Positions 1-64,000 are shown, counted from the stretch's first letter. The stretch: 64,000 nt of DNA from Antechinus flavipes (GCF_016432865.1 NC_067398.1:81220001-81284000); one strand, 5' to 3'. Made by a program: numbers and translations. Notes: generated by a model from the letters alone, not told the origin.

Positions 1-639
1 AAACAAATCCATAAAGCTCTCTTTTTCTCTCTATACCCACACATTTACCCTGACTTCCAGAAAAGAAAAATTGGTTTCCTGGCCCATCCTTATTTTCTTT
101 CTTTTCTCCTTACTCCCCCCAAGCTAGAAACCATCCAAGACTGCTGTGGGATAGGATACACAAGTCCCTGATCATGCCGGGCCTGGGCCAGCTTGATCAT
201 AAATCCGGGCCTGGCCAGGATTTGGTGTCATTTTAATCCCTACTCAAATCCTCATCGTTTGCTGATGTGAGCCCTGTGGTAAGGCAGGCAGGGACCCAGA
301 CATGCAGATCAAAGGGAGTCCCAGTCAGCGGGAAAAATATTTGGGAATTCCTGTACGCCCTCTCCTCTTCTAGCCATTCACTTCTCTTCCATTTTCCGGA
401 CTGATGGGGAAAGGTCTCCACACATCTCAGACTTTCCCACTTTTGAAAGCATCTGCCTTTATATTTTCCCCCAAACCAGTAAGAAAAGCAGGACAAGGGT
501 TAGATAAAAAAAAAAAAAAAAAACTGAGCCCCAGAGTGTGAAAGTTCTGCTCTAGATCACATGGAGAATCGGTGACAAAATCAGTCCTCTTTGTGGAATT
601 CCAGTAAGTGCTGTTGTTTCTTTTTCTTTCTTTCTTTCT

Positions 640-835
640 TTTTTTTTAATGAAAGCTTCTTATTTTTCAAAACATATGCATGGATAATTCTTTGACATTA
701 GCTCTTGCAAAACCTTGTGTCCTCCCCTAGCTGGCAAGTAGTCCAACATATGTTAAACATATATGTTTGTGGAATATATGTTAAATCCAAGACATGCGTA
801 CATCTTTATACAATTCTCTTGCCCTAATTATTTCT
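640..835 (-). mobile_element. Short L1 3'UTR fragment
   Basis: Poly-T followed by the antisense L1 terminal 3'UTR (CAAAACATATGCATGGATAATT). Confidence 0.7.
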
Positions 836-2389
836 TAAGACAGTTGGTAACACCCCTCCACTTGCCGGGGCTCTGCTCCCCAAGTTCTCCTTCTCATAGA
901 AACCTCCAGCAATGACTTTAACAAATTCAAGGAATAGAGATGTCAATGCAGAGTTCTGCCGGCGGTTCGCTGTGTGACCTTAGCCGAAGGCGGCAAACTT
1001 TCTTGGATCTCGCTTCTTTGACGATCAGGTGAGAAGAGTAAAACTGGCTCCTCCCTCTCAGATCCTGGCTCCAGAAGGAGTCAATCCGGCCCCCAGACCC
1101 GGATTGAATCCTGCCCCTGGCCCCAACCTGAGCCCTGACCTCCATCCCAAAGGGCCTGACCCGCGCTCAGACTGAGCCCTAAATCTGGAACCCTGATCCT
1201 GGCCCCCGGCTAAGCCCCAGCTCTATCCCAGAAGGAGCCACAAAAGGAGCACTGGATGCAGATCTAGAGCGAGCTCTGACCCTGGTCCCTTTCCCAGTTC
1301 TGACTTTGGACTGAGGCCTGAGTCCAATCCTAGTTCAAGCTGTAGACATGAATGATCAGACTCAGCCTCCATGCCCTAAGAGTTCAACGGTCTGGGGGGA
1401 GGGTTTTCCTGGGATCTAGAATTCAATTTAATTCAATAAAAATGCACCTACCATGTGCTGGGCACTGGGGATCTAAATAAGAAAAAGACAATTTCTGTCC
1501 TCGAGGAACTTAATGGAAGATCGAATGGGGGAAGATAATACACTAAAGAAAGCTAAATGAAGGGAGCGCCGGGGAGACCCAACTGCGAAGCGTCTTATTG
1601 TGGGAGAGGAGAGGAAGTGGGAGTCTGGGGGCTGGGAAGGACCTCCCAAATACGAAGCCAAGGGAGGGCAGGTGGGGTGAGGACGGAATGGTTCGCCTTC
1701 CCCTTCCTGAGGGGAGAAGACCTCTTTGCCTTCCCCTGAGCTGCCCTCCTCCCCCCCCCTCACATTTTCCACTTCAAAAGATCTTCCTAGTCCCTTCCTC
1801 CCCCACCCCCAATTTTTGGAGGAACCATTATGGGTGTGATTTATGACTCTGACGGGAAAGGAGAAACACAGACTATTTCTGGGCTGGCTTTTTATTGGTT
1901 TTGGCTTCTGGCAGAGCGAAGGATGACGAGAGGAAGGGAAGCAAAGAGAGACGCTCACACACATCCAATCCCATCCTGACATGCCGTCTCTGGCACACGG
2001 AGAAACACGTACCCCGACACGGAGGGACACACTGGCCAGTCACAAGCACACACAGACACTCCGTGCGCTCAGTCCTATAATCATATGGAGACATAGTCAC
2101 TGGCATATATTATATACACACTCATTATACATATACTATATATATTATAGAGAGAGACACACACATACACATAGTCACTCATTGAGACACTATGAAGTGA
2201 TATCCGTGTGCAAAGAGTGTAGGAGGAACAATTAGGAATTTATTTGGATTTGAATCCCACTAAAATACTGGCTGTGGGATTCTGAGCAAGTCATTTAACT
2301 GCAATAAATCTCAGCTCCTCTTCTGTAAAGAAGATAGTAGCACTCCCCTCCGGGATCCCATGAGGATAAAACGATTTGCAAGCTTTTCT

Positions 2390-2610
2390 GTTATGTCCAA
2401 TCATATCCAGCTCTTCATGACCCCTTTTTGAGGTTTTCTTGGGCAAAGATACTGGAGTGGTTTGCTATTTTCTTCTCCAGCTCATTTTACAGAGGAGGAA
2501 ACTGAGGCAGACAGAGTTAAGTGACATTCTACTAAGTGTCCGAGGTCAGATTTGAACTCAGCTCTTTCTGACTCTAGGCTGGACCCTGGGCACTGTGCCA
2601 ACTGGTCACC
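2390..2610 (-). mobile_element. Mar1-type CORE-SINE with RTE-derived tail
   Basis: GGCAAAGATACTGGAGTGGTTTGC RTE tail plus CORE CATTTTACAGA.GAGGAAACTGAGGC. Confidence 0.8.
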
Positions 2611-3904
2611 CAACCTTGTAAACCTTGGTCATTGTATAATGTCGGCTGTTATGATTGTTATATATTGATGGATTCAGGTAGCGAAAGAAGAAAGATCTGG
2701 GGTCAGAGTAAGCCCCTTTCCCCTCCTCTGCCCCCTTGGGTTCCTTTTGCTCTTCCTCTGTTTCTATTTCCTTTTTTCTCAGAAATGTGCCAGTTAAGTC
2801 CATCCCCTATGGTTAGGAGACTGAGTACCTGACCCATCTTGAGGTAGTGTCTCAATGGAACAAGGCTCCTAAAGTGACCGGGAGATAGTTGGGAAACAAT
2901 CGTTTTGTGATGGCCAAAAATTGCTCCCTTTTTGTAGGTTGAACCTTCCTGAACGCTCCCAGAAGATAATACCCCCAGTTTCCAGAGGAGCCTCTGTTTT
3001 TGGCAGCCCTTTTAACTGGTTAGCCATTCCTTCCATCCACCAACCAATTTTTCCTGAGAACCCCTTTGGACCCAGTCTAACCCTTGGAGAAAATATAAGG
3101 CGGCTATACTAGAGGAACAGATCTAGATCTTGCCCTCAGGGTGTTCAGAGTCTGGAAAAATGGCCCTTTGAAAAGCAATACCTATCCCTGGGAGTCAGTC
3201 AGTAGAGAACGAAGAGGCCTTGGATTGTGAGCTCTGAAAGTTGAGAAGAAAATCATCTGAGAAGAGCCCATTTCCTGAGGGGGATTCTTCTTAATTCTTG
3301 CCTCTTCCTCTGATTCTCCACCAACAGCCACAAAGGCTTTCTGAAAAGGAAGAGGCTGCAAGGTATAAGGTCAGAGAAACTTTGTGAGTCAAAAGAATTA
3401 GCCCGACCAGGTGCTATGGAGAGAATCAGGTGCAGGAAGCCCTGCAGAGGGACCCTTCCAGGTCTTCTTAGGGGCAAAAGAGATGCTGTATCTGGAGGGG
3501 GGGGAGCATGAGGCATTAGTGAAAATTCAGTGTGTCCTATGAGGACAGAGTTGTCAGTCACCTGGACTACAGGTGTTTTCTTTCTGTGGTCCTTCTCTAC
3601 TAGGATGCTCCACACATGGTAGCCACTCTTCCCACTGATGGGTGGGGGTTCTACTCTAGAACTCTCCAAGTGAAGGCTATATGACCGCTTGCCTCCTCTC
3701 TACCCCTGCTCCAAGTCATCTCAAAGAACACTAGCCCTGGCCTTTCCTTCCTTGTTGCTGTGAACTTTTCCAGCTTCAGACAATGGGACCCAAATGTGTG
3801 GTAGAGAACATCAGCGCGCCAGAGAACAATTGAGGCAGGACATGATGGATCACAGCCTATATCTGAGACACTTATTACTCCTAAAAATAGTCTGAGAAGA
3901 ACTA

Positions 3905-4290
3905 AATTCCTTTTTTGTTAAAAAAAATAGCTTTTTATTTTCAAAATATATGCAAAGATAGTTTTCTACATTCACCCCCTGCAAAATATTGTTCCAAATT
4001 TTTTCCCTTTCTTCCCCCATCTCCTTCCTTAGACAGAAAGTAACCCAATATATGTTAAACATGTGCAATTCTTTTATGCATATTTCCACAATCATCATGC
4101 TACACACGAAAAATCCAATCCAAAAAGGGAAAAATGAGAAAGAAAACAAAAAGCAAGCAAATTATAACAAAAAAAGTGAAAATATTATGCTGTGATCCAC
4201 ATACAGTTCCCATAGTCCTCTGGATGCAAGATGACTCTCTTCATCATAAGACTTTTGGAATAGGCCTGAATTGCCTCACTGAAGAAAAAA
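3905..4290 (-). mobile_element. L1 3'UTR fragment
   Basis: Reverse complement of the L1 3'UTR seen at 6500-6845. Confidence 0.85.
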
Positions 4291-4409
4291 ACTTCTTATG
4301 TAGAAAGTAAAAACCTAGACCATGTCAATGTCTTTCTGTATTAAGGGTTCAGCTGAAGAAGAGTCCTTCCCCAGGATGGAACCTCTGACTGACAATATAG
4401 GAAGATAAT

Positions 4410-4765
4410 CTTCTTATATTGAGTATGGACCACAACATTGCATTTTCACTCTTTTTGTTGTTGTTTGCTTGCGTTTTGTTTTCTTTCTCAGTTTTTTTTT
4501 CCTTCTTGATCTGATTTTTTTTTTGTGCAGCAAGATAATTGTATAATATATATACATATATTGGATTTAACATATATTTTAACATATTTAACATGTATTG
4601 GATTATCTACCATCTAGGGAAGGAAGTAGGGGGGAAGGAAGGGAAAATTTGGAGCAGAAGGCTTTGCAAGGGTCAATGTTGAAAAATTACCCATGCATAT
4701 GTTTTGTAAAAAAAAAAAAAAAAAAAAAGATTTAATGAAAAAATTAAATTAAATTTAAAAAGAGA
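4410..4765 (+). mobile_element. L1 3'UTR fragment
   Basis: Same 3'UTR family with a long A tail (4708-4728); inverted relative to 3905-4290. Confidence 0.85.
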
Positions 4766-5159
4766 TTATCTTCCTATATCTGCTAAAAAAAAAATCCATA
4801 ACCTTTCCCTCATTATGTATCCTATCACAAATCTCAGAGCAGGAAGGAACTCAGAGGCAATCTAGTTTAAGTTATAGCTGGAAAAGAATACGATTTATAT
4901 ATCTGACAAGAGAGCATCCATCCTGAAGACATTTAGGAGGTTGAGTTCACTGTCTCAATGACAATCACTTCCTTTTGAAGATAGCTTTAATGATTGGCAA
5001 ACATTTCTTTACGTCAAGCCTACATTTACAATTTTTGCCCCTTGTTACCTTCTAGAGTCTGACAAAGCAAGTTTAATCTTTCTTCCAAGTGAGATTACTT
5101 AAATTACTTGAAGATTGCCTTAAGACTTTCCCAGTTCCTTCAACCCGTCTTTATGGGCA

Positions 5160-5342
5160 TGGAAAGAGTATTGGGTCTGGAGATAAAGAATCTGGGTCCA
5201 AAGTTTGCCTCTGATGCCTACATAACCTGTGGGTCTTGGGCAAATGCTTTTACCTCCCTAGGCTGTTTCCTTTTGTATAAAATGAGGGCGTTGAACTAGA
5301 TCACCCCCGAGGTCCCTGCCTGATCTAAAACTATGATCCTAT
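5160..5342 (+). mobile_element. MIR/MIR3-type CORE-SINE remnant (one of many in the window)
   Basis: CORE motif with a GAGGTCCC...CTAAAA.TATGAT tail. Similar remnants at ~7560-7790, 9300-9525, 19890-20060, 40590-40770, 45140-45390, 56035-56250 and 61775-61975. Confidence 0.65.
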
Positions 5343-6022
5343 GGTACAAAATCTAGGTCTTTCCTTCTATTTGTCCTGTCAAATCAGAGGCTCTAAAAAG
5401 CCCTTTTCCCCCACATTTCTCCCTTTTTGCCTGGTGTGCATAAATGCCCAGAGTGAAGTAGATGTCTCTCCATGTGTTTGAAGGAGGAGGGAGGTAATTT
5501 TCATTTGTGAAGGGTCCTTTTGGGAAGAATCCAAATCTTTGGGAGAATTCAGCTTACAAATGCATTGGTTGGGGCCAGGCTTACAAATGGCTGGTTCTTT
5601 TGTGTTTACTCTAGCAGCAGCATTTGAAGGTTTTTTAAATAGCAAATGTACTTAAACTATAATGCAAGATTTTCCCTTTAGGTCAAAGGTAGGGTAGAAA
5701 TAAAAATGTTAATGGAGAAATGAGACAGAAATTGTATTTGGAAATTTCCTTGGAGCTGAAATGCATAATGAAGACAGAGTACAAGCTGAATTTGTTATCC
5801 ATCTAGGAATTAGTCTATGTAGACCGTTCTTATATATACATTTTAAAATGCTAAACCAAGTCTGGGCCAAGGGAAGAGAGGCAAATGTTTACTGCATTTA
5901 GAATTTAATAACTTTCTTACCAGTTAAGTGGGGCAAACTTTTAGTTTCTCTACCTGATTTTAATGATAGGATTAGATTCTTTATCTCTTAAGATCCCATT
6001 GTTATCAATAAATGTGTCATAA

Positions 6023-6845
6023 CATTGCTGGTGGAGTTGTGAACTGATTCAACCATTCTGAGAGAAATTTGGAACTCCCAAATTTTATAGCCAAGGGGCT
6101 ATAAAAGTTTGCATACTCTTTGTTCCAGCAGCATCTCTACTGGGCCTGTATCCCAAAGTGATCATAAAAAAGGGGGAAAGGACCCACATGTGCAAAAATG
6201 TTTGTGACAGCCCTTTGTGTAGTGGCCAGGAACTGGAAACTGAGTGGATGCCCACCAGCTGGAGAATGGCTGAATAAATTATGGTATATGCATGTTATGG
6301 AATATTATTGTTCTACAAGAAACGATCAGCAGGATAATTTCAGAGAAGCCTGGAGAGACTTACAAGAACTGATGCTGAGTGAAATGAGCAGGACCAGGAG
6401 ATCATTATACGGCAACAACAAGACTATACGATCATCAATTGTGATGGATGATTAACAATGAGATGATTCAGGCCAGTTCTTGTTTGGTGTTGATCTTGTT
6501 TGTGATAGAGAGAACCATTTCACCCAGAGAGAGGACTGTCGGGACTGAGTGTGGATCACAACATAGCATTTTCACTTCTTTTTGTTGTTGTCTGCTTGCA
6601 TTTTGTTTTCTTTCTCATTTTTCCCCTTTTTGATCTGATTTTTCTTGTGCAACAAGATATTTGTGGAAATATGTATAGAAGAATTATGTTTAACATATAT
6701 TGGATTACATGTGATCTAGAAGGGGGGGTAGGAGGAAGGGAGGGAAAAACTAGAACATAAAGTTTTGCAAGGATGAATGTTATAAATTATCCATGCATAT
6801 ATTTTGAAAATAAAAAGCTTTAATAAAAAGGAAAACAATAAAAAG
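6023..6845 (+). mobile_element. L1 3' fragment (ORF2 C-terminus + 3'UTR)
   Basis: ORF 6198-6455 (MFVTALCVVARNWKLSGCP...EWLNKLWY) is the L1 ORF2 C-terminal region, followed by a G-rich 3'UTR and A-rich tail that run up to a gap. Confidence 0.9.
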
Positions 6846-6858
6846 TATATAATGCATT

Positions 6859-7092
6859 NNNNNNNNNNNNNNNNNNNNNNNNNNNNNNNNNNNNNNNNNN
6901 NNNNNNNNNNNNNNNNNNNNNNNNNNNNNNNNNNNNNNNNNNNNNNNNNNNNNNNNNNNNNNNNNNNNNNNNNNNNNNNNNNNNNNNNNNNNNNNNNNNN
7001 NNNNNNNNNNNNNNNNNNNNNNNNNNNNNNNNNNNNNNNNNNNNNNNNNNNNNNNNNNNNNNNNNNNNNNNNNNNNNNNNNNNNNNNNNNNN
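6859..7092. other. Assembly gap (234 N)
   Basis: Run of N. Confidence 1.
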
Positions 7093-7279
7093 TGTGTTAT
7101 AGACATCATTATCTCCTCCACATATATAATTGTGGATCCATAACGTGTCAAAGCCAAAAAGGGTCTTAGTGATCCTCATGCCAAATCCCTTCCCTTTAAG
7201 AAGGGAAAAGCTGAGGCTCTGAAAGGAAGAAAGGTTTTGCCCAAGATTACTGCCTTCCTGGCTCCCAGCCCAGGGGTCT

Positions 7280-7460
7280 TTCCAACACATCACATTCTTA
7301 TTGTTCAGTCGTTTTCAGCCTGTCTGACTCTTGGTGACTCTTTTGGGATTTTCTTGGCAAAGACACTGGAGTGGTTTGCCATTTCCTTTTCTGACTCATT
7401 TTACAGAGAAGGAAACTGAGGCAGACAGGATTGATTGGCTTGCCCAGAGTCACACAGCAT
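7280..7460 (-). mobile_element. Mar1-type CORE-SINE
   Basis: Same RTE tail and CORE motifs. Confidence 0.8.
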
Positions 7461-10400
7461 TCCATCTCCTGTGCCACGTAGCTGCCTCTCATACTATATT
7501 ACCTCCTCTTACTTCAATTCATTTATTTATTTATTCATTATTCAATGAGCCAAGTATTTTTATGGGGTTGAGGAGTCAGGAAAGCTTGAATTTAAATCCT
7601 GCCTTAGACAATTACTAGTTTGACCCTGGGCAAGTCTAACTGCTAACTGCAGTTAGCCTCAGTTTCCATTCCTGTAAAATGAGACAACTTATAGCTTTTA
7701 CCTCCCAGAATTGTTATAAGGATCAAATGAAATAATAATTGTAAATCTTATCTCAGTGCTTGGCACATAACTTTATAAACTAACAACTATTATTCATCCA
7801 AATATTTATTAAATACCATTACCTACCAATCAAAATTTAGATAAGAAATAATTCCTTCTCTCATGGAGCTTATAGCCTGGCTAACAGGTAGATAAATAAT
7901 TATAATACACATAATTAATATAGTAAATATATATAATTATAATACAATAATGTAATATAATTATATGATAAGTGAAAATAAAAGATTTTATGGAATCTGT
8001 AGGGAAAAGGATGTTTCCAATCAAAAGAGTCCCAGATTTAGAGTGAGACAGGACTTTAGAGTTTGAACTCAATCCCCTCATTTGAAAGATAAGACAATAA
8101 GTTCCTGAAAAGGGCATTTAATGCCTCTAAGGTCTATCCACTACACTTTAGATCAGGGAATGTTTCAGGATGAAGGTAACAAGAGTCAATAACTAATATT
8201 AATCGTTCCACATAGCGCCATTCCCCTCATCCTTGGGGCATGGACCTCATAAGGCACCATCACCACGTACAAAGCCTTCTAAATGCTGGATCCCTGAGAA
8301 CTTCTTGTTGAGCTGATAGAACGGAAAAGCTGCAGGAGCTGGCAGGGGTGGGCCGGGCCTTAGGCCGGGATCTCAGATCTGGGAAGGACGCCTGTGTTCA
8401 TCCCTTTGTCCCCACTGTGGTCACTCGTTTGGCCTGGGCTGGTATAAAGACACGGAGAAGTAGAAAAAGGAGCTGTGGCTCTCGGGTGATTCCCGGCCCT
8501 CCTGCCAAAAACTGACCGGCTCCCCACCCAAGACCATGCAATTTGGAGGAAGGCATCTCCTAGTCTCCTTCCCCACCTACACGAATTGACTTTGGCCGGG
8601 CCAGGCCATGGCTGACCAGTGCCTGAGCTGCTCTCATTTCCTAAGGAATTCCTACTTCCCTTCTGGCTCATGTTCCCTGGAAAATCGTCTCCAGCCTTCT
8701 CCCGCTCATCCTCAGAAGGCCAGACTTCCCTTCCCCGGCGGGCCAGCCCCTTCAGGAAGCCGCCCCACCCTTCCCCCAGCAGCCTGGCGCTGTCTGAGGC
8801 TTCCAAAGCTACCGAGCTGGAAGGGACATGAGCGATGGAGTCGCTCCCTCCTCCGAGAAGCTGAAACCCAGCTCCCTCAGACCTTCTTATTCCACCCTTT
8901 GCAATTCAGGGGAGGCCGGACTTGAAGGGCCTGGAGCTTGCGTCAATTCTCCCTCTTTTGGAAGAGACAGAATGCTGGGTTAGGAAGACCAGTGGCTCCA
9001 ATGCCCCCCTGATGCTGTGGGACGGGGCAAAGTCCTTAAATTCTCTGTGTCTGCTGCAATCCCCTAAGGTTTCTTTATTAGATTCTGCTGGGACACAGAT
9101 CCTCGTAACAAATCAGGAGCTCCCAGCCCCGTTCCCTTTTATGGTTCCCTCCAAAAGCACATCTTCCTTACCGGAAGATCACTGACTTATTTCTTGGACT
9201 GCAAGGTGACAGTCAAGGACTTCAAAGTAACTCCCATTTCACAAATGAAGAAACTAAGAGGAAAAAGTTCTTTTCTACCTAGTATAATGATTATCCTGGA
9301 ATAAAATCTGAGTTTCAAATCCAGCCTCAGGTACTTTTTAGCTACATGACCCTGGCTGAGGAAATTGACTTCTGTGTGCCTCACTTTTCTCAACTGTAAA
9401 ATTTCTCAACCTAAAATGTAAAATGGTCATAATAACACTTAGCTCCCAGGGCTGTTATGAAACTCAAATAAGATAATATTTGTAAGGAGTTTTGCAAATC
9501 TGAAAGAGCTATGTGAATGCTATTATTACTGCTAAAAGATAATTGATATTCATTTTAAGGCTTTTAAAACACTTTCTGGATGATAATCCCTAACAAGTTG
9601 GTTGTGCTAGTATTTTTATTCCAATTTAGGCCCAGAGGAAGAAATGGACTTCAAGTAGCAGAGCAAGGACTCATGGGTGGGAGTTCTTTCCAGTAGGATT
9701 CACTGCCTCCTCCTCCATCACTTGAGATGGATCCAGGTCAAGGCTTCATTTTATTGGTATTTATCACCAAGAGAAGATTGTACTTTATTATCCTGATAAA
9801 ACCACCTGGAGAGATCCTGGGACTTGGACTCGTAAGGAATTTGGACTCCAAGACTAGTTCTATCACTTATGAACCATGTAACCCCAGGGAAGTTCTCTCA
9901 ACCTCAGTTTCCTCATTTGCCAGATGGGATAATAATACTACCTACTTCATAGACATATCAGCAAAGCAATTTGTTTACCCTAAAGTGTTATAAAAATTGA
10001 TCCATCAATAAGCATTTATTAAGCACCTACTATATGTTGAGGGCAGCCAGATGCTGCAATGGATGGAGTGTCAGGCCTGAAGTCAACAAGACTTCCTGAT
10101 TGAAATCTGGCCTCAGACACTGGCTGTGTCATTCTGGGTAAGTTACTGTTTCCCTCAGTTTCCTCATCTGTAAAATGAATTAGAGAAGGAAATGACCGAC
10201 CGTGAAGTGTTGGTCACAACTCAACAATAGCAAGTAGCTTCTGGGGTGCACAATCACCAAGGGGTTCCCTTAAAGAACTTAGATTCTGGAGAGGGGTGTG
10301 GGAAAGAACAGTCGCATACAAAGTGGATTTAAAAAACATACGCAAGGTAATGTGGGGGAAAGAGGCACCTGGGAAGAGTGGGGAAAGTAGGAGGTGATCT

Positions 10401-10739
10401 GCGGGTTTTGAAGGAGAAGAGGGTGTCTAAGAGACAGAGGAGTGAGTTCCAGGCGTGAAAAACAGCCGGCAAAGGAAAATGAAGATAGAAAGCAGGTGTA
10501 AGAAATCAGAACTACTTGAAGGGGGAGGGAGCGTACTTGCAATACAGAGAGACAAAAGATTGAGGGCCTCAAAACATTTTGCTGCTGGCCAGCCCCGTCC
10601 CGTCTCTGCAGGTATTGGAGCCCCTGAGTCACAAAAGCCTGGTGCCTGCTTCACAACCAGCTGGATTTCCATCCATCTCTGTCCCCATGGGGACTCTCTG
10701 GGAATGACCAGGCTCCCCGGTGGTCCTGGCGGCTCCCAA

Positions 10740-10958
10740 TGACTTTTTGCAGCCAGCTAATTGGCACAGCATCCGGGCGCCTGCTAATTGGTTTCATTAG
10801 CCAATAAGCCGCTCGGGGACCCAGAAAGAAGGCATCTCTAGGAAAACACTGGAGAAGCCCTGGCACAACCCCACCCTCAAGTGAGCATGGGGGTGGGGGA
10901 GGGTGCCAGCTAATTGCCCATAGAATGAGACAATTAGGTCTGCTCACTTTGTTATCTG
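10740..10958. promoter_or_regulatory. Candidate enhancer: homeodomain-site cluster
   Basis: Four CTAATTG sites (three on +, one reverse-complement) in ~185 bp of unique sequence. Confidence 0.5.
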
Positions 10959-11188
10959 NNNNNNNNNNNNNNNNNNNNNNNNNNNNNNNNNNNNNNNNNN
11001 NNNNNNNNNNNNNNNNNNNNNNNNNNNNNNNNNNNNNNNNNNNNNNNNNNNNNNNNNNNNNNNNNNNNNNNNNNNNNNNNNNNNNNNNNNNNNNNNNNNN
11101 NNNNNNNNNNNNNNNNNNNNNNNNNNNNNNNNNNNNNNNNNNNNNNNNNNNNNNNNNNNNNNNNNNNNNNNNNNNNNNNNNNNNNNNN
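10959..11188. other. Assembly gap (230 N)
   Basis: Run of N. Confidence 1.
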
Positions 11189-11535
11189 ATAGGGGGGAGA
11201 GAGAGAGAGAAGGAGGGAGAGAAAGGAAAGAAGGAGGGAAAGAGGGAAAGAGAGAGGAGAGAGGGAGGAGAGAGAGAGGAAAGAGAGGGAGACAGAGAGA
11301 AAAGAGACAGAAAAAGAGAAGAAAAAAGAGGAGAGGGGAGGAGAGAGAAAAAGAAAAGAAAGGAAAGAAGGGAGGGAGGGAAAAAGGAAGAAAGGAGGAA
11401 GAGAGAGAATGAGAAATGGTAAGAAAGTTAGGAAGGAAAGAAGGAAGGAAGGAAGGAAGGAAGCAAGGAAGGAGGGAAGGAAGGAAGTAGGGAAGCAAGG
11501 AAGGGAGTGAGGGAAAAGTAGAAGAGAAAGAGAAG
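11189..11535. repeat. Polypurine (GA/GGAA) low-complexity tract
   Basis: ~345 bp almost entirely A/G on +, including (GGAA)n arrays; abuts an assembly gap. Confidence 0.95.
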
Positions 11536-13242
11536 CTAAGGACTAATCCCCCAACCTTGATTTAGAGGTAAAACCTGCTCATTCCCTGGTGACTCGTCAA
11601 TGGCAGGCACTGGGAGAGACCTTCCAGGTCCAGCTCAGCTCCGTCTCCCCCAAGAAGCCTTGAATGACCACACCGGTCCACGGTGATTATTCTAACTCCT
11701 TAGCGGCTGACTTTAGCTGTCTGTACCACTCGCTGGGCCACCGCACCGCACCCAGTCCTCCTGTCTCTAACGCCCAGCAGTGCACTTGATCACACATTAT
11801 CGTGGGCACTTCCAGGGGGGCCCTAGGTGGTCCAGGCTGGGAATTTCCTGAGACCAGAACCTTCTTTGTGTTCTTCTCAGGGAATCCCATGAGGGCAGAG
11901 CCTGGGTCTGCTCGGCCTCCGCCACTCCTCCCCCAAACTGGGGGTCCTTGGATAGAGCTTGGGGCTAGAAGTTACAAGCAGAGATGGACCCGGGCTTCTC
12001 CCCCGCCCCTGATCATTCTTCTCTACTAAGGAGACAACCTGCTGTCCCAGTAAGGGCTCTGGACTTGGAGTCTCCTGCCTCTGAGCTTTACTGGTGTTAG
12101 ATCCACGAGGAAGACAGGAACTGAGCTCTTTGAACCTCGATTTCTTCATCTGCAAAGTGGGAATATTAGTACCCATAGTCCTCATCTCGGAAATTACCCT
12201 GAGAGCCAACAGAGGTTGTTTGTAAAAGACTTTGCCAAATTCTACGTAAATGTCAGATATTAAGGAGGCGGAACGGACTTTGAGAACTGGAAGAGACCTC
12301 AGACTTCATGGAGCGCAAATCCCTTTGTTTTTCAGAAGGGGAGAGAAGAAGGTCCCCAAAGTCCCAAAACAAATCTGGGGCTCGAGCAAGTTTCCAAACT
12401 CCCAGTTCAGGGAGAAAAGGCAAGTAAAGGGAATCAATCAACAAGTATTCATTAAGCACCACGTCAGGCTCTGGGGTCACAAACCTCAACAAACGATGAG
12501 ACAAAGATACTCCCAGGGAGCTTTCTGGGAGGGAGGGATTGGGGCGAGGGAGAGAAGGAGATGGCAAGAATGAGCCATTGTCCGTGTCCACTTCATGTCC
12601 CGGGCCGTGCGCTTAGGAAAGAGAGGGCAGAGAAAGGAGAGAGAGCAAGGACGGAAGACAGAAGTTGGGGCCGCACAGACTCTGACTCGGGGCCCTGAGC
12701 GTGGGAGAAGGCTTGGGCACAGGCTTGGGCACCCGTATGGCTGCCAACAAGTGGTGTTAGGGGCAGAAGCTAGGCTAGAGGAGTGTCACCCAAGAGCAGA
12801 GGACTGGGGAAGGGGAAAGGACTCCCTGGACAAATTGGGAAATTCCGCTGGAGGCGGAAGAAAAGTTTCTACATGAAGAGGGAACCACAAAGGGATGGAG
12901 GGACAAGGCAGCCCCACCAACCAGCGATCTGTCTCCTCCTGCTGTGGTGCCTTGTGAGGACGAGGGAGGGGAGACTGTGCTGGGGATGAGAGGAGAGCCG
13001 TCATGGGGCCCGGGGCCCGAGTGGACACACAAGCCGTCATCTTCGCCGTCTGTGGCTGTATTTGAACTCGGGGAGATGAGTCTTCCCAAGGCCAGATCCA
13101 GCACTCTATCCTCTGCACTCCTTGTGAAAGGAGGTTACCCAGTCAGAATGACAAAGCTCAGCCAATATCCGGCAAAACTAACCAGAATATTGAAAGAAAA
13201 ATAAAGGACATTTAACACACACACATACAAAAGGAGGATACC

Positions 13243-13352
13243 GTGGATAGAGCCCTGAAGTCAGGAGGACCCGAGTTCAAATCCAGCCTCAGACACTTCC
13301 CACTTCCTAGCGGGGGGGACTCTGGGTGAGTCACTTAACCCCAGTTGCCAAA
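13243..13352 (+). mobile_element. Young 5'-truncated tRNA-derived SINE (WSINE1-like)
   Basis: B-box-like GAGTTCAAATCC, short CORE-SINE body and A-tail, flanked by a perfect 14-bp TSD AAAAGGAGGATACC (13229-13242, 13353-13366). Confidence 0.8.
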
Positions 13353-14189
13353 AAAAGGAGGATACCAGGTTCCACCTTAGCCCACCCTCTATACAGAAGG
13401 TGAGTATAAACTTACGCTTCCCCCCATTTGATTGTAACCTTCTCGAGGGCAGGGACTGGATTGTTTTTCACCTTCACTTCCCCAAAGTCCCGCATTTAGA
13501 GACAAAATAAACGTAGAATTGAAATGGGAAATGGAACAATGATGCCGGTTTTGCCTCTGAGGAACAGTGAAGCTCGGAGGAGAAAAGGCACTTATCCCAC
13601 AAGTTAATGGCAAAGCGGGGCTTGGAATCCACTTCTCTCCAGAGACATGCCTGAAAATCACCTGAGGTCAGTTCTCTGGGAACAGGTGGGAGGGAGGGGC
13701 TTGTTGTCCAGTCAGTTCCGTCCGTGTCCCACTCGCCTGTTCAGGGTTTTCTGGGCCTTTTCTGCCATTTCCTCCTCCCCTCGGCCCAGGACGGCCGCCA
13801 CCTTGTTGTGCTTTCAGCACACGGGGGGAGTGGGAGCTCCTGGCCGTTGGGCAGAGCCCGCGCTGGTCCAGCCCGGGCAGGGGGATCCTGGGCAGGGAGG
13901 CTTGCCCATGTGGGCCCCTGGGCCCGGAGGATGGAGTAGCCATCCACCCCTTACTCACGGACAGCATTTACACAAGGCCCTGGGACGGAGCTCCAGTGGC
14001 CCAGTAAGAGTTCCCCTCCTGCTCCCAGACCCAGGGCCCGGGGCCACAGACAGGCTCCCAGCTTTCGGACCCTCCCGGGTCCCTCGGGGCGACCCGGTTT
14101 CTCCTCCAGCGGGAAATCTGCTCCCCTTGGGGTATGAATCCCAGAAACCAGGCCGTGCCAGAGGCTGCCGGCTCCTCTCCCCAGACCCC

Positions 14190-14300
14190 GACACTGTGAC
14201 AATTACCAAGTGTAATTACACACGATCGGGGGCCATAATTGCTGAGCCTGCAGGCAGGCTATTTACCGGCAAACACTATTAATTTACTGTGCAATTAGGG
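14190..14300. promoter_or_regulatory. Candidate enhancer: TAAT/FOX cluster in a GC-rich island
   Basis: Multiple TAAT/ATTA cores, palindrome TGTAATTACA, FOX-type TATTTAC and GCAAACA. Confidence 0.45.
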
Positions 14301-14959
14301 AGTGCAGAGAGAGGACTGGGAGGTACCTCCTGGCCCCACTCCCCCCTCCCCAGAGAGCCAGGGCCCGAGCTCTCTCTCCTCTCCCACAGAGCGAACACTT
14401 CCCCCAGTTCCCAGAGTCCTCCTGCCCACGGCCCTCACTGGACTCTCTAGTTTGCTGTTTTGGATAATTGAAAACTTATTTTTCTATTTTAAAAATTTTA
14501 CAGTATGTATTATATATAACATATATTATTAATAATATTTATTATTGAAATGGAAATTTATTGTTTCCTATTTTGAATCCTCTCATGTTCTAGCTGAAAA
14601 TTCTTACTGGGATTTGGTTTTTCCCTTTTCCACGCTTTGTCTCTCCTGTCAGACTGACTTCCCCACTCTCGAGGAAGTCACAATCTTATTCTTCTCCTGC
14701 CCCCACCCAAGTTTAGCCGAGCACAGCAGAGCTCAGGAAAGGCCTCTGACCGGTCCAAAAGATAGAAATTCTCTCCTTTTTCAGGTAAAGAAACTCTTGC
14801 CTAGAGACTTTAAGGGACCTGCTTAAGGTCCTATTGGGAGCTAATGACCATCAAGGCCTGGAGCTAGGTTTTCAGGTCAGTGCTTTTTCTGCTAATGGAA
14901 AGTAATTGTAAAGTTTTCTTGAAAACACTGAAATATCCCTGCCCGCCGGCCCAGACATT

Positions 14960-15870
14960 TCACTTTTAGGCATGCGCCAAGGAACTCATTGTTAAAAAAG
15001 AAAGGTCTCATATCCATCAAGATATTTATAGCCACACATTTTGTAGGAGCAAAGAACTAGAAAGGAGGTAGAAGCCCTTCAATAGGGGGATGACTAAACC
15101 ATGGTTGTACATAAATGGAATGGAATATTCCTGGCCAGAAGAAACCATGAGTGAGTTGAAGGAGCCTTATATGAACTGATGCAAGGTGAAATGAGCAGAA
15201 CTAGGAAAACAATATACACAATGACCATGATGTAAATGGAAACAGCAACAGGGTGATTAAGATTCAGTGCTGCCCAATAATAATTATATATATAAAATAA
15301 CAAGATTGATCCCAAAGAGGAGAGAGGAAAAGGCACCTTCCTTGTGGAGGATTAGGAGTGTGGAATATAAAATAGTGCATATGATATTCCACATATAATA
15401 TTAGACTTTAATCTCCGAAAATCCCTGGATATTCATACCACTTGGATGACCTGAGGGTTGCCTTACCATCCTCCCCAAGACATGCTTTCCAGGTCCTTGG
15501 TCACTGTCATCTAGACTGATGTTGTGCCGTTAGGATTTCTGGGGTTTGCTATTCTTATCCTGCAGCTGTGCTTTTTGACACGTATTGTCTTCCCTAATTA
15601 TTGTGGAAGCTCCTCCGGAGTGAGGATGTCCCTTTTTTTCCTGTTTTTATCCCTAGCCCTCAGCAAACTGCTTGGCATATAGGAAGAGATTCATAAATAC
15701 CTTTTCAGTCATTCATTCATTTTAGATGAATTAGTTTTGCTGAACTGCTTTTGTTCTTCCTTTTCATATTTTGTTATAAGGTATAGTTCTGAAGGGGAAA
15801 AGAGGGAGAAATACAATGGGAAAGGTAGGGGATGTAAAAACAGAAAATATCAATAAAATTATCTTTTAAA
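14960..15870 (+). mobile_element. Old, fragmented L1 ORF2-end/3'UTR
   Basis: Degenerate TTTATAGC...TTTGTAG...GCAAAGAACT ORF2-end motif and GAACTGATGCAA...GAAATGAGCAGAAC; interrupted by other sequence. Confidence 0.65.
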
Positions 15871-16140
15871 CAGAATCTTAAAAATCCTTCGTGAGCCCAT
15901 TGAGACTTGTTGATACTACCCATATGAGCCCTTCTAGAATTAACTAGTTATCCATAATCACATTGCTCTGGGGGGAGTAAATGATCATTAACATATCAAT
16001 AAACTCCCAACATCCATTTTCACTAAGAGGACACATTATCCTTGTGTCCAGATAATAGAATAAATCTATGTTGTCCCTCTCTGTACTCCAGATGTGATTT
16101 CTCTCAACTGGAATCATAATGATTTGTTCCTAGTTCTAAA

Positions 16141-16623
16141 TGATGTGTTTGGGGTTCAGTGCCAAATGACGAGACTGATGGAGGGCACCAAATTTTGGGG
16201 TTCAGTGATGTGAAGAATTCACAATGACCATTCCCTTTGGCAAAAGGTAAGTTTATTTAGGAGAAGAGGTTATGGGCAAAATGAAGGGGTACAATAGGCA
16301 CCAGGAGAGGTAAATATGAGATGGAATTGGGAGAGCATATAATAATTAACAGAGGAAAAGACAAGTTCAGAAAAACGCCATGAAACATGGTGTGGGAAAT
16401 GAGAAAAAAGACATGACTTCCACCATGGAGGACTGACCCAAAAGGGATTCAGCAAGGATGGCTTGAGCATGGACAGATTTATAGAGAAAATTTAATCTCA
16501 GGGGTTTGATACAGAGCAAGATGGGAGTACCCACGATTTCCACAAAGTGGGACTTAAAAATTAAACCATCCCCATCAGTGTCCTTCCCAGCTTGCCTCAG
16601 AGAGTGATTTTATCAATTCTTCA
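16141..16623 (-). mobile_element. Probable solo LTR
   Basis: TG...CA ends. On the minus strand a TATAAA (~16480) precedes AATAAA (~16255). Internal duplication of TTTGGGGTTCAGTG. No TSD found. Confidence 0.45.
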
Positions 16624-17164
16624 GGCTCTTTCCTATAAATGAGGACCTCATCAATTAAGACCAAGGATCCAAAATAGGAAGGGATTCCAATCTTTCCAAA
16701 CCCCTCATTCACCAGATGGAGATGCTGAGGATCTCCACAGATCACACACACACTTGCCATGACCAGGGACATAGAAACTGGCAGAGGTCAGGTTCAAAGC
16801 CATGCGCTCTGACTTAAAATCCAAGTCTCTTTCTACTTTATTTGGCTCCTGACACTCTCAGTGACCCTTTTCTGGACCTTTTCAGTACCATTTGCTTAGT
16901 GTGGATTAGTGTTTGAACACAGCCCATGGAAATCCTTGCAGTGATTAGAATATAGAAGTCAAATATATGTCTCACGGGCTACATGAGGCTCACAATACTC
17001 CTGAGTATTACTCAAACCAGATTAAAATGTAATTGGGAAATGTTTAAATAAAATAAATGGAAAAATAAAATGTATAATAAATTAAAAAAATTTTAAATTA
17101 AATAAATAAAACACAGATAATATTAACATGTGTTTTTCTGAGCCAATATACAGCCCATAGGGAT

Positions 17165-17525
17165 GCTTCTGAGTGCTTCAGTTCTACTTGACTTTGATAC
17201 CACTAGGCTGGAGGAACTAGAAACTAGATCATTCAAAATTCAGTTGAAGGTGGTAGGAAGAGGCCATAAGGAAGATGTGATAGTCATTTTCAAATACTTG
17301 AAGGACTGTCATGTGAAAGAGGAAAATATTTGTATTTTAAGTAACGTAAAACTTCCTTAACAATTGGAACTATTTAAAAGTGAGATTAGTTACTTTGAGA
17401 AGTAGTGAGTTCCCTATCATAGAAAATATTCACACAAAACCCAGATAATCACTGATCAAAGATGTCATAGAGAGGATGCCTGGATTAGATCCTGAAGCCC
17501 CTTCCAACTTTGAGAATGTGTGACT
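17165..17525 (+). mobile_element. L3/CR1 3' fragment
   Basis: Degenerate CR1 terminal motifs (AAACTTCCTTAACAATT, GTAGTGAGTTCCCTATCA). Confidence 0.65.
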
Positions 17526-17799
17526 TCTTTTAAAATTCAGAGAGTCCTTTCTTGGAAAGTAGAGATTCGAGTCAATTTAACAAGCATTTAATCATTTACT
17601 AAGTCCCAGGCCCCGTGCTAAGCATTGGAACCATTCCTAATATATCAGGTCAGAAGGTGGAACGAAACTTGATTTGGAAGGTGAGTTTAAAACGTGGGCG
17701 AGTCCTAAATCCATCAAGAAATCAAAGAAGAAAAGGTGTCCTGGGCAAGATCATCTGAACTTTCCCCAATTCACCTCCAAACTATAAAACAGAACCTCA

Positions 17800-18320
17800 A
17801 AAGATCTCGTGAGCACAAAAATATTCGTGGCAATTCCTTTTTTGTAGTGACAGAGAAATGGAAAGGGGGTGACTATGAACTCAGGAATGGCTGGAGAAAT
17901 TATAGCTAATCACTGTAATGGAATACTATTGAGCTATAAGAAATGGGAGGGGTTTGGTTTCAGAGAAAACAGACTTGTATGAACTGATTCAAAGTGATGG
18001 GCAGAAAACAATGTATGGGATAACACTGCAAAAGAAACAAACAACTTCAGAAAAAGACCTAAGAACTATATTTGAAATGATGACTACCCACGGTCCCAGA
18101 GGACCAATAATGAAGCAGAGAAATCATCAGGATTTCTCAGGATATAGACTGAGACATGCAGATATTTTGGGCATGGCCAATGCAAGAATTTGTTTAGTTG
18201 GAAAATACATATTTGTTACAAAAATGCATACTTGTTTTTATCTGGGGGGGGGGGTGGAGACGGAGAAGTGCAAAGGAGAGTATATTTTTTGTTAATTGCA
18301 TAAAATTTAATTTAATTTTT
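17800..18320 (+). mobile_element. Old L1 ORF2-end/3'UTR fragment
   Basis: Degenerate L1 ORF2 C-terminal motifs (TTTGTAGTG...AGAAATGG, GGAATACTATTG, GAACTGATTCAAAGTGA). Confidence 0.65.
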
Positions 18321-18904
18321 AAAAATATGACTCACCCAGACTCTCTCACTCTGAGATTTGTCTCTCAGTTGCAAGTCTCAGCTGTCAAACTCTGCCTGCT
18401 CCAACATCCTGGCTGGACTCCAGGTCATAGCTGACTTTATCCCAGATGTGATGAGGTCAGAAGGCAAGAAAGGCAAGTTCCAGGAGCAAGCAGAAAATTT
18501 GGGCCTTTGAGTGTTTACTGCAGGATTGGGGTGGGGAGAATAGAGCCCTGAGCCCAGAGCTTGGGTTGAAGGAGAGAGGGACATCTGAAGTACAAGGTAG
18601 AAGTGAACATATTATTATAATTCACCTTTTCTTCCTAGGGCCCTGGGACTTAATGACAAATAGGAGAGGCTGTCAAGAATATGTTTATTAAATGAGACCA
18701 TCATTTTCTGTTGAATGGACAAGAGGAACACCAGCTATTTAGTGTTAAAAAAATTAGATTAACCATCATCATCATCAACAACAACAACAAGCATTTATGA
18801 AGCACTTACTGCTTGCCTCATACTGCACTAAATAAGCACTGAGGATACACATAGAGGCAAAAATAGTCCCTTCCCTCAGGGCACTTGAAGTTGTTGAGGG
18901 CAAC

Positions 18905-19290
18905 AACTCTGTTGTTGTTTGTCCTTTGCTCTGGAAGAGGAGCATGACATCAGGGAAGCCATGCCATGCCATGCAAGGAAACTGGATTTAAGTGAGGGAG
19001 GGATGAAGGAGATCACCTGCCTCACGTTCTCCTCCGGAGCCGTCTGGGTCCAGATGTAGATCAGGAGCGCTGGAGATGGCCTGGATGCAGTGGGAGACTT
19101 TGACTTTTTAAGCTAAGATCTTCAACAGGTCTTATTTTGACTGAGGCAACACACATTCAATGATTAAGACTGGACAGTAATTGAGGGAAAGAATGGCATC
19201 AACCTAGTCAAACAAAAGAAAATTATCTAAATAAATAAATCTGGGAGAAGACACTCAGGGTTTCTGGCCCAAACAGGAATGATTGACCTA
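18905..19290. mobile_element. Marsupial SINE (WALLSI/RTE-associated type; family name uncertain)
   Basis: Recalled marsupial repeat beginning GTTGTTGTTTGTCCTT...GAAGAGGA.CATGACATCAGGGA; not verified by search. Confidence 0.55.
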
Positions 19291-21164
19291 TGAGAGATAT
19301 AAATTAAAATGGCCAGTCCATTCAGGACCTAGGAGTGATACAAGGTCCCAGAAGAGGAAGCAGAGGGAATGCTGAACTATATAGAACCTTCCCCAGCATC
19401 CCTTCTCTGCTGCTCAGGGACCCGAAATTCCACCATTAGTCCTTCCTCCCTCTCAACAAAGACTCATATCTTGAATACAGAAAGTACTCAATAAATGCTT
19501 ATTGATTCAGATGGCATCGAACTTAATTGTGAGATATACCGCTCCCTGACTTTGACATGGAGTCATCCCTTGTCCTTCACTAAACCTACTGCCCTAAAGC
19601 TTTCTCGCTAGCCCAGCCTCAGTTTCCCCACTGTCTCCTCTGTCCTCTCCACCTCCTCCAGATTCAGTCATAAAATGAGAAAAAAATGTTATGTTGAAAA
19701 CTATCTTTACATGTATTTAAGAAAAAAAAATTAGCAAAAGGAAAAAAAGTAAGAAAAAGGATTCAGGATTGCCCCTCCATTGCTGGTATTGCGAGCAAAG
19801 CAGAGACGAAAACCTAGGGGTTCCTAAGCCCAGCCAGTCAGCCCTTCCTTATCTACAGCCCCCAGCTCTTCTCATTAAGTAAAGAGCAGGACACATAAAG
19901 TCAGGAAAACCTGAATTCAAATTCTGCCTTAGATACTTGCTCCTGGGTGACTCCATGCAAGTCTGGTGCCCTCTCAACTATAAAATAGAAAATATAATAA
20001 CATCTACCTCATAGGGTCGTTGTGGACCAAATGAAATAGCATATAGTACTTTGTAAATGATACCTGCTCCTTCTCCATCTTTAGTTTTTCTCAAAACTGA
20101 TAGTCTGTTTTTCAGGGGCTTACTAGATGTATCTAAATCATCCAACCTCTATGATACTCAGTATTCCTACCTGTAAAATGGGTTGTTGTTAGGATCAAAT
20201 GAGATATAACATGTAAAGTGCTCTGGATTCCTTCAATCTTTTATTATGGACATGTGGCATGTTATTTTTCCTGCTGCTTGGCAAAGGATTAGGGTATAGT
20301 AAACAGAGTTCCAAATTTTGCATCAGAAAACCCAGAATCACATCCTGGTTCTGCTATTTACTACCTACATGATTTGGGGAAACTACCTCTTCCCTCTGGC
20401 CTTCTCTTTCCTCATTTATAAACTTGGAAGAGGGGGAACTAGACTAAGATCCCTTCCAACTCTCCATTATATGATCCTGAAAGCCAATCCAAATTATGTA
20501 TGTCATCTGTTAACAGCTCATTTTGCAGATGAGAAAACCAAGGCGAGGTTAAATGGCTTGCCCAAGATCTCACAGCTTGTAAGTGTCCGAGATTTGAAGT
20601 CAGATCTTTCTGATTCAGGCTTGAAATTCTAATCCACCATTTTACATAAGATAATTCTGTCCCAGGAAACTCACACAGGTCACACAGCTAGCACTGTTGG
20701 AACTAAACCCCATTCCCTGGACTGCTAGCCCAGGTATTTTTCCAGTGTTCCATCTGGGGCAAACTCTTCAGGGACATCAAGACACCCTTCCTTCCCCTGC
20801 AAATTAGAACAACTCTCCCATACAGACCCATTTAGGTCCCTCAGAGCCTCTCTTTACCAGGTGAGAGATAAAGGGCCCCCTGGAAATGAGACGTCCCCAC
20901 AGAGTCACTCTCTCTGAGGGCTGAAAAACTGGTGGGAAAAACGCAGAGCCCCAAGCAATGAAACTGCCTAAATGAGAACCACAGGGGATCATAGATAGAA
21001 CTTAGAAAAGAAGGGGACTAGGTAAGTATCTAGTCAAGAGAACCTGAGTTCAAATTCAGGCTCTTACATTAATAAAATGGAATCTCCTTGAAGGCATGAC
21101 TAGTTTATACATGTACTCCTTCCTTCACAGGATTCTTGTGAGGGAAGGATTTTGTAATCCTTAA

Positions 21165-21365
21165 AGCATGATAATAATATATATTAAAATATATAATGAC
21201 ACTTTTTATACATAGTTACATAATAATAATATGTACAATTAATATTATGTATGTTGTATAATATATAATTAATATTATTATAGCATATAATAATTATTAT
21301 TGTATCTAATATCTTATATAACTAATATGTGATATAATGATGGAAATTATTATCAATTATTATTG
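21165..21365. repeat. AT-rich low-complexity tract
   Basis: Degenerate (TA/TAA) repeats; a similar tract lies at ~7890-7975. Confidence 0.8.
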
Positions 21366-21469
21366 TTCAGCTAATTCCTTATTTTTCAAAATGAGGAGCT
21401 TAAAGTCAAGAGATGGTAAATGATCATCTTAAGACCACATACATAATCATCAGAGAGCTGGATCAAGAT

Positions 21470-21685
21470 GGGCAGCTAGATGACACAGAGCTAGGTCTGA
21501 AGTTTGGGAAGGCCTGAGTTCAAATCCAAGCTGTGTGAGCCTGGGCAAGTCACTTTATTCTGTTTGCCTCAGTTTCCTCATCTGGAAAATGAGCTAGAGA
21601 AGAAAATGGCTAACCACACCAGTATCTCTGCCAAGAAAACCTTAAATGGGGTCACAAAGAATCAGACACAATTGGACAACAAAAA
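21470..21685 (+). mobile_element. Mar1-type CORE-SINE
   Basis: tRNA head GGGCAGCTAG...GAGTTCAAATCC, CORE, and RTE tail GCCAAGAAAAC...GGGGTCAC. Confidence 0.8.
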
Positions 21686-23019
21686 GACCAAGGACCTGTC
21701 ACTCTATACTCTACTCTCTTTCCTCTGCTCCACATCTAAGAAGGAGTGTAGTGTATGGCAATGAGTTCTGGGGCCACCAGGACAGATATCTCCTCTCCAG
21801 GGACAGCTAGGTTGATACATGAGCCACTTCTGTCCTTATCTGTCCTGGACCTTCTCCTAACTGGACTCTGAAGAGGGGAACTTTTGAGTATATAAAGGGA
21901 GAGTGACAAAGTGGCCCTATATTTTCCACTAATCAAATGTTCTTCCTAGAATGCTTCTGGCCCTTTGGGGGAATTAATATGGAGGCAGGGCTCCAACTCA
22001 TTCATCCCTCTCTCTTTCTCTATCTTCCCAGTCAGATCTTCTTGTCCATCAGTCTATTAGTCCTGGAAGCCTGGGGGAAAGATCTCCCCAACCCTGTACC
22101 AAGCACTTTACCAGTTCACTCAGCAGCATTGTGGGAAGAGGGAGACCTGACGATTCTCAACCGCTCCCTAGACCCACAGTGGCCAGTGCAGACACAGGAG
22201 AAAAGCCTGGTGCCATGGAAAGGGCTCTGATCTGGGAGACAGGAAAGCAAGAATCTGCATTCTTGCCTTGTCCCTAACCCTGGGGGGCTTTGGACAACTC
22301 CTTTCCTTCCTATGGTCTTCGGTTTTCCCAGCTGTGCAATGAGGGAGTCAGATCTGAGATCTCTTCCAAATGAGTTTCTATTTCTAATCTTCAACAAGAA
22401 CCAAGCAACTACTAATTGAGCACATTTAAAATGGCCTCAGTCTGTGCATTCATTGGAGGAGTCCACCAGAAAGGATGCTCTATCCTCACTTCAGTGCACA
22501 CACATGTGCATCCAGCTCTGTGTCCGAGAAGGAAAAGGCTTCATGCTGCCCTTGGGGAGCTTACATAGCCATACTTACTGCCTGGTGTGGACAAAATCCG
22601 ATAGTCAGGTAGAAGAAACCTGGATTCAGATCCTGCCTCTAACACTTACTAGCCATAAAATCTACCAAACAGGGCTGTGGCAAGGGTCCCATAAGACAGC
22701 TCTTGTAAAGCATTTTCCAACCAAAAAGTATTACAAAATGCAAAAGGTACTACATGTCTATTTAATTTTTATTTTTATGTATGATTGTATGGATATTAAA
22801 TGTTGTTATAATCAACCAATAAGTAAACACTTACTGAACACCTACAAAAAGAAGCAAAAATAATTCTTGCCCTCAACAGTTTACAATCTAGTGAGACAAC
22901 ATGCCGACAAATGTATACAAAGCAAGCTACCTACAGAATAAATAGGAAGTCATTAAAAGAGGGAAAGCACTGAAATGGAGAAGAATTAGGGAAGGTTTCC
23001 TGCAGAAGATGGAATTTTG

Positions 23020-23240
23020 TAGTTCAATCATATCTGACTCCTTGTGACTCCATTTGAGATTTTCCTGACAGAAACTCTGGAGTAGTTTGCTATTTCCTTC
23101 TCAGTTCATTTTACCAATGAGAAAACTGAGGCAAACATTTGTCCAGGGTCACATAGCTATGTCTAAGACTGGATTCGAACTCAGGCCTTCCTGACTCTGG
23201 ACCTGGTGCTTGTGCACTGTGGTGCCATCTAATTGCTCCC
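23020..23240 (-). mobile_element. Mar1-type CORE-SINE
   Basis: Antisense RTE tail, CORE and tRNA head. Confidence 0.75.
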
Positions 23241-23259
23241 TTTATATTCATTGCCATTA

Positions 23260-23520
23260 TTAAAAGGAAATGAACATTTGATGTTGTGGCAGGATTGCCA
23301 CCAGCAGGTGACAGCTATTTTTAATATGGCTTTGCCCTAATTAACACAGAGCTGGAAACATGTCGATTGGCTCGGAGGGCATCTTGGCTTGGGGAAATTT
23401 CATTCTAAAGGGTCTGTAAGGATTTATGGAAGCAACAGATTTGGGCACAGTGGCAAGCAGCAGATGGCAGTGGCCAGCCCAAATAAGAAGCAGCAGATAC
23501 CAGGCGGAACATCAGTATCA
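23260..23520. promoter_or_regulatory. Candidate muscle-type enhancer
   Basis: Adjacent E-box, TALE and MEF2 consensus sites in unique sequence. Confidence 0.4.
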
Positions 23521-25534
23521 GAACTGTATGGAATTCCAGTCAATCAGTTAATGAACAATTATTAAGTACCAGCTGTGTGCCGACCATCATGCTAAGGGCT
23601 GGGGACATAGAGAAATCCCTGCCCTTGAGGAGCTCACAGCCCGTAAGCAAGGTAAAGGTGGAAAATTCCTGGGTCAAGGGAGCCAGGAACCTGAGTTAGG
23701 TGTAGAGTCTCTGGATTGTGACAGAAACTTCCTGGTTCAATCTGAAAACAGAAATTCTAAGAAAAAGGCAGAAAATATTAAAAATACAGAGGAGCAAGCC
23801 TAGATTTCATCCATTAATTGGAATAATTAGTTATATGGACTGTACAGAACCAGGAATGGAAAAGCAGCCTCTCTAATAATCTGCCCAGGATAGTTTGATG
23901 AGTCTGGAGGTTCCAGGAGAGACAATAAATTATCTGAGATTGTCTGAACCTCTAGAAACTTTTAAATCTCTCCCTTTTCAAATAGAGGGGAAAGCAGGGA
24001 GATTGGGGTGAAAAATAGAGAGAGTGTTTGGACCAAGAGGAAGTAGAAGGTCATAAGAGAAGGCTCCCTCACAACACCAAGTTCTTTTCCCATTACACCT
24101 AGGATAGCCCTACAAATTTGGAAAAGGAAGAGAAAGAGCCAAAGTATTATTTTCCCCATTTTACAGATGGGAAAACTGGGGCACAGAGAAAAATAACTTG
24201 CCCCAGGGTCCCATGGTTGATTAGCAGCAGAGCTAGAGTTTGGCTGCAGTTCTTCTGACTATGACTGCAGGATTTTTCCCCCCACTATCCCAAGCATCTT
24301 CTTACATATGTTAGTCAGTATGTGATGACCTGGAATTTCTGGTTTGGGTTTTGTGGCCAGACTTGGGGCAATCCTTGGATCTTTCAGGCTCCAGGAAACC
24401 ATATCTTCTTTCATCAAAATGCTGGAATTGAAACAGAAGCATTGTTAATGGTGGAATTCTGGAGTTAGTTAACATGTACAGAATGAACACAGCCCCCGGT
24501 TACTGAGAGGAATTCAATCTGTTAATTAGCCAATCGTTCAAAAAACATTTAAGCACATAACTGCGTGCTGGGAAATATGAACTGTGAAAATGAGAGTCCT
24601 TGCCCATAAGAAGATTACAATCTGGGGGGGAAGAACTCACAAAAGGAAACAGAAAAGTGGGGAGGAAAGGGAAATGAACCTTGGAGTTTTCATAGAATCC
24701 AATGCCCTTAGTACAGATGAGAGAGATTAAATGCAAGATCTGAGGCAGGATTTGAATACAAGTCATAAACAAGGGAGGCAAGAGAATAGGCTGCCCACCA
24801 CAAGAGAATGGTCTTCCTCCTGCTACCTAGTACCAGGCAAGTGATGGAACTGTTTCCCCAGGTTCAGTCTTCCCTCAGCTCTGACCTTTCCTGGAAAGAA
24901 GATCATAAAAATTAATTCTTCCTGAAATATTTTTATACTTTTAAATATATTTGAATATAATATTCTGATTCTGATTATTATAATAATAATGCAGTTTTGC
25001 ATTACATTTTACAACTAAAAAAGCACTTTCATAGAATTCTTATCTTATTCTTATATTATTACAATTGGAGTTGGTTCCCTTGCTCTATTCATGCATGATC
25101 TCAAATAAAAATGATCAAGTTATATATGAATATAATTAAATACTATTGAAATTTTAAAAAAAAAAAAAGAAAAGAAAGAAAGAAGATCATACTGTTTTTT
25201 GCAGCAGCTTCCTCCCTCCAGCCCCGGGCCAATGAGAACATAGGGTCCTGGTTCTAGGGGAAGGCAATGGGGTGCTTAATCTTTGTGGTGTCATAGACCC
25301 CTTTGATAGTCTGACAAAACTCCTGGACTCCTGAGAGTCAAGTAAAATGCACAGGATTACAAATCTTACTGAAACTGAGTAATTAAAATCATGACCCCTA
25401 AGTTAAAATTAAGAATAACTGTTCTAGATTCATAAGGCAACTCAGAAACTAACTTGTCAGATCCCTTCATTTTACAGAAGGTCAATCAGGTAGTAAGTTT
25501 CCAAGGTGGGATTTGAATCCAGGTCTTCAGGGAC

Positions 25535-25750
25535 AGGTTGGTGGAGAAGTGGATAAAGCACTGGGCCTGGAGTCAGTTTAAATCTGAGCCGAGACACATA
25601 CTAGCTGTGTGACCCTAAGCAAATAACTTAATCCTGTTGTCTCCATTTCCTCATCTGGAAGTTGAGATGGAGAAGGAAAAGACAAATCCCTCCGGGATCT
25701 CTGCCAAGAAAACCCCAAATGGGGTCTTACAGCCAGACTCAAAGGACTGC
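25535..25750 (+). mobile_element. Mar1-type CORE-SINE
   Basis: tRNA head, CORE, and GCCAAGAAAACCCCAAATGGGGTC tail. Confidence 0.75.
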
Positions 25751-28107
25751 GCCATACTTCTGTCTTCAGAGCCGGTTCTATTCCACCCACAAGGGAGGAG
25801 GAGACCCTCTGCCTGAGGTCCTTCTGGGGTTGGAGCAGGAGGTGTGGGAGGGGAGGGGACGACTTAGGCTGAAATCTCTCTCAAAGAGAACAGATCGTCC
25901 AGCTTGGCTGCAACGTGAGAAGGACTGGCAGGGGTTCAACGTCTCCAGGAGTGAGCTGCAAGGGAGGCTGGACGCCCCTCAAGGTCACGGAGGTGGGCGT
26001 CCCTTGGAGCTGTCAGGGGCCTCAGAGAGACAAGTGGAAGGAACCTTGGAGAGCACCTCCTCATCTAAGCCCTTCGTTTTAGAGAGAGAAATTGATTCCG
26101 GGAGAGGTCCCAAGACCCTAGACTTAGGACAGGAAGATAGCTTAGTGGTCAAGCCCAAACACCTCATTATACAGATGGGGAGACTGAGACCCAGTGCTGT
26201 GAAGGGATTTGTCCATGGCCTTATGGTCAGTAAGTAGCAAAGCTGGTTTTGACCCATCCTGTAAATCCAAATCCATTTGACTTAGACCCAGAGTCAAAGT
26301 GATGGAGAGGGGACTCAAGCCATAGACTTCTGGAGTCCCTTGTAAGACCCCCCCTCCTTCTAAAGGCACCTGGACCGAGCCGAGAAGAGATGTCTTCCAC
26401 ATACAATGTTCCTCAGTGGGATAGATCCAGCCTCTCCATCGAAGGCCTTCAGTAACCAGGGAGCCCTCTACTTCATGAGGCAGCTCAGTCCACTTTGGGA
26501 ACAGGGTCTCCTTATTCTTTGGTTTTATCTCCCTCCCTACCACCTTCCCGCCTCCTATTTGGCCCTTCCTTCCTCTAGCTCAGAATCATAATTACAGAAC
26601 AGAAAGAAAAAAAACCTTGCAGTTTTCACAGGTTCCAACACCCTTATTACAGATGAAGAAACTGAGTCTGAGAGAAAATAAATATAAGTATTAGAGTCAG
26701 GATTTGAACTCAGGTGGGCTAGACTCCAAGGCTGGCGCTTCTGCCATCAGCCAATGATGACATCAGTATTACTGACGATGGTGACATCCGGGGCCTTCAA
26801 TTCTTAGTTTAAAATTTACCTTCTTCTATATATAGGTCTTCCTGGATAACAAACTCTCCCATAGTGTGTCCCCAGGACACATCCAGCCCTGCTGGAGAAC
26901 TTTGTCCTCATCGATACATTGCTCATAATTGTCCTCAAGTTATTCCGAGAAGGTGTTTCCTGCCTCCTGGCTGATTACGCATTCCAAGGAGTTAATAAAT
27001 GTTCATTGTTACCAATAATAAACACATATTTCATACATAATAAACACTGACTTTTATAATGAAGACATGACTTTTGAATCCTTGACTGTGACAGCTGTCA
27101 GACTGTCCAAGAGGACAAAGATCTTCTTGTCCAAATCTCCGTAACTTCCATTCTGTTTCACAGACAAAGTAAAGGTCTCCTTAATTCTAGGCCTTCCCTC
27201 TGTTGATTATCTCCTATTAATTCTCTATATAGCTTATTTGTACAAAGTTGTTTACGTGTTGTCTCCCCCACCGGACTGTGAGATTCTCGAGAGCAGGGAC
27301 TGTCTTGTATTCCCAGAGCTTAATAAATGTTCACTGACTGACTTGTAGATAGTTATACAATTATGAAGAGACAACCAGGGTCTCCCCACTCCCAGGCCAG
27401 GGCTCTTTCCACCAGGCAGAGCAGCTTTGCCCTTCCCAAAAGGGTTTGTCCCCCTCCCACAACCACACTTTGATCTTTACCACAGAGCCCCTATGAAGGG
27501 ACCCAAGGCCTTGCTTACAAGAGACTTGGTGTTCTGCCACTAATTTAGTATTCTTTCCCCTCAGTTTTCACTTCTGTTCACTGGGGACAACATTCCCCTC
27601 CCCAGGTGATTGGGAGGAGCCTCTTAGAGACTGGATGAGAGACTTGACTCAAAAGTGAAATGATACCTCCCCTTGAAGAATTCACTTTCTTTTGAGGGAG
27701 ACAACTGTTTGCACAAATGCAAAGGGAATACAAAGAATAAGCAAAGTAGCTGGGCCTTGGCAACCTTAGAGCTCAGGAAAGGACTGCTGTGGAAGTTTGC
27801 ATTTAAGCTGGACTTTAAAGGAAATTAGGGATGTGTGGGCAAAGGCTCAGAGATGGGAGATGGACTAGCATGTATATATGAGGGACAATAAAAAGAGGCA
27901 GCTTAGCTAGATGAAGAAGGTTGGACTTAAAAGTCAGGAAGGCCTGAATTTAAATTTTGCCTCTGGCTCTGTAACCCTGGACAATTCATTTAACCTTTCA
28001 GTCTCAGTTTCCCCACCTGTAAAATGGGAATAATAGCAGTACCTCTCTAACAGGGATGTTGTGAAAATTAAATAAGATATTACAAGTTCTTTAAAGCCCT
28101 TAAAAGC

Positions 28108-28260
28108 CAGAGTTCTCAACCTGGGATCTGTGAATTTATTTATTTGCATTTTGATCATCATATTTCCATGTAATTGGTTTCCTTGATAATCTGATGCATT
28201 TAAACATTCACCAGACACTACCCAATGGATCCATGTCACCAGAAAGGTTAACAAGTTCTG
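28108..28260. mobile_element. Ancient hAT-Charlie-type MITE (related copies ~25270-25425 and ~31040-31200)
   Basis: Degenerate TIRs CAGAGTTCTCAACCT / AGGTTAACAAGTTCTG. Internal motifs are shared with two other copies in the window. No clean TSD. Confidence 0.5.
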
Positions 28261-30469
28261 TTAGTTCATTATATAAAGTCAGCTATTGCTATCATGATTT
28301 AAAAGGGCAGGTGCATATATATATAATATTATATATTAATGCTTTGAACATCGAAAAGTGTCACCGCAGTATATAGACAGGACAGAGAGCAAGTTCGAGA
28401 ATCTGGCTGTTGGAATGAGGGGTGAGGGGAGGGAGGGAGGGCTTGGGGGAGGGGGAGCCTACGACCTGATCTTCCCCGCTGCCCTCCAGACCTGGCCGGG
28501 CCTCCCGGTGTCTGGTTTCCTGACCCTCTTGGATACTCCGTGGGCTGGTATCAGGATTTCTTCCTCCACACCCCTGAGGGGTGAGGGGGGCAGCTGCCCG
28601 CGTCTCCAGCCTATGGGGAGAGGGGTGGGGACCAGGGATGGGCGCCAGCCACCTGAGGGCTGCCCAAATCCAGAACAGCTGAGTGTCGGAGCACTTTGGA
28701 CAAGGGAAGGGATCAGGCTGCAACTCAAAGAGGAGGCAGTAGGGTGGGATGGAAAGAATGCTAGCTTTGGGGGTCAGAGGCCCTGAGTGTACGTCTCTCT
28801 CGTGACTACCTACATAACTGTGACTTTGAGCAAGTCACACTCCTTTCCAATCCTCAGTTTCCTAACCTGTAAAATTGGACTAGAGGACATTTGAGATCCT
28901 TCCAGCTCTCAATGTATGATCCAGCGATCTCCTGGCCCATCCTTTTCCATGCCCTTGGGTTTATTTCTGCCCCTCAGCTGCTTCCTTCTCTCTCCCCACT
29001 CCTCTACTTCTGCTTTAGCTCAATGAAGTTTCCCAGCTCCCCCCATCCTCCTGTGCACTCCTCCATCCCTTACTGTCAGTACCACATAAGGACAAATGTT
29101 CCCTAAATTCAGTGATTCATACCTTTAAATCTTTCCCATCATCCACCCCCAATTAGACTGAGGTTCTTAAGGACAAGGATTCTGCCTCCTCCTTCTATCT
29201 CTCCTGACATTCATGCATTCAACAGACGTTTATTAATCTCTTGCTAGAGGCAGGGCCCTATGCTAGGCACTGGGGGAGAAAACAGGATCACAGATTTAGA
29301 GCTGAAAATCTAATCAACCCCCTCATTTTACAGATGAAGAAACCGAGGCATTGGGAAGCTGAATCATTTATCCAATGTTTCCAAGGCAGGATTTGAGCTC
29401 AGGTCCCTGATTCCAAAACTTGTGCTCTTTCTGACCTCCTCAGGGAGACTAGATGTAGACTCCATTTCTGCTCTCATAGAACAAACAGCCTGTGGATGAC
29501 AGGGGTGTGGAGGGTGAGAGTGTCAAAATTAAGTCTCTCAGGCTCTGACTGAGGTTCGCTTCTGCCCTGAGGTCAGTCTTCCAATCAGCGGCGAGGGAGC
29601 CCCAGTCCGAGTTTTAATCAGATTGGTCTCAGATAAAAATCTGTTGAGGATATGGAGTCCACTAAGGAGATGCTCAGAATAGAGCTAGTACTCAAGACAA
29701 GCAAGGGTGAAGTCACTAAAATCACTTCCAAAGGGAACTCTTCAGGGCTTCATTTCTCTAAGGGATCGCTATTTCTCTGGACCTTATTCATCTCTGGGGG
29801 GATGCTTCCGAGTCTCTGATTCTCCCGGGACAGGACGGAGGGACTGGGAAAGGAAAGGGATATTTTCATAGTTCTTGCAGTTCTTATCAAAGGGGATACT
29901 TCAGAGTCCAAGAGCAGTGGGTGGCTGGGAATCAGGCCCCCAGATTCTGATCCCCCACTTCCATCCCCACCATCCCATCCACAACTGAAGTAACTCTGGG
30001 TGCCAGAATTTCTAGTTAAGTCCCTGGGAGATGATTCAGGTTTTATAGCTTCGGGGAACTTGGTTTGACAAGTTGATCTGATTGACTAATCATTTTGTTT
30101 TCTCCCAATGTCACATTTGGAAAAACAACTCAGCAGAGAATGGGTGGGTAAGCAGAGTGGGAAAGTCTGTGTCTCGTCTTAATGACAATTTCCTTCCTTG
30201 GAAGGTGTAGAAATCGATGAAAAGAGCTGCTAGCCTGGCTCTGATTCCAACCAAAAAAAGAGTAACTAGAGGCTGACTCACAGAGGATTGGAATGATGAA
30301 GAAGCAGCCCCTCGGTCTTGGTACCCGCCGTTCCCAAATAGATCCCCCTCTCTCCACACACAGTCCCAGCCTCCCTCCTCCTTCTTCCAGTCTCCCGGGC
30401 AGCTCAAGCTCCACAAACAGGACTCGTCAGCTTCCCACCCCACCACCCGTTCAGAAGAGCATCCAGTCT

Positions 30470-30840
30470 CCCACATTCAAGGGCACCACCTGTCACTCAG
30501 GTTGGAAACATCAGTGTCACCCTTGACTCTTCACTCTGACTCACTCCACAGTCATCCGGTTGACAAATCATTTTTCTTTCTTCATCACTTCTCTTAAACA
30601 CATTCTCTTCTCTCCATTCACACAGCCACCACCCTGGTTCAGGCCTGGATCGCCTTTCACCAGAACTATTGCTGTGCCCTGATTGGTCTTTCCTACTTCA
30701 AGCTTCTCCCCGTTCCCATCCATCTGCCACCCAGTTACAGAAGTAATTTTCCTAAAATGCAGGTCGGAGTTCCCTGCCCAATAAACACCAGTTGCTCCTG
30801 ATTACTTCCAGGGCCATATTCTCCATTTGGCATCCAAAGA
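30470..30840 (+). mobile_element. L2 3' fragment
   Basis: L2-like motifs CACAGCCACCACCCTGGTTCAGGCC and TTCCTAAAATGCAGGTC. Confidence 0.7.
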
Positions 30841-33740
30841 CAAAGAAGTGGTGTAGTGGACAGAGCGCTGGGCCTGGAATCGGGAGGGTCTAAGTTCAAA
30901 TTCAGACACTTAAGTCTGTGTCATCCTAGGCAAATCCCTTAACCTCAGTTAATGGGGGAAATTATAGCACCTACTGATCAGTTATTCTTCTTGTTCTCTT
31001 TGATTTTTGTTATTGAGGGATGGCTCTGTAGCAGAGCCATGTGGTCTTTAAACTTGTGTCTAAAAAAAATGATAATTTCCTTTCCTTATAATGAGCTTCC
31101 TTTGTATTTTTCTTAGGAATTTTATTTTATGCATTTAAAAGCATGATTCTGAAACAGGATTCATCAGACACTCCCAAGTGGTCCATGACACAAGGTTCCG
31201 TGAGATGGTTGAGCTCCTAAAAAGTAGAAACTATATTTGTAAGCCTTACTTTGTATTCTTCAATTTAACCAGTGATTGGCATATAAATATGTGTGAGCTG
31301 ACTGGTTAGAAAAAAAAATTAAGGATCTCTGCTTTATGGACAAGAGTATATCTGGAAATGAAGGTGACATTTAAAAAAGATATCCAAAAATAACAATAGT
31401 TTTAAATGTGTAAGGAAAGCCAGACCAGGCCATATACCGATTACTTAAGGATTGCCTCTCAGCAGATCTCCAGGGGAAAAAGGCAGACCTCCTGGCTGCT
31501 CTGAGGACCCCCATCTGGGACTCACCTAACAAGAGGTTCAAACTTAAGGAGAGAACTACACTGCCTCCCAAGAGGCAAAGCTGAGGTTTTAACTCACAGT
31601 CTTCTCTTTACACAATACCACACTAACACACTCCAAGTGGAAAACCCAGGAAATGTAAATGGGATCCTCTCCATAGGCTGGACATAGCCTAAAGCTTTCC
31701 AAGCCCAAATCCTCTGACCAATCATGAAAATGCAAAGTGAAAAATGCCCAAGAACCATCAACCTGCCAAGGCTGAGAAGTGGGGAGGGGGCTTTGTGGGA
31801 GGAGGGCTGTAACTGAGGAGAGGAGCTCTGTCCCCCCAGGAGGCTTCCTTCCCTCCCTTTTTTTCAGGGAAACTGGCCTTTCCCCTTCAAGCTGTTGATC
31901 TCCTCCTCCTCTTCCTTTGGGCTCTCTCCCCCTGTACCCGCTGGGCATGTTGTAATTGGGACTATTTTTAGACAGCTCTCATGCTCTGGGGGAACTGCAG
32001 TCTGTGAAACAAGGGAAAGCCAGTCCCCACCCCCATCCTCAACCACCCCCATCCAGTTGCTGATGACAGAAAATGACTGCTTAAGATCCAAAAGTGAAAA
32101 GTTTGGGGATGGGCAGTGGGAGTCCCACCTGCCCCCAGCTTGATGCCTCCCCCTGTCAACTGATTCAAACATTTTCTTCCACAACCATCATCACCATTAG
32201 GTTCCCTAGTCAGGGCCCTAAACGGCTCACAAAGAATTCTCTTAACTGCACATTTAATAGGTGGCTGTTCCATCTTTGATTAAAACCTGTAGGTAAGTGC
32301 TTAATAAATGCTTGTTGACTGACTGACTGACCATGTCCCAAGGCAGCCCATTCTAATTTGGGGCTACTCTCATTTTTAGGAGAGTTTTTCTTTCCTTTTA
32401 TCAAGCTGAAATTTACCTCTCTGAACTTTTAACATATTGTTCCCTCTCTGGAGCTAATTTGTCTCCAGCATCCTTAGATCATCTGACACAATCCCTTCAT
32501 TTTTAGAAGTAGAAACAGAGGTCTGGAGTTTTTCAATGACTTGACCAATGACACAGAAATATTAACTAACAGAGGCAAGATTGGAACCCAGGTTTTTTGA
32601 CTCCACATCTAAAACCTTTCCACTGTACTACACTGCCCTTCAGGGCTGAGTCTGTCCCATAATCCATGGCTCAGACTAACCGCATTTCTGTGGGGGAAAC
32701 CAGTCTGTCCCATTTCAGTGCTCCAGTCCCCTTATTAAATATACTTTCTAAAATACAACTAAGAAAACTTCTTTTTGTAAACTGTGGAATGACCTACAAG
32801 TGTTTCATATCCTTTTACTCCTAAGTCTAAACTAACTGCTTTGATTCTACCTACATTTTAGAAAGTTAGAAATCAGAGATAGAGAGACTTCCCAATCTGG
32901 ATGCAGTCCTCAAACATATATTGTCTGAATTACACCCCATCCATTAGTGATGTGAAAATCTGTAGGAGAGTGTGCTCCTGGTGGAGGGGGAGGAAAAGGG
33001 GAGTGAGGATTTTCCTTGTTATTTAGCTTATGATTCTGTCTTTGTTTTGAGCTAATGTGTTCTCTAACGTGGTTAGATTTTTTTTTTAATGTTTTTGGAT
33101 GGGAACTGGTGAGCTGTGCTCTTGAACAGATATTAATCCAAAGCATGCCTTGAGGCAGGATCTAGATTCTAGAGCTCCTCACCTGAGGGGGTTTCACTAC
33201 AGGCACAAGATAGACCATCAGATCAAACTACACTTTCCAAGCAGATTGATCTATGCCCTGACCTGGCAACCAACCACTAATAATAACCTATTGGTCTATC
33301 TTCTCAATGAGAAATGTGATAGACAAAAACTCTTGGATACCAGATCTGGCCCCTGAGAGATCCTAATTCTAATCCTGCCTCTGCCATTTCAGTGACTTCA
33401 AGCAGCTCTACATTTCTTTGACCTTCTTTTCCTCTTTGGTACAATGAAGAGATGGAACCAGACTATCTTAAATGGCCCTTCTAGTTCTAAAACCTCTGGT
33501 CCCATATAATTAATCAAGATCAGAGTTTGATAAAAGAAACCAGGAGGAGAAGAGAATTCTTTCTCTTTCCATAAAATGGTATTTTTTAACCAGCTCATTC
33601 CTACCTTCTGGGAGCAAAGCTCCCAGAAATCTTTATAACAGGCTCAAGTGGAGATGAGGAGGAGAAAGCAACAGATGCTTCCACACTCTCTGTCCTCATA
33701 GACCCAGTCCCTTCAGCTGCTAGGAATTCCTTTTCCCTCA

Positions 33741-34280
33741 ATTTAATAGTATTTTATTTTTTCCAAATACATGTAAAGATAGTTTTCAGCATTTACGTTA
33801 CAGAATTTTGATTTCTAATTTTTTCTCCTTCCCTCATCTCCCCCACTCTCTCCAAAAACAGCAAGCAATCTGATATAGGTTATACATATACAATCATATT
33901 ATATACATTTCCACATTAGTCTTATTGTGAAAGAAGAATAAGAACAAAAGGGAAAAACACAAGAAAGAAAAAAAACCAAAAAATGAAAATAGTATCTGCA
34001 TTCAGATTCTGTAGTTCTTTCTCTGAATGTGGTTGCTATTTTCCATCAATGGGTCCTTTGGAATTGTCTTGGGTCATTGTATTGCTGGGAAGAACTAAGT
34101 ATCAAAGCTGATCCTCACATAATGTGGCTGTTACAGGATATAATGTTCTCCTAGTTCTGTTCACTTCACTCAGCATGGGTTCGTGTAAGTCTTTCCAGGA
34201 TTTTCTGAAATCTGCCTGCTCATCATTTCTTATAGCACAATAATATTCCAATACATCCTTATGCCAAAATTAGTTCAGAT
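33741..34280 (-). mobile_element. L1 3' fragment
   Basis: Antisense L1 3'UTR and ORF2 end. Confidence 0.8.
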
Positions 34281-34459
34281 GCTGGAAATTCTTGATAGAA
34301 CTTGGAAGAGTTCTACTCTATTTTTTCCACACCCTATGTCCTAGAATAGACCAATGCAGTCCTGGGTTGTTGCTTGTTCCCAGTTAGTCCCAGAAAGCCA
34401 AGAATGGGGGTCAAGTGTCTAGGGGCTCCCTAGAATCCTTGATTCCCAAACCCTTATCA

Positions 34460-34830
34460 GTAGCCTTTCATGGCCAAAATGGCCTCCTTACATTCTCATC
34501 CATCATCACATATCGTTTCTCATCTACATGCCCCATGCTGGACTATATTTTCTTCTCACTTCTGCCCCTCAGAATCCCTGGTTTTCTTCAGAACTCAGCT
34601 GACACGCTGCTATTCCTTCATAATGCTTTGCCTGATCCCCAGATGCTAATTCTCCATGGTGTCCATTACTCTGCATTTATTTTGTACACATATTTTGTAT
34701 GTACATATGATTATACTTCCACTCACAGATCGAGTGCTTCAGAACAGGGATTGTTTCCTTCTTGTCTTTCTATTCCCTTGCTCTTAGCACTGTGTTTAAT
34801 ATATACAATAGAGATGCTTCTGAAAGAATG
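34460..34830 (+). mobile_element. L2 3' end
   Basis: L2 terminal motifs (GCTATTCCTTCATA, CAGGGATTGTTT, TTAGCAC...TAGAGATGCTT). Confidence 0.6.
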
Positions 34831-37764
34831 GATGGGTGAAAGCCTGGATGATTTCGGATACTGTTGCAGAAAGGGCATTTCAGGCGGGTGCAGGCTGTAT
34901 TTCATGGCCTCTGAGGTCTCTGATGATTTGGTGAATTTCTGGGTCTGATGAAGGAAGAAGGGTGAGTTGCCATGGAGATGACTTTGCAAGGAGCAGGCAA
35001 GCCAGAGGAGGCTATTTGAGGGAGGAGAGAAATAGGGGTTATCCTCCCCTTCATTCATTCTTCTTTTTCTGTTCTTCATTGTTTAAATAAAAAAAAATCT
35101 GGTGAAATTAAGTGATTTGTTCTTATTTTCATTCAGGGTTCATAGTCCCTCCCCACCAGTATCAGGAACCCTAGTGGGGAAGGGTCACTTGCCAGTTGTT
35201 CTAGTTCCCTAATCTTCCTCTTTCCATTGATTTCTCATTCTCTACCGGAATCCCTTTTTTCACTCAGACAACAGTCATTCCTCTCCCTTGTTTATTGACA
35301 GAGACACTGTGAGCACTGAGAGTTAGCCCAGGAAATCCCACTAAGAACAGATAGAGAGATGTCTTTGGTCTTCCTCTCCAGGACAGTGGCCCTATGTGGT
35401 GGGAGCTTCTTCTCCTACTCCATCCACCGGCCATCTCCTGCCCCTTTCTGGACTAGAACAAGGAATGAGAGGGAAGCAGAAGGTGTAGGAGCTGCAGAGG
35501 GTTTATTAAAAAGGTGTTATCTGGCTTTCTGTCTGAGGCAGGGAAGGTTATCAGGAGATAGAAGACCCGCCCCACAAGTCCCTTCCCCTTTCGGGACCTT
35601 CAGTCCCATTCAGTACAATATAGGTTTGAGACCAGATGGTTTCTAAGGCTGACTCCAATTTTGACTTTCTAGGTCCCAGCCCAATGTCTTTTTCTCAGGG
35701 CTCCCCCAGCTCAAAGACCACCAGCTCCTGAAAGTTCTGGAATCTTACAACCAAAAGGGACCGACTTGGGTCCCTCTTTGGATCTCTTGTTGCATTGTAC
35801 TTTGACCTTATACATTTATGACTCTGTATCTATAGTTCCATCCTCTTATCTAGGGATAATTGGTGGCATATTCTTTTTGTGTCCCTGACTTATCTCAGAC
35901 TAGTAGAGCTCAAGGTCCCTCAAGGCTGCTTCTTATTTATTTTTAAATTTTTATTATTTTTTTAATTTAAATTTAATTTTTATTCTTTTTAAATCCCCAG
36001 GATTGTACAGGCTCTCACCTGGTCCAGTTTCCTCTTTTTGCATAGACAAATGAGCTTACAGAGAGACAATTTCGCAAACTCTGAGAAAATTCATTTGGTA
36101 AGAGTTAGTGATCACAGACCTCGCTGTAATTCCTGACTTGAATCCTGATTTCCAGCCCACTGATCCTCCCAGGGCTGCTCTAAGAGCTATGTTCTCCCTC
36201 TCCCCAGACTGATGGCAGTGCTGAAAAGCCCTCTTCCTCTCCACCAGCACCCCCGAGGTGCTCCTTCCCCTGGAATGAGAACTGAAAGGCCCCAAAGGGA
36301 CCTCCCTGCTGTCCTTTGGAAGTCTTCCCTAGGTTTCAGAGTGTTTCCAGGCCGACCTCAGGAGGCTTAGAGGGCCTTAAGGATTTGGATTCATAGAGCT
36401 AGAAGGGAGCTTTAGGATCTCGCTCCATGCTAGCTCTGGTAGCAATCAGTGCATCTTAACATGGTAATCAAGGGGAATACCCAGGTCGGGATGATCTCAC
36501 CCTGATCACAAAGCTGACCTCCCAAGGCACTGACACCTGGTATTAGGAGATAGGAGAGGAACGGGGAAGGGCACGCCGGGCTGCTCCTGGGCAGCCCCTT
36601 TCAATGATAAGTTCCACAAGAACAGGAACTTGGTCATCTCCACTTCTATATCTTCTGACCATGTGCTCTCTGGACTTTACCACTATGACTCAGATGCCTT
36701 CTCACCCTAGAACTTCCCTTTGCCAAGTTTTTTGTCCACTCAGTGAGTTCCTTGGAATAAGAGTGTCCATTTGAGAAAAGGCCTCCTATGGATACTCTTC
36801 TTCTCTGGTTGGGCTTCTTTCTGACTCTCCAGACTTTCCCAAAATGGCCCATATTCCTCCTTTTTAGGTGTTGTATTCTTTAATTAGAATACAAGCTTTT
36901 TGCTGGCAAGGACTAGCTTTTCCATTGTATTTGTAGCTTTAACACAGAATCTAGCACATAGTAAGTGCTGAATAAATGCCTGTACTTCATAGGTGCTCAT
37001 TGAAGGTGTGTTTCAATTGTTGCATTTAATCCTAATTCAACCGTCTCTTTCTCTTTTTATCAGTGTTTCTGTCTCCGAATTCATCCTTCCTCATCTTCCT
37101 GTTATTTTTAGCATTTCTATTGTTTTGAGGGGCCCAGAAGGGGAAAAAAAACCCAACTATCTTTACCTGATTAAATTTCCTTTCTCTAGGATGGATTTAT
37201 TTAACCTGATAAAGACCAATGGGACCAGAAGTTAGCACAGTACTTTGCACATAACGAGTTTAAGGAATGCTTGTTTATGATTAATTGATCTCAAAGACTT
37301 GTTCTTTCTTGCCTAAGGGGCTGAACACAGGAGTTTGGCTAATAACATAGTCCACTAAGGCTGTTAGACCCAGTCCTATCGACCTTCCCAATGCTTCTCC
37401 CCCATTCCACCACTACATTTCCCACAAGACTTTAGATGAACACTTTACAGTTGTGTGGATCTTTAGCTGTTCAGGGGGTACTGGCTGAAACCAGCCTAGC
37501 CATGGAGTCTACACACTAAATGATTTATATTCCCATGAACCTAGAGACCAGAGTTTGGCTCTGAGCACTTAAGGCATTATCAACTAGGCTGGGTTCAAAA
37601 AGGCTTCCTGGGGATGTGGCTTTGAAGAGAAACTAATCTGGTTTAGATAATTGGAAAAACTACCTCCCCCAACCCTATTCAGAATGGACAAAATTTGTTC
37701 CACCCTTCAGATTACCTTTAACCTCAAGTATTGTTTCTGAATCTCACTCTTTTTAAAAACTTTT

Positions 37765-38540
37765 TTTAATTCAAAAGTATTTTAATTGCATGTAAGGATA
37801 GTTTTCAACATTCACTGTTTAAGATTTTGAGTTCCATTTTTTTTCTCCCTCCCCTTTTACCTCCCCCTTCCCGAAGAGAGCAAGAAATCTGATATAGGTT
37901 ATACATGGATAATCATTTTGAACATTTTCCCATATTAGTCATTTTATGAAAGAAAAACCAGAACAAAAGGGGAAAAAAAAACATGAGCAAGAAAAAACAA
38001 ACAATACAAAAGGTAAAAATAGTATGCTTCGATCCACATTTAGTCTCCATAGTTCTCTCACTGGATGCAGATAGCATTTTCCATCCCAAGTCTATTGGAA
38101 TTATCTTGGATCACTGCATTGCTGAGAAGAGCCAAGTTTTTCATAGTTGATCATCACATCATCTTGTTGTTACTGTGAACAATGTTCTCTTGGTTCTGCT
38201 TACTTCATTCACTATCAGTTAATTATTAAGTCTTTCCAGGCTTTTTTGAAATCAGCCTCTTCAGAACAATAATATTCCATTATATTTTTCTTACAAAACA
38301 ATAATATTCCATTATATTCATATGCCATAACTTATTCATCTATTTCTCCACTGATGGGCATCCACTCAGTTTCCAGTTCCTTGCCACTACAAAAAGAACT
38401 TTTACAAACATTTTTGCATATGTAAGTCCTTTCCTCTCTTTTATGATCTGAGATACACTGGGGATCAAAGGATATGCACAGTTATATTATAGCCTTTTGG
38501 GCATAGTTCCAAATTGCTCTCCAGAATGGCTGGATCAGCT
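37765..38540 (-). mobile_element. L1 3' fragment
   Basis: Antisense L1 3'UTR and ORF2 end. Contains a small internal duplication (ACAATAATATTCCATTATATT twice). Confidence 0.85.
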
Positions 38541-38739
38541 GAATCTCACTCTTAGTTTTTGTGAGGAAATCTAGAAAACAAGGTGAGGTATAGGAAAAAT
38601 GTTTGGGGTGGGGGGAGAAGAAAGGGATTAAGAGCTGGTATTTATCTCTCTCCTAAACCCAACCCTACATTATAGACTAAAGAACCTCAGTTCAACCCTT
38701 TATTATACACGGAGGGAAAGGGAAGCCTAAAGTGAAAAG

Positions 38740-38960
38740 TGGAGCCAGTATCAGACCTGGAGTTAGGAAGACTCATCTTCAGGAGTTCAGATCCAATCTC
38801 AAACACTGATGGGTGAACCACTTAACCACGTGTACCTCGGTTTTCTAATCTGGGGAATGAACTAGAGAAGGAAATAGCAAATCACTCCCCTATCCCTGCC
38901 AGGAAAACCCCATATGGGATCGTGAAGAGTCAGACAGGACTGGAACAACTGAACAACTTC
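38740..38960 (+). mobile_element. Mar1-type CORE-SINE
   Basis: tRNA head, CORE and RTE tail ending GAAGAGTCAGACAGGACTGGAACAACTGAAC. Confidence 0.75.
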
Positions 38961-39075
38961 TGAAGATTATGGAGGACACAGATCCCTCATGGCCAGTCTC
39001 TGGTCTTTGAGCAGGGGCCTGTGTCCATTTAGCTGACTATTTATTCCCCCCAGGACTGAAGTGAGGAAGCCAAGA

Positions 39076-39657
39076 NNNNNNNNNNNNNNNNNNNNNNNNN
39101 NNNNNNNNNNNNNNNNNNNNNNNNNNNNNNNNNNNNNNNNNNNNNNNNNNNNNNNNNNNNNNNNNNNNNNNNNNNNNNNNNNNNNNNNNNNNNNNNNNNN
39201 NNNNNNNNNNNNNNNNNNNNNNNNNNNNNNNNNNNNNNNNNNNNNNNNNNNNNNNNNNNNNNNNNNNNNNNNNNNNNNNNNNNNNNNNNNNNNNNNNNNN
39301 NNNNNNNNNNNNNNNNNNNNNNNNNNNNNNNNNNNNNNNNNNNNNNNNNNNNNNNNNNNNNNNNNNNNNNNNNNNNNNNNNNNNNNNNNNNNNNNNNNNN
39401 NNNNNNNNNNNNNNNNNNNNNNNNNNNNNNNNNNNNNNNNNNNNNNNNNNNNNNNNNNNNNNNNNNNNNNNNNNNNNNNNNNNNNNNNNNNNNNNNNNNN
39501 NNNNNNNNNNNNNNNNNNNNNNNNNNNNNNNNNNNNNNNNNNNNNNNNNNNNNNNNNNNNNNNNNNNNNNNNNNNNNNNNNNNNNNNNNNNNNNNNNNNN
39601 NNNNNNNNNNNNNNNNNNNNNNNNNNNNNNNNNNNNNNNNNNNNNNNNNNNNNNNNN
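39076..39657. other. Assembly gap (582 N)
   Basis: Run of N. Confidence 1.
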
Positions 39658-40199
39658 TCACTCGGTGCAGACACTGACATGGAGCCCTCAATAAAACACT
39701 AAAATGCCAGATTTAAGAACAGCCCAACCCAGAAAGAGGGGACCACTGCTTCAGACTCGGAGGGACCAGGGACCCAGAGGTCAGACTGCTACACAAAAGG
39801 GAGCTAGAAGCTTGGGCTTGAAGAGAATGGCTGGGAGAGGCTCCATTCCTGGCCCAACAGTGCCACCAAGTGAGCAAAGCAGTCTGGGTAGCCCTGCCGG
39901 GCCTGTTCTGAAATCCATCTCCTTACTTGCCACGGACCAGAACCAGGACAGGGCTTACTTTTCACTTTCAACCTGGGGTCTCCTCAGACTGGAGACTCGT
40001 TGAGAATTATGGAATCTTAGCGATAAAGAGATCTTCAGTGATTATTTAATCCAAACCATACTCCAGGAGAATCCCCACAAAATATATCAGACTGGTGGTC
40101 AGGGAGAATTCACTTCCTTCTGAATGAACTTAAATTCCCCTTTGGGATCATTTTCACTACCTAATATTAGTACTAAATTATTTTATTGCAAATCTATTA

Positions 40200-40500
40200 T
40201 TTCTGCTCTTCCTCCCAGCCCCACAAAAAGCCCCCAAAAAACAAAATGCAACAAATTAATCCCTTTTCTATTAACCAGTCCTTCAAATATTTGTAAACAG
40301 CTATTATTTCCCCTTGACCCCTTGAATCCTGCCAGATGTCCCTAAACCTGGTCTTCTTAAGGCAAAAATCCTCATGTGATATGGATTCAAGACCCTTCAC
40401 GACTCTGATTGCATCGTCCAGATACTCTCCAGATTTCTACTGTACTTCTTAAAGCGACATCTAGAATTAAAAAACACATTCCAGATATGATCTACCATTT
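40200..40500 (-). mobile_element. L3/CR1 fragment
   Basis: Antisense CR1 RT-end motifs (CTTCAAATATTTGTAAACAGCT, ACTCTCCAGATT). Confidence 0.6.
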
Positions 40501-41380
40501 TTTCCTGGTAACTATGGAAGAGTTGGGCTAGAATGGAGTCCAAAATACCCGAGTTAAACATGTAGGGAATACTACCTCAAACACTAACTATACAACTATG
40601 CAAGTCACCCAACCCTTATTCGTCCTAGTATCTTCAACTGTAAAATTGGGTTAATAACAGCACTTACCTCCCAGGATTATTGTGAGGATGAAATGAGGTA
40701 ACATTTGTAAAGTGCTTGGCACAGTACCTGGTACACAGCAAGTGTTTAAAAAACACTTATTCCCTTCCCTGAAGTAGACCAGTCTAGCATTTGCTCACTT
40801 ATATTGAGCCTTTGGGTCTGCCTTCCTTCTTCAAACTGCTTTCTAGTTATGTCTCCCTCCTCTTGTTCTTGAGTTCAAATAAGACTACATTTATTTCTAT
40901 TGAATTCCATATTATTAGGTTCAGCCCAATGCTTTTACTTGTCAAAATTTTTTGGATCTCAACTCTGAAATTCATCAGTATATTCCTTATTCCTTTCAAT
41001 GAAGAGGCAGTGTAGTAAAGTGGGTAGTGTAAAGGGGGTGTGGAGTCAGCATGAACAGAGTGTGAATCTCCCTTCAGATACTGCCTAGCCTCAGGTTACT
41101 TATCTGTAAATTGGGGGAGTTGATAAGTCGCTTATAAATTTGGAACTAAACTCAAAAAGTTATCAAAATGTGCATATCCTTTGACCCAGCAGTGTTTCTA
41201 CTGGACCTGTATCCCAAAAAGATAATCAAAAAGAGAAAAGGACTTGTATGTGCAAAAATGTTTGTGGCAGCCCTTTTTGTAGTGGTAGGAAACTGGAACT
41301 TGAGAATGGCTGAATAAGTTGTGTTGTATGAATGTTATGGAATATTATTGTTCTGTAAGAAACGATCAGCAGGATGATTT

Positions 41381-41884
41381 TTTTAATTTAAATTTTATTT
41401 TATTTAATAATAACTTTGTATTTTCAGAATCCATGCCAGGGTAATTTTTTACAACATTATCCCTTGCACTCGCTTATGTTTCGTTTTTTCCCCTCCCTCC
41501 CTCCACCCCCTCCCCTAGATGGCAAGCAGTCCTATATATGTTAAATATGTTGCAGTATATCCTAGATACAATACATATTTGCAGAACCGAACAGTTCTCC
41601 TGTTGCACAGGGAGAATTGGATTCAGAAGGTAAAAATAACCCGGTAAGAAAATCAAAAATGCAAATAGTTCACATTCGTTTCCCAGTGTTCCTTCTCTGG
41701 GTGTAGCTGTCTCTGTCCATCATTTATCCATTGAAACTCAGGTCTCTTTGTCATAGAAATCCACTTCCATCAGAATACATCCTCATACAATATCGTTGTC
41801 GAAGTGTATAATGATCTACTGGTTCTGCTCATCTCACTTAGCATCAGTCCATGTAGGTCTCTCCAAGCCTCTCTGTATTCATCC
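41381..41884 (-). mobile_element. L1 3' end (different subfamily) nested in host L1
   Basis: T-rich tail at left, L1 3'UTR in antisense, 14-bp TSD CAGCAGGATGATTT at 41367-41380 and 41885-41898. Confidence 0.9.
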
Positions 41885-42187
41885 CAGCAGGATGATTTCA
41901 GAAAGATCTGGGGAGAATTACAGGAACTGATGCTCTTCAACAATGAGGTGATTCAGACCAGTTCCAATTATTCAGTGATGAAGAGAGCCATCTACACCCC
42001 GAGAGAGAATTATGGGAACTGAGTGTGGACCACAACATAGCATTTTCACTCTTTTTGTTGTTGCTTGCTTGCATTTTATTTTGCTTCTTTTTTTTTAACC
42101 AATTTGATTTGATTTTTCTTGTGCAGCACAATAATTGTATAAATATGTATGCATACATTAGATTTAACATATATTTCTACCATGTTT

Positions 42188-42550
42188 TTTTTAATTTAGG
42201 TTTTTATTTACAAGATATATGCATGGGTAATTTTTCAGCACTGACCCTTGTGAAATCTTCTGTTCCAATTTTCCCCCTCTTTCCCCCCTACCTCCTCCCC
42301 CAGATGGCAGATTGACCAATACATGTTAAATATGTTAGAGTATATTTTAAATATAATCTATGTATACCTATCCATACAGTTATTTTGTTGCACAAGAAAA
42401 ATCAGATTTAGAAATTAGGTAAAAATTACCTGAGAAAGAAATCAAAAATGCAAGCAGACAATAACAGGAGTGGAAATGCTATGTTGTGGTCCACACTCAT
42501 TTGCCATAGTTCTTTTGCTGGGTGTAGCTGGTTCTCTTCATTACTGAACA
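42188..42550 (-). mobile_element. Second L1 3' end nested in host L1 3'UTR
   Basis: Poly-T then antisense L1 3'UTR. Short TSD ATGTTT (42182-42187, 42551-42556). The host 3'UTR resumes in register afterwards. Confidence 0.8.
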
Positions 42551-43799
42551 ATGTTTAACATATATTGGATTACTTGCCATCTAGGGGAGGGTGTGGGGGA
42601 AGGGAGGAAAAATTGGAACACAAAAATTTGCAAGGGTTAATGTTAAAGAATTGTCCATACATCTGTTTTGAAAACTAAAAAGCTTTACTAAAAAAATAAA
42701 ATAAAGTCGCTTATAAATCTATGATGTTGTGACTGATTCCTTGAGAACAGAGGTCCTACAATCCTTTCAGAATACGGGGTCTCTAAGGAGAAGGGCTGTT
42801 GCCCCTCAGATGAGTACCTTTGAAGAGAGGTTCTATGCCATCTTCTTCCTCAGATCACTTTGCCTGGGCAATTTTATCAGAATCACAGAACCACAGCTCA
42901 GCTGAACTGTGCACTGGATTGGGGAATTGTATTCAAATCATATCATGTTGGAGCTGAAAGTACAATTTTGTAATGGGAAAACTGAGGCTAGAGAGGAGGA
43001 ATCAAGATGGCAGGATAAAAGAGGCAAGAAAATTGAGGTTAGAATGGAAAACTGATTTACTCAACTGTTTTACACATTCAACAGCAGACCCAGAAATAGA
43101 ATCCATGGCTCCTAATATCTAGTCTGTCTCTCTATGCCCCAGCAGATCCCATTGGAACAGTGGGTAATAGATTAAGAGAGATTTTTAGATGGTATCTTGC
43201 TTTTTGTTTTACAGATGTCAAAAGAGGCTTTTCTTTAAACAGCAAATGGATTTCAAACTCTAAATACAAAGAAAGGTTTAAAAATTTTTTTAACAAATTC
43301 AGTCTAATGTTTGGACAACCTGCAAATACCTAGGTATTAAAAAAAAAACAAACAGTTCCAGACATTCATCCAGAATAAATCTAAAATAAACATAGAGAAG
43401 GTACTAGAATTAAGAGAGATCTGGAAAGGTTTCCTTTAAAAGATGGAATGTTAGTTTTGAAAGTTAAAATTTTAAATATGATATTAAGTTGGAAAGATAT
43501 TGCGGTACTTATAACTAATTGTGGTACTAGACTACAGGTCTTAAGTGCCTAGGAGAGGAATTTGAACTTTATTTCATAAAAAGGAAATCTCTAAATATTT
43601 TAAATAACATGCCTGTAGCTATACATTGAGGACTTTTCTTTCTCTCTCTCTGAGTCATAGGTCCCCGCACTAGCAGTAGCCAATGACATTTTTGAGTTCT
43701 ACCTCTCTCTCCTCCATTTTGGAGATTTCCAAAGAAGCAGTTGAAGGTAAGTTGTACATCTGGCCTGGAGAAAGGCTGAAAACCAAAGTGCCTTTCCAA

Positions 43800-44105
43800 A
43801 TTCTTTTTTTAGGTTATACATTTACATTTTTTTTTAACATTTTTCCAAATGAGTCAATTTGGGAGAGACAAATCAGAGCAAAAGGGGAAAACCATGAAAA
43901 AAAAACAGAAAAAAGTTGAAAATAGTATGAATTTAATATACATTCAGTCTTCATAGTTCTAAGTTGGCGTTTTCCATCCAAAGTTTATTGGGATTGCCTT
44001 GGATCACTGAACTGCTGAGAAGAACCAAATCTGTTACAATTGATCTTCGCATCATCCTTTTGTTGCTTTGCACAATGTTTTCCTGGTTCTTATCTTGCCT
44101 TTCCA
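43800..44105 (-). mobile_element. L1 3'UTR fragment
   Basis: Antisense L1 3'UTR motifs shared with 33741-34280. Confidence 0.7.
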
Positions 44106-44494
44106 AATTCTTAAGAGATTCCATGGGATCAGATGGCATGGCTGGAGGTATACAGCCTAGGCTTTGAGGGATAATGCACTAAATACCTATGGATTCACCA
44201 GGAGCAATCCTGGTTTAGCGCACTGAAACTTCCTTAAAGTGAAAAACAGATTTGCTCGATTTGACAAAGGAAGAAATGTTTTCATGACCAACTGAAACTT
44301 TTGAATTACCAATTGTGCCATCATTAAAACAGTTGAAAATTTAAATAGGCTAGAAGCGTTTGATGCTCCAGAGACACAAGAGTTCTAAGGTGGGGATGCT
44401 GAGGCTTTGGTACCCAGAGAAGAAGAGTGACTGACTCCATCTGCTGGAGGAGAACTGAACATCAGGAAGAAGAGAGTACTTCTCAAAAGGATGG

Positions 44495-44535
44495 AGAGAC
44501 AGAGAGACAAGAGACAGAGACAGAGACAGACAAAG
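44495..44535. repeat. (GAGACA)n microsatellite
   Basis: Imperfect hexanucleotide repeat. Confidence 0.8.
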
Positions 44536-46369
44536 AAAGGATGTAAGATATCTGTGGGGAATGGAGACCAGTGCAAGAAGCAGGGACCAGAGAAAAATTG
44601 CTGCTGGAAAGACATTTTATCATAGAACAGGAAGAAGAGAATACCAACCTTCTCCTTTAAGGGGCCCTAATTTGGCCAGTCTAGAAGTCATCTAGTCTGT
44701 ACAGTTTCTAAAGGCAGGTGGCCCACTGAAGGTAGAAGGATCCTCTGGACTCTATGTGGACCCAGATACAAGCCCTTTAGTGGTTCTATGATGAAATGCT
44801 TTGGGAGCCTTAGTCATTTTAAATGGAGCTGGTGGCTTTTCCTTCAGGGAATTTCATAATTCAAGTTCCCAGATGAGTCAGAAAAGTGAGAGGTCCCAAA
44901 GGGTACACAGATTCCTAAGTCAAAACGGATCTTGAGGTGGTATTGGAATATCAAAGTAGAGATACCTTTTGTTAGATCATAAATTCTATAAATGGATGTT
45001 TCTTTTCTGACACCCAATAACAATAAGTACTTATAAATGTTGATTGCATTATTCGAATAGAAGGAAATAAGCGTTTATACAGCACCTACTACTGCCAGGC
45101 CACAGTGATGCAAGTTTTACAAATATCGCCTTATGTGATCCTCCCAACAACTCTTTCTGTGTTGCATTCACTAACTGTGGAAGGCAATAAGCATTTTTAT
45201 AGCACCTACTATGTGGCGGGCATTGTACTAGGAGCTTTACAAATATCATCTCATCTGATCCTCACAACTGTCCCAGGTGGGTGCTGTTATTATCCCCAGT
45301 TTATAGTTGAGGAAACTGAAGTTAACAAAGGTTGTGACTTATCCAAGATCACACAGCTAGGGAGTGTCCGGGGCTAAACTTGAACTCAGATCTTCTAGAA
45401 ATGCAAAGAAAAATCAAATGAATTTTCTACCCCCAAGTCCTGCAATAGAGGAGAATGGATAGAGGAGTGACCTCTAAGGCAGTGATGGCCTGTTGTCTCT
45501 TGGCCTTGTGGACTAATTCTTTTATCATCTGGACCGCAGATGTCCATTTCCTTATCTGGGAAACGATGAAAAGACCCTTTCATTTATTCACTCCTCATTA
45601 AGTCCCTGTTACGCCGAGTGCGGAGAGGGACAGGGCACAACCCCACAGATATACCACGTGGGAGGTGGGGTCCTCCCCGCCCTGCCACTGCTCCTCCCCC
45701 CGGGGATCGCCCTCCGCAGAAAAACGGGCAACGGCCTACCCTCCTATTCTGCAGCTTTAGGAGTGAAAAGGAACTCCTAACTTGACTGAAAGGTGAGTTT
45801 TGGCTTCCTTGCGGATGCTGCCCTGGGGCTGCCAGGGAGAAAGAAGGTCGAGTTAAGAAAAGCAGGGAAGAATCTTGACACTTGTGGAGGGGGATTCCCG
45901 AATCTTCCCACAGACGCCTTCCTAGACACTTTCCAACGGGGAAACTGGCTTTGTAAATAGGAAGCGCATCGGGTAAATCCCACGGGGTCTCCCACTGAAG
46001 GTGGGCTTCCCAAAATTACACTTTGTTATCAGTAACCATTTTGTCCGCCTATTTTATATTCCTATACACAGAGAGACCTACAAACTTCTCCGTGAAAAAG
46101 GGGTCTAGTGCGGACAAAGTCAATTACAGCCAGTCAGACACACCCTAGAACGTCACAACTGGGAACACAAGGTATATTGTTATTATTATTAATGTACCCA
46201 TTTTACAGATGAGTAAACTGAGGCAGACACTGGTGAGGGGCCTGGAGTCAGTTGAGCATCCAGGTTCTAGACCTGCCTTCAAAACGGGGGCTACCAAAGC
46301 CGGGAGGGGCCTTTCAGGGGTAATTAATCCAATCGGAAACTGAGATCCAATTAGGCTCGAGGGCTAAAC

Positions 46370-47360
46370 TGAAAACTGGCCGTCCGAGGCAATTCCTTCT
46401 TACACCCATTTTACAACGGGGGAAACTGGGGCTGGGGAGATGTAGGGCGTCGCGCGGGGTCACCCTGGGAAGTGTCGATCACCGCCCGAGGTTCAGGCCC
46501 AGAGGAGGGTGGTTGGCGCCCTTCTCAACCGACCCATTTTACGAGGAAAACAGGAAACAGCGGGGGCCACGGGCGGGGTTGGCTTCCGGACACTTCCGAG
46601 GCCACGGTTCAACTCGGTCCCCCAGCGGAAGAGCAGGGTCCGGACCTTTTCTTCCCGGAACGTTTTTTCTTGAGGCCTAGGACTCCGGGGGGAAGGTTTT
46701 CCTATAGGATTTTCCTCCCACGCGGCCTTTATTTCCCACACTGCCCCGCGCTTCTTCCTTCTTTCTCTCTCTAGCTTTGGGCCTCTTCCGGTTGGTGGAG
46801 TGCCTGTTGGCGCAGGCTGCGGTGAGAGGCTATGGGGGTCGTATCCGGCGCCATCCGTGGCCTGGATGGGACATGGGGGGTCGAGCGAATAGCTCGGAGG
46901 ATAATGGAGGAGTTCTGAGCCGGGGGTCAGGCCGGGCGGGACCGGCGGGTGGGGGGCAGATCGGGATTGAGCCCGGGAGAGTCGGGGGTAGCTGAGAGGC
47001 CTGGGCCGGGGTGAGAGGGAGTTTGGGGCCGGGATGAGAAGGAGTTCGGGCCCCGGGGCATCGAGAAGGGAAGGAGAGGCGCAGACCGGGCTGGTACCGT
47101 GCGTCGTTTAGCGTAATCTCAGGGCCGCTACGGGAGTCTCGGGAGCAGGACGGGATTGGGAGCCCACGCGGGGCGCCCTTCTTAAGGAGGGAGTCCCACC
47201 GTCGGCAGAACCGCAGAGGGGGCCCCAACCCTCCCATCTCCCCGCGCGGCTCTGCCCCCCCGGTGCCAGATGGGGCAAACCCGAGTCCTCTCCCATGGGA
47301 GTCCTAGCTAGAGCTCCCAAACAACTGCTGGAGATCCTCTAACGCCCCGCTGTTGTGCCC
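46370..47360 (+). promoter_or_regulatory. RPL29: CpG-island promoter of RPL29
   Basis: CpG-dense segment spanning exon 1. Contains GC box GGGCGGGGT (46571-46579), ETS/GABP-type sites CTTCCGG (46583), CACTTCCG (46591), GCGGAAG (46625) and CCGGAA (46655), and a YY1-like CGCCAT (46849) in intron 1. This is typical ribosomal-protein promoter architecture. Boundaries approximate. Confidence 0.85.
46782..46821 (+). other. RPL29: RPL29 non-coding exon 1 with TCT initiator / 5' TOP start
   Basis: CCTCTTC at 46782-46788 matches the TCT consensus YC(+1)TYTYY, predicting a TSS at C46783. Donor G|GTGAGA at 46822. A second TCT match lies at 46760-46766, so the exact TSS is uncertain. Confidence 0.75.
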
Positions 47361-47783
47361 TAAACTAGCCCAAATTTGAACACTCATTTCCCTTTCATTC
47401 TGTGGTATATTTGGGGCTTTAGCGATCGGTAAATATTTACTGATCGTTTACTTGGGTGCTGGCTAGAACAGCAGAAGACGGGCCCTGTCCTCGAGGAGCT
47501 CAGTTAATTGGAGCTAGCCTGCACACGGATGAATGGGAAATCTTCGGGAAAGGATGGCACTAAAATGAAGAGATGTTGGGTTTCCTGTGGAAACTGAGGA
47601 TTTTTTAAATTGGGACTAGACTCGGGAAACTGGTTCAACTCCGGCTTCATGACCCAGAAAACATCATACATACACAGCATACTTAAGCTGTGAAGATGAG
47701 GGATTGGGCTTCATGGGGGTCACAGAGCTCTGTGATCCTAAATCCTAAAATCGTTGTCATTTTTCTCCCCTACAGGTGCAAAG

Positions 47784-47820
47784 ATGGCTAAGTCTAAGAA
47801 CCATACCACCCACAATCAAT
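47784..47820 (+). CDS. RPL29: 60S ribosomal protein L29 (eL29), coding exon 1 (gene exon 2)
   Basis: Acceptor TACAG| at 47775. ATG 47784 encodes MAKSKNHTTHNQ + 1 nt, followed by donor GTAAGT at 47821. Identical to the eL29 N-terminus. Confidence 0.98.
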
Positions 47821-47887
47821 GTAAGTTCTCCCCCAGGGTAAAGGAGAGAGCACCTTGTTAGCTGGATTGAGTGTTAAGACTGCAGGG

Positions 47888-48079
47888 CAGGGGTCCTCAA
47901 ACTTTTTATATAGGAGGCCAGTTCACTGTCCCTCAGACTGTTGGAAGGTCAGACTATAGTAAAAACAAAAACTTTGTATTGTGGGCCTTTAAATAAAGAA
48001 ACTTTATAGCCCTGGGTGAGGGGGATAAATGTCCTCAGCGGCGGCATCTGGCCCGCAGGCCATAGTTTGAGGACCCCTG
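47888..48079. mobile_element. Non-autonomous hAT DNA transposon (MITE), OposCharlie1/OC1-like, in RPL29 intron 2
   Basis: 192 bp with perfect 16-bp TIRs CAGGGGTCCTCAAACT / AGTTTGAGGACCCCTG and an 8-bp TSD CTGCAGGG / CTGCAGGC (1 mismatch). The hAT call is direct from the sequence; the OC1 family name is recalled, not searched. Confidence 0.9.
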
Positions 48080-48280
48080 CTGCAGGCTTTGTAAAATTTG
48101 GACAAGTTGCTAATCTGAGAACCTTTTTTCCTTATCTTTTAGGTAGGAATAGTAATTCTGCCACTTTGCAGGAGTGAGGAAAAATAATTTATCTAAATGT
48201 TGGACACTAGGTGTTATTTGATTTTACATAGCAATACATACATGGCCTAATTTGGATTTTTTTTCTTTTTTTGTCTATAG

Positions 48281-48345
48281 CACGAAAATGGCACAGAAAT
48301 GGCATCAAGAAACCTAGATCACAGAGATATGAGTCTCTGAAAGGG
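48281..48345 (+). CDS. RPL29: eL29 coding exon 2 (gene exon 3)
   Basis: Polypyrimidine tract and TAG| at 48280. 65 nt encoding (S)[21 protein letters not shown], donor GTGAGT at 48346. Phase is consistent: 37+65=102 nt. Confidence 0.98.
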
Positions 48346-49429
48346 GTGAGTGTGCATATGTTCCGCGAATATGGTTTGCTGAGCAAACTCAGGTTTCTGG
48401 TTTGAGACTTTAGATGGATGGTCAATTTTGTGACAATGCTTTATGCCTACAGCCCCCTGACCATCTGTCTCACCATCAAAATATGGGGAGGCTGCTACTC
48501 TCAGTATCAACCTTGGTAGAAGAGAGGCTTGTCTAGAAAAGTTATATAGGAGTTTAGATCATACTGTGATACACTGGCAAGATGTTAGCTCTGGAGGCAA
48601 GGACTGGGATTGAAAGCCTGTGTGACCTTCTAGGTAAAACTTTTCTGGGCCTAAGTTTCCTCACCTATGAGATTTGGGGGTGGGGGACAATTAGGTTAAT
48701 GACCTTTAAGTCTTTCTCTAGCTATAATCTGATTTTCTGCAAGCCACTGGCCTGTCAGGAAACAAAACAGCTGCCTGCCCTAAGGAGAGAAGACAAGAAA
48801 GATGTACATAGCACTAGGGCAAAGCACAAAAAGTGTTCTAAGATTGCCCCACTTCCTTGTGTTCATATAGGTGTCATTTTTTTATCCAAGAGTCTTGGCA
48901 GAGTATTCTGCACATGATAGGGGCTTGACAAAAATTGGAACTAAATAGATGGCATCACTTCTAGTTCTCAGAATATGGTTAAATGTGTAACCCAGGTATG
49001 GTACCATTGGGGCCAACATAGCTTGTTAATAACTGAGTCACATGAGCTACATTCAGTCCTTGAACAGTTGGTATTAATCTTTTAACCATTCATCAATCAT
49101 TATGCTCATTGTGTTCAGTGATTTGAGCTGGTAGTGGAGATGTATTCACAAGATCTGACCCCAGCCCTGAGGAATCCTAAATAGTCCAGTAGGAGGTAAA
49201 AATCATAGACTCAAAATAACTATATAGCTATGCAGTATTCAAACTGTCTTAACTAATTGAATCTTAACAATTTCTCCAAAGGTAATTTTTAAATTTCTTG
49301 ATGACTGAGAACTTTAACAAATGATTTACCCTCATAGAGTTGTATAAAGGCCAAACTTTGTTGCCACCTTTGGATACCAGTCATTTGGCTTGTTGTTCCT
49401 TATATTTAGGAAAGTTATGTAAAACATTT

Positions 49430-50520
49430 CTCTACTAACCATGTTTTGGCAGAAAGACAAAAGGAAAACATATGCTTCAATCTGCATTCTTGAGTTCACC
49501 AGATTTTCTATCTGAAAGTGGATAGCATTTTTTCATTTTGAATCTTTTGTTGTTGTATTGGTCAGAATGACTACTAAGCCATGGATTACAGTATTACTGT
49601 TGCTTTGTAGTATGTTCTCCCGTTTGTGCTTACTTCATTTTGCATCAATTCCAAGTTTTTCTGAGACCATCCCCTTCATCATTTCTTATAGCATAATAGT
49701 ATTTTTCTTTGCTCTCTGGGAGATATAAATCTAATAAGATTGCTGGGTCAAAACGTGCAATTTTATAGCACGTGGAGTACAGTTGCAAATTGTTTTCTAA
49801 AATGATTGGACCAGCAGGCACATCCCTTCTAGCATTTCTCACTTTTCTGTCTTAGCCATTAGATTCCTCTATTACGCTTTAAAACATTTTTGTTGGATTA
49901 TGAAAACTGCCTGTTCACATGCTTTGAAAAATGGGTCTTATTTTTATAAATGTAACTGATTTCCCTATATATTTGAAAAATAAGACCATTTTGATTTAAT
50001 TGGTTCTGTTTGTACAAAAATGTTAATTTTATAGTCAAAATTATCCGTTTTGCCTCCTATGAACCTATTTCTCTCTCCAATCATTTACTCTTCCCCTTTT
50101 TTTTTTCCCCATGCTTCTTTGATGTGCTTATGGTATTTATCAATTCTTTCTGATATGGGCCCATTTTGAGCTTATTTTGGCATGTGGTATGTTGGTCTGT
50201 GCCTAGTTTTGGCCAGACTACTTTCCAGTTTCCCAGCAGTTTTTATTAAATAGTGAATTCTTGCCCAATAGCTGGTATCTTTGGAGTTACCAAATACTAT
50301 GTTATTGCACTTACTTGTTTCTGTATATTGTGTACCTAATCTATTCCTTTAATCGGCCATTCGATTTCCTCCAGTAACAAATTGTTTTTGATGATTTTTT
50401 TTAAAAATCAGTTTGATGGAATTGTTTTTGGTATCGCTTGAGATACCGGTAGGCCCTTTGGAAGCATTTTTTAAAATATACTCTTGTAGAGTTGGCTTTA
50501 GTATATCATATGGTTCTAGA
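49430..50520 (-). mobile_element. Degraded L1 fragments in RPL29 intron 3
   Basis: Antisense L1 ORF2/3'UTR-like motifs; account for about 1 kb of the 3.6-kb intron. Confidence 0.65.
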
Positions 50521-51954
50521 ATCTCTGGTGATTAGACATAGAAGAAACTCTAGAGATTGTGTAGTCCAAAAAAATTAAGCTTTTTATTAATAAGCCACAT
50601 GATAAGAAATCCATGTGGTTTTGAATCAAATGAATCTAAAGATTACGTTCAGCTTCAATTAAAAGACAAAATAATTGAAGCTGACCAGCATGGTGCCTGA
50701 TAAGTCTCTTATACAGTCTTAAGTCAGTTGAGGGGGTGTTTAGGACCAGTCACTAATTTATAGGCCAATTAGGTTTGTTCAGGTTTAATGTCTTCATTTT
50801 GTAGGTAGGAAAGTGGAGGTAGTTGTCTCAAACATTATATAGCACAGTAGTTACAGACCTGGACTGGGCCTTAGGTTCATGGGACTCCATATATAAGTGC
50901 TTATTCTGTGCAAAGCACTGGGAATACTACTGCCTCCCAGAGATCTCAGGTTCTCTGGCTAGGGATAGGTGTAAACATGGAAATATTTTAAATATATAAA
51001 ATGTATGTACAGAATAGGGAGAGGGTAGTCTCCTGGAAGAGAAGCTATTAGGCAGTAAACATCTTTTAATACCTGCTGTATGCCAGGTACCATGCTACTA
51101 AGCATTGGGGTGAAAGATAGTCCCTGTCTTCAAGAAGCTCACTCTTTCGGGGGAAGCATGCAAACAAGCTATATACAGGATAAATTGAAAGATAGCTGGG
51201 GAGATTTGGAAAAGGTGACATTTAAACTGAACCCTAAAAAACGGGAAGGGAAATTTAAGAGGCAGAGGAGAGGAAGAAAATTCTGGGTGTGAGGATAGAG
51301 AGATATGGAGAAAACAATAAGCATAAGAATAGCAGAGAGGTAGAAAGAGGACAGATGAATGTTTTACATGCCAAAATAAGATTAAGACAGATTCAGGAAT
51401 TTAAATGCCAAATATAAGACTGGATGGATCCTGGGGCCACATCATTTTGGCAGCTACTTGGAGCTAGAAATTTGTTGCCTTTTGATTAGAAAGAGCAGCA
51501 AGGATAGAAGTGAATTGGGCTGGCGACTATGAGAAAAGTGCTTATATGCAAGAGGTACCGTCAGTCTATTCTGATCACACCTGGATATGTGGGGCATTAA
51601 TCCCACGTGGCAGCAACTCTCCTTCAAGAATAGAGGTTGAGGGTGACACTGGGTAAGATTGCTGGTCTGAAAACTGGACACCTGTGGTGCCTTGACAGTA
51701 ACAGGACAGTTGTAGAGGCTGATTGCTGCTTTGGGAAGTGTGGTGGTCTTGGAGATTTCCAGAAGGCCAGTGTAGGTGTGATGCTGGAGCTCCAGAGAGT
51801 AACCAGACCTGGGTCAAATGTGTGGAGGTGTTTGTTGAATAGATGGCAGCTGGTGGGTAGTCAGATGTGGAGAGGAGAGGGCCCAGGATGAGGCCCAGAG
51901 CTCCTGGCCAGGGCGAAGTTGTAAAGACATTTCTGTGCATTGCTTGTCTTGCAG

Positions 51955-52596
51955 GTTGACCCTAAGTTTCTGAGAAACATGCGCTTTGCCAAGAAACACA
52001 ACAAGAAGGGGCTGAAGAAGATGCAGGCCAACAATGCCAAAGCCATCAAGGCCCGAGCAGAGGCCATCAAGGCCCTGAGCACTAAGGCCTCGAAGGCCAA
52101 GCTTCTCAGGCCCAAGATTTCCAAGGCCACTGCCCGCCGTGCTGGCAACAAAATGGCCACCAAGCGTCCAGCCCCTAGAGTTGGCATCAAACGCCCAGGC
52201 CCCAAGATCACAAAGCCCGATTCTAAGGTTGCCAGAACCACTGAACCCAAGACAGCCAAGCCCACCGATCCCAAGGCCACGAAGCCCACTAAGCCCACTG
52301 ACCCCAAGACCGCCAAGCCCACTGATCCTAAGGTCACCAAGTCTGGCGCCAAGGTCACCAAATCTGATCCCAAGGCTACCAAACCTGGCCCCAAAGTCAC
52401 CAAGTCCGACACCAAGGTCGCCAAACCCGATCCCAAGGCAGCCAAGTCTGATCCCAAGGCAGCCAAGTCCGATCCCAAGGCTGCTAAGTCTGGTTCTAAG
52501 GCCACAAAGCCCAGTGATTCCAAGGCTGCTAAGCCTGCCGAGTCCAAACCCAAAGATGCTGGGGCTAAAGCTTCTGGTCCCAAGCCTTCAAAATAA
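51955..52596 (+). CDS. RPL29: eL29 terminal coding exon (gene exon 4) with long repeat extension; full protein 247 aa
   Basis: Acceptor TTGCAG| at 51954. Encodes [41 protein letters not shown] followed by a K/P/A/T/S/D-rich tail. Tandem stops TAA TAG at 52594-52599. Confidence 0.97.
52207..52593 (+). repeat. RPL29: Coding 21/24-nt tandem repeat in RPL29 exon 4
   Basis: GATCCCAAGG recurs at 52429, 52450 and 52471 (period 21). Perfect 9-nt duplication AAGCCCACT at 52282-52299. Confidence 0.9.
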
Positions 52597-52682
52597 TAGA
52601 TGCTTCAGGACAGAAGGACTTGTTTAAAACCTACGCCACCGTTTTTTCCTAGCCAGGGTATGATTATTCACTATTTTGTACA

Positions 52683-52688
52683 AATAAA
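52683..52688 (+). terminator. RPL29: RPL29 polyadenylation signal
   Basis: AATAAA in the context CTATTTTGTACAAATAAA, 86 nt after the stop, with an upstream TGTA (CFIm-type) element. Confidence 0.85.
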
Positions 52689-55600
52689 GGAAATGGTGAG
52701 TCATAAGAATTAGTCTTTCTGTTGTCAAATCTAGGAGTGGAATGGAGAGGGGGGTCTGCAAGCCCAGCTGGGGAGCCCTCAGCATTGTGGAGTTCTTAAA
52801 GCACTCAGTCTTTTAAAGGACGTAATACATTATCAGCAATTTGTAGATGAGGAAATGTAGGTTCGGAGTAATTGTGAAACACACACAGTTTCACATGAGG
52901 AGGTTGGGACCTTGGCAAAGTAACAGGCAAAAAATGTCTCTTTGGTATAAACCTTTGGCTCTGCTTATTTACTGTTTGACTTGAAGCAGATCTCAGTCTC
53001 TTTAGCCTGAATTTCTGTAAAATGTGAAGGGATTGGACTGGTTGAGAACCTTCCAAGTTCCTATAGTTCTTGGTAAAAATCACAGAATCATATTAAGAGT
53101 GAGCGGCTGTTTTAAAAGATGGCTTCCGCTCATCTCTGAGCGTGAGTGGAAGCCACTCTGAGGAGAATGCAGATTCAGGCTGCCAATAGAAAACTTTAGT
53201 GGGAAAGGCACAGAGTTTGGAGCCTAGGGACTTTGTGCTCTCTGTTACCCTAAGTGACCACATCTGTACCTGTTGTCCATACACACACAATCCATTCTGG
53301 ACCTCCATTTCTTCACCTTCATTGAGGTTATAGACTGACCCATCAAGTTCATCCCACATGTGATCCAAAGCCATCAGAACTTAAAGCCAGAATACTTTGA
53401 AGGCCACAGTTCCCTTCACCCCATCCCTCAAAGTGTCTGTTCCATACAATTACTTCCACATTCTGTGCCTCCAGGGAAGGGCGGGCAGCAAGCAAAGAAT
53501 GTAGCTATTTACCACCCTGCATCCAATATCCCTATTCTGCAGGTCCCTGGGGAGCTCTGAAGAATGTGGTCACCAGTGTTCTGGTCTTGAACATTAACTA
53601 TCATTAACTCCTAAGTGTAGCACTAAGTCACCAGAAACCTGGTTTCTCACATTTAAAAGCATGAGACCTGCCTTCCTTATTTGGTCTTGGAACTTTTAAA
53701 GACTACTTGTCCAAGACTTCAGTCCAGCCAGAAATGCATTAATACCTAGTTCTAGATAAGTATATGGACTCAAAAATCACTGTTTTTGAGTTACATAAAA
53801 GAATTTGGTGATTTTTCTAATCCCAAACCTTCAGTTTGGGAAGCTCTCAATCAGGAACAATAATGCTCATACTGCTGGACTAAAAACCAGATAAAGGGAT
53901 CTGGGGAAAGAAAATTCTCAGCAACCCCAGAAAGCTGGTCATTTTCTCTGGGAGCAAACAAAAACACTCAGCAAAGGAAAAGTTATGGCCTGGAAGACCC
54001 TTAGCAATTTGTATGCTGGGATTGAGAGTTTGGGCTGTGGATAATGGTAGAGGAAAGTAGGGGCTTGGATCCTTGAATAGGGCTTCATCCTGGGAATCTA
54101 AGCTCCCCTTTGCTGGAAACCATCAATCCAAGCTGGATTTTGCTTTGCCTCTGAGCTGCTTCAACCCTCCTTCGCTTCCATATCACTCTGTGACTGGGCT
54201 CTGCCTTCTGGATGAGCTTCTGCTTTAAGATCGAGGGCAGAGTTTGGACTAGGCCACTTTGAGCAGTTCCCCTCTCTTTGTTGGTTCATACTTAGTTTTT
54301 CACTTCCGTGTCAGGGGTGCCTAAAAAAGAGGATCTGCTTCCTCCCCCTTCGAGCATGCTCCTTAGCCCTGAGATAAGGGTTTTTCCTTGGATTTCTGTC
54401 TCTCAGCTTCATCCCTCTCCCTGGGCTCTGAATTCAGTGCCTCATAGCCTTGCCTTGCCTTACTCCCAGGTCACACACACTGATGTCTCCTTAAAATGAA
54501 AATTTGGTGGGGCTTTTCCTGCATTTACTGGACCCAGTTTTTGGAGGTTTGACCCTTTGAGCCAATGCAACCAATTGCAGCATCTGCCTTCCAGGGGCCT
54601 AAGGTTCCCTGGAATTCATTGAAACTCATTCAGACTCCAAGGTCTCTAGCATTTCAAAATCTTGTGGGAAGATTTGTTTTATATTGGTTTGGAGGGGTGC
54701 TAGGGAATCACAGGTTCCAGGTAATATTACTCTCCTTTCTCTTTGAGGACAATCCACAAGCATTTATTATGTACTAAGTACTGAGCCAGGCCTAAATGTT
54801 AGTACTCCTCCAGAAGCTTGTATTCTGAGTACACGGTAAACACATAGAAGTAATTTAGGTAATTTGGGGAGATTAACAGAAGTAGCTGCATGCCATTGGG
54901 CACAGATGGGGTCCCTGAACTGAGTCCTGAGAAAATAGGATTTCTAGAGGGGGGGAAGAGCAGGTGCTGCATTCAGGCACGGGGTACAAAAGTGCCAGTA
55001 GAACAAACACAGGAGGTAGAAAAATGAGACCACATTGACCTAAGGAAGCCTGCCATGGACATCTCTCCCTTACTGGATAAATCCCAATGGCTCTTTATTA
55101 TCTGTAGCATTGATATAAGGATAATTTATTTCTTAATTTACATTTCCACAGTGTACAAAGTATCACCACCATCATCTCGGAAGGTAAGTGCTTACAAGTT
55201 CATGATTCACATTTTGCAAGTAAGAGCAGAGCCTCCTAACCAGACATTCTTGACATGTTCTTGCCCAAAGTCAGAGGCAGCATTCAGTCTCCCACCTCCA
55301 ATCTCCCTCTAGCAGCATCAGAAAGCTGGAGTTAGGACAGACCAATCAACCACCCTAAAGAGCAGGATCTCTGCCAGAAAGTGGGAAATGATCAGAAGCT
55401 CCCAATGCCTTCCCCTGCCGACAGGATACACATTGAGATTCCAACCCCTTGTGAGCATCCCCGTGCCATAACATTTTTTCCCCCAGGCTCATCTGGGAGT
55501 GCTTTTCTGCTCCAGATCCAAATCCCAACTCCTCTCTTCAAGGCAACCCCCTCCAAGAGCACCAGTGAGCTCCTCCATGCATTTCTAAGTTCTTTCCTCT

Positions 55601-57171
55601 GACCCAGCCCTCCATACCTGTTTTGGGACTCCTATCATTTAAAGCTCATTTCAAATGACACTTTATATAATTTTCTGATCCCTCTGTTTTCTAAGGGGCT
55701 TCCACTTAGACACCATGTAGTTCTTTTTGGCCTACATCTTCAAGGCACTTTGTGAAAATAATTTCACTGATGCTTTCTTCCAACTTGACCATCATTTTGA
55801 AAGGATCATCTGTCCCACAGAATCCCCCTTTGAAAAAATAGGAAAAAACCCCAAAACAACCAAACCAAAAAATTCCAGTCCATTGGCTAGGTTTGTAAAT
55901 GTCTCATTTCATACCTGTAGTCTAACACCTCTTTGCCTAGAAGTGGAAAACAGGCTTCACCAAGCCCTGAAGTCTTTCAGTGTTTCTCTTCACATTTCTG
56001 TGGTCATTGTATATATCCATAAGTAATTAGGGGAACTAGTGCAATGGCTAGCCTAGGACCGCAGTCAGAAGGACCCTAGTTCCAATGTGACCTCATAACT
56101 CACTAGTTGTGGCCCTGAGCAAATCACTTCACCTGTTTGCCTCAGTTCCTCACCTATAAAATTAATGGCACCTACTTTGCTGGGTTGTTGTGAGGATCAA
56201 GTCGTTGTAAAATGCTTAGCATAGTGCCTGACACGCTATATAAGTGTTAGTTATGTGTTACTACTTATGAAATAGCTCTCCTGGTTCCAAACACATCTTC
56301 TCCAAATTTCTCTGAATCTTTTTTAAAGAAACTTTTCTTGATATCATTTGTTTTTACATGACTTTTATTTGTGAATAGTCTTTGAATCTTTTGACAATTA
56401 TTTCTTATGACAAATGTTAATTACAGTGAACAAGAATATGTTCAATTATTCTCTAATCAGTGGGCATCCACTTTCATTTTAGTCTTTTGCTACTACCAAA
56501 AAATATCCACTGCAAGTATTTTTGTTTTTCTAAGTCCTTTCCTTCAGCCATTGACCTCCTGGTGTTAATGCCTGGTAGTGGTATCCCTGGAGCAATTGAA
56601 CTGTTGACTACAAGTCCCAAATAATTTCCAGAATGGTTGGATCAAGAGCGGGTATTAGTGCGGAGCCTGTCTTCCCTGAGGGGTTTCCCAACAGATGGAG
56701 GGAACTGCTATTTGATCTCCTTGTGCCTCGGCCCCATTCTGCCTTTAATAAATGCTCGCTGACTTGTTAGCGCTTCTCTCCCCCTCCCATAGCTTGCCCT
56801 GTACTGGAGTAAACCATCCACCTCGCGTGCTGGGGTGGGTGCAGTGGGTAGAGCCAAGTGCAAATCCGCCCTCAGACGAGCAGTAGGGCACGACTTCGGG
56901 CAAGTCACTGAATTAGCTCTCCCTGCCTCAGTTTCCTCATCTGTAAAGGCAGCTGGCAAGCAAATGGCAGCACTCCCACCCAACCACATCACTCGTCGGT
57001 GGGCAGGCGCGGGACCGGACATCGGCCCTCCAGGTCCAGCGTTGTGCCCCTCTCCTTCCACCCCTTTTCTCCTCCCACAGAACCTAGCGAGGGCAGCTGC
57101 TCGGTGCGAAGAGGAGGAAGGCAGTGTGCTGGGGAGAGGGGAGACAGGACAGCTCAGCACCAAAACGAGGC

Positions 57172-57177
57172 TTTATT
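57172..57177 (-). terminator. ACY1: ACY1 polyadenylation signal
   Basis: TTTATT on + (AATAAA on -), ~110 nt after the ACY1 stop codon. Confidence 0.85.
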
Positions 57178-57287
57178 GGAGGTCTGGGTCTTTGGTTCCT
57201 AAGGGGAGCTAAGGGGAGCCCCCAGGCCCGAGCGGTGGGGAGGGGAAGGCACTAGGAGGGGCCGTAGGCTGCTGGTAGCCGCCGCAG

Positions 57288-57452
57288 TTAGCACTCGTTG
57301 GGCAGGGCCGGCAGGCTGGCCAGGGCAGGCAGCAGGCGGGCGTAGATGTCAATGCCCCGAAGGAACACGGCTTCGTTCAGGAACTCGTTGTGGTCGTGCA
57401 GCAGGACGGGGGTGTGGTTCATCGGGGAGAAGCCCAGCGCTGGGACCCCTGC
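57288..57452 (-). CDS. ACY1: Aminoacylase-1 terminal exon 15
   Basis: 165 nt, [57 protein letters not shown]. Contains the LHDH zinc-ligand His. Exons 4-15 splice in frame to 355 aa. Confidence 0.96.
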
Positions 57453-57659
57453 CTGCAAGCATGTGGGTGCATCAGGGCAGGGCTCACCCTCCTGCCTGGT
57501 GGAGCCAGCCTGGCCTCTCCCCCCCGCCGTGCCCCCTGGAATGGGGCACCCTCGGTTCCCTCAGACGGAAGTCCAGGACCCGCCTGCCCATCCCAATCCG
57601 CACGCCGGCCGGTTGCCTCCCACCGCCCCGATCCCAAAGCGGAGGCTGGAGGGACTCAC

Positions 57660-57720
57660 GGCTCGGAGGTACCGGCTGTCGGTGGCAGCTGGGAAGATCT
57701 CGGGCTTCACACTGAGATTC
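57660..57720 (-). CDS. ACY1: Aminoacylase-1 exon 14
   Basis: 61 nt, NLSVKPEIFPAATDSRYLRA; GTGAGT donor. Confidence 0.96.
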
Positions 57721-57835
57721 CTGGCAGGGGAAGACACGAAGGTCTTTACCAGTGGGGAGGGGGCGTCCCACCAGCCGACCGCATCAAAGGGAGGAAGGGA
57801 AGGACGGCAGGGGACCGAAGGCGGGTCTTACTTAC

Positions 57836-57915
57836 ATCTCCCTACAGACTCTGCTGAACTCGGCCCACCACGGGTTGGAGTCGTCTGTGGCTGTGATTCG
57901 GGGCTCTGTCCATTT
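57836..57915 (-). CDS. ACY1: Aminoacylase-1 exon 13
   Basis: 80 nt, [26 protein letters not shown](M); GTAAGT donor. Confidence 0.96.
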
Positions 57916-58098
57916 CTGGGGGGGAGCAGATAAAGCAAGGATCAGAGAAAGTCCATCCCCGATCCCTCTCAGGGGAATGACCCCCAAGCTCGCGGGGACA
58001 AACATCCACAAACATGGGAGCACGCCTGGGACCACTCACTGCTCCAGACGGGAAAAAGGCTCCCAGGTGGGGGGGGGGGGTTCAGGGTGGCCACGTAC

Positions 58099-58167
58099 CT
58101 GGTGAAACTTGTAGGTGACCCCTTCCCCAGCCTCCCGGCACCAGCCCTGAATCTGCTCCTCAAAGGC
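58099..58167 (-). CDS. ACY1: Aminoacylase-1 exon 12
   Basis: 69 nt, AFEEQIQGWCREAGEGVTYKFHQ; TAG acceptor, GTACGT donor. Confidence 0.95.
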
Positions 58168-58494
58168 CTAGGAGACACAACAGAGAGAGGAGGTAGCGCC
58201 CCCGGCCCTGGCATCCGACCCCCGGAGCCGCTGCTGACAAGGGGAGGGCGAGGGGAGGAGGAGTCCGGGAGGGACAACAGCCCCAGTCCCCGCTCTCTAG
58301 GAGCCCCCCCAGAGCTACAGCAAGCACGGCCATCCTCAGCTGGGGGATCAGGAGAGGGCCGGGAGAGGGGGGGGCCAAGTCATGGCAGCCAGCAAGTCCT
58401 AGGGGGGAGCCCCGAGGCCCCCGCCGGGAGCAGAGTCAGTCGGGGACTGGGGGGGGCCAGCCTGAGTCAGGAAGGCGCCTCCCTGCCCCCGCAC

Positions 58495-58639
58495 CTTGAG
58501 GTCCACATCTGGAGCAACTCGAAAGTCAAAGCTGGCGCTCATGGTGGCCGGCACCACATTGAAGGCAACTCCTCCCTTCAGGATGGTCAGGTTCACCGTG
58601 GTCACGGCCCCCAGGCTCAGGTTGGGGTTGGAGCGGAGC
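58495..58639 (-). CDS. ACY1: Aminoacylase-1 exon 11
   Basis: 145 nt, [48 protein letters not shown] (dimerisation domain). Confidence 0.96.
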
Positions 58640-58769
58640 CTGGGGAAAGGAGAACGCTCAACCCCGGCCCTTCCCCACGGCCCCGACCCAAGGGCCCCCG
58701 GCGAAGAGGAGGGGGAGGAAGGCCGGTCCAGGGGCAGGAACCAGGGAGGGAGGGAGGGGAAGCTCTCAC

Positions 58770-58819
58770 CGCTGATTCTCCTGCTCTCGGAACTTCAGCA
58801 CGGAGGTGACCACCTTATG
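58770..58819 (-). CDS. ACY1: Aminoacylase-1 exon 10
   Basis: 50 nt, [16 protein letters not shown](R); CAG acceptor, GTGAGA donor. Confidence 0.95.
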
Positions 58820-58912
58820 CTGTAGAGCCCCCCGGGGGGGAAAGGGGGGTCAGCCAGGGTGCTCCACTGACAGCCCGCCCCCTCCTCCGGCTTCCCAACC
58901 CCCTCAACTCAC

Positions 58913-58986
58913 CAGCTTCTCTGCGGCCGTATTCTCAATGAAACGCGAGCCGTGGCCTGGGTTCCCAGAGCTGGTGACGCACAGCC
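58913..58986 (-). CDS. ACY1: Aminoacylase-1 exon 9
   Basis: 74 nt, (W)LCVTSSGNPGHGSRFIENTAAEKL; contains the PGH motif. Confidence 0.96.
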
Positions 58987-59125
58987 CTGGTGGGCAGAGG
59001 GGGCCGGAGGGAGAGGCTCGTTAGTCTTCCCCAGCCGACTAAGGGACCCCCCAGGGAAGGGAAGGGCCCCACCCTGGACCTGAGCTCCCCCAACTTCCCC
59101 GGCACCAGGGAAGGGCTCTACTCAC

Positions 59126-59182
59126 ACCAGGGGCTCCGCTCGCTGTAGAAGACCGTGAAGGTTTCTGTAGGGCTAGCCAAGC
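59126..59182 (-). CDS. ACY1: Aminoacylase-1 exon 8
   Basis: 57 nt, GLASPTETFTVFYSERSPW; TAG acceptor, GTGAGT donor. Confidence 0.96.
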
Positions 59183-59244
59183 CTACGCAGGGAGGAGTGG
59201 GATGTCAAGAGGGAGTCTGTCCCAGCCCAGACTCAGGCCACTCA

Positions 59245-59450
59245 GGCCCAGACCCAGGCCACTCAGACCCCCACCCAGCGCCGGGACCCAGGCCCAGACC
59301 CAGGCCACTCAGACCCCCAGCCAGCGCCGGGACCCAGGCCCAGACCCAGGCCACTCAGACCCCCACCCAGCGCCGGGACCCAGGCCCAGACCCAGGCCAC
59401 TCAGACCCCCACCCAGTGCTGGGACCCAGGTCACTCAGACCCCCCCCCCC
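59245..59450. repeat. 46-bp GC-rich minisatellite in ACY1 intron 7
   Basis: Four near-identical units GGCCCAGACCCAGGCCACTCAGACCCCCACCCAGCGCCGGGACCCA starting at 59245, 59291, 59337 and 59383, plus partial units. Confidence 0.95.
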
Positions 59451-59453
59451 TCA

Positions 59454-59672
<219 letters not shown>

Positions 59673-59706
59673 CTACTCCCTTACTCTCAACCCCCAAGAG
59701 TCATAC

Positions 59707-59783
59707 CTGGGACAAATGTCAGGTGAATGGTCCTGGGAAAAGACTTCCCTTCTGCTTTTAGCCTCCGAACAGCCTCCAGGTAC
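59707..59783 (-). CDS. ACY1: Aminoacylase-1 exon 6
   Basis: 77 nt, [25 protein letters not shown]; CAG acceptor, GTATGA donor. Confidence 0.96.
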
Positions 59784-59900
59784 CTGGGGGGACAAGGGTG
59801 AGACACAGAGTCCATTCAAGAGTGAGGCAGGTATGGAGTCCAGATAATCCAAGGTCCAAGGTCCCACAACTGACCCCCCACCAAGAATCTCAGGTTTTCC

Positions 59901-60232
59901 CTGAGAAAGACGTGGGAACTGAGTGTGGACCTCTCTTTCTGTTGTTGTTTGCTTGCATTTTGTTTTTTTCTCAGTTTTTTTCTTTCTTGATGCAATTTTT
60001 CTTGTACAGCAAAGTAACTATAAATATGTATACATATATTGGATTTAACATATACTTTAACATATTTAACATGTATTGGTCAACCTGCCATCGGGGGGAT
60101 GGGATGGGATGGGATGGGGAGGAGGGGAAAAATTGGAACAAAAGGTTTGGCAACTGTCAATGCTGTAAAATTACCCATGCATATAACTTGTAAATTAAAA
60201 GCTTTAATTTAAAAAAAATAAAAAATAAAAAA
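59901..60232 (+). mobile_element. L1 3' end in ACY1 intron 5 (antisense to gene)
   Basis: L1 3'UTR plus A-tail; perfect 18-bp TSD AAGAATCTCAGGTTTTCC (59883-59900, 60233-60250). Confidence 0.9.
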
Positions 60233-60599
60233 AAGAATCTCAGGTTTTCCAAGGATCTGGGGTGGAGAGGACATCTCAGAAGATCTAGTTCTAAGTACCC
60301 TTTTAACATCCCAAAGATCCATTAAAAGGAGAATATAAAACTTCTTCCAGTCTCCACCCAAAATGGCCAGTGATGAGAAACCCAGTGATTTGTGAAGCAG
60401 CCTGTTCCGCTTGGGGGCAGCTGTCCTTTTATCAAAAGGACATCTACCTCTTTGATCTTGTACCCAGAGCTCCCAATTCTGGCCTCCTGGTAATAGCAGA
60501 ACCAGCCTTGTGACTTTCAGTGACAGCCCCTCAGATACTCGTAGATAGCTCCCACCTCAAGCAACAACCCAGCCACAAACGTGAAGGGCCTACTATGTG

Positions 60600-61360
60600 C
60601 CAACCACACCAGCACTCCCGAGGACCTTATTTTGCCAAGTCTTTTCTTGGCCAGGCTAAATGATACTAATTCCTTCGGCCTATAATCTTGTGACTTGCTA
60701 TGGGTGGTCACCTTTCTCTGGTTAGGCCCTCCCTAAAGTGTGGGGCCTGCTAGATTGTGATTGTCATTGTCTTTTGCCTTTTTCGGTCTCCTTGTGTTCC
60801 GCACAGTGCCTGACATAGAGAAGATATCTAATAAATGTTTACTGACTGACTCTTCTAAATTCAGTCTGAGCAGGGAAGAGAACTGACTACGGTGCTATCA
60901 TTTCCCTCCACATGCACATTATGACTCTGCCAATATGGCCTAAAATTCTATTACCCCCCTGCAGTCTGCCCCATCCCACTGTTAACTCCCAGGGAGCCTT
61001 TGGTCTGCCAAAACCCCATCTCCTGTAAGCGACTTGAAAACAGGGACTATTTCCACATCTCTCCATCCGGTACTTGTACGGTTGGTTTGGTTTTTTAATC
61101 CAGGTAGGATTTTGCCTTTGCCTCCTATTAAATTGTATCTTCTTTTGAACTTAATTTTGTCCCCCAGCATATTAACTTTCTATCATCTGCAAATCTGAGA
61201 ATCATACCACCTTTGCTTTCATACAATTCATTAGCCAGCACCAGATAGAATGAAGACATACTAAAAGGTACCATCAATTACCAGCAGGAAGCAGAAGCAA
61301 GTTGATCCAGCGTCAGCAGTGTGATAGAGCAGCTGGCAAAAGCTCATGCTCTCCTAGACA
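60600..61360 (-). mobile_element. L3/CR1 fragments in ACY1 intron 5
   Basis: Antisense CR1-like motifs, interrupted by L2/MIR tail sequence. Confidence 0.55.
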
Positions 61361-61381
61361 GCATTAAGAGTACCGGAGAGG

Positions 61382-61716
61382 CTACACCCAGGGAAAGAAC
61401 TCTGGGAGATGACTGTGAACCACTACATAGAATTCCCAGTCCCTCTATTTTTGTCCATCTGCATTTTTGATTTCCTTCACAGGCTAATTGTACAATATTT
61501 CAAACTCCAATTCTTTTTGTACAGCAAAATAACTGTTGGGACATGTATGCTTTAACATCCTTAACATAGTATTGGTCAACCTGCCATCAGGGGGAGGGGA
61601 TGGAGAGAAGGAGGGGAAAAATGGGAATAAAAGGTTTGGCAAGTGTCAATGCTATAAAATCACCCATACATATATCTTGTAAACAAAAAGCTATAATAAA
61701 AAAATTAAAAAAAAAA
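61382..61716 (+). mobile_element. L1 3' end in ACY1 intron 5 (antisense to gene)
   Basis: L1 3'UTR plus A-tail; 16-bp TSD AAGAGTAC(C/T)GGAGAGG (61366-61381, 61717-61732), with a single CpG-type transition. Confidence 0.85.
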
Positions 61717-62414
61717 AAGAGTACTGGAGAGGGGACAGTTCAATTTATGTCCTGGACAAATCCCTTCAACAAGACCCAAGCTCAAATATAGCCTCAGAGA
61801 CTAACTGTGTGATGCTTGGTAAGACATTTGACTTGTCTGCCTCAGTTTCTTCAACTGTAAAATGGGAATTATAATAGCACCTATCTCTCAGGGTTGTGTG
61901 AGAATCAAATGAGATTATATTTGTAAAACACTTAACACAGTGCCCGACACATAGGTTCTATATAAATGCTAGCTATTTTTTAAAATTAGTCTGAAGAAGA
62001 GGCTAATATCAAATATTAGAGGCACTGAATTGTGGAAAGCAGATCAGACTGATTCTTCCTTTGTGGGCCTGGAGATATTTACTCAGGTTGATTTGACCCA
62101 TTATAAGGAGAAACTCTTAAGAATTTGCACTATCTTGGGCAGAAGAAAGGAGCTGTCTCCCCAGGCAAGCCTTGAGTTTCCTGTCCCTGTAGATCAAGGA
62201 TCAAGCTGAGCTTGGGAACATGTTGGGGATAAAGACTGACAGAAGGGACATGAGCAGGTAAACTCCTGTGTAGGTAGCCTGAGACTCAATGATCCCTTCT
62301 GATTCCCAGATTCTGACTCAATCAAAGCCCAGAAGAGGAGACGGGGTTATGTGGAGAGAGAAAGAGGTATGGTGGTATCCAGTCTTCCCAGTGGATGTGG
62401 ATTCAGAGACTCAC

Positions 62415-62509
62415 TGAATGCCAACACATTTCATGTCCTGAGCACCCCGAGCAAAAATGTTCCCTTGGGCATCCTTGAAGGCTTCAAAAGGATCATGATT
62501 CCAGTGTTC
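62415..62509 (-). CDS. ACY1: Aminoacylase-1 exon 5
   Basis: 95 nt, [31 protein letters not shown](Q). Contains the ARGAQDMK zinc-ligand motif; donor GTGAGT. Confidence 0.96.
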
Positions 62510-63842
62510 CTGAGGACAAAAAGAGCAAAGGGTCGAAGGGAAAGTTCCTGCTTACCTCCCATTCTTGTGATTTGTCCATAATACCTTTCCCCCAGCTTCC
62601 TCCATCTTTCACCTCTTTCAGGAAGCCTCCCTGGAAGGCTAGGTCTCCAGGCCCCCTACAGCAGCCTGGAATTTATTGTTCCCTCGTTTTAAACAGAACT
62701 CTCCCTACCAGCGCTCACATTAAGTGCCTATGTGTGTCATATATGACAATGCCCCCATTCCTCATTTAATCAGCACCCCTTCTCTAAACCATTCCCAGCT
62801 CTGCACACCCTTCCATCCAGGGCAGTTCCTTCCTGACCTCTGGCTACCCTAAGTAGCTTCCTTCCACTTCAGCCTTTATTCACATGGTTCTCAGGAGGAA
62901 CAGTGGACGGGCCTGGGCTTACACAACCCACAACAAAGGAACCACCTGGGAAAAGGCCTGAAGGAAGAAGATGAAATATTGGATATGGGGAGCAGACAAT
63001 ACGTCAAGGGGATGAGTGTCAAATGAGACTCGGAGAAAGGCAAATGGAGCCCCTTTTCAGAGGGCTTTCAATGCCATGCTCACGAGTTTACACAGATTTG
63101 TATTTTATCCAAGAGACAAAAGAACATGGAAAGGGTCAGAGCAGTGAATGGACATGTTGCATTTGTGCTAAGAGCTCCCAGGTTCAAGTTCCAATATTTC
63201 CTCTGTAAAATCAGGGAATTGGACTAAATAGGCGCCAAAGTCCCTTCTGCTTTTAAATCTGTGATCAGTAGTCAGTGCGCAGCTATTGAGAATTGGGGCA
63301 TTGGAAAGTGGGTAATAGCTCTGGTGTCTCCTTTGGATCATTTGTATGGAGCATTTTGCTACTCACACCACGTAGCTGCTAAGTCAGAAAGCCTCTGCTT
63401 CTGCTAACTGGGATCTTACCTAACAGCGCCCACAGTCATTCTTGCTGTCTCCCGTACTCTCCCCTATTTTAGATACACTGCTCTAGTCTCCAGCAATCAG
63501 GCTATGAGCTCTTGGACCATGTTATCTTTTTAGAGCTGCAAGACCTGAGTTCTTGTCTTGGCTTTGACCCCCTACTCAGTGACGGTGGACATATTTTTTA
63601 ATCCCCTCTAATCCTCAGTTGTTTCATCTATAAAAAGGGGATCATATTCACACAACCTGTTCCATGATGTGGTCGTGAGGAAAGCCCATAAGAAGCTTTC
63701 AGGCAGAAGGTGCTCATTGGTAGGTGGGCTTACTTGCCAAGCTTCCCTGAGTGACAAGGTGCTGGACCTTGCAACATGGAATCATGGGGAAGGATGCCAG
63801 AAGAGCCCTCCACCACCCCATCTTGGGGCCCTTGACATTTAC

Positions 63843-63947
63843 CTTGAAGACAGGCACCACATCGGTATGGGAGTTAAGCACAAGGGAACGGAGCCTGGGA
63901 TCTGTGCCTCTCCAGGTCAATATTGTCACCACTCGGTCTGGGGCCAC
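63843..63947 (-). CDS. ACY1: Aminoacylase-1 exon 4
   Basis: CAG|...|GT boundaries, 105 nt, [35 protein letters not shown]. Contains the M20 peptidase zinc-ligand motif SHTDVVP. Exons 1-3 lie beyond the window; exon numbering follows the human gene from memory. Confidence 0.96.
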
Positions 63948-64000
63948 CTGACAAAAGATAATGATGGGAGGATTGCAGAGGATTAAAGAGAGCATGAGGA

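Follow-up and report, generated by a model that had tools for sequence, protein, structure and literature searches.

A lysine-rich tandem-repeat tail on ribosomal protein eL29 of Antechinus flavipes and other marsupials

Here, we report that the RPL29 gene of Antechinus flavipes, located in a 64,000-nt stretch of genomic DNA (hereafter the window), encodes a ribosomal protein eL29 of 247 residues whose last 129 residues form a periodic, lysine-rich tail. In our judgement, it is probable that this tail is a disordered, polycationic and length-variable product of in-frame slippage, which has been kept since the marsupial ancestor under weak selection on its frame, composition and ends and which acts, if at all, through non-specific charge. 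Both eL29 and ribosomal proteins at large are known to acquire tails of this kind, and the marsupial tail is one more case.

Structure and locus of the RPL29 gene

The RPL29 (eL29) gene is intron-containing and occupies 47.8-52.7 kb on the plus strand of the window. Its coding sequence (744 nt, 247 aa) is distributed over three coding exons and split by two GT-AG introns, which confirms the 247-aa spliced reading frame given in a preliminary description of this DNA. The parts of the gene are as follows:

46783-46822, plus: candidate non-coding exon 1, proposed from sequence reading; pyrimidine-rich TOP-like start CCTCTTCC, end ...GGCTGCG, followed by a GTGAGA donor
47776-47820, plus: exon 2; 8 nt of leader, ATG at 47784, codons 1-12 (MAKSKNHTTHNQ) and the first base of codon 13 (coding part 47784-47820); acceptor ctacag, donor GTAAGT
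48281-48345, plus: exon 3; residues 13-34, the heart of the eL29 domain; acceptor TAG, donor GTGAGT
51955-52596, plus: coding part of exon 4; acceptor CAG, stop TAA, then TAG
51955-52077, plus: conserved part of exon 4; residues 35-75 (VDPKF...AEAIKAL), common to all mammalian eL29
52078-52206, plus: basic, non-repeat, marsupial-specific linker; residues 76-118, end ...GIKRPGPK
52207-52593, plus: repeat tail; residues 119-247
52322-52492, plus: most regular block of the tail; 21-nt (heptad) units, 8.1 copies (TRF)
52438-52479, plus: near-identical adjacent 21-nt copies (starts 52438 and 52459); AAKSDPK twice, one synonymous base apart
52594-52704, plus: stop and 3' UTR of approximately 110 nt; AATAAA at 52683-52688, putative mRNA end at about 52704

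The candidate exon 1 sits within a G+C-rich block at 46-48 kb, and its end (...GCTGCG) together with the start of exon 2 (GTGCAAAG) parallels the 5' leader translated in the wombat copy P0006 (...SGCCGVKM). A search for the exon 1 pattern performed at chance level.

Membership in eL29 (PF01779, a 40-residue N-terminal domain) was established with the exons scored separately. The product of exon 3 alone matched Pfam PF01779 (Ribosomal_L29e) with 43.9 bits (cut-off 27) over profile positions 12-32 of 40, and the start of exon 4 matched the eL29 chains of the PDB in phmmer with E = 1e-18. No family was found in the Pfam scan of the exon 4 product (E <= 1), since the 40-residue domain ends eight residues into exon 4.

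The minus strand carries ACY1 exons between about 57.3 kb and a point past 63.9 kb; ACY1 and RPL29 converge, which we take to be the arrangement at the human RPL29 locus as well. Judged by its GT-AG introns at conserved positions and by this neighbourhood, the gene in the window is the functional parent RPL29 and not a retrocopy; the copies found in databases are intronless. ACY1 (aminoacylase 1; 57300-63900, minus) was recognised by its peptides, approximately 4.5 kb separate the 3' ends of the two genes, and a G+C-rich block at 56-60 kb overlaps ACY1.

None of the N runs of the window (6859-7092, 10959-11188 and 39076-39657) touches RPL29. The second of them adjoins a microsatellite block of the purine-rich (GA)n/(AAGG)n type (10959-11504), and the marked skew in GC and AT at 10-12 kb is explained by this block. 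A Rfam scan of the whole window gave no match. Ten of its large ORFs were likewise without a Pfam match, the expected outcome where mammalian exons are short.

Composition and periodicity of the tail

Residues 119-247 have the composition K34 P21 A20 T16 S13 D11 V5 G5 E2 R1 I1. The 129 residues include 13 Asp/Glu, no F, W or Y and no Leu, and carry a net charge of +22; the 34 Lys, the 13 Asp/Glu and the lack of aromatic and Leu residues counted in the preliminary description match these numbers exactly. The tail can be parsed into 17 imperfect units (ten of 7 aa, six of 8 aa and one of 11 aa) with the consensus (A/V)(A/T)K(S/P)(T)(D/G)PK, and it closes with a 23-residue end that is conserved among marsupial copies.

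At the nucleotide level, TRF reported periods of 21, 42 and 63 nt at 52322-52492 (scores 133-183) and of 24 and 33 nt at 52238-52341. At the protein level, self-identity of the tail amounted to 41/122 at lag 7 and 42/115 at lag 14 (z 6.1 and 6.8), above every one of 5000 composition-preserving shuffles (mean approximately 18, maximum 31-32). The periodic array noticed before is thus real, although the earlier figure of about 16 units becomes 17 in our parse. In descriptive terms, the tail is a lineage-specific Lys-rich tandem-repeat extension of a ribosomal protein.

Two further long open frames run across the repeat, one on the minus strand (51861-52583, 240 aa) and one in the +2 frame (52139-52627, 162 aa). 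Such frames on the opposite strand or in a shifted frame are by-products of a repeat that is poor in stops.

Codon-level variation among repeat units

When eight in-register 21-nt units were compared, variation was seen at every third codon position (7/7), compared with 5/14 of the first and second positions. The pooled pN/pS among units was 0.30 in the eL29 frame versus 0.94 and 1.32 in the shifted frames, values that come from very short units and non-independent pairs and carry no significance test. They bear out the earlier statement that units differ mostly at silent sites, and the three codon spellings of DPK on which it drew are all present.

The pooled pS among units was 0.59, which implies that most units are old. 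The only sign of recent duplication or conversion is the pair starting at 52438 and 52459, which by its sequence looks recent.

Distribution of the tail among marsupials

With the exon 4 product as query, a word search identified the tail in marsupials of at least eight genera (including Trichosurus, Vombatus, Macrotis, Dromiciops, Monodelphis, Gracilinanus, Notamacropus and Petaurus), where it belongs to eL29 or eL29-like proteins. When the tail alone was used, a word search covering proteins of 117-373 aa returned 17 matches; all of the named ones were marsupial eL29 copies, two were unnamed contig translations, and no histone was among the 17. The presence of the tail in both American (Monodelphis and Gracilinanus) and Australasian lineages implies that it is older than the marsupial crown group. 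The preliminary description had viewed the tail as rebuilt in one lineage; it is common to all marsupials examined and not a dasyurid novelty.

Alignment of the marsupial copies revealed that the linker and the C-terminal end are conserved, while the number of units between them is variable. Tail lengths range from about 74 to 134 residues, the 129 residues of the window being among the longest, in a scan of 16 copies of which five had no usable anchors (P0005, P0012 and P0015, and wrong anchors for the Vombatus copies P0004 and P0014). The K-rich, aromatic-poor composition is retained among the copies, with a net charge of +11 to +35. Between the window and the sugar glider protein P0214, the linker and first two units are identical at 47/58 positions and the last 23 residues at 22/23. 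This cross-species comparison rests on retrocopies and one RefSeq isoform (P0214). In both P0214 and P0124, Pfam shows PF01779 only.

P0214 is the Petaurus breviceps eL29-like isoform X3 of RefSeq (178 aa), in which both tail ends and the frame are kept and the middle units are absent. Its shorter array could represent a shorter allele, slippage by library preparation or reverse transcriptase, or cryptic AAG|GT...AAG splicing. The unit edges read AAG|GT...AAG, and therefore an allele, slippage or a weak cryptic intron would all resemble a GT-AG intron to an aligner. As far as the P0214 record goes, at least one marsupial has shorter arrays, be it in transcripts, in alleles or through artefacts of alignment.

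Several other copies deserve mention. The intronless Gracilinanus agilis copy P0017 (250 aa) has an intact frame and a 134-residue tail in which Asp is almost gone and the net charge is +35; either this retrocopy is young or constraint may still act on it. A short Logan contig carries a frameshifted copy, P0021. Three copies of Trichosurus and Petaurus (P0001, P0013 and P0018) are named 'histone H1.3-like', 'H1.03-like' and 'H1.4-like' by NCBI, and P0001 carries PF01779. These automatic names of eL29 retrocopies are annotation artefacts caused by the lysine-rich tail.

Evidence from retrocopies and sequencing runs

All marsupial copies with a readable gene span are intronless (745, 759 and 753 nt for 200, 238 and 250 aa). 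Retrocopies arise from mature mRNA. In the retrocopies L002 (Dromiciops) and L001, both exon junctions are contiguous, with 29/30 bases matched across the exon 3/4 junction in L002, and L002 still has the 3' UTR and the AATAAA, with an A-run immediately following the position that matches about 52704 of the window. Intronless, polyA-bearing retrocopies with the tail imply that spliced, polyadenylated RPL29 mRNA carried the whole tail in marsupial germ lines. At the level of sequence, they show the tail to be present in spliced mRNA of other marsupials; in Antechinus flavipes, we infer that the tail is translated. The segment 52150-52720 is contained in 22 sequencing runs from seven studies, none of them recorded as RNA, and every sampled word of it is found in four small runs of one study.

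L002:7001-7860 is a processed RPL29 retrocopy of Dromiciops gliroides within an intron of an abhydrolase-type gene, beside a gene of the ERG2/Sigma1R family. Its exon-3-derived part is broken by an insertion of approximately 150 nt ending in an A-run, and its tail is intact.

Predicted structure and position on the ribosome

The tail is predicted to be disordered. AF2 with the marsupial alignment gave a mean pLDDT of 57.8 and a pTM of 0.12, with secondary structure confined to the first 30 of 182 residues. The periodic, basic and disordered arm put forward in the preliminary description agrees with an array that is in frame, periodic, of net charge +22 and predicted to be disordered. Comparison of the tail with the PDB gave nothing below E = 2.6 and no histone H1, and the ESM Atlas contained no look-alike, its best score of 0.75 being meaningless. 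With regard to phosphorylation-type motifs, there are no SP/TP dipeptides in the tail and three S/T-x-x-D/E sites.

Protein eL29 is located at the tunnel exit, where it is touched by Sec61 (PMC4081569). PDB entries with a partial eL29 sequence stop at 75-121 residues; taking these partial sequences as the modelled part, such tails would be unresolved in structures. By analogy with eutherian structures, and from general knowledge, the marsupial tail would be positioned near the tunnel exit of the 60S subunit.

Repeat arrays in eutherian eL29

Beyond ...AEAIKAL, no significant similarity was found between marsupial and eutherian eL29 (BLASTP E = 1.3-2.4). The LAYIAHPKLG and KAKAKAK-type segments, present in dog, rabbit, bat, golden mole and rat, are absent from the window product, as the preliminary description had stated. 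Its rough alignment of KRPAPRV with human KRARARI is without statistical support, the HMMER core alignment reaching only through the KIPK-type segment. We also considered the marsupial tail as the eutherian tail read in another frame and rejected it: the other frames give unrelated S/P/L/R-rich and Q/H/G-rich strings.

Several eutherians have arrays of their own in the same protein:

Rabbit: eL29 of 245 aa, about nine KPKAQAQx octads
Hare: eL29 of 239 aa, the same array type as rabbit
Miniopterus: eL29 of 207 aa, seven APAPKGAQ; tail net charge +12
Molossus and Hipposideros: eL29 of 181 aa, four APAPKGAQ
Golden mole: eL29 of 208 aa, five STKAPAKA
Lemur: SKAQ runs in eL29

A long, periodic and basic arm of eL29 is therefore not unique to marsupials, since rabbit, hare, bats and golden mole have 8-residue arrays of their own. 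Rabbit eL29 is the chain deposited in 67 PDB entries (e.g. 5lzs). The tail D+E count is 13 in the window versus 0-3 in rabbit, golden mole and Miniopterus. The marsupial array is analogous and not homologous to the arrays of rabbit, hare, bat and golden mole.

A survey that aligned RPL29/eL29 of eleven vertebrates, including opossum and platypus, placed the human conserved domain at alignment residues 1-53 (PMC7671327). Our literature search on RPL29 and marsupials found no paper on the marsupial RPL29 tail.

Origin and possible role of the tail

In the explanation that we prefer, the universal eL29 core (residues 1-75) is followed by a marsupial-specific extension of 172 residues, made of the 43-residue basic linker and the 129-residue array. 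The array would have arisen before the split of American and Australasian marsupials and would have gained and lost 21/24-nt units through unequal exchange or slippage in frame, its frame and ends being retained while the number of units drifted (approximately 74-134 residues among copies). Close to the tunnel exit, the disordered tail of charge +22 would hang from eL29 at the solvent-facing surface of the 60S subunit and would most likely act non-specifically by its charge, in rRNA shielding, as an aid to nucleolar import or assembly, or both. Selection probably concerns composition and frame and not the exact sequence. Any function of the tail, the charge-based role included, is proposed here from general knowledge.

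A second possibility is that the array is neutral baggage, a slippage-prone coding minisatellite in a dispensable, exposed tail, whose apparent conservation would come solely from the removal of frameshifts and stops by selection, the protein being abundant. Marsupial copies differ greatly in their number of units (tails of 74-134 aa), and unrelated units have expanded independently at the same place of eL29 in several eutherian lineages. Human cells tolerated a 33-kDa HaloTag or mKeima fused at the endogenous locus to the C-terminus of eL29 (bioRxiv 10.64898/2026.09.26.754687), and eL29 as a whole is cited as dispensable in yeast, with a viable knockout in mouse (as cited in PMC7671327). On the other hand, the in-frame pN/pS of 0.30 with variation concentrated at third positions, the 22/23 identity of the last 23 residues between the window and sugar glider, and the K-rich, aromatic-poor composition kept by marsupial copies at a net charge of +11 to +35 all argue against pure neutrality, and we regard it as rather unlikely, if still a serious candidate. 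It is much harder to accept that the array is no part of the protein in Antechinus flavipes at all, either because its length is an assembly artefact or because transcripts skip it through AAG|GT...AAG pseudo-introns. The sugar glider isoform X3 (P0214, 178 aa), which has no middle of the array, points in this direction. However, with one near-identical pair excepted, the units have diverged too far (pS 0.59) to be the result of collapse or expansion errors, the gene contains no N runs, the sole GTRAGT in exon 4 falls after the polyA signal and is retained in the retrocopy, retrocopies of five genera have long arrays, and all sampled words of 52150-52720 occur in four small runs of a single study. 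Together these make an artefact or skipping extremely improbable.

At the other extreme, the DPK heptads could form a specialised appendage, that is, a binding array (for an rRNA expansion segment, or for heparan sulfate and other polyanions) or a platform for Lys/Ser/Thr modification, which would be a lineage-specific property of the marsupial ribosome. Heparan-sulfate binding is reported for eutherian eL29 (HIP), but the KAKAKAK-type heparin-binding segment of eutherians is absent here. The array has been kept through the whole of marsupial history with conserved ends, an Asp stands regularly beside Lys in each unit, unlike in eutherian arrays, and eL29 lies beside the Sec61 contact site (PMC4081569). 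A modification platform sits poorly with the absence of SP/TP sites and the presence of only three S/T-x-x-D/E sites, the unconserved unit number argues against a defined partner, and neither PDB nor ESM Atlas offers a look-alike of the tail. Such an appendage is therefore very unlikely in our opinion.

If there is a bolder meaning to the tail, it would be that of a selected mixed-charge (Lys and Asp) heptad brush beside the Sec61 docking site, kept through marsupial history and tuning contacts with the membrane or with rRNA expansion segments in a way unlike that of eutherians, the arm having been convergently re-invented in mammals because it is advantageous. We consider this proposal distinctly doubtful. 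Returning to the slippage product under weak selection, the C-terminus of eL29 appears as a hot spot, where mammals have repeatedly grown long, basic and periodic tails from unrelated units. With these tails, nature supplies a clean series in which to ask whether length and charge matter at the tunnel-exit face. In marsupials, marsupial cell lines included, the ribosomes would contain an eL29 approximately 55% longer than the recorded human protein of 159 aa, and annotation pipelines misname its retrocopies 'histone H1-like'. These practical lessons are modest, and the marsupial tail opens no new mechanism.

Comparison with known systems

The closest counterpart is rabbit eL29. From residue 119, its tail consists of 127 aa with 29 Lys and a net charge of +27, compared with 129 aa, 34 Lys and +22 in the window, and both consist of tandem units (8-residue ones in rabbit) in the same protein, past the ordered part of eL29. 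The units themselves differ: KPKAQAQx is Ala/Gln-rich and nearly without acidic residues, whereas xxK(S/P)(D/G)PK of the window has one Asp per unit. In addition, rabbit shows no detectable similarity to the marsupial tail (BLASTP E = 1.3) and keeps LAYIAHPKLG...RARARIA, which marsupials lack. The rabbit array is of independent origin. The arrays of bats, golden mole and lemur resemble the marsupial one in being in-frame, short K/A/P-rich units in the C-terminal tail of eL29 with lineage-specific copy number; they are shorter and less basic, built from other units and restricted to narrow lineages, whereas the marsupial array spans orders and is old.

With linker histone H1, the likeness is to its C-terminal domain, which is K/A/P/S/T-rich and disordered like the tail of the window. 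H1 is approximately 40% Lys with almost no acidic residues, whereas the window tail is 26% Lys and about 10% acidic; the tail also lacks a winged-helix globular domain (no Linker_histone in the Pfam scan of exon 4) and (S/T)PXK sites. The term 'histone-H1-like' used in the preliminary description is hence justified by composition and not beyond it, as the Linker_histone domain, SP/TP sites and matches to H1 are all absent.

Lys-rich, H1-like extensions of ribosomal proteins have been described in insects, at the N-termini of RpL22 and RpL23a and at the C-terminus of mosquito RpS6 (PMC1934995; PMC11764897). They concern other proteins and other ends, and sequence similarity to the C-terminal region of H1 has been reported for them, whereas the resemblance of the window tail is compositional only. 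What insect RpL22, RpL23a and RpS6 share with marsupial eL29 is a lineage-specific, Lys-rich and low-complexity extension that nearly doubles the protein and is tolerated by the ribosome.
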